Of a DNA stretch of 64,000 nucleotides, positions 1-64,000 are shown one piece after another. The stretch comes from an uncultured Bacteroidota bacterium. Lineage in GTDB: Bacteria > Bacteroidota > Bacteroidia > Bacteroidales > SZUA-534. A program made the translations under genes and the position numbers. Each line of letters opens with the position of its first letter. Within the stretch, counting starts at the first letter, position 1. Location of the stretch: assembly GCA_946414435.1 (NCBI GenBank), contig CAMKOM010000009.1, forward strand, positions 17,277 through 81,276, given 5' to 3'. A model generated the notes under the pieces. That model made no database searches. It was not told the origin of the DNA and saw nothing but the letters and a program-made list of their open reading frames with translations.

Positions 1-280
1 CCTGCCGCACTGGGCCGCCCTGCATAAAAATGATGCCGCCAATTTGCTGTTGTTCAAATAGTTCAACGGTCTGCTGATTGTAGCTTTCGGTTTTGTTCGA
101 ATAGACAGCCATCATTATCAGCTGCGCGATTTTCTGCCGCGTGTTGAGCGTATTTAGCACAGAATCAGCCCATTGCTCTTGCTCGGTGGTGGATTCCACC
201 TTTCCCGAATTGTGGCTATTGCCATAGGCGGCCACCGCAGTCAATAAACCAATCGTAACCGATAAATATTTGAAAATCAT
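1..280 (-). CDS. glycoside hydrolase family 3-like exported protein, N-terminal ~93 codons only (gene runs off the window start)
   Basis: Own minus-strand translation from ATG at 280-278 gives MIFKYLSVTIGLLTAVAAYG (signal peptide), then RQKIAQLIMMAVYSNKTE and QQQIGGIIFMQGGP. This resembles GH3 (NagZ/BglX-type) N-termini as I remember them. It is open-ended, so it is absent from the ORF track. Confidence 0.5.
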   Translation of the reverse strand, partial: MIFKYLSVTIGLLTAVAAYGNSHNSGKVESTTEQEQWADSVLNTLNTRQKIAQLIMMAVYSNKTESYNQQTVELFEQQQIGGIIFMQGGPVRQ

Positions 281-394
281 TATTCCTACAAGTTTGGCGC
301 TTTGCTTTTTATAAATTGAGTAAGGTTTAAAGATTAACGAGTAATGTATGTGGAATTAGCTCGTAATTCATTCAACCTTCAATCCTTCAATCAA

Positions 395-1720
395 TCAGTG
401 AATGAATTTGAACAATCTGCGCCAGCGGATGTTTTTCGGGAACGATTTGTCCTTGTCCGACGAGAACCAAATCATCGAAGCCTTGCCAACTATGTGGTCT
501 TCAGGCACAAAGCCCCAGAAACGCGAGTCGAGCGAGTTGTGGCGGTTGTCGCCCATCATCCAGTAGTAGTCCATTGCAAAGGTGTACTTGTCGGCGGGCT
601 GCCCATTTATATATATGGTGCTGTCCTTGACTTGCAGGTCGTTGCCTTCGTAGATGCGGATAATGCGCTGATACAAAGGAAGATTGTCAATTGTTAAATC
701 GATGGTTGCGCCCTTTTGCGGAACCCATAGCGGGCCAAAGTTGTCTTCGTTCCAGCGATAGCGCGCGTCGTGCGGGAAGTTGGTGCCGTCGTAGCGGTCG
801 CCTGCGTTGACGCGTTTTATCTCTCTGATAAAGCGGAAGTTATGCAGACTTTCAACCATTTCGGGCGTCAGTGGAATTTGGTAGTGTCCTGCGGCAATTT
901 GGCTGCGGCTGATGTCTTCCATCGATATTCCCAACTTCTGTAAAGCCTTGGGACTGAACGATGTACCATCGGTTATGATGTCGTAACGATACTGCTTGAT
1001 GCCGATTTCTTCTTGCGGCTTTCCGTTGATAAACAGTTGTCCGTCAACAATTTTGAGCGAGTCGCCAGGAATGGCCACGCAGCGTTTGATGTAGTTTTCG
1101 CGCTTGTCAACGGGGCGATAGCCGATGGTGTAGTACTGCCAGATTCTGTCGCGGCCGTAGTCGCGCACCAGTTGGTGGTAACTAGGTGCTTGATTTTCAA
1201 GGCAAACCGTGTCGCCTTCGGGGAAGTTGAACACCACCACATCGTTGTTCTTAATCTTGCGGAAGCCAGCCATACGTGTGTATTTGCGCTGCCAAACATC
1301 AGAATATGAACGTGTTGTGGCAGTGAACGGCATCGTGTGATGCACGAATGGTACTGAAATTGGTGTAATCGGCTTGCGCGGGCCGTAAGTGAACTTATTT
1401 ACAAACAAATAGTCGCCCACGAGCAGCGATTTTTCCATCGACGAAGTGGGGATGGTGTACGCCTCGAACAAGAACGTGCGGATGAGTGACGCCACAACTA
1501 CCGCAAATATCACAGCATCAATCCATTCCACGGTTTTGGTCTGCTTCTCAACGCCTTTTTTCTTCCAAAAAGCCCAATGAACTTTTTTGGTGATGTAGAC
1601 GTCGAAAATCACAGGAATGCCCAGCAGCCACCACAGACTGCCGTTCCAGATAATCCACAGAATGTAGATTACGATTGCGATGCTGAATTTGATTATGTCT
1701 TTCTTTGACGGCTTTCCCAT
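395..1720 (-). CDS. lepB: signal peptidase I (S26 family)
   Basis: 441-aa ORF with N-terminal TM segments. It has the catalytic-Ser region SSMEKSLLVGDYLFVNK and the C-terminal box GDNRHNSLDSRFWGFVPEDHIVGKA typical of type I signal peptidases. Confidence 0.9.
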   Translation of the reverse strand: MGKPSKKDIIKFSIAIVIYILWIIWNGSLWWLLGIPVIFDVYITKKVHWAFWKKKGVEKQTKTVEWIDAVIFAVVVASLIRTFLFEAYTIPTSSMEKSLLVGDYLFVNKFTYGPRKPITPISVPFVHHTMPFTATTRSYSDVWQRKYTRMAGFRKIKNNDVVVFNFPEGDTVCLENQAPSYHQLVRDYGRDRIWQYYTIGYRPVDKRENYIKRCVAIPGDSLKIVDGQLFINGKPQEEIGIKQYRYDIITDGTSFSPKALQKLGISMEDISRSQIAAGHYQIPLTPEMVESLHNFRFIREIKRVNAGDRYDGTNFPHDARYRWNEDNFGPLWVPQKGATIDLTIDNLPLYQRIIRIYEGNDLQVKDSTIYINGQPADKYTFAMDYYWMMGDNRHNSLDSRFWGFVPEDHIVGKASMIWFSSDKDKSFPKNIRWRRLFKFIH

Positions 1721-1723
1721 TGC

Positions 1724-2452
1724 TTAATGTTTTAATATTGAGTCAAATACATCTTTCATACTGTAGATGCCCCGTTTGCCAGCCATAAACTCGGCGGCCA
1801 CAACAGCGCCAAGCGCGAAACCCTTACGGTTGAAGGCCTCGTGGCGGATGGTAATCTCGTCGGCCTCAGAGCGGTAGAAAACTTCGTGAGTGCCAGGCAC
1901 CTCGCCAACGCGTTCCGATGTTATCGGCAACTCATTCGGCTGACAATCAGCGGTTTTTACCCACTTGTCTAATCGCGGATTGATTTTCACAATGTCCTCG
2001 CCCAAGGTGATGGCCGTGCCGCTTGGTGCGTCAAGTTTGTGAATATGGTGTATCTCATTCATTCTCACTGAATAATCGGGGAAACTGCTCATCATTTCGG
2101 CAAGTTTGCGGTTCAGTTCAAAGAACAGGTTCACGCCCAGACTGAAGTTCGAAGCGTAAAGGAAACCGCCGTTCTGTTTGCGGCACTCGTCCTCAACCAT
2201 CGGGCGTTGGTCGAGCCAGCCCGTGGTGCCCGTAACCACAGGCACACCCGCCTTGAAGCACTTCAGATAGTCGCCAACAGCCGATTCGGGAAAAGTGAAC
2301 TCAATGGCCACATCAACCGTTTTAAACTTCTCGCTTTCAAGGTCTTGCATATTGTCCTTGTCGATGGTCAGCACAACCTCGTGCCCTCTTTTCACGGCAA
2401 TGGCCTCAATCTCGTGGCCCATCCGTCCGTATCCGATAATCGCTAATTTCAT
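1724..2452 (-). CDS. dapB: 4-hydroxy-tetrahydrodipicolinate reductase
   Basis: ORF track gives 1724..2512. I trim the start to MKLAIIGYGRMGHEIE (Rossmann GxGxxG). The HHIHKLDAPSGTA motif is typical of DapB. The stop lies 3 nt from the lepB start, suggesting an operon. Confidence 0.85.
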   Translation of the reverse strand: MKLAIIGYGRMGHEIEAIAVKRGHEVVLTIDKDNMQDLESEKFKTVDVAIEFTFPESAVGDYLKCFKAGVPVVTGTTGWLDQRPMVEDECRKQNGGFLYASNFSLGVNLFFELNRKLAEMMSSFPDYSVRMNEIHHIHKLDAPSGTAITLGEDIVKINPRLDKWVKTADCQPNELPITSERVGEVPGTHEVFYRSEADEITIRHEAFNRKGFALGAVVAAEFMAGKRGIYSMKDVFDSILKH

Positions 2453-2771
2453 CAGTCTATGTTTTGAATTTAAATTTTGTGCAAATGTTTGTCGAATTTC
2501 GATAAGAATCAAACGAATGACAAAAAAAACTATTGTTGTTACGGTGATTTAATTTGTCACCTCATATATGAACAATCTATTTCGAAGGCCGCGATATGCA
2601 TAAAGAAGTGTAGAAGTAGGAGGTGAGAGTTTAGAAGGTTGAGTTTAACAAGTTTAGCGGGTTGAACAAGTTTAAAGTTCGATTAATCCTTTAAATCCAT
2701 TTAATCTGTATTCCAGATAAATATCGGGACTGTGTTCTTTGCTCATTACACTTTACGCCTTGCACAAAAAC

Positions 2772-3989
2772 CTATCGTAGCCGATTCTTCGCAAAATATC
2801 GGTTTGTGTGAAGGAATAGTGCCAGAACGCCCGCAACATTCACTACCAAAGCCGCCCAAAAGGCTGAATGGTAGCCGTAGTTTTCGGCAAAGAATCCGCC
2901 TACAAGCACGCCTGCACCCACGCCTACATCCCACGAGGTGAGTTGCGTTGCGTTGGCTGTTCCGCGCAAACTGTTGGGAGCCAGATTGATAAACATCGTT
3001 TGAAAAGCGGGAAACATATGGCCGTTGCCAAAGCCGATGATTAGTGCCGCACCGTAGTAGCCGATGGGTGAGTGCACGGCGGCAAAAAGCAGATACCCAA
3101 ACATCGACACCAGCACACCGAATGATGCGTTGCGGGTTATCTTCCCGTCGCGCAGAGAGCGGCTGCCGATGAGCCGAGCCAGAATCAGGCCGCCAGCCAG
3201 CAGCATAAAGAACAGCCCCGTACCGCCCGTGATGCCCAATTCTTCTTTCCCGTAGATGGCTATATAGGTAGAAAGCACACCGTACGAGAATGCGTAGCAG
3301 GCTTGTGTGGCTGCCGGCGACCAGCCTTTCAGAAGGAAAAAGCGGTCGAGAGAGATGGGTGTCTGCGGCCTGACTTGCTCGCGCGGCGCAATTTTCAGCG
3401 TTGAGTTAATGGCGAGACCAATGCCTGCACACGCCAGCGATAAAGCAAAAAGTGCATCGTAGTTGTGCCACACGTGAAAGATGTAGAGCGCAACGGTGGG
3501 TGCCAGAGCAGTGGCAATGTTGTTGCTAAGTCCGTAGTAACCAATGCCTTCGGCTCGGCGCTCGGGATGCAGTACATCGATGGCCACGGTGCTGTTGGCC
3601 ACAGTGGTTGCGCCAAACGGTGCGCCGTGCAGGGTGCGCACAATGGCGAACAGCAGCAGCGAGCCCGCCACCAGATAACCTGCAAAAAAGGCGAAAAACA
3701 GAAAATAAACTACCAACAGCACCTGCTTGCGCGGAAAACTATCGACCAGAAAACCGCTGAACGGCCTGAAAAGCAGCGCGGTGAGCGTATAACCCGACAG
3801 CACCAGCCCGATAGTCTCTTTGTCAGTGCCGAAAGTGTCGCTCAAATATAGCGGTAGCAGCGGCGCCAGCAGCATAAATGAAAAGAAAATCATAAAGTTG
3901 GCGCACCAAATCTTTATGTAGTTGGCGTTCCAAAGTTCTGGTTTGGCAGTGTTTGTATCTTGCTGTTCCATTGATTTTTGCTGATGCAA
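2772..3989 (-). CDS. MFS transporter
   Basis: 405-aa ORF that is hydrophobic throughout, with about 12 predicted TM spans. The loop motif FRPFSGFLVDSFPRKQ resembles the MFS D-R/K-x-G-R-K/R signature. Confidence 0.75.
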   Translation of the reverse strand: MHQQKSMEQQDTNTAKPELWNANYIKIWCANFMIFFSFMLLAPLLPLYLSDTFGTDKETIGLVLSGYTLTALLFRPFSGFLVDSFPRKQVLLVVYFLFFAFFAGYLVAGSLLLFAIVRTLHGAPFGATTVANSTVAIDVLHPERRAEGIGYYGLSNNIATALAPTVALYIFHVWHNYDALFALSLACAGIGLAINSTLKIAPREQVRPQTPISLDRFFLLKGWSPAATQACYAFSYGVLSTYIAIYGKEELGITGGTGLFFMLLAGGLILARLIGSRSLRDGKITRNASFGVLVSMFGYLLFAAVHSPIGYYGAALIIGFGNGHMFPAFQTMFINLAPNSLRGTANATQLTSWDVGVGAGVLVGGFFAENYGYHSAFWAALVVNVAGVLALFLHTNRYFAKNRLR

Positions 3990-4211
3990 CTAACAGCTTT
4001 TATGACAGCTGCTTTCGCGATGCAAAGTTGGGGAAATCAATCGAGAAAATTTCATTTTACTAATGTAATTTGCCACCCAAACCCAATTACCCTTGTCTAA
4101 ATCACACTCTTTCCGCCACTTTCTTGCCATATATCGATAAAAAACTCATTTAGTCGGATGAATAAACCGTGGCAATCGGCAAAAAATAGTGGCGGCTGTT
4201 TTCAGTTTTCA

Positions 4212-4219
4212 TATATTTG
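4212..4219 (+). promoter_or_regulatory. candidate Bacteroidetes -7 promoter box (TATATTTG)
   Basis: Exact match to the TAnnTTTG consensus, 17 nt upstream of the ATG at 4236. Confidence 0.45.
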
Positions 4220-4235
4220 ACCAAAATTGAAAACT

Positions 4236-6071
4236 ATGGCTAACGACGTAACAATCAGCCGCCGCCAGTTCCTGAAGACCTTGGGCGGGGGCATAGCGGC
4301 AGCAGCGGCAGTTTCGGCTTGCGGCAGCGGCAATCAAAAATCAGCGGTTTCGAAAAGCGCTAGCGGTGATTCTGAAGGCCAGATGACCTACCGCACTGAC
4401 CTTCACGGGCAACAGGTGTCGCTGTTGGGCTACGGCTGTATGCGATTCCCAACCAAAGGTGGCCTGAGTGGCCGCGAAGACCGCAACGCCGAACTCGACC
4501 AAGAGCAAATCAACCGGTTGATTGACTATGCGATAGAGCACGGAGTCAACCTTTTCGACACGTCGCCGGCCTATTGCCAGGGCAAGTCGGAAGGCGCGCT
4601 CGGCAAGGCCTTGAGCCGCCATAATCGCAGCGAGTTCTTGGTGTCGACCAAACTGTCGAACTTTGCAAACAGCACCCGCGAGTCGTCGATGGCAATGTAC
4701 AAGAAGTCGTTCCAGGAGTTGCAGGTCGATTATATTGACTACTACCTTCTTCACGGCATTGGCAGCAAGCAGCAGATGCAGTCGCGCTATGTCGATAACG
4801 GAATGCTGGATTTCCTTGTCGGCGAGCGCGAGGCTGGACGTATCCGTAACCTTGGGTTCTCGTTTCACGGCGACAAGGAAGGCTTCGACTATCTGCTCGC
4901 CCTGAACGAAACCTATCATTGGGATTTCATTCTGATTCAGCACAATTTTGTCGATTGGAATCACGCTGCCGCGATGAATTCGCGCAATCTGAATTCCGAA
5001 TACACCTACACCGAACTCGAGAAACGCAACATTCCGGTTCTTGTAATGGAGCCGCTTTTGGGCGGCCGGTTGGCCAACCTTAACGACCACGCCACGGCTT
5101 TGCTCAAACAGCGTGAGCCCGATGCCAGCGTGGCTTCGTGGGCGTTCCGTTTCGCAGGGTCGCAGCCGCGAATACTGTCGGTCTTGAGCGGAATGACCTA
5201 TATGGAGCATTTACAGGACAACGTGAAAACATACTCGCCGCTCAAACCCCTGTCTGACGACGATTTGCGTCTTCTTGCCCATATTGCCGACATTTACGCG
5301 TCGTTCCCAATGGTGCCCTGCAACACTTGCCAGTATTGTATGCCGTGCCCCTACGGACTCGACATTCCGGGCATTTTCAGCCACTACAACAAGTGCATCA
5401 ACGAAGGTCTCATCATTGAAGACCGCCAGGACCCCGAGTACAAAAAAGCCCGCAAGGCGTTCCTTATCGGCTACGACCGCAGCGTGCCGCGCCTGCGACA
5501 GGCCAACCACTGCATTGGCTGCAACCACTGCCTGCCCGAGTGCCCGCAGCGCATCAACATTCCGCGCGAAATGCAGCATATCGACCGTTTTGTCGAGGAA
5601 TTGAAGCGCGACGGAGCCGAACTTGGCACCACTGTCATTCTGTCGGCGCTTTCGCGGACACTCGACGAAGGACGCTATTCGTGCGTCATATATAATAATG
5701 GCGAGACACGTACCTTCAGACAGCGCGGAGTGCTCGACCTGCACGACCTTGTCAGTGAGAAAAGCGAGTTCCTGCGTGGAGCGCTTATGTCCGACAAGAT
5801 TGTTGGCAAAGGCGCCGCAGCCTTGATGGTGCTTGGCGGAGTGAAGGCCGTACGTACCGAAGTTATCAGTACGCCGGCACTTAAAATGCTAACCGACAAT
5901 GGTATAAAGGCTGTGTTCGACACCGAAGTGCCATACGTCGAAAACCGCCGGAAAACAGGGCAGTGTCCGCTCGACAATCGTCTGCAAAACGTTTCAACGC
6001 CAAACGAAAGTTGGCCTGTAATTCAGCAGTTTGTAGCCGATTTACGCGCCGGAGTTGATGTGATGCAGTAG
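4236..6071 (+). CDS. Tat-signal lipoprotein: aldo/keto reductase + Cys-rich [4Fe-4S]-type region + C-terminal DUF1893-like domain
   Basis: ORF track starts at TTG 4227; I prefer ATG 4236. There is a twin-arginine motif SRRQFLK followed by the lipobox AVSAC. The AKR core includes GVNLFDTSPAY and IDYYLLHG. Cys clusters are CNTCQYCMPCP and CIGCNHCLPECP. The tail KIVGKGAAALMVLGG...CPLD resembles DUF1893 from memory. Confidence 0.75.
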   Translation: MANDVTISRRQFLKTLGGGIAAAAAVSACGSGNQKSAVSKSASGDSEGQMTYRTDLHGQQVSLLGYGCMRFPTKGGLSGREDRNAELDQEQINRLIDYAIEHGVNLFDTSPAYCQGKSEGALGKALSRHNRSEFLVSTKLSNFANSTRESSMAMYKKSFQELQVDYIDYYLLHGIGSKQQMQSRYVDNGMLDFLVGEREAGRIRNLGFSFHGDKEGFDYLLALNETYHWDFILIQHNFVDWNHAAAMNSRNLNSEYTYTELEKRNIPVLVMEPLLGGRLANLNDHATALLKQREPDASVASWAFRFAGSQPRILSVLSGMTYMEHLQDNVKTYSPLKPLSDDDLRLLAHIADIYASFPMVPCNTCQYCMPCPYGLDIPGIFSHYNKCINEGLIIEDRQDPEYKKARKAFLIGYDRSVPRLRQANHCIGCNHCLPECPQRINIPREMQHIDRFVEELKRDGAELGTTVILSALSRTLDEGRYSCVIYNNGETRTFRQRGVLDLHDLVSEKSEFLRGALMSDKIVGKGAAALMVLGGVKAVRTEVISTPALKMLTDNGIKAVFDTEVPYVENRRKTGQCPLDNRLQNVSTPNESWPVIQQFVADLRAGVDVMQ

Positions 6072-6181
6072 AATAAAGGCATTAGGCAGAAGGCATTAGT
6101 GGGGACGGCATATTATGGCGTCCGCTTACGATTAAACCCGTTAAACAGCGAAGCGACTTAACTCTAAACCTTTACCTGAAA

Positions 6182-6613
6182 ATGGACGACCAATCATATA
6201 TGCGCAAAGCCCTTGAGCAGGCCAAAATAGCCTTCGAAAAAGACGAAGTGCCCATTGGCGCGGTTGTTGTCTGCAACGACCAGATTATCGCCCGAGCCTG
6301 CAATCTGACCGAAACGCTCAACGATGTCACTGCCCATGCTGAGATGCAAGCCATAACATCGGCGGCGGGTTACATAGGTGGCAAATACCTGACTGACTGT
6401 ACGCTATATGTGACCGTGGAGCCGTGCCCAATGTGTGCCGGTGCGCTTGCTTGGGCGCAAATTAAGCGCATTGTCTATGGAGCCATCGACGAAAAGCGCG
6501 GTTGCCACCATTTCAGCGGCATTCATCATTCCAAAACCGAAGTCGTCGGCGGAGTGCTTGAAGAAGAATGCGCGGCTTTGATGAAAGAGTTTTTTGCGAA
6601 AAAGAGAAGTTGA
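6182..6613 (+). CDS. tadA: tRNA adenosine(34) deaminase
   Basis: 143 aa with the CDA-fold zinc motifs HAEMQAI and PCPMCAGAL. Size and N-terminus (MRKALEQAK) are typical of TadA. Confidence 0.9.
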   Translation: MDDQSYMRKALEQAKIAFEKDEVPIGAVVVCNDQIIARACNLTETLNDVTAHAEMQAITSAAGYIGGKYLTDCTLYVTVEPCPMCAGALAWAQIKRIVYGAIDEKRGCHHFSGIHHSKTEVVGGVLEEECAALMKEFFAKKRS

Positions 6614-6698
6614 ATGGTTGCTTTGGAGCATCAAATTTCCAATGAATAATATTCGACCGAATTAAGTTTGCGTTTTGCCTTTTTTTGTTTTTCCAACT

Positions 6699-6706
6699 AC
6701 TTTTGC
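6699..6706 (+). promoter_or_regulatory. candidate -7 promoter box (TACTTTTG)
   Basis: TAnnTTTG match 36 nt upstream of ATG 6742. It lies downstream of the ORF-track start at 6685, which argues for the 6742 start. Confidence 0.4.
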
Positions 6707-6741
6707 GAAGAGTAGGACTGCGAATTAAACAGCGGAAAGAA

Positions 6742-7794
6742 ATGGCCGATAAAATGCTTACAATAAAGATAACTCCATACAGGGCCGGACTTGGCGAAAT
6801 ATATCATCGTCAGACAAAGAATGATGCTATGGTTTCGTTGAACGGGAAATACCGATTCATCATAGATGACAATTTTAAAAATCCCGATTTTTGGGTTGTT
6901 CAGGGCAAAGGTGTCAGGCAGAAAACTATTTGCAATGTGGCGCCAGAGAACGTCATTTTCCTAAACACTGAGCCACGGTCGGTATTGAACTATCCGCAAA
7001 AATATCTGAGCCAGTTTGGACTGGTCTCCACTAGCCAATTTCCAACCAAGCATCGCAATGTGCATTATGCGCAGGCTGTTCTGCCGTGGTTTGTGGGCTA
7101 TAAAGAAGATGCGGTAACAGGCAAGTGTACATTTTCCATTGATTATGACACATTGAAAAACAACGGTTTCCCGAAAAAAGAAAAACTTATATCAGTAATC
7201 TCAAGTAATCTTGCGGTATCACGCGGGCATATAAACCGTTTGAAATTTGTTGAAAAGCTGAAGGCGTATTATGGTGATAAAATCGACATATTCGGCAGGG
7301 GTTTTAATGGTTTTGATGATAAATGGGACATCCTGTCAAAATATAAGTACCACATTTGCATAGAAAACTGTTCGGAACTCTATTACTGGACCGAGAAAAT
7401 CTCCGATTGTTTTCTTGCCGGAACGTATCCGTTTTATTACGGTTGCAAGAATCTTTCCGATTATTTTCCGCAAGAGTCATTTACACCGATAGACATTCTT
7501 GATTTCGAAAAATCAAAAGATATAATCGATGAAATGATAGAAAAGGACAAGTGCGAGACTGCCGCTGCCGCTCTGACTGAAGCAAAAAACTTGGTTTTGG
7601 ATAAGTACAATCTCTTTGAGTACATTGCAAGTCTTTGCGATATGCTCGATCCTGATGCTAAAAAGGAAGATGTTGAGATTGTTCCATGCAATTCAACTCT
7701 TGATGTCCGTAATTTCATGAATTACATGTTTTTCCGGAGCTATTACAAGACCGAGATGAAACTATATCACTTTTTTCACAAGTCGGAACTGTAA
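6742..7794 (+). CDS. glycosyltransferase, GT10 (fucosyltransferase)-like
   Basis: YKYHICIENCSELYYWTEKISDCFLAGTYPFYYG resembles the GT10 motif YKFxLxFENSxxxxYxTEK. The start is trimmed to the ATG at 6742. The gene is visibly AT-richer than its neighbours. Confidence 0.6.
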   Translation: MADKMLTIKITPYRAGLGEIYHRQTKNDAMVSLNGKYRFIIDDNFKNPDFWVVQGKGVRQKTICNVAPENVIFLNTEPRSVLNYPQKYLSQFGLVSTSQFPTKHRNVHYAQAVLPWFVGYKEDAVTGKCTFSIDYDTLKNNGFPKKEKLISVISSNLAVSRGHINRLKFVEKLKAYYGDKIDIFGRGFNGFDDKWDILSKYKYHICIENCSELYYWTEKISDCFLAGTYPFYYGCKNLSDYFPQESFTPIDILDFEKSKDIIDEMIEKDKCETAAAALTEAKNLVLDKYNLFEYIASLCDMLDPDAKKEDVEIVPCNSTLDVRNFMNYMFFRSYYKTEMKLYHFFHKSEL

Positions 7795-7797
7795 CTT

Positions 7798-8847
7798 CTA
7801 TTTCCTGATTTTTCCGAAAGCCTTGATACTTGTGTACTTGCGCCAGATGTTGACTTTCCGTTTTTCGGGAACGCCATGACGTGCGATGAAGTCTTTTGCG
7901 CCTTCAAGCATACGCTGAGCCACTTTGCCGTCGGTATATGGGTCATAGTTATTAATAACCCACTGGCGGAGTTCTGTCAGTTTCGGGTCGGTCTTAATCT
8001 CATCGAAGGCCTTTGAAAGTTGCATCGGGTCGGTGATGTTTTTCCAATAGATGTCCTTTGCAACGGCATCGAGCGTAATGACAGGCTTGTCCAAAAGCAG
8101 AAATTCGTAAATTGTTGAACTTGTGTCGCTTATCATTGCGTCGGCCATCAGCATATACTTGGTGACAGTGTAATCTTCAATCCAAAGCATGTTTTTCTGC
8201 TCCGAAGCGAGTTGGCGGTATTCGTCCATCCACTCCTTTTTGGTGAGTGGGTGAAATTTCAGTATCAGCAGAACGTCCTGATTATTAACAAAATCGACGA
8301 GTCCTTCTTTGAACTTTGGCAGCGATGTCAGGCTTGGCGAGAATGTCGGGGCGTAAAGCACGAGTTCTTTTTTGCCGTATTTTTTGAGTAGTTCCTGCTT
8401 CTGCTGCTCGAAATCGTTTTTGTGGTGAAAAATCCAGTCCTGACGGGGCCAGCCAGTTTCCAACACTTCAAAATCCTTGTATTTTTTTGCAAGACGCTCG
8501 AATCCTGCGGTGAAAAACGGCCCCTGAGTGAAATAGGTGTCGAAATAGCGGCGGATAACCCAATGGTCCTTCTTCTCGGCCGCATAACCGTGGAAAATTT
8601 GGATTTTTACGCCCGAAAGGTAGTATGGCACAATGTTTCCAGGAACGAAAACGGCTTCAGGTTTGAAATCGTAGATTTCCTGAATTGAATTGGTGTATTT
8701 CACTTCGTCTTTCAACGGAAAATCGGGTATTTTCTTTTGATGAACATACCAAAGGATCTGATTTTCAGAATCTTTTTGTGCTTCTTCCTGAATCGGGTTC
8801 AGAATGTCTATCGCGTATTTGTTCTCGCAAAAAAGTACTATTTTCAT
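7798..8847 (-). CDS. CDP-glycerol/CDP-alcohol glycerophosphotransferase family protein (TagB/TagF-like)
   Basis: 349 aa. VLYAPTFSPS and ISDTSSTIYEFLLLDKPVI are typical of TagF-family polyol-phosphate transferases. Confidence 0.7.
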   Translation of the reverse strand: MKIVLFCENKYAIDILNPIQEEAQKDSENQILWYVHQKKIPDFPLKDEVKYTNSIQEIYDFKPEAVFVPGNIVPYYLSGVKIQIFHGYAAEKKDHWVIRRYFDTYFTQGPFFTAGFERLAKKYKDFEVLETGWPRQDWIFHHKNDFEQQKQELLKKYGKKELVLYAPTFSPSLTSLPKFKEGLVDFVNNQDVLLILKFHPLTKKEWMDEYRQLASEQKNMLWIEDYTVTKYMLMADAMISDTSSTIYEFLLLDKPVITLDAVAKDIYWKNITDPMQLSKAFDEIKTDPKLTELRQWVINNYDPYTDGKVAQRMLEGAKDFIARHGVPEKRKVNIWRKYTSIKAFGKIRK

Positions 8848-8860
8848 TATTGTGTAACTA

Positions 8861-9580
8861 TCAAATTTTCATATTCTTAACTCGCTCGTAGTCTTCCACG
8901 GTGTCGATTTCCATCGAGAAGAAATCGGTGGTGTCGAGATATTTGAAAATGTGCCCTTGCGGGATAAGGCGCTCAAAGGCTTTCTCGTAGAAAACGTTTG
9001 AAAGGCCTTCACGGTCAATCATTTGGTGCAACTCTTTGTACAACGCGGCAGAATAGCCAGCCGACATTTTCTCAAGCCCCACCGATTCGCCAACGGCATT
9101 CTCAATGCTGCAAACCTTACTTATTTCTAGTACATTGCGCTCGTTGTCGGAAATGATTTTGATTTCTTCTTCGCCAAGTTCGTGGCGGTTCATTGCCAGA
9201 ACGTCAGGATTTTTGTCGGCCAAAAGCGCCGCAATTATGTCCTTCGAGAAGAGTATGTCGCTGTCGGACAGGATAAAATCGTTGCCGCACGCAAAATCTT
9301 CGGCCAAAAAGAGCGAATAAATATTGTTGGTTGTGGCGTAATCCTTGTTGCAGAGAAACTTAACGTTGAGATTGGGATAGTTATTCTTCACAAAATCTAT
9401 AATCATTTCCTGTAGATAACCAGTAACTATCAGAAAATCAGAAATTCCGTTGCTGATGAAATTGTCGAGTGTCCGCTCTAAAAGCGTTTTCCCGTTCACC
9501 TTCAAAAGGCATTTTGGGGTGCTGGCTGTGAGCGGGCGAAGGCGCGACGCGGTGCCTGCGGCAAGGATTACGGCTTTCAT
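8861..9580 (-). CDS. nucleotidyltransferase (LicC/phospho-alcohol cytidylyltransferase-like)
   Basis: N-terminal MKAVILAAGTASRLRPLTASTPKCLLKVNGKTLL is the sugar/phospho-alcohol nucleotidyltransferase signature. The start overlaps the stop of the upstream gene (ATGA at 9577-9580). Confidence 0.7.
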   Translation of the reverse strand: MKAVILAAGTASRLRPLTASTPKCLLKVNGKTLLERTLDNFISNGISDFLIVTGYLQEMIIDFVKNNYPNLNVKFLCNKDYATTNNIYSLFLAEDFACGNDFILSDSDILFSKDIIAALLADKNPDVLAMNRHELGEEEIKIISDNERNVLEISKVCSIENAVGESVGLEKMSAGYSAALYKELHQMIDREGLSNVFYEKAFERLIPQGHIFKYLDTTDFFSMEIDTVEDYERVKNMKI

Positions 9581-10662
9581 TTTCCAGCAACTTTTTTAAT
9601 GGTGTCGATAACGATTCGGTTCTGTTCGGGGCGGCCGAGCGTAATGCGCAGGTGCGTGTTGATGTCGGGCTCGTTCATAAACTTTATCTTGTAATCTTCT
9701 GACTGTAAGGCTGTTTGCAATTGTTCTTTCTGCTCAATCGGGTACTTTATCAGAATGAAGTTGGCTTGCGACTTGTAAACCTTGAAGCCAGTGAGCGCAC
9801 CAATTTCCTGCTCGTAGCGCTGGCGGTCGGCGTTCATGCTGTCGGCAATGTTGCGGTAGTAGTCGGTGGCTTTGAGAGCGGCAATGGCCAGTTCTTCCGA
9901 GATTCGGTTGTAGCCTAAATACTTGTTGCCGAAGCGGTTGAATTTGCCCAAGCCGTTGCCCGTAAAGCCAAATCCCATTCGCAATCCCGGCAAACCATAG
10001 AATTTGCTCAACGTGCGGACAATCAGTAGATTAGGAAATTTGTCGACCAGGCGTTTAATGTAACTGCTGTCGCGGTTCACGTATGACGCATACGCTTCGT
10101 CGATAATTATATAAGTCGTTTTCGGGGCTTCCTGCAGAAGATTTTCGATTTGCTCGGGTGTCAGGGCATTGCCTGTCGGGTTGTTTGGCGACGCCAGAAG
10201 CAGAATTTTCGGGTTCAACTCGTGCAGCATCTTCTTGAGCGCGTCAAGGTCGTAGCGGTAGGTGTCGCCATCCTCGTAGAGCGGATACTGAACCGTCTGG
10301 CCGTCGACTTCGTCGGCAATCGACTTGTAGTACCACCACGAGAATTTCGGCACCAGCATTAGTCGGTTGTGGTCGGGCAGGGTCAGGAAGTAGTGCACGG
10401 CTTCCTTCAGCAGGTCTTCGCCACCATAGCCGAGCATAATCTGCTTCTCGTCAATCCCGTACTCTTCCGAAAGGAAAACCGAGAAAATGCTCTTCTTGCC
10501 TTCGTCGTAGATTCGAGTGTAGAAGCCAAGTTTTTGTGTATCAAAATTTTTGAGCGCTTCCAGCACTTGCGGCGCTGGTGCGAAGTTGAATTCGTTTCTG
10601 TCTAAAAAGTTCATATCGTTGAATTTTTCTGCGAAAGTACTCTTTTTATTTAGATAGTGCAT
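9577..10662 (-). CDS. class I/II PLP-dependent enzyme (HisC-like aminotransferase or CobD-like phospho-amino-acid decarboxylase)
   Basis: 361 aa. The PLP-lysine region is RTLSKFYGLPGLRMGFG, and SPNNPTGN is also present. Either the ATG at 10662 or the internal MNFLDRNEFNF is a possible start. Confidence 0.7.
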   Translation of the reverse strand: MHYLNKKSTFAEKFNDMNFLDRNEFNFAPAPQVLEALKNFDTQKLGFYTRIYDEGKKSIFSVFLSEEYGIDEKQIMLGYGGEDLLKEAVHYFLTLPDHNRLMLVPKFSWWYYKSIADEVDGQTVQYPLYEDGDTYRYDLDALKKMLHELNPKILLLASPNNPTGNALTPEQIENLLQEAPKTTYIIIDEAYASYVNRDSSYIKRLVDKFPNLLIVRTLSKFYGLPGLRMGFGFTGNGLGKFNRFGNKYLGYNRISEELAIAALKATDYYRNIADSMNADRQRYEQEIGALTGFKVYKSQANFILIKYPIEQKEQLQTALQSEDYKIKFMNEPDINTHLRITLGRPEQNRIVIDTIKKVAGK

Positions 10663-10754
10663 TTTTCATGCGCTTGCATCCGCGCTTTTTTCATGTTCCG
10701 ATAAAATTTTTCAAAAAAAATCACACAGCCTATTGCAAATTGAAAAAAGTGTCG

Positions 10755-10762
10755 TATGTTTG
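10755..10762 (+). promoter_or_regulatory. candidate -7 promoter box (TATGTTTG)
   Basis: TAnnTTTG match 45 nt upstream of the ABC ATPase start at 10807. Confidence 0.45.
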
Positions 10763-10763
10763 C

Positions 10764-10787
10764 AGTGTACTAATCAACTAATACACT
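10764..10787. promoter_or_regulatory. candidate operator: inverted repeat AGTGTA-N12-TACACT with internal ACTAAT/ACTAAT/ACTAAC direct repeats
   Basis: The palindrome sits between the -7 box and the start codon of an operon that ends with a GntR-family regulator. GT..AC-type palindromes are typical of GntR operators. Confidence 0.35.
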
Positions 10788-10806
10788 AACATTAAAAACT
10801 GACAAT

Positions 10807-11646
10807 ATGGTAACAATCAACAATTTGAGTTTCTCTTACAAGAGCAATCCGGTGTTCGAGAATCTTGATTTGACCTTCGACGAAGGCAAAATCTATGGAC
10901 TTTTAGGCATGAACGGCGCGGGAAAATCGACGCTGCTGTATCTTATGAGCGGTCTGCTCTTTGCCAAACAGGGCGTGGTTGAGTTCAACGGCCAAAACAT
11001 GAGCCGTCGCACACCCGAAGCACTGGTCGATTTGTTCATTGTGCCCGAAGAGTTCGACCTGCCGGCCATGACCTTTGAGCGTTATGTGCGACTCAACGCA
11101 CCTTTCTATCCCAATTTCAGCCGCGAGACGCTCGACCGCTGTCTGCAAGGCTTCGGCATGACCGCCGAAATGAATCTTGCACACCTTTCAATGGGGCAGA
11201 AGAAGAAGGCGTTTGTCTGCTTTGCGCTGGCTTGCAACACCGGTCTGCTGCTCATGGACGAGCCGACAAACGGACTCGACATCCCGTCGAAAAGCCAATT
11301 CCGCAAGGTGGTGGCTGAGTGCATGACTGATAACCGCACCATCATCATATCGACGCATCAGGTGCGCGACGTTGAGAATCTGATTGACCACATTACAATT
11401 GTAGGCAACCGCCAACTGCTTTTTGACGAGCCGGTGGCGCAGATTTGCGACCATCTGGTGTTTGCCGACTGCAAGTTGGGACAGGTGCCCGAAGGCGCCA
11501 TCTACAACCAACCGTCGGCATTGGGCAGCGCCGTTGTCTGCCCGCGCACGGCCGTCGATAGCGAGACGCCGCTCAATATTGAGTTGCTTTTCAACGCCGT
11601 TCTGGCCAATCCCGAAAGTGTGAAACAGGCTTTCGCTGCAAAATAA
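10807..11646 (+). CDS. ABC transporter ATP-binding protein
   Basis: Walker A GMNGAGKST, signature LSMGQKKK, Walker B LLLMDEPTNGLD. Confidence 0.85.
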   Translation: MVTINNLSFSYKSNPVFENLDLTFDEGKIYGLLGMNGAGKSTLLYLMSGLLFAKQGVVEFNGQNMSRRTPEALVDLFIVPEEFDLPAMTFERYVRLNAPFYPNFSRETLDRCLQGFGMTAEMNLAHLSMGQKKKAFVCFALACNTGLLLMDEPTNGLDIPSKSQFRKVVAECMTDNRTIIISTHQVRDVENLIDHITIVGNRQLLFDEPVAQICDHLVFADCKLGQVPEGAIYNQPSALGSAVVCPRTAVDSETPLNIELLFNAVLANPESVKQAFAAK

Positions 11647-11661
11647 ACGGAGGGCTTGGTT

Positions 11662-12387
11662 ATGAATAACTGGTTTAATATCAAACGGTTCTGGCTTGTG
11701 CTGCGGCACGAGTTTGCCAATGCGTGGATTGAGTTGGCGGTTTTTGTGGCAATCGCTCTGGTATCTCATTTTGTAATAAAAATGGCGCCATATTATACTG
11801 ACGTAAAAGCAGCAGTATTAACCGTTGCTTTTGAGTCGGGTTTCTTAATATTTTATTTGGTTCTGGCATCGCGGGTGTTCGCCAATATGCAAAGCACAGA
11901 GCGGCGCATCGGCTTCCTTTCGTTGCCGGCTTCGAACGCTGAAAAATTCTACGCACGGCTGCTGCTCTATTGGTTCCTGCCAACGTTTGCCCCATTTTTC
12001 CCTTCAGGGCAAATCCCTGCTAACGTCACGGGTTTTATTACTCTTGCCATTGTGGCAGTGATGATTATTGAGTCGAGCCTGGCGGTGCTGTTTGGCACAA
12101 TTTTCCGCAAGGGCGGGCTGCTGATACTGCTTTTGGTTGAAACAGTGATAGTTATAAGCGTTGTGATTTATACTAATGCCTATCCGTGGGTTATCAACAA
12201 TTTGGATTTCTCGATTGTGGCGCGGGTAATGGAATATGTGGGTGTTGACAGACCCGACATGGGCCGTGCTTTGAAGGTGGCCGCTATGGTTGCGGTTCCG
12301 CCTACGGTGTTCAACATTGCTTTGGCGCGGATAATCTTCTCGCGCAAGCGCCTGAGCCGCCCATTGGTAAACATCGATGAACAATAA
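11662..12387 (+). CDS. polytopic membrane protein (putative permease partner of the ABC ATPase), paralog 1
   Basis: Hydrophobic ORF of about 6 TM spans, with the start trimmed to ATG 11662. The N-terminus FNIKRFWLVLRHEFANAW parallels that of the next ORF. Confidence 0.55.
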   Translation: MNNWFNIKRFWLVLRHEFANAWIELAVFVAIALVSHFVIKMAPYYTDVKAAVLTVAFESGFLIFYLVLASRVFANMQSTERRIGFLSLPASNAEKFYARLLLYWFLPTFAPFFPSGQIPANVTGFITLAIVAVMIIESSLAVLFGTIFRKGGLLILLLVETVIVISVVIYTNAYPWVINNLDFSIVARVMEYVGVDRPDMGRALKVAAMVAVPPTVFNIALARIIFSRKRLSRPLVNIDEQ

Positions 12388-12400
12388 AAACTGAATTATT

Positions 12401-13084
12401 ATGAAAAATATTGATTTTAAACGATTTGTATTGGTTTTGCGGCGCGAGTTGCAAGCTGCGTGGAAAATGCTCGCCGCCTATGCTGTACTGAGCATTTTGT
12501 TGCTGATTGTCAGCGAAATGAATATTCTGCTTGACATCACTTTAAGGGAGAATACATTTTACGTTGTAACCGTTGGCGGAGCGTTTGTGCTGGCGTTGCG
12601 GGTGCTGGCAAATATTTGGGGACGCCGCCGCTGCATTTCGGCTCTGACGTTGCCCGCATCGGCTGCCGAAATCTTTGTGGCACGCTATCTGCTTTGGCTT
12701 GTACTGCCGCTGTTGTTTGCGGTTAATATGCTTATAATAAGAGAATTGATTGAGCTGTACGATTTCAATCAGCATATTGCAGATGCCTATTCGTTCATGT
12801 GGGCCGATTTTTGGCAAGGCTGGGGATTCACAATCCTGCTCATGGTTGCCGGAATGCATGCTGCGTTGCTGGGTGGCGCTTTCTTCAGCCGCCTGGTTCT
12901 GGTGAAGACGGCAGCCACATTCGGAGTTGCGTTTCTCGTTTTAATGCTGATTGTAACATCCTTCGACACTTTACACACGACGAGCATTTTCTGGCCGCTG
13001 CTTACGGTTACAATGGTGGTCGCAGGCATCGCGGTGTCGTTCCGCCGGTTCACGCACCGCACGGTAATGAATTTTAAGAGTTAG
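12401..13084 (+). CDS. polytopic membrane protein, paralog 2
   Basis: The N-terminus IDFKRFVLVLRRELQAAW matches paralog 1. The shared internal motif is LTLPASAAEIFVARYLLW versus LSLPASNAEKFYARLLLYW. Confidence 0.55.
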   Translation: MKNIDFKRFVLVLRRELQAAWKMLAAYAVLSILLLIVSEMNILLDITLRENTFYVVTVGGAFVLALRVLANIWGRRRCISALTLPASAAEIFVARYLLWLVLPLLFAVNMLIIRELIELYDFNQHIADAYSFMWADFWQGWGFTILLMVAGMHAALLGGAFFSRLVLVKTAATFGVAFLVLMLIVTSFDTLHTTSIFWPLLTVTMVVAGIAVSFRRFTHRTVMNFKS

Positions 13085-13161
13085 AGATGCTGATTTATGA
13101 GTTTAACTATGTAAAAATCAATCCTAAATCCTAAATAGTAAATCCTAAATAATATAAAGCT

Positions 13162-13521
13162 ATGGATTTTAAAGAGAGTAAACCGATATACATGCAGATT
13201 GTGGACCGTATCTGCAACGAGATTCTGACCGGAGTCTACGAAGAAGGCGGGCGCGTGCCGTCGGTGCGGGAGTATGCGGCAAGTGTTGAGGTGAACGCCA
13301 ACACTGCCATGCGCTCGTTCGACTTTCTGCAAGCCAACAACATAATCTTCAACCGCCGCGGCATCGGCTATTTTGTGGCCGACGGCGCCCGGAAGCAGAT
13401 TGTGGCCATGCGCCGCGAGGTGTTTATGAATGAGTCGCTGCCGGAGTTTTTTGCCGAAATCGACAGGCTGAATATCAGCATCGACGAGGTGGCCGAAATG
13501 TACCGGAAACGAGAAAGTTGA
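13162..13521 (+). CDS. GntR-family transcriptional regulator (short YhcF/YtrA type)
   Basis: 119 aa. The winged-HTH region is KPIYMQIVDRICNEILTGVYEEGGRVPSVREYAASVEVNANTAMRSFDFLQ. Confidence 0.8.
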   Translation: MDFKESKPIYMQIVDRICNEILTGVYEEGGRVPSVREYAASVEVNANTAMRSFDFLQANNIIFNRRGIGYFVADGARKQIVAMRREVFMNESLPEFFAEIDRLNISIDEVAEMYRKRES

Positions 13522-13851
13522 CAATTAACAACTAACAATAAATAATTAACAAATAGGGCATACGACCGATAGACATAAGTGGCTGATTACTAACTAACAA
13601 CTAACCAAGCAATAACCAAAAAGGTCGGAAGAAAGGCCGACCACCGAAGCCGGCTTATGTCTAAAGTCAAGTGTCTGAAAATAATCAACATAATGTTTAT
13701 AGTCACAACAAAAACACTGTTTGATTAGCGAAAGACCGCTGCTGCTTAGCGGTGGCGGTCTTTTAAATGTGAAATGTTTAATGTAGGGACGTGGCGTGCC
13801 GCGTCCGTAAAAATCAAAAATAGAAAATCAAAAATTTAAAATGAATTGAAT

Positions 13852-15756
13852 ATGAAAAAGTTAGTTTTAGCAATGATGGTGGCTGTTTCGCTGGTGTCGT
13901 GCAATACGCGCCAAAGCCACGTGCCGGCCGATTGGGTGGGCAGTTGGTTCTCAGCCGACGGTGGCTGGCAGTGCAGTCTGTTCGAAGATGTTGTTCTCTA
14001 TCAGAACGATGTGTGGCAATATCAGTCAGTTACAGAAACCGACTCAACTCTCAACCTGACAATCACCAACAACGGCCGCAAGGTCGAACTCGGCTTTATA
14101 GGCCGACCGGCGTCGAGAAAGGCCAAGCTGGATGATGGCAGTATTATGACAATTAGAGGTCTTGGAGTGTTTGTGGCAAGATACTCTGTTAATGGGCATT
14201 CTGAAGGTTGTGTTTTGAAAAACGCTGTCAATGCGGCAGTTGTCATGTGCCCGTACTGGGATTCCGTTTACAAAACTAAGAGCCCGGTGCGTGTTGAGCC
14301 CAAAATGCCTGTGCCCGACGGCACGATTGGCACGTCGGTGGTCAGGCTCTATTTGCGCAACAGTTTCCGCGGCCCGCAGTCGGTTGAGAATCTCAACCAA
14401 TTCCTGTCAAACGACTGCTATGTTCTGTTCGACAACCGTCTTGAAGTGTCGTCGCTGAAAATGCAACTTGTTGAGACCGACCGCTTTGGAAAGATGTTCG
14501 AAGCCACAATCCCCGTCGATGGAATGGCAAATTTTTCATTCTCTGAATCAAAGTCGTGGGCGGTTAGTCTGCCTCACGATGAAAGCGCATTTGGCGGCAA
14601 TGATGAAACCTTGGGGATTAGAACTCGCTCAAGTTATCTGGCGGCGCAAGGCGATACCGTGATGGTGGTTATTGACCATAGTCGCGAAGGTAATTCAAGA
14701 GAAAGGGGAAACGACTATTTTTATTACAACGACTACAACTATTTCGGCGGTTTGGGAAATCTTTACCCTTTAACGTCAAATATTGTAATCGATGGTGTGA
14801 AATATGTCGGGCGTAAAGGTCCCGATTTTGGCGATGAGAATGCTGCTTTGGCAACAATGACAAACGCTTTCGATTCGCTTAATGCAATGATTGATAATGC
14901 GAAACGTATGGCGCCGGCCTATAGCCGTTACTATTCGTACACTGCCAATCGCGTGCGCTACATTTTGGCCGACTATGCCCTTCAGTACAGCGAAACCCAG
15001 AATGTGTCGGCCCGTTACAAAAAGTTTATTGCCGATAATTTTCCGGTTACCGATTCGTGTATTCTGCAGTCGCGGAGGTCGATTGATTTCGGAATGTATC
15101 ATGCTGGTATAAAGCATGTTGTATTGTCGAAGAATGGCAATAACATACCGGAATCCACTATTTTTATCGATTCCGATGCCGCTCTGAGCAAAGGGTTAAG
15201 CCAAACAGCCGTCGATTTGTTATTAACCCGTAAAGTTGCCCAATGGTTGAGTAACAATGCAGTGAGGATTGAACGTATGGATATAGATACCATTGAGCTC
15301 GAAAAGCTGATTGCCGAAGTAAAAACACCGAGCTATCACAGCTATTTGGAAAACCTCTACAAAGTGTTCCGCACCCGCCGCAGTTATGTTGACCGTGCTT
15401 TCGGCGGCGAGAAGTTGACTGATGATGAATTTGCAGAATACGAGCGGATTACCGATAGCAATGTGGCTGCCAGACTTCGCGATGTTCAGGACAACCTGGC
15501 GAACTACGATTATGCTTTGCCGCGTGTCGAGTATAAAGACGGCCCAGGAACCTATTACCTTTACGACAGCGAGTACCCCAATGTGGCGATCGACTCAATG
15601 TACTCGCCAGCTGGGCATTACATATTTCACCGGAATCTGAAGGTAGGCCGCAGCTACATAGTCAGATACAAGAATGAAGATGGCAAAGAGCAGGAGAGAA
15701 CGTCGTTTTTTATCGATAATGCCGGCTTTGATGGGAGAACAAGGTTCGTCAACTAA
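13852..15756 (+). CDS. hypothetical lipoprotein (no family recognised)
   Basis: The long ORF is uninterrupted, with start trimmed to ATG 13852. The signal MKKLVLAMMVAVSLVSCN has a lipobox Cys. I can name no motif in it. Confidence 0.6.
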   Translation: MKKLVLAMMVAVSLVSCNTRQSHVPADWVGSWFSADGGWQCSLFEDVVLYQNDVWQYQSVTETDSTLNLTITNNGRKVELGFIGRPASRKAKLDDGSIMTIRGLGVFVARYSVNGHSEGCVLKNAVNAAVVMCPYWDSVYKTKSPVRVEPKMPVPDGTIGTSVVRLYLRNSFRGPQSVENLNQFLSNDCYVLFDNRLEVSSLKMQLVETDRFGKMFEATIPVDGMANFSFSESKSWAVSLPHDESAFGGNDETLGIRTRSSYLAAQGDTVMVVIDHSREGNSRERGNDYFYYNDYNYFGGLGNLYPLTSNIVIDGVKYVGRKGPDFGDENAALATMTNAFDSLNAMIDNAKRMAPAYSRYYSYTANRVRYILADYALQYSETQNVSARYKKFIADNFPVTDSCILQSRRSIDFGMYHAGIKHVVLSKNGNNIPESTIFIDSDAALSKGLSQTAVDLLLTRKVAQWLSNNAVRIERMDIDTIELEKLIAEVKTPSYHSYLENLYKVFRTRRSYVDRAFGGEKLTDDEFAEYERITDSNVAARLRDVQDNLANYDYALPRVEYKDGPGTYYLYDSEYPNVAIDSMYSPAGHYIFHRNLKVGRSYIVRYKNEDGKEQERTSFFIDNAGFDGRTRFVN

Positions 15757-15783
15757 TTGGTTAATCGTAAAAAAAGTAATACT

Positions 15784-16443
15784 ATGAAAATCAATGTTAT
15801 AAATGTTGTAATATTGGCTTTTGCGGCCGCAATTATGGTTTCGTGCCAAAATACAATTCAAAACAATAGTTCATACTTAAAATATTACAAGTTCGAAGTT
15901 CAGCCCGACGGGTCGGTGAATTATACCATTGAAGGCGGTTCCTACAAACGCTTGCGAATGGTTTATCTGGTTCCAATAAACAAAGAGCGGATCATTGATT
16001 CGGCAGCCGTTTGGCCAATTTCTGGTCAGTACAAATTCGAGGGTACGTTGCCGAGGCAGGGTGTTTATATCGTCCTTTCCGATACGTCGGGTTATAAATA
16101 CTCAAATGCGTACCACATGTCCACACTCAAACTCTTTAACGATTCATTCACACAGGTTTCCCAAAAAGATGGAAAGATATGGGATGTTTGCCGCGGCGAA
16201 ATTGAAAGAGCGCCTTCGGGAGCGGTTTATGTTTATCACGCTTCCGATACCTCGAAGCCTGTTTACGCATACAGAGCAAAAGATGGTTTTTTCGGTATTG
16301 GTGAACAATGTTTATGGACTTATGGAGCAGGCTATTATTCAATTCGTTACAAATCGGAAGGCCGTCTGATTTACGCTGCCGACAGCATTTACCTGTGCGA
16401 TTCGTCGTTGGTTAACTTGTATGGAAAGTACAAAGGGAATTGA
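15784..16443 (+). CDS. hypothetical lipoprotein
   Basis: The start is trimmed to the ATG at 15784 (MKINVINVVILAFAAAIMVSCQN, lipobox). It follows the previous gene by 27 nt. Confidence 0.55.
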   Translation: MKINVINVVILAFAAAIMVSCQNTIQNNSSYLKYYKFEVQPDGSVNYTIEGGSYKRLRMVYLVPINKERIIDSAAVWPISGQYKFEGTLPRQGVYIVLSDTSGYKYSNAYHMSTLKLFNDSFTQVSQKDGKIWDVCRGEIERAPSGAVYVYHASDTSKPVYAYRAKDGFFGIGEQCLWTYGAGYYSIRYKSEGRLIYAADSIYLCDSSLVNLYGKYKGN

Positions 16444-16534
16444 ACACCGAATCGGATAAAAGGCGAAAAAAGTACGTCAAACGCGTATTCAAAGTATTTT
16501 TTTATACTTTCGTGCGTTTTTAAAATTTTACGTT

Positions 16535-17680
16535 TTGAAATACACACATTTTATTTCCGATTTGTACAATGTTGATGCTCAGGTAGCGCGTTTTGCCATT
16601 GCCGACAAGCCGACAGAGTACCACGTTATGTTTCAGGTTACGCGCCGCAACATGCCGTTTGCCGAGCAGTTGAGTCAGATACAGGGCGCCTTCCGCGAAT
16701 TCAACACTACACGCATCTCATCTGCGAAGCCGGTTTTTGTACGTTATTTCTTAAGTGATGTCGCCAATCAGATTGAATTGTTGCAAAAATCACTGAACAA
16801 CACCCCTTGTGCGGTGTCTATAGTTGAACAAGCTCCGTTAAATGGAACTAAAGTGGCTTTGTGGGGCGTGTTCCAAACTGATTTCGAACTGGAATCGTCG
16901 CCTGATGCTTTCATAGCCAAGCACAACGGCTACTCACACATTTGGAACACATATCTGCATAGCTCGCAAGGCTCATCGGCAGAGCAGACACAAAAACTGC
17001 TTTCCGACTATGTCGAACTTCTGCGCAAGCACAATGTGACACTTGCCGATAACTGTATGCGCACTTGGTTCTATGTCAGAGACATCGACATAAATTACGC
17101 TGGTGTGGTGAAAACTCGCCGGGAGATGTTCGAGAAGGAAGGTCTGACCACTAGCACCCACTTTGTGGCAAGCACGGGCATTGGTGGCAGTCATGCCGAT
17201 GCGAAATGCTCTGTGGTACTTGATGCCTATGCACTCAAGGGGTTGAAGCCAGCACAAATTCAATATCTGCAGGCCAAAGACAATTTCAATCGCACATCGG
17301 ACTATGGCGTTACTTTTGAGCGTGGCACGGCCATCCATTATGGCGACCGTACCCATGTGATTGTCAGTGGTACAGCAAGCATCAACAACAAAGGCGAAGT
17401 AGTTTGCCCAGGTGATGTCAGCCGTCAGGCCGACCGTATGCTCGAGAATGTGGACGCATTGCTGAATGAAGCCAAAGCATCGGTTTCCGATGTTGCATCG
17501 GTAATTATCTACTTGCGCGACATTGCCGACTACGCTAACATCAAGGCATGGGCTGACTACCGTCTGCCTGATGTGCCCAAAGTGTTTGTTCAAGCAAAAG
17601 TTTGCCGCCCGGGCTGGTTGATTGAGATGGAATGTGAAGCCATTATTGAAGATCCAAATCCGGAATTCGTTGATTTTTAA
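16535..17680 (+). CDS. RidA/YjgF-fold protein, possibly FkbO/Hyg5-type chorismatase family
   Basis: The C-terminal ~130 aa (SGTASINNKGEVVCPGDVSRQADRMLENVDALL ... IIYLRD ... LIEMECEAI) is a clear RidA-like domain. The 381-aa size with an extra N-terminal domain recalls FkbO/XanB2. The start is uncertain (TTG at 16535). Confidence 0.5.
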   Translation: MKYTHFISDLYNVDAQVARFAIADKPTEYHVMFQVTRRNMPFAEQLSQIQGAFREFNTTRISSAKPVFVRYFLSDVANQIELLQKSLNNTPCAVSIVEQAPLNGTKVALWGVFQTDFELESSPDAFIAKHNGYSHIWNTYLHSSQGSSAEQTQKLLSDYVELLRKHNVTLADNCMRTWFYVRDIDINYAGVVKTRREMFEKEGLTTSTHFVASTGIGGSHADAKCSVVLDAYALKGLKPAQIQYLQAKDNFNRTSDYGVTFERGTAIHYGDRTHVIVSGTASINNKGEVVCPGDVSRQADRMLENVDALLNEAKASVSDVASVIIYLRDIADYANIKAWADYRLPDVPKVFVQAKVCRPGWLIEMECEAIIEDPNPEFVDF

Positions 17681-17707
17681 TCGAATAATAGCAACTATAG
17701 AAACAGA

Positions 17708-17740
17708 AAGGCTTAAGATTTTTCTTAAGCCTTTTTTGTT
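17708..17740 (+). terminator. rho-independent terminator, probably bidirectional
   Basis: Perfect 11-bp stem AAGGCTTAAGA/TCTTAAGCCTT with a TTTT loop, then a T-run. It lies between convergent genes ending at 17680 and 17758. Confidence 0.8.
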
Positions 17741-17757
17741 TTATATCGATTAACCCG

Positions 17758-18732
17758 TTATTCGAAGGGATAGCGCAACCCGATGCGTTGGCGCATGGCG
17801 TCTAATAGTTTCATGCTCGATTCGGTGTCGTCGAGTGTGCGAAGCGGATTCTCAGTAAGTCCTTGGCGCAGGCAGTCTGTCACCGATTGTGCTTCGTAGT
17901 CATAACCGGCAGTGGTACGGCGGTCGTTGAAGGTTTCCGCTACTTTCTCACCAATTATCAGCTGTGCACGACGGCTCATGTGGAAATCGCTGACAATTAT
18001 TTTTCCATTGGTCCCAATTATGTAGGCGTCGTTCACTAATAATGCGTCGGAACTTGTTGCATACAAACCTGATACGCCATTTTTATATTCAACTTGAATG
18101 GAATCGACATTATCAATTCCACGGTCGGTCATTTGGGCGGTTATCGAGTAACTTTTCTCGACCGACTGTGCCATCATCCGACCGAAATTCAAGTTGTAGA
18201 CGGCAAGATCTAACAGTGAGCCAGCGGCCAAATTCGGATTGAAGAATCGGCCTTGAGGGTCATTGCGCATGACGAAACCTAAATTGGCTTGAATCAGTTC
18301 GATGTGTCCTAAAACACCCGAACGCACCCACTCAAGCGCTTTCTGTGTCGTAGGTAAGAAATTGGTCCAAAAAGCCTCCATCAAAAACAGGTGGCGACGC
18401 TCGGCTTCGGCCCGCATGATAGCAAATTCCGCAGCATTGACAGTTATTGGCTTCTCACAAAGCACGTGCTTGCCGTGTTTCAAGCAGAGCATTGTGTGCT
18501 CGAGATGAAAATTGTGTGGCGTGGCAATGTAAACAATGTCTATGTCGGCATCGGCAGCCAATTCGGCGTAACTGCCATAGGCACGAGCTATTCCGAACTT
18601 GTCGGCAAAAGCTTGCGCTCTAGATAAATCACGTGCAGCTACAGCCACAATCTTAGCCCCCTTTACACGACGGAAATCGCCTGCCATTTTCTCTGCTATC
18701 CAACCAGCCCCGATTATTCCCCATTTAATCAT
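17758..18732 (-). CDS. Gfo/Idh/MocA family oxidoreductase
   Basis: N-terminal Rossmann MIKWGIIGAGWIAEKM and the EKP motif (VLCEKPITVN). Confidence 0.85.
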   Translation of the reverse strand: MIKWGIIGAGWIAEKMAGDFRRVKGAKIVAVAARDLSRAQAFADKFGIARAYGSYAELAADADIDIVYIATPHNFHLEHTMLCLKHGKHVLCEKPITVNAAEFAIMRAEAERRHLFLMEAFWTNFLPTTQKALEWVRSGVLGHIELIQANLGFVMRNDPQGRFFNPNLAAGSLLDLAVYNLNFGRMMAQSVEKSYSITAQMTDRGIDNVDSIQVEYKNGVSGLYATSSDALLVNDAYIIGTNGKIIVSDFHMSRRAQLIIGEKVAETFNDRRTTAGYDYEAQSVTDCLRQGLTENPLRTLDDTESSMKLLDAMRQRIGLRYPFE

Positions 18733-18792
18733 AAGTTTACAATTTATAAGTTACAGGGTGAAAGATAATGCTTTTCTTATAATTTTCACATT

Positions 18793-19758
18793 CTATTCAG
18801 CCTTTTTCGCACTCACTTTCAGCACGTTCCGTTTGCAGGCGCTCACGCAGCGCTCACACAAGATGCACTGTGCGTTTTGTACCTTTTCAACGTTTCGCAC
18901 CGATTCCTTTACATCGATGAGCATCGGGCAGGCTTGCGAACAGGCGCCGCATTGGGTGCAGTCGGCAGATTTTACGGGTGTTATCTTGAAAATAGAGAAG
19001 CGGTAGAGCAGACTCGATATGGTCATAAACGGGCAGAGAAGGCGGCAGTAGGCGCGGCTTCCGCAGAGCATTGTCAGAAGGTAGCCGCCACCAATAATGA
19101 ACAGATTTTCAGCCACAATCCATTTTTTGCGCAGCAGTTCGTTCTCATCGCCTGCGGGATTGGTGAAGTAGTGCGCCACAGCAAAAGCCATCGCCACAAT
19201 CAAGAGCAGATAGCCCCACGCCAACCATGGTTTGCGCTTGAAGTTTCGGCCGTTTTTGCGGTTGGTAATCTCAAAAATGGCGCCGTCCCAACAGGCGCGT
19301 GAGCAGAAGGCATTGCCGAACACAAACGGAATTATCAGCCGAGCGATTACCAATTGGATGAGCGCGCCCGTGACCACACCTGCCTGAAAATCGAAGAAAA
19401 TCTGCTCGAACTGGAAATTTACGCCAAATACAAAGCCCAACATTATCAGCAACATACCGCCTACAATAATTTGCACAAGGCGGCGCATCGGCTGGCGCAG
19501 ACGCGGGTTGTTGATAACCAAAATGCGGGTTACAAGTTCGGTGGTGCCAATTCCGTTGAATAGAGCAAAGTAGCGAATGTCGCGTATCGCCCACACAATC
19601 AGCCCGATAAGCGTGAATATGGCGTAGGTGGCAATCGGAACGCTGTATTTTTTCAGCCAATATGTTCCGCCGCTACTCTTCGGTGCTGTCAGATTGCTTT
19701 TCAATATCTTCAGAATCTTCAGAATCAGACGATTGCGGAACGGCCTTAAGCAGTTCAA
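18793..19758 (-). CDS. membrane-bound 4Fe-4S ferredoxin-type protein (NapH/MauN-like)
   Basis: Several TM spans, then CTQCGACSQACP and CILCERCVSACK. The only canonical upstream start (ATG 19758) overlaps the preceding FKBP gene by 86 nt, so the start is uncertain. Confidence 0.65.
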   Translation of the reverse strand: MNCLRPFRNRLILKILKILKSNLTAPKSSGGTYWLKKYSVPIATYAIFTLIGLIVWAIRDIRYFALFNGIGTTELVTRILVINNPRLRQPMRRLVQIIVGGMLLIMLGFVFGVNFQFEQIFFDFQAGVVTGALIQLVIARLIIPFVFGNAFCSRACWDGAIFEITNRKNGRNFKRKPWLAWGYLLLIVAMAFAVAHYFTNPAGDENELLRKKWIVAENLFIIGGGYLLTMLCGSRAYCRLLCPFMTISSLLYRFSIFKITPVKSADCTQCGACSQACPMLIDVKESVRNVEKVQNAQCILCERCVSACKRNVLKVSAKKAE

Positions 19759-20611
19759 CTTCGTAAATCACGGTGGTGAACGGTGGCACAATGCCCGTTG
19801 ACGAGCCTTTCTCGCCCCACGCCAAGTCTGACGGCAGAATCACCAACGCCCGCTGTCCTTCGCGCATACGGCCAATGGCGTCCTCAAGGCCTGGAATTAC
19901 CTGAAGTTCAGTGCCATAGACAAACTCGAAGGGTTGGTTGCGTTTCACTGTTGAGTCGAAGAAACGGCCATTCAGGAAACGGCCTTCGTAGTTAACTGTC
20001 ACAATATCACCATATTCAACAGGCTTTCCCGAACCGTTGACAAGGCTGATGAAGTACATTCCCGACTCGGTCGGTTCAACCTCGATTTTCTCTTTTTCGA
20101 TGAAATTGTGAAGCACAAGTTTCTCATATTCACCGAAATCCTCAATCCATTTCAGGAATTCCTCTTTGTCGCGGCGGTATTGGTCTTCGGTGCGGATGTC
20201 ATCCATTCGGATGTCGATTTTCATTTTGTCGCCTTTCTTTATGAACGACGGCATCTGGCATTGCAATGTTTTTTGGAAGAAGTTCTCGGCATCGATAATG
20301 AACGATGCGCTGTCGCCTGCCGACATCATCAGAAAGCAGACGTCAATCGAGCCATCGAACTCTGGTTCAGTGAGTTGGAACGTGCGGTTGCCGACAAAGA
20401 ACGTCGAGTCGCTCATTGTCGAGTAGCAGAGTTGGCAGGTCACGTAGTCGCCTGCATTGGGTGGGCACACGGTGTCGCCAATCACAATCAACTTGTAGAG
20501 CACGCCATTTTTGCGCGAGTAGCCGTCGTGGCCGCCCGAACAAGCGGCAAACGCAAGCCCAATGGCTATTGCGGCAATCCATACCGATTTGATTTTCAAT
20601 TTCTTAAACAT
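19673..20611 (-). CDS. FKBP-type peptidyl-prolyl cis-trans isomerase lipoprotein
   Basis: Lipobox LAFAACSG. The C-terminal FKBP domain is GDIVTVNYEGRFLNGRFFDST...IPGLEDAIGRMREGQRALVILPSDLAWGEKG, followed by an acidic tail SSDSEDSEDIEKQSDSTEE. Confidence 0.8.
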   Translation of the reverse strand: MFKKLKIKSVWIAAIAIGLAFAACSGGHDGYSRKNGVLYKLIVIGDTVCPPNAGDYVTCQLCYSTMSDSTFFVGNRTFQLTEPEFDGSIDVCFLMMSAGDSASFIIDAENFFQKTLQCQMPSFIKKGDKMKIDIRMDDIRTEDQYRRDKEEFLKWIEDFGEYEKLVLHNFIEKEKIEVEPTESGMYFISLVNGSGKPVEYGDIVTVNYEGRFLNGRFFDSTVKRNQPFEFVYGTELQVIPGLEDAIGRMREGQRALVILPSDLAWGEKGSSTGIVPPFTTVIYEVELLKAVPQSSDSEDSEDIEKQSDSTEE

Positions 20612-20627
20612 TGCAATATGTTTTCAA

Positions 20628-21143
20628 TTAGTGGTTGGTTAAGTTAAGCAATTCTACTTGATAAACGATAGTCGAGCGGGGTGGAATTTTATCATTGTCG
20701 CCTGGAAGGCCGTGGGCAAGGTGTGGCGGCATTATGAACCGCGCCTTGTCGCCGCAGCGCATTAGCAAAATTCCCTCTTCGAGCCCCGACTCAACGCCGC
20801 CCTGACCAATCAGGAACGTTTTTTCGCCCGTGCTGTCCGATGAGTAGCAGAGCGTTCCGTCGAGCAGCGATACGGTGTATTTCAGGCTGGCAATCAATCC
20901 GTTGCGAGCGCTGTCGCCCGTTCCGTGCTCGTAAATCTGATACCAAAGTCCCGTTTCGGTGGTGCTCATTTCCCATTGGTGGCGTTCGGCGAAAGCCTCA
21001 ATCCGTTCCTTGTCGATGGTCACAAGCCCCTTGTTGGCCCGAATCAGGCTCTCTTTGCTCATTGGCACGCCCTTCTGGTCGGTTTTGTTGCAGCCCGCCG
21101 CAGCGGCCGCCAAAGCAATCAATATGGCGCACGCGGCTCTCAT
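20628..21143 (-). CDS. FKBP-type peptidyl-prolyl cis-trans isomerase lipoprotein
   Basis: Lipobox AAAAGCN. The FKBP core is KYTVSLLDGTLCYSS ... GLEEGILLMRCGDKARFIMPPHLAHG. Confidence 0.8.
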   Translation of the reverse strand: MRAACAILIALAAAAAGCNKTDQKGVPMSKESLIRANKGLVTIDKERIEAFAERHQWEMSTTETGLWYQIYEHGTGDSARNGLIASLKYTVSLLDGTLCYSSDSTGEKTFLIGQGGVESGLEEGILLMRCGDKARFIMPPHLAHGLPGDNDKIPPRSTIVYQVELLNLTNH

Positions 21144-22165
21144 TTTTCCAAATATTGCTCATATTCAGGCAGAACCTTCTCAAAATAGTAGATGGTTTTG
21201 CCGATGGTTTTGTGGAATTCGCCGCCTGCCGCGTTCAGGTGACCGCCGCCGCTGAAACGTTCGGCCGCCACTTTGTTTGCGGGGAACGAGCCGCGCGAGC
21301 GGAACGAGCATTTGGTCAGGCCGTCTTTTTCGGTGAAAAGCGCCGAAAAGTTGATGCCGTCAATCGTAAGTGGGTAGTTTACAAGCCCTTCGGTGTCGCC
21401 CTGCTGATTGTTGAAATCTTCGAGTTCCTTCTTTGTGAGCCAAATGTAGGCCGTCTGATATTTCGGAATCACCTTCATTTTTTTGTACAGACTGAAGCCC
21501 AAAAGCCGCAGCCGTGTTTCAGAGAAGTGATTGAAAACGTGGTCGATAATCTGGTCCTTCTCGATTTTCGACTCGAGCAGGCAGGCAATGATTCGGAACA
21601 CGTTCGGCGACGACGAGTTGTAGTTGAAGCAGCCCGTGTCGGTCATTATGCCCGTGAAGATGCAGGTGGCCACCGTGGTGTCGAGCACGTCGGTGCCTTC
21701 GAGTTCTGTAAGTAGTTCATACACAAGTTCCGACGTGCTGCTCGCCTCGGGGCGGCTGTAGGCCACGTCGGTGCGGATTTCGGGAAACGGATGGTGGTCA
21801 ATCAGCACGCGTTTGGCCGCGCTGGCGTCGAAACTCTTCACCGCGTCGCCCATTCGGGTGGGGCTGTTGAAGTCGGCCATAATCAGCAGTTCGGCGTCGG
21901 CGATAATGCGGTCGGCCTCTTCAGTCTGCGTCTTGTAGGTCACGATTTCGTCCACGCCTGGCAGCCATTTCAGGTTCTGCGGCATAAGGTCGGGCAGAAT
22001 GAAACGCGCGTCTTTACCTTTGTTTTTCAGATAGTTATATAGCGCCAATCCCGACCCCACAGCGTCGCCGTCGGGGTTTTTGTGCGATGTGATTACAATT
22101 CGGCTCGTGCTGTCAATCAGTCGGTTGACCTCATTCACAAAATCGTTGCTAATGTATTTTTCCAA
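21140..22165 (-). CDS. nrnA: DHH-family phosphoesterase (NrnA-type oligoribonuclease/pAp phosphatase)
   Basis: DHH motifs HKNPDGDAVGS and LIDHHPF, plus the DHHA1 GGGH motif (FSGGGHLNAAGG). Confidence 0.75.
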   Translation of the reverse strand: MEKYISNDFVNEVNRLIDSTSRIVITSHKNPDGDAVGSGLALYNYLKNKGKDARFILPDLMPQNLKWLPGVDEIVTYKTQTEEADRIIADAELLIMADFNSPTRMGDAVKSFDASAAKRVLIDHHPFPEIRTDVAYSRPEASSTSELVYELLTELEGTDVLDTTVATCIFTGIMTDTGCFNYNSSSPNVFRIIACLLESKIEKDQIIDHVFNHFSETRLRLLGFSLYKKMKVIPKYQTAYIWLTKKELEDFNNQQGDTEGLVNYPLTIDGINFSALFTEKDGLTKCSFRSRGSFPANKVAAERFSGGGHLNAAGGEFHKTIGKTIYYFEKVLPEYEQYLEK

Positions 22166-22183
22166 AACAGTTGTTTTTGAGTT

Positions 22184-23494
22184 TTACAATCTGATGATGT
22201 TTCCGCCTAAAGCGTTGATTCGCAGGTCGATGTCCTCATATCCGCGGTCAATCTGGTCGATGTTGTCGATGACCGACGTGCCCTTGGCCGAGAGCGCCGC
22301 AATGAGCATTGCCATACCTGCGCGGATGTCGGGGCTGGTCATATTGATGCCCTTCAGGCGGTGCTTGTTGTTCAGTCCGATGACGGTGGCGCGGTGCGGG
22401 TCGCAAAGGATTATCTGCGCGCCCATATCTATCAGTTTATCAACAAAAAACAATCGGCTCTCGAACATTTTCTGATGGAACAGCACGCTGCCGTTGGCCT
22501 GCGTGGCCACCACCAAAAGCACGCTCAAAAGGTCGGGGGTGAGCCCTGGCCACGGCGCGTCGTCGATGGTGAGTATCGAGCCGTCGATAAATGTCTCAAT
22601 TTCATAATGTTCCTGCGCGGGGATGAACAGGTCGTCGCCCCGCAGTTCCATTTGTATGCCCAACCGCTGGAACGCCCGCGGAATGATGCCCAAATTCTGA
22701 TACGATACATTGTTGATTGTCAGCGCCGAACGCGTCATTGCGGCCAAGCCGATGAAACTGCCAATCTCAATCATATCGGGCAGGATGGTGTGGTCGCAGC
22801 CGTTGAGCGACGTCACGCCCTCAATGGTGAGCAGGTTCGACCCGATGCCCGAAATGCGCGCGCCCATTTTGTTCAGCATTTTGCAAAGTTGCTGAATATA
22901 AGGCTCGCAGGCGGCGTTGTAGATGGTGGTTGTGCCTTGCGCCATTACGGCCGTCAGAATAATGTTGGCCGTGCCCGTCACCGACGCCTCGTCGAGCAGC
23001 ATATATGTGCCTTTCAGGTTTTTACCTTCAACGTTGTAGAATTTTCCGTCAGAGTTGTACTCAAATTTCGCGCCCAAATTCTGCAGGCCGATGAAGTGCG
23101 TGTCCAATCGGCGCCGACCGATTTTGTCGCCGCCTGGTTTGGGAATGTACGCCTTGCCGAACCTTGCCAACAACGGCCCCACAAGCATTACCGAGCCGCG
23201 GATTTTGGCTGTTTTTTCGGCAAACTCGCGCGATTGCAGATATTCGGGCTGGATGTTGTCGGCCTTGAATCGGCACGTGTGCTTGTCGATGTGCTCAACG
23301 GTGACGCCCATATCGGCAATGATGTCGATGAGCGTGTTCACGTCGCGTATGCAGGGAATGTTGCGGATTATGACTTCCTGGTCGGTGAGCAGAACGGCGC
23401 ACAACACTTGCAGCGCCTCGTTTTTTGCACCCTGCGGCGTGATTGAGCCGCTGAGTTTGCAACTGCCGTTAATTTGGAATTTATTGACACTCAT
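22184..23494 (-). CDS. murA: UDP-N-acetylglucosamine 1-carboxyvinyltransferase
   Basis: 436 aa. PQGAKNEALQVLCAVLL and GGDKIGRRRLDTH are typical MurA/EPSP-fold motifs. Confidence 0.95.
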   Translation of the reverse strand: MSVNKFQINGSCKLSGSITPQGAKNEALQVLCAVLLTDQEVIIRNIPCIRDVNTLIDIIADMGVTVEHIDKHTCRFKADNIQPEYLQSREFAEKTAKIRGSVMLVGPLLARFGKAYIPKPGGDKIGRRRLDTHFIGLQNLGAKFEYNSDGKFYNVEGKNLKGTYMLLDEASVTGTANIILTAVMAQGTTTIYNAACEPYIQQLCKMLNKMGARISGIGSNLLTIEGVTSLNGCDHTILPDMIEIGSFIGLAAMTRSALTINNVSYQNLGIIPRAFQRLGIQMELRGDDLFIPAQEHYEIETFIDGSILTIDDAPWPGLTPDLLSVLLVVATQANGSVLFHQKMFESRLFFVDKLIDMGAQIILCDPHRATVIGLNNKHRLKGINMTSPDIRAGMAMLIAALSAKGTSVIDNIDQIDRGYEDIDLRINALGGNIIRL

Positions 23495-23829
23495 TTCGAG
23501 TCGAGCTTTTCTGATTTTGCGGCAAATTATGCAAAATGGAAAGCGCCCGAAAACGTCGGCTTTTCAACTTTTTAAAAAGTTATGCACAAAATTGAAGGAC
23601 AGCAGACAACGGACAACGGACAACAGATGATGTTGACCGTGGATGCCGGGAACGCATTTTTTTCTAACCGATTGATTCCGATTTAAACCGAATTTAAATG
23701 CGTAGGGACGAAAAATCTTTCGCCCCTACACATAATCAATATTTTATCAAATTTCTCTGCGTAACGCTCGCGTCTATAATTTGCGCTTCCGACATTAGGC
23801 TCGGAAACTCAAACTATAACTTCCAACTC

Positions 23830-24294
23830 TCACCTAATCAGCTTCATATGCTCAATGTCGGTGTCCTTCTCGCAGTAGCAGCATTTGAGCTTGACTTTGC
23901 CGTCGTTTATCACGCGGAATTTCGTCGGGATGTTCTCGTGGTTGGTGATGCACTTCGGGTTCATACAGCGCGCGATGTTGAAAATCTGCTCGGGAACGTT
24001 CACCTGGCGCTTCTCAACAACTTCGTAATTTCTTATTATATTGAGTTTTGCGTGCGGTGCGACGAGTGCGATTTTGTCCACTTCAATGTCTTCGAAAAAC
24101 TTGTCGGCGATTTTGATGATGGCTTTGCGGCCCAACTTCTCGCTGGGCAGATTGTAGCCGAAAGTTATCTGACTTTCAGTCAGTTGGTCGAGTCCTAAGA
24201 TTGATATGACGTTGAACAGGTTCTGTGCCGGAATATGGTCGATTACGGTTCCGTTCTCGATGGCCGAAACGCTCAAGGTTTTTGTGTTCTTCAT
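23830..24294 (-). CDS. pyrI: aspartate carbamoyltransferase regulatory subunit
   Basis: 154 aa. IENGTVIDHIP plus the C-terminal zinc domain CMNPKCITN...KCCYCEK. Confidence 0.9.
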   Translation of the reverse strand: MKNTKTLSVSAIENGTVIDHIPAQNLFNVISILGLDQLTESQITFGYNLPSEKLGRKAIIKIADKFFEDIEVDKIALVAPHAKLNIIRNYEVVEKRQVNVPEQIFNIARCMNPKCITNHENIPTKFRVINDGKVKLKCCYCEKDTDIEHMKLIR

Positions 24295-24303
24295 AGTCTG
24301 ATT

Positions 24304-25212
24304 TTATTTGAGTTGCAGTACTTTACAAATTATCGCCTGACGGGTGTAGACGCCGTTCTGCGCCTGCTCAAAGTAGTAGGCCTTCGGGTTGTCGTCAACG
24401 TCGGTGCTGATTTCGTTCACGCGCGGCAGCGGGTGCAGAATCTTCATATTCGGCTTGGTGTGGTCGAGCATACTGTTTTTCAGAATATAAACGTTCTTAA
24501 CCTTCTCATACTCAAGCGGGTCGGCAAAGCGCTCACGCTGAACGCGGGTCATATACAGAATGTCGCAGTCGTTGATGTTGGGCGCCAACTCGGTGTGCTC
24601 TTCAAACGGTATGTTGCGCTGTTGCAAGAAGGTGCGATACTCTTCGGGCAACCGCAACTCTTCGGGCGCGATGAAACTGAACGTCGGGTTGAAGTGTGAC
24701 AGCGCCATAATGAGCGAGTGCACCGTGCGACCGTATTTCAAGTCGCCAACCATTGTAATCTTCAGATTCTCAAGCGTTCCCTGCGTTTTGGTGATTGAGT
24801 ACAGGTCGAGCAGGCATTGCGACGGGTGCTGGTTGGCGCCGTCGCCGGCGTTGATAATCGGCACCTTCGAAATCTCTGATGCGTAACGTGCCGCGCCTTC
24901 GAGCGGGTGGCGCATAATGATAAGGTCGACGTAGCAGCCCACCATTAAAATGGTGTCTTTCAGCGTCTCGCCTTTCGAAACGCTTGTCTGCGAACTGTCC
25001 GAAAAGCCTAAAACCTTGCCGCCCAACCGGTTGACGGCGCTCTCAAAACTCAACCGCGTGCGTGTCGATGGCTCGAAGAACAGTGTGGCAGCCACTTTGC
25101 CGTCGAGCAGTTTCTGAACCGGATTCTTCTCGAAGTAGGCCGCAAGGTCCATAATCTCAAGATAGTCGTCTTTCGAGTAATCGTCTATCGCAACTAAACT
25201 TTTGTATTTCAT
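24304..25212 (-). CDS. pyrB: aspartate carbamoyltransferase catalytic subunit
   Basis: [13 protein letters not shown], the HPSQ motif ([11 protein letters not shown]) and the HPLPR motif ([11 protein letters not shown]). Confidence 0.95.
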
Positions 25213-25318
25213 ACTGTTGTCATTTTAGGCAGGATGCCTGTTTTCGGGGTTTAAATATATTTTTATCGTCAAAGCGATACGAAAAAACCTACAAACAATT
25301 TATTCACAAAGTTGATTT

Positions 25319-25475
25319 AGATTTAGGATTTAGGAATTAGGCACTAGGCACTAGGCATTAGGCACTAGGCATTAGGCACTAGGGATTAGGGATTAGGCAC
25401 TAGGGATTAGGAATTAGGAATTAGGCACTAGGGATTAGGTGTTGGGCATTAGGTATTGGGTGTTGGGTGACGGTT
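25319..25475 (+). repeat. degenerate heptanucleotide tandem array, ~22 units GG(C/G/A)A(C/T)TA
   Basis: GG dinucleotides fall at 25326, 25333, 25340 ... 25466, exactly every 7 nt (checked position by position). Units are ggcacta, ggcatta, gggatta, ggaatta and ggtgttg. Confidence 0.9.
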
Positions 25476-25590
25476 AATTATGAATTACGAATCATTACAC
25501 ATTACTCTTCAAACTTCAATCTTTAAACTTTACTCTTTACACCTTACTCGAATTTGTCCGTCGTCTGTAGTCTGAAGTCCGTCGTCCAAA
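25476..25590 (+). repeat. continuation of the composite element: AT-rich heptad-like units then TCCGTCG TCTGTAG TCTGAAG TCCGTCG
   Basis: Reads as attacac attactc ttcaaac ttcaatc tttaaac tttactc tttacac cttactc ... tccgtcg tctgtag tctgaag tccgtcg. The module order is shared with the 46.0-46.2 kb element in inverted orientation. Confidence 0.7.
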
Positions 25591-25669
25591 AAACTTTCCC
25601 CCTAAACTTTTAATACACCAATTCACCAAAATCCCTACCTTCGCACATTGTTTTAAAAAATATCCAATT

Positions 25670-27100
25670 ATGATAACTTTCATTGTATCAGTTTTGGCAC
25701 TTGTGCTCGGATATGTGTTCTACGGTGCCTTTGTTGAGCGCGTGTTTGGTATCGATGCCAACCGCCAAACACCTGCGTTTTCAAAGCAGGACGGCGTGGA
25801 CTACATTCCTATGCCGCTTTGGAAAGTGTTTCTGATTCAGTTTCTTAACATTGCGGGCACGGGCCCCATTTTCGGCGCCATTGGCGGCATTCTGTTCGGC
25901 CCCGCGGCCTACCTTTGGATTGTGCTGGGCTGCATTTTCGGCGGCGCGGTTCACGATTTTATGTCGGGAATGATTTCGCTGCGGAAAGACGGCGCGTCGC
26001 TGCCCGAGATTGTGGGCGACGAACTGGGGCTGGGCGTGCGTCAGGTGATGCGCGTCTTCTCATTGTTGCTGATGGTGATGGTGGGCGCTGTATTTGTAAC
26101 CACGCCTGCAGGTCTGCTCGAAGGACTGACCCCGACAGCGGGCTTCATCGGCAGCAAGACGTTCTGGTGCATTATCATTTTCTGCTATTATATGATGGCC
26201 ACGCTGCTGCCAATCGACACGCTCATTGGTAAGATTTACCCCGTGTTCGGACTGGCGCTGCTCATTATGGCCGCAGGCGTTTTCATTGGCATTTTCAGCC
26301 ATAGCGGCCCGATGCCCGAAATCACCGAAGCCTTCCATACTCACCACCCTAAAGGGTTGAGTATCTTTCCGTTCCTGTTCATAACCATTGCCTGTGGCGC
26401 CATAAGCGGATTCCACGCCACGCAGAGCCCGATGATGGCCCGCTGCCTGAAAAACGAGCGCTACGGCCGCATTGCCTTCTACGGGGCGATGATTACCGAA
26501 GGCTTTGTGGCTCTGATTTGGGCCGCCGCCGCAATCAAGTACGCTGGCGGAACGTCGGAAGGGCTGGCGCTGAAGATGAACGGCAACCCTGCCAACATTG
26601 TCAACTTCATTTGCAACGACTGGATGGGCCGCATAGGCGCCGTTCTGGCCATTCTGGGTGTTGTGGCCGCCCCAATCACTTCGGGCGACACCGCACTGCG
26701 CTCGGCTCGACTCATTACCGCTGATTTTCTGCACTTTCCGCAGAACACCGTGCCCAAGCGTCTTGCCGTTTCGGTGCCAATCTTCGCCATTTCAGCCGTG
26801 CTGATGCTTATCGATTTCGCCGTGCTCTGGCGCTATTTCGGCTGGTTCAACCAAACGCTGTCAATCTTCACCCTGTGGGCAATCACGGCCTATCTCTACC
26901 GCCACGGACGCCGCTATATAATCACGCTCATTCCCGCCATTTTTATGACGTCGGTCTGCAGCACCTATATATTATTGGCGCCCGAAGGACTCAGCCTGCC
27001 GCCCGTCTGGGGCTACTCAATCGGCCTGGTGTTCACTGCGGTGCTGTCGTTTATTGCCATTCGGTATATAATCAAAACGAAAACTAAAAACGAAAACTAA
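25670..27100 (+). CDS. cstA: carbon starvation protein A family transporter
   Basis: 476 aa and polytopic. FLNIAGTGPIFGAIGG and ACGAISGFHATQSPMMARC are CstA-family motifs. The last 8 codons (KTKTKNEN) run into a 14-bp tandem repeat. Confidence 0.85.
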   Translation: MITFIVSVLALVLGYVFYGAFVERVFGIDANRQTPAFSKQDGVDYIPMPLWKVFLIQFLNIAGTGPIFGAIGGILFGPAAYLWIVLGCIFGGAVHDFMSGMISLRKDGASLPEIVGDELGLGVRQVMRVFSLLLMVMVGAVFVTTPAGLLEGLTPTAGFIGSKTFWCIIIFCYYMMATLLPIDTLIGKIYPVFGLALLIMAAGVFIGIFSHSGPMPEITEAFHTHHPKGLSIFPFLFITIACGAISGFHATQSPMMARCLKNERYGRIAFYGAMITEGFVALIWAAAAIKYAGGTSEGLALKMNGNPANIVNFICNDWMGRIGAVLAILGVVAAPITSGDTALRSARLITADFLHFPQNTVPKRLAVSVPIFAISAVLMLIDFAVLWRYFGWFNQTLSIFTLWAITAYLYRHGRRYIITLIPAIFMTSVCSTYILLAPEGLSLPPVWGYSIGLVFTAVLSFIAIRYIIKTKTKNEN

Positions 27101-27103
27101 AAA

Positions 27104-27862
27104 ATGGCAAGTATAGGCAGAATAGTAAAAATAAGCACTGATTTACAAGTGTTTAAATTGCTGTCTGTGCTGCTTTCTCTATTGTTTCTTCAATTTGGAT
27201 TGTTCGCGCAATCGCCCGAGAAAGCGTTTAACAGCCCATTACACGCGGTAGGCGTACGTGTGGGGATTAGCGATTGGTCGATAAATAGCCAATCGGAACA
27301 TTTTGCGATAACAACGGGCACGGCAGTCCAATTGAGTTACGACCGTATTAAGCCATTGCGTAAATGGTATAATTGGGGAATCGGTGTGCATTTTGGCGGT
27401 TTATACCGTAATGCGGAAACGATGAATTTGGAAAAAATCTATTCGGTGTCGTTTCGCAATTTCACTGCGAGTGTGCCCGTGTACGTACGTCGCCATTTCC
27501 CGATAAACAATAAAATAGGTTTTTCGGTGAAAATTGGCGCGGAAACTAAAGCGATTTTGAATTATCGCAGTACAGTATCTCAAGGCGATAAACAGTCGCA
27601 TTTAAATGTGCATTATGAAACAAATTATGTTCCGCAATTCGATTTGCTCTCAGGCGTTGGAACGTCTTACACCTTGAAAAACAATAACTTTGTGTTGTTT
27701 GAATTGGAATGGGGCTGCACTCTTGTCAATGCAAGGAAATACAAATTCGAGTACATAAACCGTGAAGTGTCTGATGTTTGGATAACCGATACATTTAAAG
27801 CAAAATACGCTCAGTCAATCACATTCGCGCTGAAGTACAATTTCAAGCTGCAGAAAAACTAG
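27104..27862 (+). CDS. putative outer-membrane beta-barrel protein
   Basis: Signal peptide (LLSVLLSLLFLQFGLFAQS), alternating-hydrophobicity strands, and a C-terminal aromatic-rich strand (ITFALKYNFKL). No family is recognised. Confidence 0.4.
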   Translation: MASIGRIVKISTDLQVFKLLSVLLSLLFLQFGLFAQSPEKAFNSPLHAVGVRVGISDWSINSQSEHFAITTGTAVQLSYDRIKPLRKWYNWGIGVHFGGLYRNAETMNLEKIYSVSFRNFTASVPVYVRRHFPINNKIGFSVKIGAETKAILNYRSTVSQGDKQSHLNVHYETNYVPQFDLLSGVGTSYTLKNNNFVLFELEWGCTLVNARKYKFEYINREVSDVWITDTFKAKYAQSITFALKYNFKLQKN

Positions 27863-27944
27863 TTTTTTTAACCTTAAAACATTTCGACACAGAATTTCCC
27901 CGAAAAAAATATCGACAAAAACTGCCAAATCACACTATTTGTAA

Positions 27945-27952
27945 TACATTTG
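27945..27952 (+). promoter_or_regulatory. candidate -7 promoter box (TACATTTG)
   Basis: TAnnTTTG match 37 nt upstream of ATG 27989. Confidence 0.4.
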
Positions 27953-27988
27953 GCGCAACATAATTTTAAAGTAATTAAACAGATTTAT

Positions 27989-28591
27989 ATGAAGACAAAT
28001 TCAATTATCGCCTGTGCAGTCGCAGTGGTTGCAATGGGCTTTCTTGCAACAAGTTGTGCAAATCAGACTCAAACTTCGGCCGCAGCCGTGGCAAACGATT
28101 CAACCTGCGTTGGCGCGTGCGACATTGCCTTTATCGACGTTGACTCAATCCTTGTGAACTACAAACTCTCAATCGAGTTGAACGACGCCATTATGAAGAA
28201 GTACGCCAATATGCAGAGCAAACTCGAGCGCGACGCCAAATCGCTGCAGAAGGACATTGAGACATTCCAAGACAAGGTTCAGAAGGGCATCTTCCTGACC
28301 ACACAACGCGCCGAAGAAGAGCAGCAGCGCCTGGTTGTCCGTCAGCAGGAATTCCAACGCCTTCAGGACGAGTACTCGAACCAACTGGCTGTTGAACAGC
28401 AGAATATGAACAACCAACTGTTCGAGAAGATTTCGGAATACGTTAAGAAGTACAACACACCCGAGCGCTACAAGTTCATTCTCACCCGCACCATTGGCGG
28501 CAGTATGTGGTATGCCAACGAGTCGTACAACATTACCAACGACATTATCAAAGGTCTGAACGACGAGTACGAAGCAAATAAGAAGAAGTAA
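27989..28591 (+). CDS. OmpH/Skp-family periplasmic chaperone lipoprotein
   Basis: The start is trimmed to MKTNSIIACAVAVVAMGFLATSCAN. A coiled-coil Q/E-rich core (QRAEEEQQRLVVRQQEFQRLQDEYSNQLAVEQQ) is typical of OmpH. Confidence 0.7.
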   Translation: MKTNSIIACAVAVVAMGFLATSCANQTQTSAAAVANDSTCVGACDIAFIDVDSILVNYKLSIELNDAIMKKYANMQSKLERDAKSLQKDIETFQDKVQKGIFLTTQRAEEEQQRLVVRQQEFQRLQDEYSNQLAVEQQNMNNQLFEKISEYVKKYNTPERYKFILTRTIGGSMWYANESYNITNDIIKGLNDEYEANKKK

Positions 28592-28614
28592 TCGCTTGAT
28601 TGATTTGATTTTAT

Positions 28615-28647
28615 AAGCCGTCTGCTTTGCGTGGGCGGCTTTTTTTG
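28615..28647 (+). terminator. rho-independent terminator between convergent genes
   Basis: AAGCCG...CGGCTT stem followed by TTTTTTTG. It lies between the skp-like stop (28591) and the queH stop (28656). Confidence 0.6.
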
Positions 28648-28655
28648 TGTTTTCT

Positions 28656-29279
28656 TCACCTCACAATCAACTCTTTCCCGTTGGCCTTGCGCCATTCGTT
28701 GGTAGCTTTGAGGCTGAATTCGCAACCGCAGTATTGCTGCTCGTAGAAGTTGTATTGGCGGATGATTTCGATGCGGCGTTCGCTCAGGCCGCCTTTGCGC
28801 CAGTTTTGGTCCCAGAATGTAACACCGCCAACTTGTGCGGCTGCCCATTTGCCGGCCTCATTAATTTGGTCGAGGCTTTTCCAACGCGATGAAGCCAGCG
28901 TGGTTGTGAACACATCGAAACCGTTTTGAGCGGCGTATTGCGCTGTGCGCAGAAGCCTGTGTTTGAAGCAGGTAAGACAGCGTTGGCCGCGTTCGGGCTC
29001 ATCGGCGAGCGGTTGCGCGGTCAGTAGCCATTGGTCGTGATTGTAGTCATCGTCAATAATGTCGAGCCCCAGATTCTCGGCAAACCGTGTGCACTCGTCT
29101 TTGCGGATTTGGTATTCGCTTTGCGGATAAATGTTTGGATTGCAATAGAATATGGTTGGGCGGATGCCATTCTCAATCATACATTCAACAATGGCCGACG
29201 AACACGGCGCGCAACAAGCGTGCAGCAGCACTTTGGTTGCGTTGTCGGGAACGGTCAGTTTCAATGTGTCGGACTTCAT
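28656..29279 (-). CDS. queH: epoxyqueuosine reductase QueH (DUF208)
   Basis: LLHACCAPCSS and the C-terminal QQYCGCEFS are QueH hallmarks. Confidence 0.8.
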   Translation of the reverse strand: MKSDTLKLTVPDNATKVLLHACCAPCSSAIVECMIENGIRPTIFYCNPNIYPQSEYQIRKDECTRFAENLGLDIIDDDYNHDQWLLTAQPLADEPERGQRCLTCFKHRLLRTAQYAAQNGFDVFTTTLASSRWKSLDQINEAGKWAAAQVGGVTFWDQNWRKGGLSERRIEIIRQYNFYEQQYCGCEFSLKATNEWRKANGKELIVR

Positions 29280-29323
29280 AATGCGGTAAAAATACTTGAA
29301 TTTGCCTGTCGATGGAACATTGT

Positions 29324-31279
29324 TTATAGAAACCCAAATTCCCTTCCATACCGCAGCATTTGCTCGGTATAACTCTCTGTGTAATCAATAGTTATATCGG
29401 TAATCTTGCCATTCTCAACAACAGGCTTCAGCACAGGATTCACAAAGCCGCCGTATGGCGCAATGTTCAGTTTCTCAAAGCGTTGCAGAACTTCGGCGTG
29501 CAGAGTGCGGTCTATTTTCACGGCGTAGGTCTCGACAAGGGCTTTGCCCGCTTCGTAGTCGCCTTCCGATTTAATCCTTTGAATTTCAGCCAGCAAGTTG
29601 CCGAAAAGTTCTCTCAATTTTGCGTAATCGTTGATTCGGGTGTAACTTTTCCCGTCGATTTTCAGCAGTTCAACCACATTTTCGGCCTTGCCTTTTTCGA
29701 GCGCCCAGCGGGCAATGAGTTGGCGGTTGCGCATATGCGACTCTTCAAGGTCTTTGCCCAACACGATGCGTGTGAGTTGCGTCATAAGGCCGTTGCGGAT
29801 ATACGAGTCGTATTCTGCCTTAAACGCTTCATTGTCAGGCAATAATCCTAACTCAACAATCTTCGGGTCGGCAATGTAGTAGAGCGCGAAAAGGTCGGCG
29901 CGGGCTTCTTCCAGAGTCGAACTGTAGTTTTTCAGCGCGTCGGGGTTGGTGCCAGGCAGCAGTTGGCCCGAGCCGTGTCCCAGACACTCGTGCAGGTCGG
30001 TGTGCAGGTTGCTCGATTGGTAACCGTACTTGCGCGAGCGGGCGCGTTCGGCTTCGTCGTGGCAGAACTCGTCGAGCATTCCGCAGCCAAGGCTCGCCTG
30101 ATGGTAGGCGTAGGTGATGTTCTCGATGGTCACCGACTTTGAGCCGTGTTCCTTGCGAATCCAGTCGGCGTTGGGCAGATTGATGCCGATGGGCGTCGAC
30201 GGGTAGCAGTCGCCGCCAAGTTGAACGGCGGTTATCACTTTGGCAGTCACGCCTTTAACGTTTGCCTTTTTAAATCGGCTGTCGATGGGCGCGTGGTCTT
30301 CAAACCATTGCGCGTTGCCGCTGATGGTCTCGGTTCGGCGCGTTGCCGTCAGGTCTTTGAAGTTGACAAGCGATTCCCACGTGGCCTTGATGCCGAGCGG
30401 GTCGCCGTACACTTCGATAAAGCCGTTCACGAAATCCACTAGCGGCTTGTTGTCGCTGACCCACAATGTGTTATACTCGTCCCAGGTGCGCAGGTCGCCC
30501 GTTTGGTAGTAACTGATGAGTTTTTCAATCGATTGGCGCTGCTGTTCGGTTTCAGCGTAAGGCACGGCTTTTTCTAACCAACTGACAATCTGCTCAATAG
30601 CCTTGCCATATTTCCCGCCTACGCGATAAATTTCTTCGGTGATGCGCCCGTCGGTTTTCACAAGGCGGCTGTTGAGTCCGTTCGACAGTGGCCGAGCCGC
30701 GTCGGGTAGGGGCAGAGTGGCGTTGTAGGCTTCCACTTCGGCCTGACTCACGCCGCTGTAGAAATTGCACGCCGACGCCTTCACCACGTCGCCGCTGCTG
30801 TCAAGACTGACGCGCTTAAGGTCTGATTTGCTGTAGATTATCTCGGTTACCCGATTGGCAAAGTCCGCCACCGATTCGCCTGCGTTTTTCGGCATTTGAC
30901 TGAAATCGGAATTGAGTATCAGTTGCTTAAACGTTTCCGAGTCGATTTCAGGGAAAAACTTGTCGCAACTGTAGTGGTGGTGCACGCCGTTGCTGAACCA
31001 GACGCGTTTGGCGTAAACCATAAACTGCTTAAAATCACCGCTTTCGCGATTGCCGCCATAACTGCTGACAATGGCGTCTACAGTGCGGCGCACAAGCAGG
31101 TTGTGGCGGTAGAACTGGTCGAAAATTATGTCGCGTCCGCACTGCGCCGCCTGGCTCAGATAGTAGATGAATATCTTTTGATTGAGTGTAAGATTCTCAA
31201 ACTCAGGCACTTTGTACCGCATAATCTTGATGTCGGCAAAGCGGTCGATAACGTATTCAAAATCCTTTTCGGCTTCCAT
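29324..31279 (-). CDS. dipeptidyl-peptidase III-like M49 metallopeptidase
   Basis: Zinc motifs HECLGHGSG and EEARADLFALY match the HExxGH / EExxAx pair of M49. The start is trimmed to MEAEKDFEY (ATG at 31279). Confidence 0.8.
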   Translation of the reverse strand: MEAEKDFEYVIDRFADIKIMRYKVPEFENLTLNQKIFIYYLSQAAQCGRDIIFDQFYRHNLLVRRTVDAIVSSYGGNRESGDFKQFMVYAKRVWFSNGVHHHYSCDKFFPEIDSETFKQLILNSDFSQMPKNAGESVADFANRVTEIIYSKSDLKRVSLDSSGDVVKASACNFYSGVSQAEVEAYNATLPLPDAARPLSNGLNSRLVKTDGRITEEIYRVGGKYGKAIEQIVSWLEKAVPYAETEQQRQSIEKLISYYQTGDLRTWDEYNTLWVSDNKPLVDFVNGFIEVYGDPLGIKATWESLVNFKDLTATRRTETISGNAQWFEDHAPIDSRFKKANVKGVTAKVITAVQLGGDCYPSTPIGINLPNADWIRKEHGSKSVTIENITYAYHQASLGCGMLDEFCHDEAERARSRKYGYQSSNLHTDLHECLGHGSGQLLPGTNPDALKNYSSTLEEARADLFALYYIADPKIVELGLLPDNEAFKAEYDSYIRNGLMTQLTRIVLGKDLEESHMRNRQLIARWALEKGKAENVVELLKIDGKSYTRINDYAKLRELFGNLLAEIQRIKSEGDYEAGKALVETYAVKIDRTLHAEVLQRFEKLNIAPYGGFVNPVLKPVVENGKITDITIDYTESYTEQMLRYGREFGFL

Positions 31280-31412
31280 TTTTGTTGCGTTTTTTAGTGG
31301 TGCGAAAATAAGGCAGGTGCGCCGTTGGAACAAAAAAAATGATGGAAAACTGTTGTGAGGAAAGAAACAGCCGGCAACCGCAACATTTTTTTTGCCGATT
31401 AAACCTATTTAG

Positions 31413-31420
31413 TAATTTTG
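31413..31420 (+). promoter_or_regulatory. candidate -7 promoter box (TAATTTTG)
   Basis: TAnnTTTG match 38 nt upstream of ATG 31458. Confidence 0.35.
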
Positions 31421-31457
31421 AGGGATTTTTTTGAGGATTAAATATTCGTTCGTTGAT

Positions 31458-32009
31458 ATGAAGACTTCAAGTAAAAAAACACTTGCAATAGTTTTGATCG
31501 CAGTGGCCTTTGTGGCTCTGTTGCCCGTCATAATAGGAATTTGTCTGCCAAAGGAACGGCAGGTTATGAAAGGTGCGGTTGTCGACCAGATGTATTTTAT
31601 GGTCTTGGGCAACATAACTAACCATTGGGAAGAACCGTCGTGGCGGCACAATCTCGACACCATGATTCAGCGCGAAGCCATCGACGGGCAGGACTGCTGG
31701 GTTGAATACTATACCAATGGCGATTCGATAAAAATGCTCACTCAGACACAAAGCGAGTTCGACTATGTACGCCGCATTATCATGCCGGATGGCCGCGAGT
31801 TGTTGCGTAATATAACTTTGGCCGACATTGATGGCAAAACCGCTGTCCGTATGATTGAAGAAGTGTCGGAGGGTGACCCGCTGAAACGTTTTGCGGCGTT
31901 ATTCAACGACCCGGTTGCCGATCGTCTCGAACAATATCTTGCTGATTTGAAAGAAAAAGCCATCAAACAAAACGAAGAGATGAGTGAGGATGGCTTTTTT
32001 GGCTTCTAA
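31458..32009 (+). CDS. membrane-anchored hypothetical protein (possibly SRPBCC-like)
   Basis: N-terminal anchor KKTLAIVLIAVAFVALLPVIIGICLPKE followed by a soluble domain. The resemblance to SRPBCC family starts is from memory only. Confidence 0.4.
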   Translation: MKTSSKKTLAIVLIAVAFVALLPVIIGICLPKERQVMKGAVVDQMYFMVLGNITNHWEEPSWRHNLDTMIQREAIDGQDCWVEYYTNGDSIKMLTQTQSEFDYVRRIIMPDGRELLRNITLADIDGKTAVRMIEEVSEGDPLKRFAALFNDPVADRLEQYLADLKEKAIKQNEEMSEDGFFGF

Positions 32010-32021
32010 TCAAGACGTTAG

Positions 32022-32618
32022 ATGACCGCTGATTTCGAAAAAACAGTCTATTCCGACGAGGTTATCGCCTTCACGGCTCTGGCCGGCAAGTATTGCGATA
32101 TGGTTGACTGCGTTGCCACTTTCTCGCAGCGCGATTTCATCGATAAAAGCCTTAGGTTGCTTTCAATATTGTATGTCAAGGCTTTAAGTCTGCCCGACAT
32201 TGAGCCTGTGGACCCTGATATGATTGAGAAAACCGTCACACAAGAGGAGTGGGACGAGGTGCACAACGCCGTGGCCGCCAAACTTGCAGGTTTCGACGGC
32301 TACACCGAATCGCTCGATCCGCTTGCCGGTGACGATGCAATGACAAGTCTTTCAGAAGGTTATGCCGATATTTTTCAGGATTTGAAAGACTATATGTCGC
32401 TGATGCGGATGGGATCGCCCGAGATGATGAACGATGCCATCTGGGAGTGCGCCCGCAACTTCCACGAATACTGGGGGCAGCGACTGGTGAACATTTTGAG
32501 GGTGCTTCACAACCTTGTGTTCGGTGGCGCCGCCCTGCGCACCGACGATGCAAGAACTTTTGAACAAGACGACCGCCCGTCGTGGGAGCGCGGCAATCAG
32601 CAGACCGATTTCGAATGA
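32022..32618 (+). CDS. DUF5063-like hypothetical protein
   Basis: 198 aa and acidic. Its stop overlaps the next start (ATGA at 32615-32618). I recall DUF5063 genes preceding 3'-5' exonuclease genes in Bacteroidales; this is unverified. Confidence 0.45.
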   Translation: MTADFEKTVYSDEVIAFTALAGKYCDMVDCVATFSQRDFIDKSLRLLSILYVKALSLPDIEPVDPDMIEKTVTQEEWDEVHNAVAAKLAGFDGYTESLDPLAGDDAMTSLSEGYADIFQDLKDYMSLMRMGSPEMMNDAIWECARNFHEYWGQRLVNILRVLHNLVFGGAALRTDDARTFEQDDRPSWERGNQQTDFE

Positions 32619-33208
32619 ACAAGACAATATCAAAAGAGGAGATTGCGGAATTGCCTATAATGGCGTTCGATGGGAAAATCAGCGTCCCGCTTACCCGCGA
32701 CCAAATCGAAGAAGCCGTCAGTTATCTGCGGCAGTTCAAGGTTTTAGGATTTGACACCGAAACCCGCCCGAATTTCCGCAAAGGACAGCACAACACAGTT
32801 GCACTGTTGCAACTATCGGCGGGTGACAGGGCTTTTTTGTTCAGACTCAATAAAATACGGCTGCCGAACGTGGTCAAACAATTACTTGCCGACGAGTCAA
32901 TAATCAAAGTTGGCGCCGCCATTCACGACGATTTGAAGGCGCTTGTCAGTTTGAGTCCGTTTGTACCAGGCGGTTTTGTCGATGTGCAGAGCATGGCCAA
33001 ACAAGTGGGAATTGAGCAGGCAGGATTGCGTCCGCTCGCCGCCATGCTGATGGGAATCCGTATCTCGAAGGCGCAGCAGACATCGAATTGGGAAATTTCA
33101 TATCTAACTGAAGCACAACTGCTTTACGCTGCCACCGACGCTTGGGTTTCACTCGAAATCTACAACCGACTTTCCGACATGCTGCAACGCGGCGAGCAAG
33201 CCGAATAA
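32615..33208 (+). CDS. 3'-5' exonuclease (RNase D / DnaQ-like DEDDy)
   Basis: Exo I LGFDTETRP, Exo II VGAAIHDDLKAL, Exo III LLYAATDAW. The start is trimmed to MNKTISKEE. Confidence 0.8.
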   Translation: MNKTISKEEIAELPIMAFDGKISVPLTRDQIEEAVSYLRQFKVLGFDTETRPNFRKGQHNTVALLQLSAGDRAFLFRLNKIRLPNVVKQLLADESIIKVGAAIHDDLKALVSLSPFVPGGFVDVQSMAKQVGIEQAGLRPLAAMLMGIRISKAQQTSNWEISYLTEAQLLYAATDAWVSLEIYNRLSDMLQRGEQAE

Positions 33209-33260
33209 CAGTTGCGTCGGAAACCAAATCATTGTCAATAATACTGAAATACAAAACGAT

Positions 33261-34442
33261 ATGAGCGCGAAAATTATACTGAAATCGGGAAAGGAACAGT
33301 CGGTCAAGCGGCTGCATCCGTGGATTTTTTCGGGGGCCATCAAGCAGATGCAGGGCTCGCCGAAGGAAGGCGACCTTGTGTCGGTTTACGACAACCAGGG
33401 CGGTTTCCTTGCTTGGGGGCACTATCAGCCGTCGTCAATCGCCGTGCGGATTCTGACTTTCGAGAACACCGTTCCCGATGCCGCTTTTTTTCGCCACAAG
33501 ATTGCCAACGCCATTGAGTTCCGCCGCCGAATGGGCTTTTTCGACAGCGCCGACACCAATGTTTTCCGCATCATCCACGGCGAAGGCGACGGCCTGTCGG
33601 GGCTTGTGGCCGATTACTACAACGGCACGGTGGTTTTTCAGGCGCACTCTGTCGGGATGTATCTGATGAAAGACGCCATTGCCGAAATCCTGAAAGACCT
33701 TTTGGGCGACAAGGTGCGCTGCATCTATGACAAAAGCTCGCAGACACTGCCGTTCAAAGCTGATATTGAACCTGTTGACGGATATCTGTTCGGCAAACCT
33801 GATACAAACATCGTTCTTGAGCACGGTCATAAGTTTGAGATTGATTGGGAAAACGGCCAGAAAACGGGCTTCTTCATCGACCAGCGCGAGAACCGCCAAC
33901 TGCTTGCCAACTACTCGGCAGGGCGCACGGTCTGCAACATTTTCGGCTACACGGGCGGTTTCAGCGTGTATGCCTTGGGCGCAGGGGCAAAGGCGGTGCA
34001 CACCGTCGATGTGTCGAAACCTGCCATCGCCCAAACCGACCGCAATGTGGCGCTGAACTTCCCCGATTGCTCTAACCATCAGGGTTTTGCGCTCGACGCT
34101 TTCGACTTTTTCGCGCAGACTACCGACAAGTACGATCTTATAATTCTTGACCCGCCAGCCTTTGCCAAGCACCAGAGCGCGCTCAACAACGCACTGCAGG
34201 GCTACAAGCGCATCAACCAGCGGGCGCTTGAGCAGATTGAGCCAGGCGGCGTGCTGTTCACCTTCTCGTGCTCGCAGGCGGTGAGCACGGAAGATTTCCG
34301 CAAGGCCGTGTTTGCCGCTTCGGTCAACGCGCGGCGCAATGTGCGCATCCTTCACCAACTCTCGCAGCCCATCGACCACCCAATAGGTATGTTCCACCCT
34401 GAAAGTGAGTATCTTAAGGGTTTGGTACTTTATGTGGAGTAG
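33261..34442 (+). CDS. rlmI: class I SAM-dependent 23S rRNA m5C methyltransferase (RlmI-like)
   Basis: PUA-like N-terminus (HPWIFSGAI), GLVADYY, the SAM motif NIFGYTGGFS and DLIILDPPAF. Confidence 0.8.
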   Translation: MSAKIILKSGKEQSVKRLHPWIFSGAIKQMQGSPKEGDLVSVYDNQGGFLAWGHYQPSSIAVRILTFENTVPDAAFFRHKIANAIEFRRRMGFFDSADTNVFRIIHGEGDGLSGLVADYYNGTVVFQAHSVGMYLMKDAIAEILKDLLGDKVRCIYDKSSQTLPFKADIEPVDGYLFGKPDTNIVLEHGHKFEIDWENGQKTGFFIDQRENRQLLANYSAGRTVCNIFGYTGGFSVYALGAGAKAVHTVDVSKPAIAQTDRNVALNFPDCSNHQGFALDAFDFFAQTTDKYDLIILDPPAFAKHQSALNNALQGYKRINQRALEQIEPGGVLFTFSCSQAVSTEDFRKAVFAASVNARRNVRILHQLSQPIDHPIGMFHPESEYLKGLVLYVE

Positions 34443-34465
34443 AGGGAGAATATCATAGATTGATA

Positions 34466-34496
34466 AAAGGCTGCCCGTTGAGGGTGGCCTTTTTTA
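34466..34496 (+). terminator. rho-independent terminator of rlmI
   Basis: AAAGGCUGCCC / GGGUGGCCUUU stem (11 bp including 2 G-U pairs), a 5-nt loop and a T-run. Confidence 0.75.
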
Positions 34497-34561
34497 TTTG
34501 CCCCAAGACTAATCTGAATAAAACTGCTAAAAAACGATTTCACAAGCAGTGGGTATCTTTC

Positions 34562-34613
34562 ATTCCCCCGAAAAAGTGTAAGTTTTTGTGATTATTCCCC
34601 CGAAAAAGTGTAA
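34562..34613 (+). repeat. two copies of a 20-bp direct repeat ATTCCCCCGAAAAAGTGTAA
   Basis: Identical copies at 34562-34581 and 34594-34613. Confidence 0.9.
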
Positions 34614-34615
34614 CC

Positions 34616-34736
34616 AAAAATCTTCAAACGGCACAACAAAAAACCTTCAAACGGCACAACAAAAAATCTTCAAACGGCACAACAAAAAACCTTCAAATGG
34701 CACAATAAAAAATCTTCAAATGGCACAATAAAAATG
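34616..34736 (+). repeat. iteron-like tandem array, 5 x 23 bp (CTTCAAAYGGCACAAYAAAAAAY)
   Basis: CTTCAAA starts at 34622, 34645, 34668, 34691 and 34714, exactly 23 nt apart. The junction base alternates T/C, and the last two units carry two C-to-T changes. Confidence 0.9.
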
Positions 34737-35085
34737 CGTAACTATTTTGATTATTAGCAAAATAAGCCATTGGTTAAGGAAGGCCTTTTTTGGTGACACT
34801 TTTCTATGAAAAATAGAAATTGTGCAGTTGCCAACTGCACAACCAAGCAGCAAAACATCTTTCGTATTAAAATACGAATTATTAACTTTGTCAACAAAGA
34901 CGCATAGTTATGGATGATTATAAAATGCTTCCATACAAGTCTTTTCTTATTTTTTACATATGTAGATGATGACCTTACCAAACAGCCACAAACTTCCAAT
35001 CCCCACCCTTGCAGGAATTTTCAGCAATACCAGCGCTGCATACAAGTTTTATTGGTTTGTGGCATTGTTGGTATTGTTGTAAAAG

Positions 35086-35114
35086 AGCGCAACCCGACGG
35101 GCTGCGCTTTTTTT
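35086..35114 (+). terminator. rho-independent terminator following a 38-codon orphan ORF
   Basis: AGCGCA-CCC / GGG-TGCGCT stem followed by TTTTTTT. Confidence 0.65.
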
Positions 35115-35231
35115 GTGAGTATAATCATTGACCAATGTCAAACCGTTTGATGTCATTTTTCACTATGCGCAGATTTGGAATGGCTCGTCATATCATCCTT
35201 TTTTTTTATTTTTCATGCATAATCAAATAAT

Positions 35232-36599
35232 ATGGATAATAAAGAAGAATTATACAAAAAGGAACTGCATGCTTTACTTGAAAAGCATGACCGTCTGAAC
35301 GCACAAGAGGAACAGTTTAATGTGTTTACTACATTGCGCCAAGCGTATGACGAAAGGTATTTGCACTCGAGATTCATAACTTCAATTTTATATTATCCCA
35401 AAGACGAACAAGACTCAAAAGGTAAACACGATCTAAAAGGTAACCACGGATTGGGAACTTATCCATTAGAAGTTTTTTTGAGAGCAATAGGAAGCCAATT
35501 TGAATGTACAGGCGAAACGGTAATCAAACCGAATCCGGATGATAATTGGCGTGAAGAAGAAAATATTGATATTCTTATTGATAAACTTAAAAACAAGAAA
35601 AAAGAAAAATGTGCAATAATTATAGAAAACAAGATTTATGCACAAGACAGTGGAGAGCGTCAATTAAACAGATATTACGAAATCGTCAGAAATAATTTCA
35701 AATACGAACCTTCGAATATCGAAGTATATTATTTGACTCTTGATAGGCACAAACCGTCTGATAATAGTTTAGGGGAAACTTTAATAGTGGAAGGTGAAGA
35801 CCATAATCGGATAAAGACTGTCCGTTGCATTGAATATAAAACAGAGATTGTAAACTGGTTGACAGAAATCAAGAAATCTGCAAATGGTTTCTTACTGAAT
35901 GCAATTGAACAATACTTAGCATTAGTAACAAAACTTACATGCGATGTCGATTACAATAAGGAACTGACTGAGTTTGTTTGCGAAAATTGGGAAAATACAA
36001 GGGAAATTGTTCTAAACAAAGACAATAAGTATCCTGAAAAAGAAAAAGAATATAAGATTTTAAGAAATGACATTTACCATGTGTATTGGCATATTATAAC
36101 GGATTTCCTAAATGATTTATGCAGCAAACTGAACGAAATGCTAATTGCTAACGGATATGAAAAAGCATATTCAGAACGGCAAATCCATGAATGGGTTACG
36201 GAAATTGTACACACGAGTAAGCAAGATATTCCATTACATTTCCTGTTTAATGACAAAAACGGTGTTTGCTGGTCGTTACAGGCAGACAACCATGGAGGAA
36301 AGGGATTTTTTATCGGAGTTGAAAAAAAATACCGCAATAAGAGATTAGATTTTACCGATTCTTGTATTCCATATGGCAAAAAAAATAATGAAGACGATAA
36401 TTGGCGCTACCGCAAATATTTTTGTGACGAAATAAAAATCAACTTATGGAATTGTCGGGAAAAAACAAAAGACAAAACAAAAGACAAAACAAAAGAAACT
36501 GAAACTATTGAAACTATCCTAAAAAATAAAGACAGTATCATAAGGCAATATGTATCAATTGTTAAATCAGAACTCGGAAAATTTGGCACAAAGAAATGA
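35232..36599 (+). CDS. PD-(D/E)XK nuclease-family protein with uncharacterised C-terminal half
   Basis: N-terminal FNVFTTLRQAYDERYLHSRFITSILYY, then D...ExK core NIDILID...CAIIIENKIYAQDSGERQLNRYY and VYYLTLDRHKPS. This pattern matches the PDDEXK_4-type family as I remember it. Residues ~200-455 are unassigned. Confidence 0.6.
   Translation: MDNKEELYKKELHALLEKHDRLNAQEEQFNVFTTLRQAYDERYLHSRFITSILYYPKDEQDSKGKHDLKGNHGLGTYPLEVFLRAIGSQFECTGETVIKPNPDDNWREEENIDILIDKLKNKKKEKCAIIIENKIYAQDSGERQLNRYYEIVRNNFKYEPSNIEVYYLTLDRHKPSDNSLGETLIVEGEDHNRIKTVRCIEYKTEIVNWLTEIKKSANGFLLNAIEQYLALVTKLTCDVDYNKELTEFVCENWENTREIVLNKDNKYPEKEKEYKILRNDIYHVYWHIITDFLNDLCSKLNEMLIANGYEKAYSERQIHEWVTEIVHTSKQDIPLHFLFNDKNGVCWSLQADNHGGKGFFIGVEKKYRNKRLDFTDSCIPYGKKNNEDDNWRYRKYFCDEIKINLWNCREKTKDKTKDKTKETETIETILKNKDSIIRQYVSIVKSELGKFGTKK
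36462..36497 (+). repeat. in-frame 12-bp tandem repeat (AAAACAAAAGAC x3, last unit ...GAA) encoding KTKD KTKD KTKE
   Basis: Read directly from the sequence. It lies near the C-terminus of the PD-(D/E)XK protein. Confidence 0.85.
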
Positions 36600-37063
36600 A
36601 TAGCGAAACAAACAATCAGAATGAAATAGAATCTTCGGAGTATTGCATAAAAGGTACCGACGAAGAGTTTGAATACTATAAAAGGCTTGTCGAAAGTGGT
36701 GAAGACGAGGATTCTATTAGCGAATTGAAAAATATATACAGCGAGGAGAAGGAACTACTGGCAAACAAGCCATCGGGTGATGTGCCGACCTTTATTGCCG
36801 ATTTCGCTTACCCGATGTATATTTTGGCAACAATGTACATGCAGCGTAACGAACACGAAAAGGCATTGCCGCTTTTGGAAAAAGCATTGCCGTTATTCAG
36901 GGTTTTGGAAATCACGGAATCTGATTATTCCTATCAGCGCTATTATGCAATGGAGCAAATGATAGAATGTCTGCACAAACTCGGTAACGAGCCTTTGGCC
37001 CTTTACTACGAGTACGAGTTGTTGTATCTTAAGAGCGTTTTGCCAAAGGAACACAACAAATAA
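36596..37063 (+). CDS. TPR-like hypothetical protein
   Basis: 155 aa. The start overlaps the upstream stop (ATGA). The helical repeat region is ILATMYMQRNEHEKALPLLEKALPLFRVLE...YYAMEQMIECLHKLGNEPLALYY. Confidence 0.45.
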   Translation: MNSETNNQNEIESSEYCIKGTDEEFEYYKRLVESGEDEDSISELKNIYSEEKELLANKPSGDVPTFIADFAYPMYILATMYMQRNEHEKALPLLEKALPLFRVLEITESDYSYQRYYAMEQMIECLHKLGNEPLALYYEYELLYLKSVLPKEHNK

Positions 37064-37326
37064 TGGGGAGAGAATGGCAATGCCCCAAATGTCAAACTCG
37101 GCGGAATCGGCTAAAAAAAACGTCGGTTCCGCCCGTTGCAGAGATGCGCGGTTTGCTGGAGCAGGAGGATGAATGCAAAGAAGATTTTAGAAAGCTCTTT
37201 AAGGTGTGGGATACGACCTTTGAAATTAAATTTGAGGCAATCTTCCCTAAAATTCATCTAATTTCCCATCTTTTTCAATTATTCACGTTTATTTTAACTA
37301 TTTTTAAATCGAATAGAGATGTGTTA
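37063..37326 (+). CDS. short hypothetical ORF with a single CxxC (QCPKCQ), start overlapping upstream stop (TAATG)
   Basis: Only the translational-coupling geometry supports it. In the ORF track it reads through into the hsdS fragment. Confidence 0.25.
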
Positions 37327-37494
37327 ATGAACTACCAGCGTTTAGGCGACTATATCAGAGATGTGAATGCACGTAATCGGGATTTGAAAGTTACGAAACC
37401 AATGGACATAAATATCGACAAGCATTTTATGTCTTCGGTTGCAAATGCCATTGGAACAGATTTGTCCACATACAAACTCGTTGTGGTGGTATAG
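37327..37494 (+). pseudogene. hsdS: type I restriction-modification specificity subunit (HsdS), N-terminal ~55-codon fragment
   Basis: MNYQRLGDYIRDVNARNRDLKVTKPMDINIDKHFMSSVANAIGTDLSTYKLV matches Bacteroidales HsdS N-termini as I remember them. It then terminates abruptly. Confidence 0.65.
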
Positions 37495-37580
37495 GAGAAT
37501 CCAACAAAATATTAGAATATTGGGATAAATACTTCTTTAATGGTAATTTAAATACGATTCCAATAAAATAGCAAGAGCAG

Positions 37581-38585
37581 ATGAACGAAATCCAATTCAT
37601 ACTATACCAACTGCCCGAGGAGGAGGGCAAGGTGCAGGTGGTTATCAAAGATGAGACCATTTGGGCTACGCAAAAGGCTATGGCGCAATTGTTTGGTGTG
37701 GGTGTGCCTGCCATCAGCAAGCACCTGAAGAATATTTTTGAAGAGAAGGAGTTGGAAGAACAAGTGGTTGTTTCCAAAATGGAAATAACCACTCAACACG
37801 GTGCCATTGATGGGAAAGTACAACGAAATGAAACTGCATTCTATTCCCTCGATGCGGTCATTGCTGTCGGCTACCGAGTTTCGTCTGCAAGAGCCACCAA
37901 GTTCCGCATTTGGGCAACCAAAGTCTTGAACGAGTTCATTCGCAAGGGCTTTGTGCTGGATGATAATCGACTAAAGCAAGGCGAAAATGTGTTCGGAAAA
38001 GATTATTTCCGTGAGTTGTTAGAAAGGGTTCGTTCCATCCGTGCCAGCGAACGACGTATCTGGCAGCAAATCACTGATATCTATGCGGAATGCAGTATCG
38101 ATTATGACAAGAATGCCCCCACAACCCACGATTTCTACGCTATGATTCAGAACCGTTTCCACTACGCCATCACAGGGCAAACGGCGGCAGAAATCATCTA
38201 CACAAAAGCCGACCACAAGAAAGCCAATATGGGACTGACAACCTGGAAAAACGCACCAGATGGCAGAATATTAAAATCGGATGTGTCAGTTGCAAAGAAT
38301 TACTTGTCGGAACAGCAAATCAGAAAGTTGGAACGTGCTGTAACAGGTTTCTTTGACTATATAGAAGATCTTATTGAGAATGAAAATACATTCGATATGT
38401 CTCAATTTTCGGATAGCGTGAATGCCTTTCTTACTTTCAGAAACTACAAGATATTGAAAGGGAAAGGAAGTGTGTCAAAAGCGGAAGCTGATGCAAAAGC
38501 AGAGGGTGAATACGATATTTTTAACAAAACTCAACCCATTATTTCCGACTTCGACAAGGAAATCAAACGATTGAAAGGTGAATAG
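37581..38585 (+). CDS. rhuM: RhuM-family virulence/Fic-DOC-associated protein
   Basis: The N-terminus IQFILYQLPEEEGKVQVVIKDETIWATQKAMAQLFGVGVPAISKHLKNIFEEKEL is the characteristic RhuM start. These genes commonly sit between hsdS and hsdR. Confidence 0.8.
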   Translation: MNEIQFILYQLPEEEGKVQVVIKDETIWATQKAMAQLFGVGVPAISKHLKNIFEEKELEEQVVVSKMEITTQHGAIDGKVQRNETAFYSLDAVIAVGYRVSSARATKFRIWATKVLNEFIRKGFVLDDNRLKQGENVFGKDYFRELLERVRSIRASERRIWQQITDIYAECSIDYDKNAPTTHDFYAMIQNRFHYAITGQTAAEIIYTKADHKKANMGLTTWKNAPDGRILKSDVSVAKNYLSEQQIRKLERAVTGFFDYIEDLIENENTFDMSQFSDSVNAFLTFRNYKILKGKGSVSKAEADAKAEGEYDIFNKTQPIISDFDKEIKRLKGE

Positions 38586-38732
38586 CCTACGCCATACTTC
38601 AACGAAAGCCAATTGGAACAGTCCATCATCGCACTGCTGCAGGAGCACGGTTATGAATATGTGAAGGGTGACATTGTGCGCAATCTCGATGATGTGGTGC
38701 TGCGCGACGACCTTGCCGCGCACCTTTTATAA
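38586..38732 (+). pseudogene. hsdR: type I restriction enzyme R subunit (HsdR), N-terminal 48-codon remnant without start codon
   Basis: Own translation: PTPYFNESQLEQSIIALLQEHGYEYVKGDIVRNLDDVVLRDDLAAHLL*. The NESQLEQ...L.E.GY pattern is the usual HsdR N-terminus. Confidence 0.55.
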
Positions 38733-38923
38733 GCAATGCTGTGGAACCTTTTCTCTCATTTTTCCAAGCATTCTGTTGTATAGTTTCCGCTTGAATACCA
38801 CTGCCATAACTTATTGAAATTTGGCAAAATATATAATGATTTGCAGTTTCCGCAAAATGTTGCGGTTTGTTTCAAATCTTCACCTTTGTTTTATATTCTT
38901 ATGTACATTTAACAATAAACGCG

Positions 38924-40033
38924 TTACCAATCTTCCCCAAGAACATAACAGGTATTCTTGCTGCCTTCCGCACCTTTTACCAAAACACCTTTGCCAACCA
39001 AATCGTTGATGTCACGGAGTGCGGTGGCTTGCGAGGTTTTGCAGATTTTAGCCCACTTGTCGGTTGTGAGTTTGCCTTCGAATCCGTCCCACAATTTGTT
39101 CACAACCTTAACCTGGCGCTCGTTCATAGCCACATTGCGGTGCTCTTGCCAAAACAACGATTTTTTTACCACGCGGCTGACAACAACTTCGCTGTGTTCC
39201 ATTGCACCTTTTAAGGTTTGAAGAAACCATTCAAGCCACAATGTAATATCAACATTGCCCACTGTGGTGTTTTCCAACGCTTCATAGTATTTGCTCTTAC
39301 TCTTAAGAATAGCGGCTGACATACTGTAGTAGCGATGTGGAATACCATCGGCACGGGCGAGCAGCATATCGGTGATTGTCCTGGTTAGTCGGCCATTTCC
39401 GTCGTCGAATGGATGGATGGCGACAAACCACAGATGCGCAACAGCCGCTTTCAGAACAGGGTCGGAAGTCTTTTCATTGTTAATCCAATCCAGAAAACGC
39501 GCCATCTCTTTTGGCACATCGGCTGATGCCGGGGCTTCGTAATGAACCTTCTCTTTGCCGAGCGTGCCAGAAACCACTTGCATTGGCTCTTCGCCAACTC
39601 GCCATCCCGCCACTGTTATGGGGGTAATGCCGCTTCGCCCAGTTGGAAACAAGGCTGCGTGCCAATTAAAAAGGCGCTGTTCGGTTAGTTCATCAGAATA
39701 GTTGCTGACAGCATCAATCATAACCTGCACAACACCATCAGTGTAATGGTCCGGCTCAGGTAGTCCTTCCGTTGAAATGCCGAGATGCCTGGCAACCGAA
39801 GACCGTACTCTATCGGCATTCAGCAAAACACCTTCAATCTCATTGGAACGGATAACATCTTCAGTCATCACGTCGAGTGATGTTTTTGTCTGAACTTCGA
39901 ATCCCAAGCCATCCATCATCCCTGTAATGCGCCCTTCCTGAAGACGCACTTCGGAAAGAAGGTTCATTATTTTGTCGGTTTCCCAACGAAAATTAGGCCA
40001 GTCGGGATATTGCCAGATGTAATGTGGTTTCAT
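38924..40033 (-). CDS. Fic family protein (DUF4172 N-terminal region, C-terminal wHTH)
   Basis: Fic motif HPFDDGNGRLTR. The N-terminus YIWQYPDWPNFRW is typical of DUF4172-Fic proteins. Confidence 0.9.
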   Translation of the reverse strand: MKPHYIWQYPDWPNFRWETDKIMNLLSEVRLQEGRITGMMDGLGFEVQTKTSLDVMTEDVIRSNEIEGVLLNADRVRSSVARHLGISTEGLPEPDHYTDGVVQVMIDAVSNYSDELTEQRLFNWHAALFPTGRSGITPITVAGWRVGEEPMQVVSGTLGKEKVHYEAPASADVPKEMARFLDWINNEKTSDPVLKAAVAHLWFVAIHPFDDGNGRLTRTITDMLLARADGIPHRYYSMSAAILKSKSKYYEALENTTVGNVDITLWLEWFLQTLKGAMEHSEVVVSRVVKKSLFWQEHRNVAMNERQVKVVNKLWDGFEGKLTTDKWAKICKTSQATALRDINDLVGKGVLVKGAEGSKNTCYVLGEDW

Positions 40034-40051
40034 AACTCACTTATTTTCTTG

Positions 40052-40059
40052 CAAAAATA
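40052..40059 (-). promoter_or_regulatory. candidate -7 promoter box (TATTTTTG on minus strand)
   Basis: TAnnTTTG match 19 nt upstream of the Fic ATG (40033). Confidence 0.4.
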
Positions 40060-40129
40060 AGCAAATGAAGCGAATCCCGCCAACATTCCCTTCAAAATTT
40101 GCAGCGAATATCGTGCGATTCGCATCCTA

Positions 40130-40933
40130 TCACTCGTGATAGTCATCATCCTTCCATTCAAACCTGATGGTTTCGGGCACCATATATTTGCCGATTTTGT
40201 AATCGATGTTCGCCTTGTGAGCCTGGCTTAGCTGAAAGCGCCGATGGATGCGGTACATCTTGCCGTCCTTGATAAAGTGAGCCCCCGTCTGATGAAAGCG
40301 GAAAGCGATGCCTTTCGATATGCACTGCTGGCGCACGTTGAGAACCCAGTCGTAGTTGCAGGGCCGCGCGTCAACACCCGACTCGCCGCTGACGGCCACT
40401 TCCTCAATCTGCGGGGTGAGGTAGGGCGTAAGGTCAATATTGGTGAGCATTGGCGCCACCATAATGCTCTTATGCTTGATGGGAGCCGACAGAAATATCG
40501 GCAGTCGGTAATCGGCCATTTCCTGGTCCTCGACGGTGCAGCCCACAAGCACATTGTCGTAGCCGTCGCCCCAGTCGTCGGGAATGCATTCCATAAAGCG
40601 GTCGATGCGTTTGGTGAAGAAATAGAACCAGAGGTCGCTCCGTTCTTTCATCATCTTCCAGCACTCGGGGCGCCACGCGTCGGCGTCTTTCAGCAGAAAA
40701 TCGGAGGTGAAGCAGGTGAAAACCATCTTGCCGCTTTCAATCTTCCAGCTCTTGTCGCGCTTCCGCTTTACAGGAAGGTTGAAGTTGGCGGTTTTCCGAC
40801 ATTCCTGGGTCGATATTTCGCTGCCGTACATCTCGTCTTGTCGGTACACGTAGCAATGCTTGCACCCTGAGCTAATCTTGGTGCAGCCGTGCCACGGATT
40901 CCAGTCGGCGTATATTTCCCAGTTTTCTGCCAT
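40130..40933 (-). CDS. DUF5131 (phage Gp37/Gp68) family three-Cys-motif protein
   Basis: The N-terminus WNPWHGCTKISSGCKHCY matches the conserved WNP..GC...S.GC..CY start of the family. Confidence 0.7.
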   Translation of the reverse strand: MAENWEIYADWNPWHGCTKISSGCKHCYVYRQDEMYGSEISTQECRKTANFNLPVKRKRDKSWKIESGKMVFTCFTSDFLLKDADAWRPECWKMMKERSDLWFYFFTKRIDRFMECIPDDWGDGYDNVLVGCTVEDQEMADYRLPIFLSAPIKHKSIMVAPMLTNIDLTPYLTPQIEEVAVSGESGVDARPCNYDWVLNVRQQCISKGIAFRFHQTGAHFIKDGKMYRIHRRFQLSQAHKANIDYKIGKYMVPETIRFEWKDDDYHE

Positions 40934-41002
40934 TCGCGTTTTTTTTACAGATGTTATTACAGTTCAGACGGTTGCTCGTTGGGTCAGATTTAACACGCTG
41001 TT

Positions 41003-41136
41003 TTACAGCACTTTTTTTACCGCCATCAAGGCACAATTCCGCCGCTCATCGCCGTTGCCGCGAATCTCAACATACGGCAACCCAAACGTTTCCAGTTCGT
41101 TACGATATATGGTCGATAGTTTCTCGCGCATCGGGC
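41003..41136 (-). pseudogene. displaced 3'-end remnant of a nadR-type ribosylnicotinamide kinase gene
   Basis: A 118-bp ungapped match (41019-41136 vs 42703-42820) has 14 mismatches by my count. It retains the frame for 43 codons plus its own stop: PMREKLSTIYRNELETFGLPYVEIRGNGDERRNCALMAVKKVL*. Confidence 0.75.
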
Positions 41137-41143
41137 TGCTGAA

Positions 41144-42472
41144 TTAAATGAACGGTGCAAAATACACTGGCAGACAAGTCGTCGGGCCGTCTTTCTGATA
41201 ATCTTTGGCATAGAGCAAAAGCCGTTGGCCGATTCGTGATGAGAACTTGCTGCAAAACTCGTCGAGCGACCGATGAGTCTTGTAACCAGACGATTTCACT
41301 TCAATGGGGACTAACTTGTTGCCCCGCGATAAAAGGAAATCCACTTCATAATTGTGGTTGTTTCCGTCGGGAAAGGTGTAGTAAAACAACTCATTACCCG
41401 ATGTGCGAAGCATTTGTGCCACAAGGTTTTCGTAGACATAACCAAGATTGGCGTCCAACTTGTCTGACAACAGTTTTGTGTAAATTGTGTTTTCGGTTTG
41501 CCGCTTGTCCCAAAACGCCAAAGTGATAAACAGCCCTGTGTCGGTAAGAAATGCCTTGTAGCGTTCCGGGTCTTTTGTCAGACCCATTCCAACGTGTGGG
41601 TCGGTTGTGTGATAGGCAAGATTGACAACCATACTGTCGGCCATATCGGCCATAATTGTGTCCGCGCTGTTTGCTGGGCGTCCGTCAGTTGCGCTCTCAA
41701 CCTTGAACGACGATGCGTGCCGCGACAGTTGCGCAGGTATGTCCCTGAAAAAAAGCGATGCCGTCCCCGAAGGGTCAATCTTTCGGAAATCATCGTCATA
41801 AAGTTCTAGGATTTTTCGCTTCGTGTCGTCAACTTGCTGTAAATTATTTGTTTGGATATACGTGTCGATTGCTTGGGGCATTCCGCCAACAAGCATATAC
41901 AATCGCAAGTCGCGCATCCATTTGCGGTGGACGGCATCGCCCATCGGGCGCTTCATTGCATATGCTTCGCGAAGAAAATCGGCCGAGACATTGTCGCCTG
42001 TCGCCCACTTAAACTCATCAAAATCCATCGGATAGAGCGTTAGCCGATGTTCTTCGCTTGGTATGACAATATTCTGCACGTTCTTTTTAAGAGTCAGCAG
42101 TGAGCCTGTTTCGATATAGTGGTAGCGGCCATCTTTGACAAGATGCTTAATTGCTTGTCGCGCAAGCGGTTGCCTCTGAACTTCATCAAAAATTATTACA
42201 GAGCGGTGCTCGTGCAGTTTGACTTGGAAAATGTTCTGCAGACGGAAGAAGAAATAGTTCAAGTCGAGCATATTCTCAAACAGCTCGTCAATTTCGCGTG
42301 AAGCGATAGAGAAATCTATTAGGATATGTGTATCATACTCATTTTTAGCAAATTCTTCCGCCAAAGTCGATTTCCCTACACGTCGGGCACCTTTTATAAG
42401 CAGAGCATAATGGTCGGCCAAGTCAGCCTTCCATCGCAGCATTTCGTCATATAATTTCCGTTTGAAAACCAT
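41144..42472 (-). CDS. AAA-family ATPase with DUF4143-type C-terminal domain
   Basis: Walker A KGARRVGKST and Walker B VIIFDEVQ. The C-terminal region YEVDFLLSRGNKLVPIEVKSS is typical of DUF4143. Confidence 0.8.
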   Translation of the reverse strand: MVFKRKLYDEMLRWKADLADHYALLIKGARRVGKSTLAEEFAKNEYDTHILIDFSIASREIDELFENMLDLNYFFFRLQNIFQVKLHEHRSVIIFDEVQRQPLARQAIKHLVKDGRYHYIETGSLLTLKKNVQNIVIPSEEHRLTLYPMDFDEFKWATGDNVSADFLREAYAMKRPMGDAVHRKWMRDLRLYMLVGGMPQAIDTYIQTNNLQQVDDTKRKILELYDDDFRKIDPSGTASLFFRDIPAQLSRHASSFKVESATDGRPANSADTIMADMADSMVVNLAYHTTDPHVGMGLTKDPERYKAFLTDTGLFITLAFWDKRQTENTIYTKLLSDKLDANLGYVYENLVAQMLRTSGNELFYYTFPDGNNHNYEVDFLLSRGNKLVPIEVKSSGYKTHRSLDEFCSKFSSRIGQRLLLYAKDYQKDGPTTCLPVYFAPFI

Positions 42473-42500
42473 TTATTTTGTAATTGCTTTGTTTTCAATA

Positions 42501-42508
42501 CAAAGGTA
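42501..42508 (-). promoter_or_regulatory. candidate -7 promoter box (TACCTTTG on minus strand)
   Basis: TAnnTTTG match 29 nt upstream of the ATPase ATG (42472). Confidence 0.4.
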
Positions 42509-42520
42509 TACTGAACAAAA

Positions 42521-42612
42521 CTTTCCGCAAAATTTTTTAAGCTGAATTATGTGCTTTCCGCAAATTTTTTGCAGGCAAAATATGCGCTTTCCGCAAAATG
42601 TTGTGGGTTTTG
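42521..42612 (+). repeat. three copies of CTTTCCGCAAA(A)T upstream of the ATPase promoter
   Basis: Copies start at 42521, 42554 and 42587. The third extends to CTTTCCGCAAAATGTTGTGGGTTTTG and matches 38846-38869. Confidence 0.85.
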
Positions 42613-42680
42613 AGCAAAATAATTGTAGTTCACGCGATAAAAATCCGCACAAAACTGTTCAATCAATTGTCCCCAAAAAC

Positions 42681-43217
42681 TTAACCCTCGATAACCCTAC
42701 TCACCGCCTTCAAGGCACAATTCCGCCGTTCATCGCCGTTGCCGCAGACTTCGGCATACGGCAAACCAAACGTTTCCAACTCGTTACGATAGATGGCCGA
42801 TAGTTTATCGCGCATCGGGCCGCCGTTCTCACGCACGGGGTCGGGCACCCAGGGAATATCGGGCAGGCAAAGCAGATGCAGTGTGGCGGGGTGCGAACGT
42901 ATGGCTTCAGGAATCCACTCGGGGCAACGGCCGTAAACCACATCGAACCATACTTTGGTGATAATCAGGTCGGTATCGAACAAAACGGCAGAGTGCCCAG
43001 CGGCAATGGCGTGCTCAAATTCGGCAATCTGCAGGCGGGCAATCTCAACCACATCGTCGAAAGAGTAGGGGCGGCCCAACTGCTCAACGTAGCCGCGTGC
43101 CAGTTCTGGAACCCACGGAATATCAAGTGTTTGGGCTAAAAATCGGCACAGGTCGGTTTTGCCCGTCGATTCGGCACCGGTGGCCACAATTATCTTTGTA
43201 TCAGTTCTTTCCGCCAT
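42681..43217 (-). CDS. NadR-type ribosylnicotinamide kinase-like P-loop ATPase
   Basis: The start is trimmed to MAERTDTKIIVATGAESTGKT (P-loop). Synteny and a 28-nt overlap link it to the pnuC upstream. Confidence 0.7.
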   Translation of the reverse strand: MAERTDTKIIVATGAESTGKTDLCRFLAQTLDIPWVPELARGYVEQLGRPYSFDDVVEIARLQIAEFEHAIAAGHSAVLFDTDLIITKVWFDVVYGRCPEWIPEAIRSHPATLHLLCLPDIPWVPDPVRENGGPMRDKLSAIYRNELETFGLPYAEVCGNGDERRNCALKAVSRVIEG

Positions 43218-43771
43218 TTCAGATAGCCCACAACGGCCATTGTTGTATATATTATATATAGGAATGCGGTGAGCGGCATCGAGCGCGTGAAGTAGAGCGC
43301 CACTGAGACGGCGTCGGCCACAATGAACACGAGCCATTGCTCAATCATTTTGCGGGTGAGCATCCAGGTGGCGGTGATGGCCAGCGCGGTTGTGAACGAG
43401 TCGCCGACAGGCACGGGCGAGTCGGTGAACAGGGTCAGAATCGCGTAAAGCGCACCCCAGATGGCGGCGGTGATGATGCTCAAAACGAGCCATTGTCTTG
43501 CAGTGGTGCGGCTCACGGCCAGTTCGCGGCCTTCGCGGTTCTTGTGGGCAAGCCACGCCACAAAGCCGTAGATGCTGATAATCAGGTAGTAAGTCTGCAG
43601 CCCCATATCGGCGTAGAACTTGTTGGCAAAGTACACGGCAATGTAGATGGCCGACGAGAGCGCGCCCAGCGGCCACAGCCAGATGCTCTGACGGATGGAC
43701 AGAACAAGATAGACGATGGTTGACACCACGCCGAACAGTTCGAGCCAATTGTCTGTAAGCCAGTTAATCAC
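43190..43771 (-). CDS. pnuC: nicotinamide riboside transporter PnuC
   Basis: 193 aa with about 7 TM spans. The N-terminus NWLELFGVVSTIVYLVLSIRQSIWLWPLG is PnuC-like. Confidence 0.8.
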   Translation of the reverse strand: MINWLTDNWLELFGVVSTIVYLVLSIRQSIWLWPLGALSSAIYIAVYFANKFYADMGLQTYYLIISIYGFVAWLAHKNREGRELAVSRTTARQWLVLSIITAAIWGALYAILTLFTDSPVPVGDSFTTALAITATWMLTRKMIEQWLVFIVADAVSVALYFTRSMPLTAFLYIIYTTMAVVGYLKWRKELIQR

Positions 43772-43777
43772 GTTGCG

Positions 43778-45397
43778 CTATTTGCTTGGCTGCAGTTTCG
43801 ATTTGTACAGTTTTTCGTCCTTCATCACCCGCACTGCTTCCTTAAAAATCGGGTCGATGCGGTTGATAATCTGATAGTACTCGCCCGAATCGTACAGGTC
43901 GCGGGCAATGGCGGCTTTCAGGTTTACGCGCATATGCTCTTTGCCGCGCTCGAAGCCCTTCTCGTCGAACGGCAGTTTCTCCTTCTCGGCAAAGTCGGTC
44001 AGCTGTTTCAGGAACTCATCGGTGACGGTGAAATTCTCGTCGAACGTCTTGAAATCCTTGTCGGTTTTGGTCGATTTGTATTTCTGCTCAAGTTCGGCGC
44101 GGTTGTTGTCGATGTAGTTGAGAACGAATTTGTTAAATATGCCCTGACGCACCATTCTCACGTAGTAGCGCGACGAGTAGGTGGTGTCAATTGGCACAAA
44201 CACATCGGGCATGATGCCGCCGCCGCCGTACACCACGCGGTTGTTCACCTTGGTGAAGTATTTCTCGCCCATGGGCAGATGGATTGAGTCGGCGCTGTAG
44301 AGCTCGCCGTCGTTGTAGCGTTTGTCGAACTCCTTGTTGTACTCATCAACGCCGCCTTCATACGAACGTTGTATGCAGCGGCCTGTGGGGGTGTAGTAGC
44401 GGGCCACGGTGAGTCGCATCATTGAGCCGTCGGGTAGGGGGAACTGGTTCTGCACCAGGCCTTTGCCGAAGGTGCGGCGTCCCACAAGCACGGCGCGGTC
44501 CCAATCCTGAAGGGCGCCCGACACAATCTCACTTGCCGAAGCCGAATTCTCGTTCACCATCACCACAACCCGGCCAAAGTCCTTCTCGTTGTGGCCCGAT
44601 TCGGTGTAGTAGTTTTGGCGCGGCATTTTCGTGCCTTGCGTGAACACCACCATCTTGCCGCTCTGCAGGAACTGGCTTGCAAGGTCGAAACCTGTGTTCA
44701 GGTAACCGCCGCCGTTGTCGGTCAGGTCCACAATCAGGTGTTTCAGGCCTTGCTTGCGCAACTTGCCGACGGCCGTGTTGAACTCGCTTGTGGTGGTGGC
44801 CGCAAACTTGTTGATTTTGATGTATCCGATGCCCGCTTTGGTGTCAACCATATATGCAGCATCGACGCTGTAGATTGGAATTTTGTCGCGTGTTATCTTG
44901 AAGTCAATCAGGTCTTTGCTTCCGTGGCGTTTTACTTTTACAGTAACTACGGAGCCTTTCTTTCCACGTAGTTTTTTCTGCACCATCTGGTTGGTCAGTC
45001 CCACGCCAGCAATGTTGGCCGTGTCCACATAAATAATGCGGTCGCCAGCCATCAGGCCCACGCGTTCCGACGGTCCGCCAGGAATCACGGCCACAATCAT
45101 CAGTGTGTCGTTCATAATGTTGAATTGTATGCCGATGCCTTCAAAATTGCCTTCGAGCGGCTCGTTCATCGCCTTCACATCGTCCTGAGTGATGTAAACC
45201 GAGTGCGGGTCGAGCTCCTTGAGCATGGCAATAATGCCTGTTTCAACCAGTTTGGGCATATTGGTTGTGTCCACGTAAAGGTTGTCGATGAGGTCGAGAA
45301 CGCGGTTCATCTTGAAATTCTGCTCACGATTGCCGCGTTGTGCTTGTGCGCTCATTGTTAGCACAATGACTGCTATTGCTATCAATATTTTTCGCAT
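43778..45397 (-). CDS. S41 family C-terminal processing peptidase
   Basis: PDZ region GIGIQF...VIPGGPSERVGLMAGDRI, catalytic region NENSASASEIVSGALQD, and GRRTFGKGLVQ. Confidence 0.85.
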   Translation of the reverse strand: MRKILIAIAVIVLTMSAQAQRGNREQNFKMNRVLDLIDNLYVDTTNMPKLVETGIIAMLKELDPHSVYITQDDVKAMNEPLEGNFEGIGIQFNIMNDTLMIVAVIPGGPSERVGLMAGDRIIYVDTANIAGVGLTNQMVQKKLRGKKGSVVTVKVKRHGSKDLIDFKITRDKIPIYSVDAAYMVDTKAGIGYIKINKFAATTTSEFNTAVGKLRKQGLKHLIVDLTDNGGGYLNTGFDLASQFLQSGKMVVFTQGTKMPRQNYYTESGHNEKDFGRVVVMVNENSASASEIVSGALQDWDRAVLVGRRTFGKGLVQNQFPLPDGSMMRLTVARYYTPTGRCIQRSYEGGVDEYNKEFDKRYNDGELYSADSIHLPMGEKYFTKVNNRVVYGGGGIMPDVFVPIDTTYSSRYYVRMVRQGIFNKFVLNYIDNNRAELEQKYKSTKTDKDFKTFDENFTVTDEFLKQLTDFAEKEKLPFDEKGFERGKEHMRVNLKAAIARDLYDSGEYYQIINRIDPIFKEAVRVMKDEKLYKSKLQPSK

Positions 45398-45420
45398 ACC
45401 TGTTTTTATTATAACGAGCC

Positions 45421-45428
45421 CAAAGGTA
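45421..45428 (-). promoter_or_regulatory. candidate -7 promoter box (TACCTTTG on minus strand)
   Basis: TAnnTTTG match 24 nt upstream of the peptidase ATG (45397). Confidence 0.4.
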
Positions 45429-45531
45429 TTAACAAAAATGTAAACGCAAATGGAAAACGCATATATGAGGTTCTCCTCCTAATTGAAAAATGTATAGCAT
45501 ATGAATGCTAAATGGCTGGTGATCAATATTT

Positions 45532-46002
45532 CTACCACTTCGAAAACGGCCGTTGCGACAGATACGAATTGTAATACCGCTTGTCGCCCGTAACTTCCTG
45601 GCCAAGCCATTCGGGTAGCGAAACTTGCTGCGTGGCCGATTCCAACTCAACTTCGGCCATTGTAAGTCCTTCGTTTTCACCGCCGAACACGTCAACCTCA
45701 AATGTCAGGCCGCCGAACGGGACAATGTAGCGCGTCTTTTCGATTGCGCCTGGCAGACAAAGTTTTAGCAGCATTTCGGCTTCATTCGCAGCAATTTCCT
45801 TTTCCCACTCAAAGCGGCTCAAGCCGTCGGCAGTGCTGGCGCCTTTAATGGTCAGGTAGCCTTTGTCACCTTTAATTCGCACACGCACAGTGCGTTGCGG
45901 GTCAGCAACCAAGTAGCCCTGGCAGATTTTGTATTCAGCCGTTGCAAGGTGACGAAATTCGCTTTTAACCAAAAACTTGCGTTCTATTTCAGTGTATTCC
46001 AT
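45532..46002 (-). CDS. CYTH-domain protein (triphosphatase / class IV adenylate cyclase fold)
   Basis: The N-terminal signature is EIERKFLV. The size is 156 aa. Confidence 0.8.
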   Translation of the reverse strand: MEYTEIERKFLVKSEFRHLATAEYKICQGYLVADPQRTVRVRIKGDKGYLTIKGASTADGLSRFEWEKEIAANEAEMLLKLCLPGAIEKTRYIVPFGGLTFEVDVFGGENEGLTMAEVELESATQQVSLPEWLGQEVTGDKRYYNSYLSQRPFSKW

Positions 46003-46004
46003 AG

Positions 46005-46128
46005 TTTAATGTTTAGAAGGTTAGAAGTTTAGAGTTAAGTTTTAGACTTCAGACTACGGACAACAGACGGTTTTGAGTAGTCTGTTCGTTGTTAATTGTT
46101 TACATTTTCACATTCTTTTTCAAATTCT
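46005..46128 (-). repeat. proximal part of composite heptad element (inverted relative to the 25.3-kb copy)
   Basis: Reads gtttaga aggttag aagttta gagttaa gttttag acttcag actacgg acaacag. The core GACTTCAGACTAC is the reverse complement of the GTAGTCTGAAGTC core at 25568-25580. Confidence 0.65.
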
Positions 46129-46233
46129 AATACCTAGTGCCTAATGCCTAAATCCTAAATCCTAAATCCTAAATCCTAAATCCTAAATCCTAATTCCTAA
46201 TTCCAAAATCCTAAATCTTAGTGCCTTTAATCT
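46129..46233 (-). repeat. heptanucleotide array, ~15 units TAANNCC (= GGNNTTA on minus strand), including perfect (CCTAAAT)7 at 46147-46195
   Basis: Counted directly. Seven identical CCTAAAT units are flanked by the variants cctaatt, cctaatt, ccaaaat, cctaaat and cttagtg. Confidence 0.9.
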
Positions 46234-47311
46234 TCCCCGCCAACAATATGGCATTCAGCAAATTACCTTCCTGCGAACGAACCGAATAGCGCTCGTCGAT
46301 AGTTTTGCGAGCCGCTTCACCTAATCGTTGCCGAAGTTCCACGGATTCAATCAGTTGCGAAAGGCAATCAACCCATTCGCTGTCGGTTGAAGCAAGGAAA
46401 CCATTTGCGCCGTGCTCAATAATATCGGTGTTCACGCCCACGGGCGACATTACCGTGGCAATGCCGAGCGCCATATACTGAATGCCCTTGAAGCCGCATT
46501 TTCCACACGACCAACGGTCGTCGGGCAGCGGCATAATGCCAATATCCACCTTGTTAAGTTCTTCTACTTCAGTGTCTTTGCACCATTTGGTGCTTTTCAG
46601 CCCAAGTTCGGGCACTTCATAGTCAACATCCACTATCACCTTGAAATTCACGCGGTTGCCGTATTTTTGTTTTATGGCCGTCAGGGCGGGAATGGCGTTC
46701 TGAAAGTGCTTCAGCGTGGTGGTGCTGCCAATCCAACCAATCGTAACTGTTTCAGAATCAACTGCCCCGCGATATTTGTACGCATCGGTATCAATGGCTG
46801 TCGGCACAATCACCACATTTGGATTCGACTGTCGAGCGTAATCTGCTAAAAATGAATTACCTACGGTCACAACATTGGCCAAGCGGGCAATTTTGGCGGT
46901 CTTCGCCGAACTCTTGAGCCAACTCAGGTTTTTGTTCGATTCCGACGTGTCGTTCAACCAGATAGCGTCATCAAAATCAAAAATCATTGCGGCGCGACTC
47001 ATCGAAAGCAGTTTCTCAAAAATTGCCCACCCCCAGAAATGCGCTTCGCGATAGACAATCGCATAATCGTAACGCCACGCACGCAAAACATCGAACAGCC
47101 TTATAATCACGCACTTGAGTGCAATCCAGCATTTCAGCAGATAGTTGCCGCGCTGATAGAAATGGCGGTCGTCCCAGGCATTGAGCAGAAACGAGTATGT
47201 AATTGTAAATCCTTCAGACTCAATAAAATCAGTGTACTGCTCGAATCGGAATCTCTGTCCAGGCGAGCGTCCAGGGCGGTGTGGGGCTATATATAACAAT
47301 CTATGTTTCAA
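46211..47311 (-). CDS. glycosyltransferase (GT-B fold, GT1/GT4-like)
   Basis: 366 aa. The C-terminal sugar-donor region is GIATVMSPVGVNTDIIEHGANGFL. Its start overlaps the upstream stop by 4 nt. Confidence 0.7.
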   Translation of the reverse strand: MKHRLLYIAPHRPGRSPGQRFRFEQYTDFIESEGFTITYSFLLNAWDDRHFYQRGNYLLKCWIALKCVIIRLFDVLRAWRYDYAIVYREAHFWGWAIFEKLLSMSRAAMIFDFDDAIWLNDTSESNKNLSWLKSSAKTAKIARLANVVTVGNSFLADYARQSNPNVVIVPTAIDTDAYKYRGAVDSETVTIGWIGSTTTLKHFQNAIPALTAIKQKYGNRVNFKVIVDVDYEVPELGLKSTKWCKDTEVEELNKVDIGIMPLPDDRWSCGKCGFKGIQYMALGIATVMSPVGVNTDIIEHGANGFLASTDSEWVDCLSQLIESVELRQRLGEAARKTIDERYSVRSQEGNLLNAILLAGKIKGTKI

Positions 47312-48540
47312 TTTGTTATACTTTTGTAAATTGTATTATAAGCATTGACGCCATTTTCGAGCGAGAACATCTCGCAAGCCATCTGTCGCGACTGGCTGCG
47401 GCCATCGGGCGGCAATTTTAGCATTTTTTCGATTGCTGCGGCATAGTCGGCGCTATTCCAGCCGTCAATCAGCACGCCCTGCGGGTTGCGGCTCATAATC
47501 TCATCGACATCGCCCACGCCACGATTGGTCAGGCACGGAATGCCAAGCGCCATCAACTCGGCAAGTTTGGTTGGCGACGACGCCTTTTTCGACCAAACGG
47601 GCTTTATGAAGAACAGCGACGCGTTGGACAGCATTGCCAGCGACGGTACTTCGCTGCGCTTGGCGGGTTGCACAACAATGCGGTCGGTGCTGATTCCGTG
47701 CCGCTCGGCTTCGTCGAGTATCATTTTTTTGCTGTCGCGAGTGATAAACAAGAATTGTGCATCTGGCTTATACTTAAGCAGTTCGCCAAAGAAATCCATC
47801 ATCTCGGGCAGCATATACCAAGTGCCAACCGAGCCCAGATACGACAGCACGAATGTGTCGGGACTGATATTCAATCTCTTGCGCCAGTCATCAATATCCG
47901 CTTGATTAACAGTGTTATAATCGAAGTGATTGACATCGGCACAGCAGGGAATAACCGTTATTTTGTCGGCCGTCACATTTGGCAGATTCCATTGCAGAAT
48001 CTCGTTTTTGGCGGCGTTGGTTAGGCTCACAATGGCGTCCGATTCGGTCATAAACACCTTTTCCTTACGCTTAAAAAAGTTATATACAAGCTTATAAATC
48101 AGTTTCTTGGTATTCCAGATATTTCCATCGACACGCTCATCGGCATAGAAGCCGCGCATATCGAAGACAAAACGGCAACCGAATTTATTTTTCAGCGCAA
48201 GTCCCACAAAAGCAGCAATATAACTGCGGCAATGTACAATGTCGAAGCCGCCACGCCGCTGCAGCGACAGTGCCAAACGCTTGATTTTCAGAATATCCTT
48301 CAGCGTTGACACGATTGGCGGACGTTTGGTGTAAACCGTTGGTTGCCAATCGATTCCCGCTTCGGCCACAATCTTTTCGACTATGGCGCGGCCAGCAGCA
48401 AAAACTTCGGGCTTCTCGGCGCTTATGAGCGTGATTTGGTGTCCGCGCTGCGCCAGTCCGCACAGGTACGGCAGCACCTGCGACTGCCCCAGAGCGTCGG
48501 TCATTCCGTCGTACGATATGTATAAAACCTTGCTGCTCAT
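47308..48540 (-). CDS. glycosyltransferase family 4-like
   Basis: The N-terminus is VLYISYDGMTDALGQSQVLPYL and the C-terminal region is GIPCLTNRGVGDVDEIM. Its start overlaps the miaA stop by 4 nt. Confidence 0.7.
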   Translation of the reverse strand: MSSKVLYISYDGMTDALGQSQVLPYLCGLAQRGHQITLISAEKPEVFAAGRAIVEKIVAEAGIDWQPTVYTKRPPIVSTLKDILKIKRLALSLQRRGGFDIVHCRSYIAAFVGLALKNKFGCRFVFDMRGFYADERVDGNIWNTKKLIYKLVYNFFKRKEKVFMTESDAIVSLTNAAKNEILQWNLPNVTADKITVIPCCADVNHFDYNTVNQADIDDWRKRLNISPDTFVLSYLGSVGTWYMLPEMMDFFGELLKYKPDAQFLFITRDSKKMILDEAERHGISTDRIVVQPAKRSEVPSLAMLSNASLFFIKPVWSKKASSPTKLAELMALGIPCLTNRGVGDVDEIMSRNPQGVLIDGWNSADYAAAIEKMLKLPPDGRSQSRQMACEMFSLENGVNAYNTIYKSITN

Positions 48541-49436
48541 TGGTTTAGAACGAAATCAAATATTGCTTTCTCATCGGCGCGGTCGAACCAGTGCATTTGC
48601 GGATAACGGTTGAACCACGTCATCTGTTTTTTTGCGTAACGCCGTGAGTTTCTTTTGATTAGGCGCACGGCTTCGTCAAAATCATACTCACCGTCGAAGT
48701 AGCCGAAAAATTCCTTGTAACCGACAGTGTTGAGCGAGTTCAACTGCTTGTATTGGTGCAGATTACGCGCTTCGGCTTCCAATCCTGCGGCAAGCATCGC
48801 GTCAACGCGGCTGTCGATACGGTCGTAGAGTTTTTGACGGTCCATTGTCAGGCCAACCATCACAATATCGAACGGCCGCTGTTTGCCTTGCCCCGTCCGC
48901 AGCGACGAGTATGTCTTGCCCGTCTGCGCAATCACTTCAAGGGCCTTCAGCACGCGTTTGGGGTTCACAATGTCGGCCGTGTTGTAATAGTCGGGGTCGA
49001 GTTGTGCAAGTTCGGCGCGCAAGGCATCAATACCTTCATTTTTAAGGCGTTGCATCATTTGTGCGCGAATCTCGGGCGACGCTGTCGGCAAATCGTCGAT
49101 ACCCTGCACAACAGCATCAATATACATTCCCGAGCCGCCAACCATCAGCACCTTGTCGTGCGTGGCGAACAGCGTGTCGAGCAATTCGAGCGCCTGCAGT
49201 TCGAACCGTCCTGCGCTGTAATAATCTGTTATCGAGAGATTTCCAATAAAATAATGCTTCACCCTGGTCAACTGCTCTGCCGACGGCGGCGCGGCGCCAA
49301 TCTGTAGTTCGCGGTACATCTGCCTTGAGTCGCACGACACGATTTCAGTATCCAACTTCAGAGCCAGTTCAATGCTCAGGTCGGTCTTACCAATGCCCGT
49401 TGGGCCCGTCAGTATTATCAGTTTTTTGCCATCCAT
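48537..49436 (-). CDS. miaA: tRNA dimethylallyltransferase
   Basis: P-loop LTGPTGIGKTDLSIELA, plus VSCDSRQMYRELQIGAAPP and VGGSGMY. Confidence 0.9.
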   Translation of the reverse strand: MDGKKLIILTGPTGIGKTDLSIELALKLDTEIVSCDSRQMYRELQIGAAPPSAEQLTRVKHYFIGNLSITDYYSAGRFELQALELLDTLFATHDKVLMVGGSGMYIDAVVQGIDDLPTASPEIRAQMMQRLKNEGIDALRAELAQLDPDYYNTADIVNPKRVLKALEVIAQTGKTYSSLRTGQGKQRPFDIVMVGLTMDRQKLYDRIDSRVDAMLAAGLEAEARNLHQYKQLNSLNTVGYKEFFGYFDGEYDFDEAVRLIKRNSRRYAKKQMTWFNRYPQMHWFDRADEKAIFDFVLNQ

Positions 49437-49488
49437 TTGCCGTGTTTTGTGTGGCTAAAGTTGCAAAAAGAACAACGAAAATAATCGC

Positions 49489-50301
49489 TTACATAACCAC
49501 CTTCCGAATAGCCACTAACTTTGTTAGCAAATTCTCCAGGTATTCGAGTTTGAGCATATTGGCGCCGTCCGATTTGGCAACCGACGGGTTTGGGTGTGTC
49601 TCGAGGAAGATACCGTCGACACCTACGGCAATGCCGGCTTTGGCAACGGTCTCAATCAAATCGGGACGACCACCGGTGACACCTGATGATTGATTTGGCT
49701 GCTGAAGCGAGTGAGTGATGTCGAGCACCACAGGGTAGCCGAACGCTTGCATGGTGGGAATTCCGCGGTAATCGATAATCAAATCGCCGTAACCGAACAT
49801 TGTGCCACGGTCGGTGAGCATAACGCGGGGATTGCCGCTATCGACAACTTTCTGCGCCGCAAACTTCATCGACTCGGGCGATAGGAACTGACCTTTCTTG
49901 ATATTCACCACTTTGCCGGTTTTGGCGGCGGCTTCGAGCAAATCAGTCTGTCGGCAAAGAAATGCCGGAATTTGCAGAATATCAACATATTCGGCGGCCA
50001 TTGCAGCCTCGTCAGCCGAGTGGATATCGGTGACAATCGGCACTTGCAAATCAGTACGCACACGCGCCAGCAACTCCAGCGCCTCACGGTCGCCAATGCC
50101 GGTGAAACTGTCGATGCGGCTGCGGTTGGCCTTGCGGTACGAAGCCTTGAACACAAACGGAATCTTCAATTTGTCGGTTATCTGCTTGATGGTTTCGGCT
50201 GTATGATAGAGCATATCCTCGCCTTCAACAACGCACGGTCCGGCCAAAAGGAAGAAATTCCCGCTGTCGGTGTTTTTTATGAATGGGATTTGTGAAATCA
50301 T
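49489..50301 (-). CDS. kdsA: 3-deoxy-8-phosphooctulonate synthase
   Basis: ORF track extends to 50496. I trim the start to MISQIPFIKN...FFLLAGPCVVE (ATG at 50301), which has a -7 box 19 nt upstream. FKASYRKANRS and VLDITHSLQ are KdsA-like. Confidence 0.9.
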   Translation of the reverse strand: MISQIPFIKNTDSGNFFLLAGPCVVEGEDMLYHTAETIKQITDKLKIPFVFKASYRKANRSRIDSFTGIGDREALELLARVRTDLQVPIVTDIHSADEAAMAAEYVDILQIPAFLCRQTDLLEAAAKTGKVVNIKKGQFLSPESMKFAAQKVVDSGNPRVMLTDRGTMFGYGDLIIDYRGIPTMQAFGYPVVLDITHSLQQPNQSSGVTGGRPDLIETVAKAGIAVGVDGIFLETHPNPSVAKSDGANMLKLEYLENLLTKLVAIRKVVM

Positions 50302-50319
50302 AACTTTTTGTTTTGAGAA

Positions 50320-50327
50320 CAAATATA
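50320..50327 (-). promoter_or_regulatory. candidate -7 promoter box (TATATTTG on minus strand) for kdsA
   Basis: The forward sequence CAAATATA at 50320-50327 lies 19 nt upstream of ATG 50301. Confidence 0.5.
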
Positions 50328-50411
50328 AGGGAAATATTAAATGCTGACGTTGATACAGGCACTGACGCTGACAAAACCAAACACAAGCAAGGGGGCAATG
50401 CACCAAAATAT

Positions 50412-50419
50412 TATCTTTG
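50412..50419 (+). promoter_or_regulatory. candidate -7 promoter box (TATCTTTG) for mnmE
   Basis: TAnnTTTG match 17 nt upstream of ATG 50436. It is divergent from the kdsA promoter. Confidence 0.5.
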
Positions 50420-50435
50420 CGGAAAATTTGAACCG

Positions 50436-51815
50436 ATGGATTTTTCCGACACCATTTGTGCGATATCAACAGCTGCGGGCAATGGCGCCATAGCAATTGT
50501 AAGGCTCAGCGGGCCTCAAGCCACAGCTATTGCCAAGAAGGTTTTCTGTGCACGGCGGCCGGGTTTCGATATCGACAGTCAACCGTCACATACGGCAGTA
50601 CTCGGGACCATCAGCAACAACGGCGCTCCTATCGACGAAGTGCTACTGACCGTTTTTCGTGCGCCACATTCTTACACGGGCGACGATATTGTCGAGATTG
50701 GCTGCCACGGCTCGACGTTCATCCAACAGCAGATTCTGCAAACACTCATTGCCAACGGCGCACGAATGGCCGCTCCAGGCGAGTTCACGCAACGCGCCTT
50801 TCTGAATGGTAAGATGGACCTGTCACAAGCCGAAGCTGTGGCCGACCTGATTGCCTCAACGGGCGCCGCATCGCACCGTGTGGCGCTGAACCAGATGCGT
50901 GGCGGCATATCAACCGAACTGGCGCATCTGCGCGACGAATTGTTGAAAACAATCTCGTTGGTTGAGTTGGAATTGGATTTTAGCGAAGAAGATGTTGAGT
51001 TTGCCGACCGTTCACAACTGCGCACACTACTTAATAATATTGGTGCGGAAATCGACCGGCTGGTAAAGTCGTTCAGTCTAGGGAACGCCATCAAAAACGG
51101 TGTGCCGGTGGCCATCATAGGCGAACCGAACGTGGGCAAATCGACTCTGCTGAATGCCATTCTGAAGGAAGAGCGCGCTATTGTGAGCGACATTGCCGGC
51201 ACAACCCGCGACGCCATTGAAGACACTATCAATATCGATGGCATAACTTACAGATTTATAGACACTGCAGGTATTCGCCAGACGACCGACACAATAGAAA
51301 ACCTTGGCATCGAAAAGACATTTGAGAAGATTGGCCGCGCCGCCATAGTAATAGCAATGTTCGATGCCGCCGACACAGCTGCGAAAATTACTGCATCGCT
51401 CAGTGAGATAGAAACCCGAATGGCGGATGATGCCGCGCTGATTGTGGTGCTGAACAAATGCGACTTGCACAACGCCAACCTGCCAACTGTGAGCAGCCCG
51501 AAAATGCTTGGGCAGGTGTCGATTTCTGCAAAAAACGGGAATATTGACAGCCTTATCACATTGTTAACCAGTAAAATGCACCAGCAGAATACCGATGATG
51601 TGATTATCACCAACGCCCGCCATTACAACGCTCTGCTACTTGCCCGCGAAGCCCTTGATCGCGCCACCGACAAGCTGCGCAACAACACTGAAACTGACCT
51701 TCTGGCCATTGACATTCATGATGTTATCGACAATCTGGGTTCAATCCTTGGTTCGGAAATAACGCCTGACGAGGTGCTCGGGAATATCTTTGCTCACTTC
51801 TGTATCGGTAAATGA
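50436..51815 (+). CDS. mnmE: tRNA modification GTPase MnmE
   Basis: The start is trimmed to MDFSDTICAISTAAGNGAIAIVRLSG. G1 motif GEPNVGKSTLLN and the family-specific C-terminal CIGK. Confidence 0.9.
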   Translation: MDFSDTICAISTAAGNGAIAIVRLSGPQATAIAKKVFCARRPGFDIDSQPSHTAVLGTISNNGAPIDEVLLTVFRAPHSYTGDDIVEIGCHGSTFIQQQILQTLIANGARMAAPGEFTQRAFLNGKMDLSQAEAVADLIASTGAASHRVALNQMRGGISTELAHLRDELLKTISLVELELDFSEEDVEFADRSQLRTLLNNIGAEIDRLVKSFSLGNAIKNGVPVAIIGEPNVGKSTLLNAILKEERAIVSDIAGTTRDAIEDTINIDGITYRFIDTAGIRQTTDTIENLGIEKTFEKIGRAAIVIAMFDAADTAAKITASLSEIETRMADDAALIVVLNKCDLHNANLPTVSSPKMLGQVSISAKNGNIDSLITLLTSKMHQQNTDDVIITNARHYNALLLAREALDRATDKLRNNTETDLLAIDIHDVIDNLGSILGSEITPDEVLGNIFAHFCIGK

Positions 51816-51839
51816 ATCAGCAACTTAGCATTAAAGCTG

Positions 51840-52490
51840 CTACTGAATCAATCCGTCCTGCATGGTAATTGTGCGGTCAGATAGTTTGGCCAACCCCATA
51901 TCGTGAGTGACGATGACAAATGTCTGGTTGAACTTGTCGCGCAAATCGAAGAACAAACGGTGCAACTCCTCTTTGTTCATTGTGTCGAGATTGCCCGACG
52001 GCTCATCGGCAAGAATCACTTCGGGGCCGTTTATTAAGGCTCGCGCCACAGCTACGCGCTGCTGCTCACCACCCGACATCTCCCGCGGCTTATGGTTCAG
52101 ACGGTGGCCAAGGTTTAAGTATTCGAGCAGTTCGATGGCTTTGGTCTCACATTGTTTGCGGGAGCTGTTGTTTATCAGAGCCGGAATCATCACATTCTCG
52201 ACGGCCGTGAATTCAGGCAGTAGCTGATGGCCTTGGAACACGAATCCCAGATTGCGGTTGCGGAACCGTGACAATTCCTTCTCCGACAATGCTGTAACAT
52301 CAACGCCACCAATCACAACGTGGCCTTTGTCGGGGCGCAGGAGCGTGCCCACAATCTGCAGCAGCGTTGTCTTTCCTGCACCGCTCTTGCCCACTATCGA
52401 GACAATCTCGCCCTTTGCAACCTCAAGGTTGATGCCCTTCAAGACCTCAACCTCGCCATACGACTTGTGAATATCAGAAACGCTAATCAT
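51840..52490 (-). CDS. ABC transporter ATP-binding protein (LolD/MacB type)
   Basis: Walker [12 protein letters not shown], signature [15 protein letters not shown], Walker [12 protein letters not shown]. Confidence 0.85.
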
Positions 52491-52527
52491 ACCGTGTCAT
52501 TTATGCCGTAAATATAAGGTGTTGTCG

Positions 52528-52559
52528 TAAAAAAGAAAAGGCCACCTTGCGGCGGCCTT
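52528..52559 (-). terminator. rho-independent terminator after secDF
   Basis: On the minus strand: AAGGCCGCC GCAA GGTGGCCTT followed by TTCTTTTTT. Confidence 0.75.
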
Positions 52560-52580
52560 CTCAAAAATTCAATCTATGAT

Positions 52581-55500
52581 TTATTTAGCCTCTTCAGCTT
52601 TTTTAGCTTGACGGTTCAGCAAATCGTAGGTGATTGGTGTTGCCACGAACAGTGAAGAGTAAGTACCAACTGCGATACCAATCATCATTGCGAAGATGAA
52701 TCCGCGGATAACCTCGCCACCGAAGATGAAGATGATAATCAACACCATCAATGTGGTTACCGAAGTGTTGATGGTACGTGCCAATGTGCTGTTGACGGCG
52801 CCGTTCATCACATCTTGCAGGCTGCGTTTTGATTGCAGACCGATGTACTCACGGATGCGGTCGAATACAACCACGGTGTCGTTGATTGAGTAACCAACCA
52901 CCGTCAGGATGGCGGCGATGAACGATTGGTCAATCGACATTGAGAACGGCATTATGCTGTAGAGTAGCGAGTACATCGAGAACACGAACAGAGTATCGTG
53001 AACCAAGGCAACCAAACTGCCCACACCGTACTGCCATTTGCGGAAACGGAAGGCGATGTAAAGGAATATCACAATCAGCGAGAATGTGATGGCCAATGCA
53101 GCCGATGACTTGATGTCCTCAGCAATTGTGGCGCCCACCTTCTCCGAACTCATACGGTAATCCTCTTTGAAGGTCTTGTAGGTTGTACCCTCGGGCAGGA
53201 ATTTGTCTTTCAATGCCAAGTAGAACTTAACCTCGACAACATCGTCAACCGACGGCTCTTGTGTGGTGTATTGTGCAGCCTCTGCGTAATCGGCCTCAGT
53301 GGCCTCCTCGCCAGCGGCGAACAGATATTTCGAAGTGATTTTCACCTGCTCGTTGCCGCCGTAAGTCTTAACCTCAGGGGTCTGACCAATCTTCTCGGCT
53401 ATCGAGTTCTGAATCTCGATGGTGTTCACCGGCTTGTCGAAGCGAACCACGTAGGTGCGGCCACCAGTGAAATCAACACCGAAGTCAAGACCGCGAGTGC
53501 AGAGTGATATGATACCAATGAGCAGAATTGTACCCGAAATAACGTAGCAGACCTTGCGTGCGCCAATGAAGTTGAACTTGGTGTTTTTGAATGCGTTGGC
53601 GGTTGCTGCAGTTGCAAACGACGGGGTCTTGTCTTTGGCAAGCATACGCTCGAAAATCAAGCGGGTGATGAATATCGAAGTGAACAACGATGCGATGATA
53701 CCAATGCTCAGCGTAACAGCGAAACCGTGGATCGGGCCTTCGCCGAACTTGCCGAGAACAATTGCTGTAAGCAAGGTTGTGATGTTCGAGTCGAGAATTG
53801 CCGAGTAAGCATTGCTGTAACCATCTTTGATGGCCAGTTTGATGCCCTTGCCTGAGGCAATTTCCTCCTTAATACGTTCGTAGATAAGCACGTTCGAGTC
53901 GACGGCCATACCAAGTGTCAGCACAATACCGGCGATACCCGACAGTGTGAGGACTGCGCCCAGCGAAGCAAGAATGCCGAAGATGAAGAACACGTTCAAG
54001 AGCAAGGCCAGGTTTGCGGCCAAACCACCTGTACGATAGTAGCAGAGCATATAAATCAGCACTACTACGAAGGCCAGCAAGAACGACCACATACCTTTGT
54101 TGATTGACTCCTGACCGAGTGACGGACCAACGATGGTCTCTTGCTCGATGCGTGCAGGTGCCGGCATCTTACCAGATTTCAAGATGTTAGCCAAGTCCTT
54201 TGCCTCGGTAACAGTGAAGTTACCGGTGATTGACGAACGGCCTCCCTTGATTTCCGACTGAACTGTCGGGTAGCTGTATACATAGTTGTCAAGAACAATT
54301 GCAACGCTCTTGCCGATATTCTCTTTGGTAATGCGGGCCCATTTGCGAGCACCCTCAGCGTTCATACTCATCGAAACCTCCGAAACGCCACGACCTTGTG
54401 CATATTCGTCAGAAGCGTCGGTTACTACATCGCCCGAAAGAGCAGGCTGGCCGTCGCGGCTTGTAACCTTGATGGCGATAAGTTCGAAGTAGTTGCCGCC
54501 CTCGTCGAACGATTTAACGCTCCACAGCAGTTTCAGGTTGCGTGGGAACAAAGCCTTAACAAGTGGCTCGTTCAACATCGCGTTGACAGCGGCGGTATCT
54601 TTAAAGTGTGCGAAACCAACTGCTGCACCTTGACGTACGCGGCCGTCTTGTGTGTAGTACGGATTCAAAACCGAGAACAACGGGTAGTTCTTTGCAATTT
54701 CTGCATTCGAAGCATCAGCGTCAACAGTGGCAGTTGTGTCGGCAGCCAACTTGTCAATCAGCGAGTTCGACTCGGCAACAGCCTCTGCTTTCTGCTCCTC
54801 GGCAGGTGCAGCCTCTTCGGCATCTTTGTTTTCAGCCTCTTTCAAATCGTTGATTTCCTTGATTTTGGCATTGGCTTCAACCAAGTATTGCTGTACTTCT
54901 GTATTGTCGTAAGTTTCCCAGAACTCAAGGTTTGCGGTTCCCTGCAACAGTTTGCGGACACGCTCTGAATCCTTGATACCCGGCAACTCAACCAGGATGC
55001 GGCCGGTGTTGCCAAGACGTTGGATGTTTGGCTGTGCCACACCGAAACGGTCGATACGTGTACGGAGAATTTGGAACGAGTTGGCGATTGCGGCCTCAGT
55101 CTCATCACGAAGTACGTTCAAAACTTCAGCGTTGGTAGAGTTGAAATTCACCTTGTCTTTCAGCACTGTGGTGTTGAAGATGGCGGCCAACTTGGCGTTG
55201 GGGTCAATCTTCTCGAAACTCTGTCCGAACAGCGTTACAAAGTTCGTCTGTCCGCCCTCAGCCTTCTGTGCTTTCTTGGCCATCTCGATAGCCTCAAGGA
55301 AAGTGGTGTCGGTACTGTAGTTCGACAGTGACTTGATGACATCAACCACGCTCACCTCAAGAATGACGTTCATACCGCCCTTCAGGTCAAGGCCAAGGTT
55401 AATCTCACGCTCCTTGCATTCACGATAAGTGAAATCCTTCAGGAAGAAGAAGTTATAAACTGGAACACTCGCCAAAGAGTCAAGATAGTTGTTGTACTTG

Positions 55501-55646
55501 ACAAGGTTCAAATTGCCGTCGGCCTCAGTTGCGAATGCTGTGGCCTTCTTCTCTTCACGCGTTGTTACTACTGTAAAAAACAATTGATACAGGCACACTA
55601 ATACGAGTGCGATAGCAACAAATCTAATAGCTCCTTTATTCTGCAT
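52581..55646 (-). CDS. secDF: protein translocase subunit SecDF (fused)
   Basis: 1021 aa with two 6-TM SecD/SecF modules and a large periplasmic domain (LGLDLKGGMNV). This fusion is typical of Bacteroidota. Confidence 0.9.
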   Translation of the reverse strand: MQNKGAIRFVAIALVLVCLYQLFFTVVTTREEKKATAFATEADGNLNLVKYNNYLDSLASVPVYNFFFLKDFTYRECKEREINLGLDLKGGMNVILEVSVVDVIKSLSNYSTDTTFLEAIEMAKKAQKAEGGQTNFVTLFGQSFEKIDPNAKLAAIFNTTVLKDKVNFNSTNAEVLNVLRDETEAAIANSFQILRTRIDRFGVAQPNIQRLGNTGRILVELPGIKDSERVRKLLQGTANLEFWETYDNTEVQQYLVEANAKIKEINDLKEAENKDAEEAAPAEEQKAEAVAESNSLIDKLAADTTATVDADASNAEIAKNYPLFSVLNPYYTQDGRVRQGAAVGFAHFKDTAAVNAMLNEPLVKALFPRNLKLLWSVKSFDEGGNYFELIAIKVTSRDGQPALSGDVVTDASDEYAQGRGVSEVSMSMNAEGARKWARITKENIGKSVAIVLDNYVYSYPTVQSEIKGGRSSITGNFTVTEAKDLANILKSGKMPAPARIEQETIVGPSLGQESINKGMWSFLLAFVVVLIYMLCYYRTGGLAANLALLLNVFFIFGILASLGAVLTLSGIAGIVLTLGMAVDSNVLIYERIKEEIASGKGIKLAIKDGYSNAYSAILDSNITTLLTAIVLGKFGEGPIHGFAVTLSIGIIASLFTSIFITRLIFERMLAKDKTPSFATAATANAFKNTKFNFIGARKVCYVISGTILLIGIISLCTRGLDFGVDFTGGRTYVVRFDKPVNTIEIQNSIAEKIGQTPEVKTYGGNEQVKITSKYLFAAGEEATEADYAEAAQYTTQEPSVDDVVEVKFYLALKDKFLPEGTTYKTFKEDYRMSSEKVGATIAEDIKSSAALAITFSLIVIFLYIAFRFRKWQYGVGSLVALVHDTLFVFSMYSLLYSIMPFSMSIDQSFIAAILTVVGYSINDTVVVFDRIREYIGLQSKRSLQDVMNGAVNSTLARTINTSVTTLMVLIIIFIFGGEVIRGFIFAMMIGIAVGTYSSLFVATPITYDLLNRQAKKAEEAK

Positions 55647-55860
55647 TTTTAAATAGTTATTTGATTTCCAAAATGTTTGTCCGGCAACGCCGGTTTTTTC
55701 TTAAAGCACGCAAATATATCGGTTTTTTTAAAAAAGCGAAACAAAATTACTCCGCTCGTGATTGTTGTTGAACTATTGTCGTAAATTGATATAAATTAGT
55801 ACTTTAGATTTTACAACCGATGAATGCCGGATTTTCCCTTTATACCTATTATATAATGAA

Positions 55861-55885
55861 AGAGCCGCACGGATAATGCGGCTCT
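55861..55885 (-). terminator. probable terminator hairpin after rho
   Basis: AGAGCCGCA / TGCGGCTCT 9-bp stem 18 nt downstream of the rho stop. The T-tract is weak (TTCATT). Confidence 0.5.
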
Positions 55886-55902
55886 GTTCAAATGTTGTTT
55901 CG

Positions 55903-57714
55903 TTATGAATTCATCGAGATGAAAAACTCCTCGTTGTTGCGCGTTCTGGCCAGGCGGTCGCGAAGGAACTGCATAGCCTCAACCGAGTTCATATCCGACA
56001 GGTGGTTACGCAGAACCCACATACGGCTCAGTGTGTCTTTGTCCACAAGTAGGTCGTCGCGACGAGTGCTGCTCAAGTTGATATCGACAGCCGGGTAGAT
56101 GCGTTTGTTCGACAGCTTGCGGTCGAGTTGCAACTCCATATTGCCGGTTCCCTTGAACTCCTCGAAAATCACCTCGTCCATCTTCGAACCCGTTTCGGTC
56201 AGGGCTGTTGCCAGAATGGTGAGCGAACCGCCGTTCTCGATGTTACGGGCTGCGCCGAAGAAGCGTTTCGGCTTGTGAAGCGCGTTAGCGTCGACACCAC
56301 CCGAAAGCACCTTGCCCGAAGCCGGCGAGACAGTGTTGTAGGCTCGCGCCAAACGGGTTATAGAGTCGAGCAGGATGACCACATCGTGGCCGCACTCAAC
56401 AAGGCGTTTGGCCTTCTCAAGCACAATTGACGACACTTTCACGTGTTTCTCGGCCGGCTCGTCAAATGTCGATGCAATGACCTCGCCATTCACGCTGCGA
56501 GCCATATCGGTAACCTCCTCAGGGCGCTCGTCAATGAGCAGAACGATAAGGTAAACCTCAGGGTGATTATATGAGATTGCGTTTGCTATCTCTTTGAGTA
56601 ATACGGTTTTACCAGTCTTTGGCTGAGCCACAATCAAACCGCGCTGTCCCTTGCCTATCGGCGAGAACATATCGACAACACGTGTCGAAATTGAGCACTG
56701 CGGATGGCTTGTGAGGTCGAATTTCTCTTCAGGGAAGAGCGGTGTGAGGAAGTCAAACGGCACGCGGTCGCGGATGCTCTCGGGCGTGCAGCCGTTGATG
56801 GTCTCAACCTTGATAAGCGGGAAATATTTCTCGCCGTCTTTCGGCGGACGGATTGTTCCGGTAACGGTGTCGCCGGTTTTCAGTCCGAAAAGTTTTATCT
56901 GCGACTGGCTGACATAAACGTCGTCGGGCGAGTTCAAATAGTTGTAGTCCGACGAGCGTAGGAAGCCGTAGCCGTCTTGCATCAGTTCGAGAACGCCAGT
57001 TGCGTTGATGAGTTGGTCGAACTCATATTTCGTTTTGTCATCCTCCTTCGGCTGAGCGTTGTTATTGTTCTGATTCTGAGGTTGGTTTTGCGGTTGATTT
57101 TGGCTGTGATTGTCGCGCGCTCCGTTTTGCTGACGGTGCTGATGACGCTGAAAATCGTTCGGTTGCTGGAATTCTCGGCGCTGTGCCGGCTCGGTAGCTG
57201 CGTGTTCACCCTCGGCTGTTGCGTCGGCGTAGTTTGGTTGAGCCGGTGCTGTCGGTTTCTGACCAAACGACCGAGCATCGCGTTCCTGACGCGGATAACG
57301 CGTCCAGAATTTCTCGGCAGGCGAATTGGTCGCTTGCGTTTGAGAGGCCGCCGATGATGGTGCCGGTGTCGGTTCGTCATCGTCGATACGGTTGCGGTCG
57401 GCGTACGACGGCACAGTAATTACACGTTTGGGTGCTTCTGGCTTATCGGTTGTCGCCTCGTTATCGCCATTGAGCGAAACGCCCATCACACGCTCGGCAC
57501 GTCCGCCAAGACGGGTACGTTTGCGCGGCTGACGGTCGGCATTGTCGGCCGACGGCTCGGCACTTTTGCCTGCTTGAGCGCCTTGCACCTCAAGGATTTT
57601 GCTGATTAACTCTTTTTTCTTCAGTAGTTCGACTCGTTTCATCCCCAAGCCTTTGGCAATGATACGTAACTCGGGAAGAAGTTTGTCGTTCAACGACAAA
57701 TTATCGTAATTCAT
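55903..57714 (-). CDS. rho: transcription termination factor Rho with ~190-aa disordered insertion after the N-terminal helix bundle
   Basis: Rho_N start ([14 protein letters not shown]), CSD region ([15 protein letters not shown]), Walker A (AQPKTGKT) and the C-terminal ATPase core. The insertion is A/P/Q/R/E-rich with a [15 protein letters not shown] tract. Confidence 0.95.
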
Positions 57715-58040
57715 AAGATAAGTGATTGTAATAAAATTGATTACAAAGTTTTATTGATTATTCTAAAAGGAATTCACAAATAATGAATTGATTTTGTTTG
57801 GATAGAACTATCCGCGCCTTTTGAAAACGTTGCAATTTTAGTGATAAATTGCTTTCGTGCAAACAAAATGAAGAAAAAGTTTTTGGAATATCAATGACGG
57901 GGTAGGTTGTATATTATATTGTATATTTCGATGTGATCGATAGGTTTCTTATGCTTATTTGTCGTTCATTGTATCTTGCAATAAACCACCCAATGTGCAT
58001 AAAAAGCGTTTTTTTTTAGGCATTATCTGACATTCACACC

Positions 58041-58048
58041 TATATTTG
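58041..58048 (+). promoter_or_regulatory. candidate -7 promoter box (TATATTTG)
   Basis: TAnnTTTG match 18 nt upstream of ATG 58066. Confidence 0.5.
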
Positions 58049-58065
58049 AAAAATTTCTGACTGAT

Positions 58066-60528
58066 ATGGCAAGTTATTCTATAGGCGACATTGCCGCTGT
58101 GGTTGGCGGCAAGTTGACACGCGGTTCGGGCGGCAACATCTCTCACATTCTGATTGACAGCCGCAAGGTGGTTTTTGCCCGCGAGAGCCTGTTTTTTGCG
58201 CTCAAAGGCACCCGCAACGACGGGCACCGCTTCATCACCGAACTTTACAAGTCGGGCGTGCGCAATTTTGTGGTGGACCATCTGCCACAAAATGTTGAAA
58301 GTTACCAATATGCGAACTTCATTGTTGTTGAGAACACGCTGAAGGCGCTGCACCAACTTGTCAGTTGGCACCGTCAGAAGATGACAATGCCTGTGGTGGG
58401 CATCACTGGCAGCAACGGCAAGACGATTGTGAAGGAATGGGCTTGCAAATGCCTTGCACCCGAGAAGTTAATTGCCCGAAACCCAAAGAGTTATAATAGT
58501 CAGATTGGTGTTCCGCTGTCGGTTTGGCTGCTTCAGCCCGACAACAATCTGGGCATTTTCGAAGCGGGCATTTCGCAGCCTGGCGAGATGGATGCGCTTG
58601 AGAACATCATCCGCCCCGACATTGGCATTTTCACTAACATCGGCGACGCCCACCAAGAGAATTTCACAAGCATTGAGCAGAAACTGACCGAGAAACTGAA
58701 ACTTTTCAAAAACGCCAAAGTTTTGATTTTTGGCGCTGACAATCAGTTAGTTCGCGAGAAGATAAAGGCGACCGTTAATCCTGAAACAAAACTGTTCACT
58801 TGGGGCACACAGCCCGATGTGAATCTGTATGTGGAATCGGTTGATTATCAGCCAACAAATGCTACCATCCACGCAATGTACAACAACGAGCGGTTTGCGG
58901 CGCAGATTCCGTTTGCCGACAAGGCTTCGGTTGAAAACGCCTTGCAGGTTTGGTCGCTGATGTTGGTCTTTGGTTATGATAATCAGACAATTGTGCAGCG
59001 GCTGGCCACCATTGAGCCAATCGCTATGCGCCTTGAACTGAAGGAAGGCAACAACAACTGCTCGATAATCAACGACAGTTACAACTGCGATATGGAATCG
59101 CTGCGGATTGCGCTCGACTACCTGAGCGTGCAGAATCAGCACCCGCAGAAAGTTTTGATTTTGAGCGATATAGAACAGAGCGGTTACACCAAAAGCGACC
59201 TTTACCACCACATTGCAGTGCTCATCAGGCAGAAAAACATTGACCGACTGATTGGTATCGGTCAGGATATCAAGTCTTTCTCGAACTTTTTCGACCTGCG
59301 CAAGGATTTCTTCGCCACCACGCAGGATTTTCTTGACCACTTCGATTTCAGCAAGATACAGAACGCGTCGGTGCTGCTGAAGGGCGCGCGGTCGTTCAGT
59401 TTCGAGCGTATTTCGACGGTTTTGCAGAAGCAGTCGCACCAAACGGTGATGGCCATCGACCTTTCGGCAATGGAACATAACTTGAACTATTTCAAGAGTT
59501 TGCTGAAGCCAACAACCGAAATGTGCTGTATGCTGAAGGCGTTTGCCTACGGAAGCGGTACGCACGAAATCGCCAATCTGTGTCAGTATCAGCGAGTTGC
59601 TATGATTGCTGTGGCTTTCGCCGACGAAGGCGTTGAGTTGCGCCGCGACGGCATTCACATTCCAATTCTGGTGCTCAACCCCGAGCGCGACAGTTTTGCG
59701 CAGATGATTGAGTATCGACTTGAGCCCGAAGTGTATAACTATGTGACGCTCAACACTTTCAATCAAGCGGTTTTGGATGCTGGGCAGACCGATTATCCAA
59801 TCCACTTGAAACTCGACACAGGTATGCACCGCAGCGGTTTTATGCCCGACGACACCGATAATGTGATTAATGCCATTCATAATGCCAAAGGCTTGAAAAT
59901 AAAAACAATATTCTCGCACCTTGCCACCGCCGACGAGTACGACCAAGACGATTACACGCTGTCGCAGTTGAACACTTTCGAGACGATGAGCAGCGCTATA
60001 ATGGCCAAAATGGACTATCCAATTAAGCGCCACATACTGAATTCGGCTGGCATTGAGCGCTTTGCCGACAAATGGCAGTACGATATGGTGCGCCTTGGAA
60101 TCGGCCTTTACGGCCTGAGTGTTGCGGGTGCGCAGTTGCAGCCCATCGCCACACTGACAAGTTCATTGGCGCAAATAAAGCACCTGCCCGCAGGAACAAC
60201 CGTGGGTTACAGCCGTCGTGGCAAGCTGACGCGCGATTCCGACATTGCCACCGTGCCAATCGGTTACGCCGACGGTCTGCGCCGATGCTTGGGCAACGGA
60301 AACGGAAAACTCTGGTACAAAGGCCATTTGGTGCCGATTGTGGGCAACATCTGTATGGATATTTGTATGGTCGATGTCACTGGCCTTGATGCACACGAAG
60401 GCGACCCGATTGAGATTTTCGGCAAGAACCTGCCCATCACGCAAGTGGCCGAATGGATGAACACCATTCCGTACGAAGTGCTGACGGGCATTTCAAGGCG
60501 CGTGAAACGGACGTATGAGTATGAATGA
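58066..60528 (+). CDS. murF-alr: bifunctional UDP-N-acetylmuramoyl-tripeptide--D-alanyl-D-alanine ligase / alanine racemase
   Basis: N-terminal Mur ligase (GITGSNGKTIVKEW) fused to a C-terminal PLP alanine racemase (MLKAFAYGSG with the PLP Lys; VGYADGLRR). Confidence 0.9.
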   Translation: MASYSIGDIAAVVGGKLTRGSGGNISHILIDSRKVVFARESLFFALKGTRNDGHRFITELYKSGVRNFVVDHLPQNVESYQYANFIVVENTLKALHQLVSWHRQKMTMPVVGITGSNGKTIVKEWACKCLAPEKLIARNPKSYNSQIGVPLSVWLLQPDNNLGIFEAGISQPGEMDALENIIRPDIGIFTNIGDAHQENFTSIEQKLTEKLKLFKNAKVLIFGADNQLVREKIKATVNPETKLFTWGTQPDVNLYVESVDYQPTNATIHAMYNNERFAAQIPFADKASVENALQVWSLMLVFGYDNQTIVQRLATIEPIAMRLELKEGNNNCSIINDSYNCDMESLRIALDYLSVQNQHPQKVLILSDIEQSGYTKSDLYHHIAVLIRQKNIDRLIGIGQDIKSFSNFFDLRKDFFATTQDFLDHFDFSKIQNASVLLKGARSFSFERISTVLQKQSHQTVMAIDLSAMEHNLNYFKSLLKPTTEMCCMLKAFAYGSGTHEIANLCQYQRVAMIAVAFADEGVELRRDGIHIPILVLNPERDSFAQMIEYRLEPEVYNYVTLNTFNQAVLDAGQTDYPIHLKLDTGMHRSGFMPDDTDNVINAIHNAKGLKIKTIFSHLATADEYDQDDYTLSQLNTFETMSSAIMAKMDYPIKRHILNSAGIERFADKWQYDMVRLGIGLYGLSVAGAQLQPIATLTSSLAQIKHLPAGTTVGYSRRGKLTRDSDIATVPIGYADGLRRCLGNGNGKLWYKGHLVPIVGNICMDICMVDVTGLDAHEGDPIEIFGKNLPITQVAEWMNTIPYEVLTGISRRVKRTYEYE

Positions 60529-60655
60529 TAAGTGTTTAGTGTTTAGAGGTGAGAGGTGAGAAGTTGTTTCATATTATTCTCATAGTGCACAATCGCTTCT
60601 TATAAAAACTTATAACTCAAAAACTTAAAACTTAAGACTTAAAACATAATCGGCT

Positions 60656-62026
60656 ATGAATTTCAGATTTTATGCGATTGCCGCAATCGGGTTGATATTT
60701 AGTAACATAAGTGCATCGGCGCAGACCGACACTTCAAAAGTTTACGTATTTCTTGAAAATATGCCCGATGCCGGCATTTATCTGCCTGCACCGCCCGACA
60801 CGTCGAGCCTTGAGTATGCCGATGATGTGATTCAGTGGCAGTGGGGCAAGACCGTCCGCAACACGCCGCGTGGCGCAATGGCCAACCGCGACGGCAAGTG
60901 GGGGCACGAGATTATGGCTGAAATCTATTCGGGCGTTTTCGGGTTCACAATCTGCGAAGACAGCACGCCCGCCATTTGGAAATTGCTTGTAAAGGCTTCG
61001 TACACAGGCCATTTCAGCACCACGAAGGCTAAACGGAAATATATGCGCACGCGTCCGTTCGCACAGTTCAACGAGCATACGTGGTCGGAATTCGACGACG
61101 ATGAAGAGCTGCGCCACAACGGCTCGTACCCGTCGGGGCATACATCGCTTTCGTGGTCGATGGCGCTGGTTTTTGCCGAGATGGTGCCCGAACTGCAAGA
61201 CACCATTTTGCGGCGCGCCTATCAGTATGCCGAGAGCCGCGTGATTGTGGGGGCGCACTATCAGAGCGACATTGAAGCCGGTAAGCTGGCGGCTTCGGCA
61301 GGTGTGGCAAGCATTCACACAAGTCCGTTCTTCCTGGCCGATTTGCAGGCTGCCCGCGCCGAATACAACCGCATTAAAGGTTTGAAAAACACACCAATAA
61401 CAAACGCAATGCCCGATGGGCGGAAAATTCTCGATTCGCCCGTCGATACCATTAGCCGCCGCTTTTATGGCGATGTGGCGCAGTATTGGCAGTCGAAGGC
61501 CGAACGCGGCACAGAGCGCGGCCGTCAGGCCATTGCCGATGCCGATGGCAGTTTCGACGCTCTGCTGGCCGGATTCAGCGTTCCTGCCGGTTTTGAGATT
61601 AGCCAAAAGGCAACGCCTGCGCTTGCAGCTCTTTTATCGGCTGCTAGCAAAGCGTTGACCGATAATGCAACCCAAATGAAAGCCACTGCTTTCCGTAAGC
61701 GCCCCTATGTGCAGTTCGGCGAGCCGACGCTCATTCCCGAAGCCGAAGATTCCACAGCGCAAACGTCGAGTTATCTGTCGGCCACAGCCGAAGTGGGATG
61801 GGGACTGGCTCTTTTGCTCGCAGAAATAGTCCCGGAACACCAAAACGAGATTCTCACGCGTGGATTTGAATACGGACGTAGCCGCGTAATTGCCGGATAC
61901 AACTACGCTAGCGATGTTCAGGCAAGTCGCGTTATGGCCGCTTGCGTTGTGGCGCACATTCATGCTAATGCCGATTTCAAAAAGTTGATTGAAAAGGCAA
62001 AGAAAGAGCGCGAAAAGAAAAAGTAG
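60656..62026 (+). CDS. secreted class A acid phosphatase (PAP2) with a second, degenerate PAP2-like domain
   Basis: Domain 1 has KRKYMRTRPF, SYPSGHTSLSW and SRVIVGAHYQSDIEAG. Domain 2 has FRKRPYVQF, SYLSATAEVGW and SRVIAGYNYASDVQAS, so both catalytic His are replaced. Confidence 0.75.
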   Translation: MNFRFYAIAAIGLIFSNISASAQTDTSKVYVFLENMPDAGIYLPAPPDTSSLEYADDVIQWQWGKTVRNTPRGAMANRDGKWGHEIMAEIYSGVFGFTICEDSTPAIWKLLVKASYTGHFSTTKAKRKYMRTRPFAQFNEHTWSEFDDDEELRHNGSYPSGHTSLSWSMALVFAEMVPELQDTILRRAYQYAESRVIVGAHYQSDIEAGKLAASAGVASIHTSPFFLADLQAARAEYNRIKGLKNTPITNAMPDGRKILDSPVDTISRRFYGDVAQYWQSKAERGTERGRQAIADADGSFDALLAGFSVPAGFEISQKATPALAALLSAASKALTDNATQMKATAFRKRPYVQFGEPTLIPEAEDSTAQTSSYLSATAEVGWGLALLLAEIVPEHQNEILTRGFEYGRSRVIAGYNYASDVQASRVMAACVVAHIHANADFKKLIEKAKKEREKKK

Positions 62027-62057
62027 GAAGTGTTTCCAAATCTGCAGTGACGTAAAA

Positions 62058-63449
62058 CTACTTGCTCCTGAATAAATGTACGTAGCCTTTGCGTCGGAAT
62101 GTCTCTTCGTTCCAGCCTTCGGCATAGATGGTGTAGAAGTAGACGCCTGCGGGAGCGTCGCCAAAGCCAAATGTCTTGCCGTCCCAGCCTTCCCAACTGC
62201 CATCGTTGTCTTCGTAACTGTAGATTCTCATGCCCCAGCGGTCGTATATCTTGATTTCGAAGTGGCGTATTGATTTCGGCATTGTCTCATCCGTAAATTT
62301 GAACACAGGGTTGGCGCCGCCTGGTGTGAAGGCGTTCGGAATGTCAGGGTTCTTTGCGATGAACGACGAATCGACATTGATGTATTCTTCTTTCAGCAGG
62401 CGGTCGATGCATTGGTGCTGCTCACCGTCGATGATGTAAATTGGCCCTTTGACGGTTAACGCCACATCGTAACCGTATTTTTCGTTGGGACGTATGTATC
62501 TAATTGAGTCGGGCAGATACTGAGTTGTGATTGAGTCCATCAGCAGAGAATCGGATTCATCACGGCGGCGGTCCACAGGTTTGTAAAAGTGCCAGCACCA
62601 TTCGGTGGCATTTTCTGAACTATCGACAAACTGCACCGCCAGCGGCGCCTGACCCGAGCTGTCGGTCTCTTCTGCAGGAACAAAGCTGCGGGTTGCCGAG
62701 AATTTTGCTTTGACGGCTTTCAAATAGAGGTTCCCGTCGCCATTGTCATCGCCTTCTTCAATTTCGATTTTTTTTGAGCGGCTCTCGCCGTGAGAGTCTT
62801 CAACCGTCAGTTTGTATACAGTAGGTTTAGTAGGGGCTTCGAAAACAGGATTTTTAACCGATGGAATGGATGCGCCCTGCGGTGTGGCTTCCCAGCGGAA
62901 TTTCATAAACTTAATATTGTCGCTGAAATAGGTGAGAGGTTCACCACTTACACGGTCAAAATATTCAAATTCTTCGTCATAGGCCATTGTGGTGCGCAAT
63001 TCCATATTGGTGCAGGTTGAGTTGTAAACGTTTATGGCGCTCACATTGAATTCGTTTTGAAAAACCCATCCGTAAAATACAGTGTCCCATGTGTTTTGGC
63101 TATTGCTGATGGTCACCATGTAGCCGCCTTGCGTGCAGTTGTCCTTGGTCGATTCGGCCACGCCGCTTTCGGTTTTCAGTGCGATGTCGAATTTCGATGT
63201 CCGCTCGTTGTAACTGAACCAACTGAAAGTCAGGTTTGTGCTGTCGGGCACCGATGCCGTAAGGGTGCCTGTGGTGTTGAATCCGCGCGGGTCGGAATAG
63301 TAGACGAAAATCGGGTCGTTGGCAATCGAGTCGGTTTTATAGGAGGTGGTGTCGGACCTGCTGGCGTTGGCCGTTATTTGCGAAAAGGCACTGCCGCCCC
63401 AAAGAATTAGGCCGACGAGTAGCAAAATTGATGGTCCGCGTTTAGTCAT
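62058..63449 (-). CDS. T9SS type B sorting (gliding-motility C-terminal) domain protein
   Basis: The C-terminus IPNAFTPGGANPVFKF...YDRWGMRIY...GVYFYTIYAEG...KGYVHLFR is the CHU_C/type-B sorting domain. I prefer the start MTKRGPSILLLVGLILWGGSAFSQ (63449) over the ORF-track 63494. Confidence 0.7.
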   Translation of the reverse strand: MTKRGPSILLLVGLILWGGSAFSQITANASRSDTTSYKTDSIANDPIFVYYSDPRGFNTTGTLTASVPDSTNLTFSWFSYNERTSKFDIALKTESGVAESTKDNCTQGGYMVTISNSQNTWDTVFYGWVFQNEFNVSAINVYNSTCTNMELRTTMAYDEEFEYFDRVSGEPLTYFSDNIKFMKFRWEATPQGASIPSVKNPVFEAPTKPTVYKLTVEDSHGESRSKKIEIEEGDDNGDGNLYLKAVKAKFSATRSFVPAEETDSSGQAPLAVQFVDSSENATEWCWHFYKPVDRRRDESDSLLMDSITTQYLPDSIRYIRPNEKYGYDVALTVKGPIYIIDGEQHQCIDRLLKEEYINVDSSFIAKNPDIPNAFTPGGANPVFKFTDETMPKSIRHFEIKIYDRWGMRIYSYEDNDGSWEGWDGKTFGFGDAPAGVYFYTIYAEGWNEETFRRKGYVHLFRSK

Positions 63450-63610
63450 CTTGAAAAAAACTTTCGATAGCAATAACTCAAAAATCGAGCGCAATATTAT
63501 ATAAAATTAGGCAAATCGCGCGAATTGCCGTTTTGTTAAAAACTATGTTGCCGACATTCCGTTTCTCTCAACTTTTTTGCGGTAATTTGCCGACGATTGA
63601 AACTGAAGAA

Positions 63611-64000
63611 ATGCAGAACTATCTCGACCAACTGAACGATGTGCAGCGAGCCGCAGTGCAGGCCACGCAAGGCCCGTGCCTGATTGTGGCAGGTGCTGGT
63701 TCGGGCAAGACGCGCGTGCTCACCTACCGCATTGCCCACCTGCTTGCCAACGGCGTGAAACCGTGGAACATTCTTGCGCTGACGTTCACCAACAAGGCCG
63801 CGCGCGAGATGCAGTCGCGTATCGAGTCGCTGGTTGGTGGCTCTGACGCGCAGTCGCTTGTCATGGGCACGTTCCATTCCATCTTCAGCCACATTCTGCG
63901 TATGGAGAGCGCCTGTCTTGGTTTCCCTTCGTCGTACACCATCTACGACACCACCGATTCGAAAAGCCTTATCAAGTCCATTATCAAGGAGATGCGTCTC
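63611..64000 (+). CDS. UvrD/PcrA/Rep-family DNA helicase, N-terminal 130 codons (runs off window end)
   Basis: Own translation from ATG 63611: MQNYLDQLNDVQRAAVQATQGPCLIVAGAGSGKTRVLTYRIAHL...ALTFTNKAAREM (helicase motifs I and Ia). Confidence 0.8.
   Translation, partial: MQNYLDQLNDVQRAAVQATQGPCLIVAGAGSGKTRVLTYRIAHLLANGVKPWNILALTFTNKAAREMQSRIESLVGGSDAQSLVMGTFHSIFSHILRMESACLGFPSSYTIYDTTDSKSLIKSIIKEMRL

Follow-up and report, generated by a model that had tools for sequence, protein, structure and literature searches.

What lies beside the remnant of a decayed Type I restriction-modification (RM) locus, and is it a defence system in its own right? The question arises in a 64-kb stretch of DNA from an uncultured Bacteroidota bacterium (the window), in which a preliminary description, made from the letters alone, singled out three chained reading frames, a PD-(D/E)XK nuclease, a TPR-like protein and a short CxxC ORF, as a candidate defence module. 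The answer developed below keeps only the first two: they form a self-contained, horizontally mobile cassette with a putative promoter of its own, which on balance most likely serves in defence against phages or other mobile genetic elements, with the TPR protein as proposed adaptor or sensor.

The cassette and its edges

The nuclease and TPR genes are chained by an ATGA in which stop and start codons overlap (Table 1), just as had been read from the sequence, and the claim that this block holds the most AT-rich DNA of the window is borne out: the lowest-GC 1-kb stretch, 35560-36559, has 31.5% GC against a window mean of 48.4%, and the cassette as a whole has 33% GC compared with ~52% in its flanks. 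The third frame fared differently. An ATG at 37063 does overlap the stop codon of the TPR gene, in the TAATG that had been pointed out, but the frame that it opens is no conserved gene; it ends at 37494 rather than 37326, its last 55 codons being the first 52 residues of HsdS, and in relatives it is broken: in locus L109 an indel turns it into 81 unrelated residues, in L101 it has 13 codons, and in L100 it is absent. Searches of Pfam, PADLOC, NCBIfam and PHROG gave no match for its N-terminal part. Lack of conservation of the frame, together with its running into the hsdS stub, led to the rejection of a three-gene module that includes it; 37063-37326 is non-coding 3′ flank and junction DNA.

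The hsdS remnant begins 264 bp downstream of the cassette. Residues 1-52 of the HsdS of L086 match 37327-37482 by tblastn (48% identity, E 4.8e-11), and the PADLOC model Specificity_I matches the remnant at E 4e-5, so that the truncated hsdS of the preliminary description is confirmed for its first 52 codons. The hsdR stub reported alongside it was not found with two HsdR probes, nor did three HsdM probes reveal an hsdM remnant anywhere in the 64-kb window. It is plausible that the cassette occupies hsdM's expected place; of hsdS only these 52 codons survive.

Homology of the DNA to relatives is confined to the cassette, running from 34988 or 35074 through 37052-37135; for loci of the WYL type (described below) it stops at 37056. 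On the left, the terminator-like hairpin folds with -18 kcal/mol (z = -3.7; none of 200 shuffles was equally stable), and its sequence is also found in L100, where homology starts at 34988, and in L101, where it starts at 35074. This predicted terminator makes up the left part of the DNA common to the closest relatives and would shield the cassette from upstream transcription. The promoter-like element is likewise kept upstream of the cassette in L100 and L101; the promoter consensus of Bacteroidota is TTTG / TAnnTTTG, and the element may well be the cassette's own promoter. On the right, 37060-37140 folds with -28 kcal/mol (z = -2.8), and the hairpin there is kept in L109, whose homology to the window stops at 37135. 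Nothing credible was found among Rfam families in 34.3-37.7 kb, and a tRNA or integration site as the explanation of the island edge was dismissed, the window containing no tRNA.

Table 1. Features of the cassette and its surroundings (positions within the window)
Feature	Position	Strand	Basis or remark
Intrinsic-terminator hairpin with a U7 run behind it	35081-35114	+	Predicted by folding
Promoter-like element, Bacteroidota-type: TTTG (35146-35149), 20-nt spacer, CAGATTTG (35170-35177)	35146-35177	+	Motif scan
Nuclease gene (ORF A), PD-(D/E)XK, 455 aa	35232-36599	+	Pfam PDDEXK_4, PADLOC PDC-S26
Catalytic codon E41	35352-35354	+	Nuclease gene
Catalytic codon D113	35568-35570	+	Nuclease gene
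Catalytic codon E132	35625-35627	+	Nuclease gene
Catalytic codon K134	35631-35633	+	Nuclease gene
Nuclease domains: N-terminal core; helical region; variable C-terminal alpha/beta domain	Residues to ~215; 219-306; 318-449
ATGA start/stop overlap of nuclease and TPR genes	36596-36599	+	Read from sequence
TPR-like partner gene (ORF B), 155 aa	36596-37063	+	AF2 model, Foldseek, profile search
"CxxC ORF", N-terminal part	37063-37326	+	Open frame by happenstance
Hairpin, 12-bp stem, no U-tract behind	37099-37134	+	Right edge of mobile unit; folding and conservation
hsdS remnant, ~52 codons from the start of a Type I specificity subunit, closed by a stop	37327-37494	+	tblastn, PADLOC
RhuM	37581-38585		PDC-S05
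Fic/DUF4172, SoFic-like, on the minus strand	38924-40033		-

A predicted PDDEXK_4 nuclease with an intact catalytic motif

The nuclease scores 71.5 bits against PF14281 (cut-off 22.3), its residues 29-228 aligning with positions 1-181 of the 183 in the profile, and the same domain is present in 117/117 homologues; the function entry of PF14281 reads "Unknown" (PMC3424549). A PADLOC profile for the candidate system PDC-S26, PDLC04983, matches the protein over its full length (E 2.5e-51; residues 10-441 align with profile positions 15-407 of 413), and three more PDC-S26 profiles match it as well, so the ~250 C-terminal residues that had been called unassignable belong to a catalogued family. The D...ExK core read earlier from the sequence (NIDILID...IIIENKIYAQD...QLNRYY) is there, and D113, E132 and K134 proved invariant, together with E41, H45, N133, Q144 and Y148, in 42 homologues with identities down to 23%. 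From this we infer that the first gene encodes a Mg2+-dependent PD-(D/E)XK DNA endonuclease in which E41, D113, E132 and K134 would be catalytic.

The AF2 model (pLDDT 83, pTM 0.73) appears to have a core in the order alpha-beta-beta-beta-alpha-beta, and its Foldseek matches, weak as they are, are all PD-(D/E)XK proteins (LmuA, EcoO109I, MspJI, Can2/Card1 and NucS). No recognisable fold match was obtained for the C-terminal domain. Both domains evolve with dN/dS of 0.2-0.45, and the variable C-terminal half of the protein probably carries target or trigger recognition.

PDC-S26 was proposed as a single-gene candidate by guilt-by-embedding in RM, BREX and DISARM loci (bioRxiv 10.1101/2024.01.29.577857). 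In the literature consulted we found no anti-phage test of it, and PDC-S26 is mentioned there only as a count. The earlier statement that no named system has this layout therefore holds for the two genes together but not for the nuclease, and the PADLOC check that had been suggested divides in the same way: the nuclease matches PDC-S26, whereas no PADLOC model matches the TPR protein.

A small TPR-like partner

The 155-aa protein had been called TPR-like, and three lines of evidence agree with this. Its AF2 model (pLDDT 81) has six helices, arranged as three helical hairpins behind a disordered N-terminus of ~20 residues; the top 50 Foldseek matches are TPR domains, among them those of KLC, LGN and HOP, or designed TPR-like helical-repeat proteins (probability up to 1.0, TM ~0.45); and a profile of the family matches >4,000 multi-TPR proteins through residues 69-103. 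Pfam TPR models remain below threshold on the protein itself (best TPR_1, 19.4 bits vs a cut-off of 27.8), and the homologue P0138 just attains the cut-off, with 27.8. Across 13 homologues 46 columns are invariant.

Conserved pairing and exchange of the effector

The pair is conserved in relatives, where the two genes are co-inherited as overlapping neighbours. Nuclease and TPR genes with a 4-bp overlap are found in L001, L002-6, L008-11, L015, L017, L095-97, L100, L101 and L111-113, in at least 10 sequence variants and at least 5 genomic contexts, and the overlapping junction is always the same. Since the junction AAAGAAATGAA is identical across 9 distinct loci, the ATGA overlap is not a matter of chance. 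Both genes are under purifying selection (dN/dS 0.16-0.42). Two of the outcomes that the preliminary description had named as refuting it, neighbours that are not conserved and catalytic residues that are not conserved, are thereby excluded. Within the nuclease family the TPR partner is confined to a single clade from rumen and gut Bacteroidales; outside it the nuclease is solitary, frequently next to a WYL regulator or within Type I RM loci, and distant homologues have no other small coupled partner, their downstream genes being heterogeneous and unrelated to TPR. Most PDDEXK_4 members thus lack a TPR partner, from which it follows that the nuclease in general does not depend on one.

Within the clade a larger operon exists, in which a 226-aa membrane protein and a WYL/WCX regulator precede the nuclease and the TPR gene; this is the ancestral, fuller form. 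The WYL+WCX regulator lies directly upstream in L001-L011, L015, L016, L095-97 and L111-114. Neither the WYL gene nor the 226-aa gene, nor a remnant of either, was detected in the window by tblastn.

The TPR gene also has a second kind of partner. In L012-14, L104-107, L108, L109, L114 and L116-120 its homologues adjoin genes of a second enzyme family, U268, which is unrelated to the nuclease, unannotated and has more than 100 members; in one case, P0138, the TPR protein is fused to a U268-family protein. Two loci, L114 and L111, are ~95% identical except that U268 stands in place of the nuclease, and the nuclease/TPR junction is the recombination breakpoint of this swap. In L109, U268 is paired with a TPR protein 92% identical to that of the window. 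Among the loci long enough to judge (L115 was too short and was left out), only L110 has a TPR gene without an adjacent PDDEXK_4 or U268 gene; there the TPR gene persists and the effector has been lost. U268 itself has no profile matches in Pfam, PADLOC or the PDB. A profile alignment (hhalign) of U268 (A3) with a Thermus uracil-DNA glycosylase (UDG, 1ui0) extends over only 25 columns, in the region of the family-4 UDG motif, with a probability of 36%, a match at motif level that is too weak for U268 to be accepted as a member of the UDG superfamily.

Recombination reaches below the level of whole genes: each of the two domains of the nuclease recombines independently of the other and of the TPR gene. 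The identity pattern of the TPR protein does not correlate with that of either nuclease domain (r ~0), so that co-evolution gives no sign of a specific interface, and co-variation of TPR alleles with nuclease domains was abandoned as a proxy for one. As for vehicles, a phage-borne origin was set aside: there is no PHROG match, and 2.9 million viral contigs yielded 20 distant nuclease relatives and 0 TPR relatives. Plasmids gave only 3 matches, all distant.

A defence-rich neighbourhood

The defence-flavoured surroundings described for the locus are real, both in the window and in relatives. RhuM and a Fic/DUF4172 gene are confirmed as neighbours (Table 1), and the window also contains DUF5131 and AAA_14/DUF4143 (PDC-S01) genes; the RhuM family has been shown to protect (PMC12881386). 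In 80 reference genomes hsdM lies ≤6 kb from the nuclease in 6 loci; the order hsdM-hsdS-nuclease(-hsdR) is seen in L060, L084, L086 and L077, and some relatives sit between hsdS and hsdR. A WYL homologue is present in the ~6-kb flanks of 18/80 loci, and among 266 genes in the neighbourhood WYL is the commonest family; Type I RM subunits, Fic, ResIII, AAA_21/15 and HipA come next. AbiEi and HEPN/MNT genes, like RhuM and Fic, are also among the neighbours, as are genes for RNase_T, a Y-family polymerase and ExoVII, and L100 has a DUF1016-like fragment upstream of the cassette.

WYL/WCX regulators accompany diverse defence systems (PMC9122601, PMC11662680) and sense ssDNA or DNA damage (PMC11662680). 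Since WYL regulators also control DNA-damage regulons, their association is not unique to defence; the PDB matches of the relatives' WYL regulator are PafBC and generic WYL proteins only.

What the pair might do, and the alternatives

Taken as a defence cassette, the locus would work as follows. The TPR protein would be made in step with the nuclease by way of the ATGA overlap, would bind the effector as an adaptor or sensor, and would gate or direct the activity of the predicted nuclease; the window would hold a minimal version, lacking both the WYL regulator and the 226-aa membrane protein, that was inserted beside the decayed hsdS of a Type I RM locus. A bolder generalisation, which we put forward tentatively and think rather less likely to be right, sees in it the minimal form of an undescribed two-component immune family. 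Such a family would join a constant three-hairpin TPR sensor/adaptor to interchangeable DNA-acting effectors, either the PDDEXK_4 nuclease with its recombining recognition domain or the uncharacterised U268, perhaps of a glycosylase-like fold, exchanged at a fixed AGAAATGAA junction and optionally accompanied by a WYL repressor and a membrane protein.

The alternative that survives best, though we hold it to be unlikely, is a toxin-antidote pair acting by abortive infection, in which the co-translated TPR protein restrains the nuclease and its loss or titration upon phage infection leads to cell death or arrest. A small downstream gene translationally coupled to a nuclease is indeed the geometry of nuclease and immunity genes, the lack of a transcriptional regulator in the window copy makes post-translational restraint plausible, and the TPR gene that outlives its effector in L110 resembles an orphan antidote. 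Yet the dominance of stand-alone family members implies that the nuclease does not intrinsically need an antidote, and TPR and nuclease alleles fail to co-vary. Moreover, the TPR protein shares one and the same operon frame with the structurally unrelated U268 and in one case is fused to it; this would be unusual for a fold-specific antidote, and makes such a role unlikely.

It is improbable that the genes form a DNA-damage or repair module, in which a WYL repressor that senses ssDNA would control an inducible enzyme, either a nuclease or one resembling a glycosylase, that processes damaged DNA, with the TPR protein as scaffold. The idea draws on the damage-sensing WYL/WCX regulators (PMC11662680) that accompany 18/80 loci of the family, on the local alignment of a U268 motif with the family-4 UDG motif, and on the RNase_T, polymerase and ExoVII genes nearby; but the UDG link, at 25 columns, is weak, relatives are embedded between hsdS and hsdR, the neighbours are RhuM, Fic, AbiEi and HEPN/MNT genes, and a patchy spread, a low GC content, homology that stops at the edges of the cassette and recombination of single domains are typical of defence genes rather than of housekeeping repair.

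We give still less credence to the nuclease as the whole system, in the sense in which PDC-S26 is defined and possibly as a Type IV, modification-dependent restriction enzyme, with the TPR protein as a passenger. The coverage of PDC-S26 profiles, which stops at the nuclease, would fit, as would the prevalence of stand-alone homologues and a single nuclease that has a variable C-terminal domain and no cognate methyltransferase; against this, all variants of the clade share one unchanged overlap junction, purifying selection acts on the TPR gene, which has been fused in P0138, and in only one judgeable locus (L110) does it lack an adjacent enzyme gene. Nuclease/immunity pairs are plentiful on mobile DNA in gut Bacteroidales, and an effector followed by a small helical protein is a fitting gene order for one, but a secreted interbacterial toxin with its immunity protein is very hard to credit here, given that the protein begins with the nuclease core and lacks any N-terminal domain for secretion or trafficking or of the PAAR/Rhs type, that no T6SS genes are nearby, and that WYL and RM contexts favour immunity against DNA invaders.

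Relation to known systems

The cassette, on the preferred reading of it as defence, looks like a swappable-effector module rather than something wholly new: the nuclease was already known as the candidate family PDC-S26, and what is new is its pairing with a TPR protein and the alternative pairing of that protein with U268. With PDC-S26 the cassette shares the end-to-end profile match, the intact motif and the basis on which the candidate was founded, a position within or next to Type I RM loci (the hsdS remnant here, hsdM-hsdS-nuclease(-hsdR) in relatives); it differs in that the catalogued single gene is here coupled to a conserved TPR protein that a second enzyme family also uses. PDC-S26 is one of ~145 catalogued, untested defence candidates, and the present locus offers a natural two-gene variant, which suggests that a separate TPR subunit can govern the nuclease. 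The phylum of Bacteroides is one with few characterised defence systems. Should the pair fail to protect, the locus would be merely another decayed RM neighbourhood.

Lamassu, whose LmuA effectors include a Cap4-type PD-(D/E)XK nuclease, likewise combines a constant partner with interchangeable effectors in one frame, as L111 and L114 do, and the best Foldseek match of the nuclease is to LmuA (9hr5), although that similarity is not significant (E 0.018, TM 0.14); but the cassette has no SMC/ABC ATPase (LmuB-like), its constant partner being the 155-aa TPR protein. Avs and other STAND NLR-like defence proteins combine a nuclease effector, an NTPase and a TPR sensor, and the cassette resembles them in joining a PD-(D/E)XK-type nuclease to a TPR module that possibly recognises a phage protein. 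In contrast to these, neither protein of the cassette contains an NTPase domain of the STAND or P-loop kind, and the TPR part is a separate polypeptide of three hairpins, for a total of ~600 aa vs >1,000 aa.

The relatives, in which WYL+WCX lies immediately upstream, resemble operons governed by WYL/WCX regulators of the BrxR/CapW class, whereas in the window no WYL gene is present, intact or decayed, and the cassette seems to rely on a promoter of its own. The position beside an hsdS remnant and RhuM is that of Type I RM-embedded genes such as PrrC, RloC, RhuM and YhcG/DUF1016, but the RM system here is nearly gone, and coupling of the PrrC-EcoprrI type is impossible at this locus because hsdM and hsdR are gone. 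BcTir/Tpr was considered as an analogue and discarded, its TPR protein carrying an enzymatic domain of its own. The swap and the fusion together point to the TPR protein as a shared interaction hub and flag U268 as a probable new defence effector, and recombination at the level of domains marks the C-terminal half of the nuclease as the likely determinant of specificity.

Structure and Distribution of the Cassette

The cassette formed by a PD-(D/E)XK nuclease gene (ORF A) and a TPR-like partner gene (ORF B) is a real feature of this DNA, a mobile and conserved pair of co-translated genes. The chained reading frames of the preliminary description are present in the sequence, with an ATGA common to the end of ORF A and the start of ORF B, a junction (AAAGAAATGAA) that is the same in nine distinct loci, and a third ATG at 37063 that overlaps the ORF B stop codon. 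A nuclease gene followed by a TPR gene with a 4-bp overlap recurs on other contigs, in loci L001, L002-L006, L008-L011, L015, L017, L095-L097, L100, L101 and L111-L113, and the two genes are conserved as neighbours in at least 10 sequence variants and at least 5 unrelated flanking contexts. Purifying selection acts on both genes (dN/dS 0.16–0.42). The GC content of the nuclease gene is 33%, against ~52% in the flanks, and the block was rightly called the most AT-rich DNA in the window, since the 1-kb stretch with the lowest GC content (31.5%; window mean 48.4%) is 35560-36559.

Features of the cassette, its island and related loci (window positions unless a locus is named)
Feature	Position	Strand	Remarks
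Terminator hairpin	35081-35114		z = -3.7; within upstream extension common to L100/L101
Bacteroidota-type promoter-like element	TTTG at 35146, 20 nt, CAGATTTG at 35170		within upstream extension common to L100/L101
ORF A, nuclease gene	35232-36599	+	455 aa
ORF B, TPR partner gene	36596-37063	+	155 aa
RhuM gene	37581-38585		full-length PDC-S05 member, E 3e-154
DUF4172-Fic-HTH gene	38924-40033	minus	PADLOC SoFic, E 4e-41
DUF5131 gene	40130-40933	minus	
AAA_14/DUF4143 ATPase gene	41144-42472	minus	PDC-S01
U268-family entries	L012:5484-6290; L109:2349-3071; L114:3238-3963 and 4637-5530		also protein P0138

Reference genomes hold 416 confirmed relatives of the nuclease, and neighbourhoods were taken from the best 80 loci. 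Among these, the TPR gene accompanies only nucleases at least 60% identical to the query, all of them from rumen or gut Bacteroidales MAGs; remoter homologues stand alone with heterogeneous downstream genes, which agrees with the single-gene definition that PADLOC gives to its phage-defence candidate family PDC-S26. The larger TPR-linked clade is a four-gene block encoding a 226-aa predicted membrane protein (U226), a WYL+WCX regulator, the nuclease and the TPR protein, and neither of the first two genes nor a remnant of them was found in the window or in its closest relatives, L100 and L101. At the DNA level, the window is homologous to its relatives in the cassette alone: the homology runs from 35226-35229 to 37056 with the WYL-type loci, begins at 34988 or 35074 with L100 and L101, and in the case of L109 reaches 37135, where a conserved 12-bp hairpin ends. 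The cassette is not phage-borne and is rare on plasmids.

The protein of 226 aa encoded at the head of the operon (L002:8337-9017, with equivalents in L001, L008, L015, L095, L111 and L114) combines an N-terminal half resembling a coiled coil with two predicted transmembrane helices at the C-terminal end, matches no family except, weakly, a PHROG of unknown function, and is retained where the effector is swapped. Separately, a distant PDDEXK_4 homologue, ~29% identical over the nuclease core and possibly a defence gene carried by phages, recurs on some dozen related contigs of viruses or prophages (L124-L135, from IMG/VR, 43-70 kb).

The Nuclease

ORF A matches Pfam PDDEXK_4 (PF14281; 71.5 bits, cut-off 22.3) and, nearly end to end, PDC-S26 (E 2.5e-51), and is thus a member of an already catalogued candidate family. 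Because the latter match spans residues 10-441, the C-terminal ~250 residues, previously considered unassignable, are part of a known family architecture. The function of PF14281 was entered as 'Unknown' in a 2012 superfamily survey (PMC3424549), PDC-S26 belongs to a set of 145 untested candidates obtained through 'guilt-by-embedding' in RM, BREX and DISARM loci (bioRxiv 10.1101/2024.01.29.577857), and its sole mention in the literature searched is a count in a pipolin survey.

The active site is intact: across 42 aligned homologues, reaching down to 23% identity, E41, H45, D113, E132, N133, K134, Q144 and Y148 never vary, and these include the D/E/K residues (D113, E132, K134) earlier read as catalytic. 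In the AlphaFold model (pLDDT 83, pTM 0.73), the N-terminal part is an alpha/beta core with the catalytic residues on neighbouring strands; residues 219-306 then form a long helical region and residues 318-449 an alpha/beta domain at the C-terminus. No significant structural match was found among solved or viral structures, and the weak best matches are all PD-(D/E)XK proteins (LmuA, EcoO109I, MspJI, Can2/Card1 and NucS). Across the family, mean pairwise identity is 41% in the core and 20% in the C-terminal domain, a roughly twofold difference in conservation.

The C-terminal half of the nuclease is not only variable but also recombining. When nine distinct loci are compared, identity in the nuclease N-domain, identity in its C-domain and identity in the TPR protein show no correlation with one another (r ~0); L001 and L002 differ by a dS of 0.05 in the N-domain and 1.17 in the C-domain, whereas L001 and L008 differ by 0.76 and 0.009, respectively. 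These synonymous values show recombination, not unequal constraint, between the domains; dN/dS is 0.2–0.45 in both domains alike.

Two in-frame tandem repeats lie in the nuclease gene, an 18-bp unit in 2.1 copies (35407-35443) that encodes KGKHDLKGNH in a clade-specific insertion, and a 12-bp unit in 2.9 copies (36462-36496) that encodes KTKDKTKDKTKE in a low-confidence loop. In the distant homologues L037 (643-1830) and L081 (888-2136), the catalytic N-terminal part and the C-terminal domain are encoded by two adjoining ORFs, which may reflect a frameshift or a true separation of domains.

The TPR Partner and Its Second Enzyme Family

The description of the 155-aa partner as TPR-like stands, even though ORF B falls under the threshold of individual Pfam TPR models. 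Its family profile matches more than 4,000 multi-repeat TPR proteins via residues 69-103, the predicted model has six helices (pLDDT 81), and the best Foldseek matches of that model are all TPR or TPR-like helical-repeat proteins, including KLC, LGN and HOP; together these support a TPR-like fold. Full-length relatives are scarce (15 in 5.8 billion clustered proteins, and ~10 clusters among 1.84 billion representatives) and strongly conserved, with 46 invariant columns.

The TPR partner is common to a second enzyme family. In loci long enough to judge, TPR homologues without an adjoining PDDEXK_4 gene adjoin a member of U268, our name for an unannotated enzyme family (L012-L014, L104-L107, L108, L109, L114 and L116-L120), the exception being the short contig L110 (1-928), where the effector is missing and the TPR gene directly follows the WYL gene, apparently as a result of a deletion in the four-gene operon. 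In L109, U268 is accompanied by a TPR protein 92% identical to that of the window, and P0138 is a TPR-U268 fusion protein. In L114 (U226-WYL-U268-TPR), the TPR gene, the flanking DNA and the genes preceding the effector are 94-96% identical to those of L111 (U226-WYL-nuclease-TPR), the difference being a clean replacement of the effector gene with its breakpoint at the conserved junction. U268 has more than 130 members in Bacteroidota, of ~240-290 aa, with invariant GxGNP...G.E and H.N.LS motifs and no match in Pfam, PADLOC or PDB profiles. A UDG-like fold is suspected as a lead: in hhalign, the first motif lines up with that of family-4 UDGs over just 25 columns (probability 36%; the sequence used for UDG was confirmed to be 1ui0).

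ORF C and the hsdS Remnant

The short "CxxC ORF" 3′ of ORF B (ORF C), proposed as a third partner ending at 37326, in fact continues to 37494, and its last 55 codons are an HsdS N-terminus (48% identity over residues 1-52, E 5e-11); no family match was found for the first 88 codons. The DNA directly 3′ of the TPR stop codon is kept in L109 and L101 but the reading frame is not, departing after 11 residues via an indel into 81 unrelated codons in L109 and ending after 13 codons in L101, and this DNA is absent from L100; the 'CPKC' itself is encoded within conserved non-coding flank. ORF C is on these grounds rejected as a member of the module. The truncated hsdS is confirmed, whereas the "hsdR stub" is not, as no hsdM or hsdR remnant was found across the whole window; decay has left only 52 codons of hsdS from the RM locus.

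Defence Context

Contexts of the pair and its relatives are rich in defence genes. The rhuM and Fic genes reported as neighbours were both found, and no tRNA was found in the window. A PDC-S05 representative is reported to lower plating of T7 and T5 ~1000-fold and of T4 ~10-fold (PMC12881386), and RhuM may be the island's sole defence family with experimental backing. In the best 80 of the 416 reference loci, hsdM lies within 6 kb in six (with the order hsdM-hsdS-nuclease in L060, L084 and L086) and a homologous WYL regulator lies within the 6-kb flanks in 18. WYL/WCX is also the most frequent family (11 genes) among 266 genes flanking 73 distant homologues, followed by Type I RM subunits, ResIII, Fic, RNase_T, AAA_21/AAA_15, AAA_14/DUF4143, PLDc_2 and HipA; such regulators accompany diverse defence systems and sense ssDNA (PMC9122601, PMC11662680). 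Upstream of the cassette, L101 has AbiEi and L100 a DUF1016/YhcG-like fragment.

In L002-L011 and L095-L097, the four-gene operon occupies a single variable hotspot, bounded by an amino-acid kinase gene on one side and an AI-2E transporter/FMN_bind/TP_methylase block on the other, that also carries HEPN-MNT pairs, PemK toxins and AAA_14/DUF4143, with a Type I RM locus containing an embedded DUF1016/YhcG gene nearby; it looks like a Bacteroidales defence hotspot.

Proposed Mode of Action

We infer that the nuclease would be an effector that cuts invading DNA, with its C-terminal half supplying recognition, and that the TPR protein would bind the effector and gate or direct it. In the relatives, the WYL repressor probably holds the operon off until ssDNA or damage signals, and the window copy would use its own promoter in place of WYL control. 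The TPR protein could instead be an antidote to the nuclease in an abortive-infection arrangement, but this seems less likely, as the same TPR works with two unrelated folds and most nuclease family members do without a partner; for these reasons a role as sensor or adaptor is favoured over that of a fold-specific antidote. Like Lamassu and Avs, the cassette is a modular effector-plus-partner arrangement, but it is without the SMC/ABC ATPase of the former and the STAND NTPase of the latter. The earlier statement that no named system has this composition fails for the nuclease, which is PDC-S26, and holds for the two-gene layout, which, with the U268 alternation and the fusion, is undescribed in PADLOC 2.0 and the literature searched, where post-2023 or subscription-journal work may be missed.

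Repeats around the Island

The AT-rich spacer between an rlmI-like methyltransferase gene (33261-34442) and the cassette contains a 23-bp unit in 5.3 copies (AACAAAAAATCTTCAAACGGCAC, 34612-34734, 93% matches), directly preceded by a perfect direct repeat of 20 nt, ATTCCCCCGAAAAAGTGTAA, with copies at 34562 and 34594. The 23-bp unit has no other copy in the window and no Rfam match; the array could represent iteron-like sites, regulator-binding sites, or the scar of an element that delivered the island. Farther downstream, a 121-nt direct repeat (88% identical, 41019-41139 and 42703-42823) flanks the AAA_14/DUF4143 gene, which suggests that this gene was inserted with, or between, duplicated sequence. 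Lastly, a TTTCCGCAAAATGTTGCGG-type motif occurs downstream of the RhuM gene (38827-38868) and in 42502-42609, where it forms a 33-bp tandem array of 2.4 copies (42521-42599) adjoining the AAA_14 gene, and may be a common terminator or recombination signal at island module boundaries.
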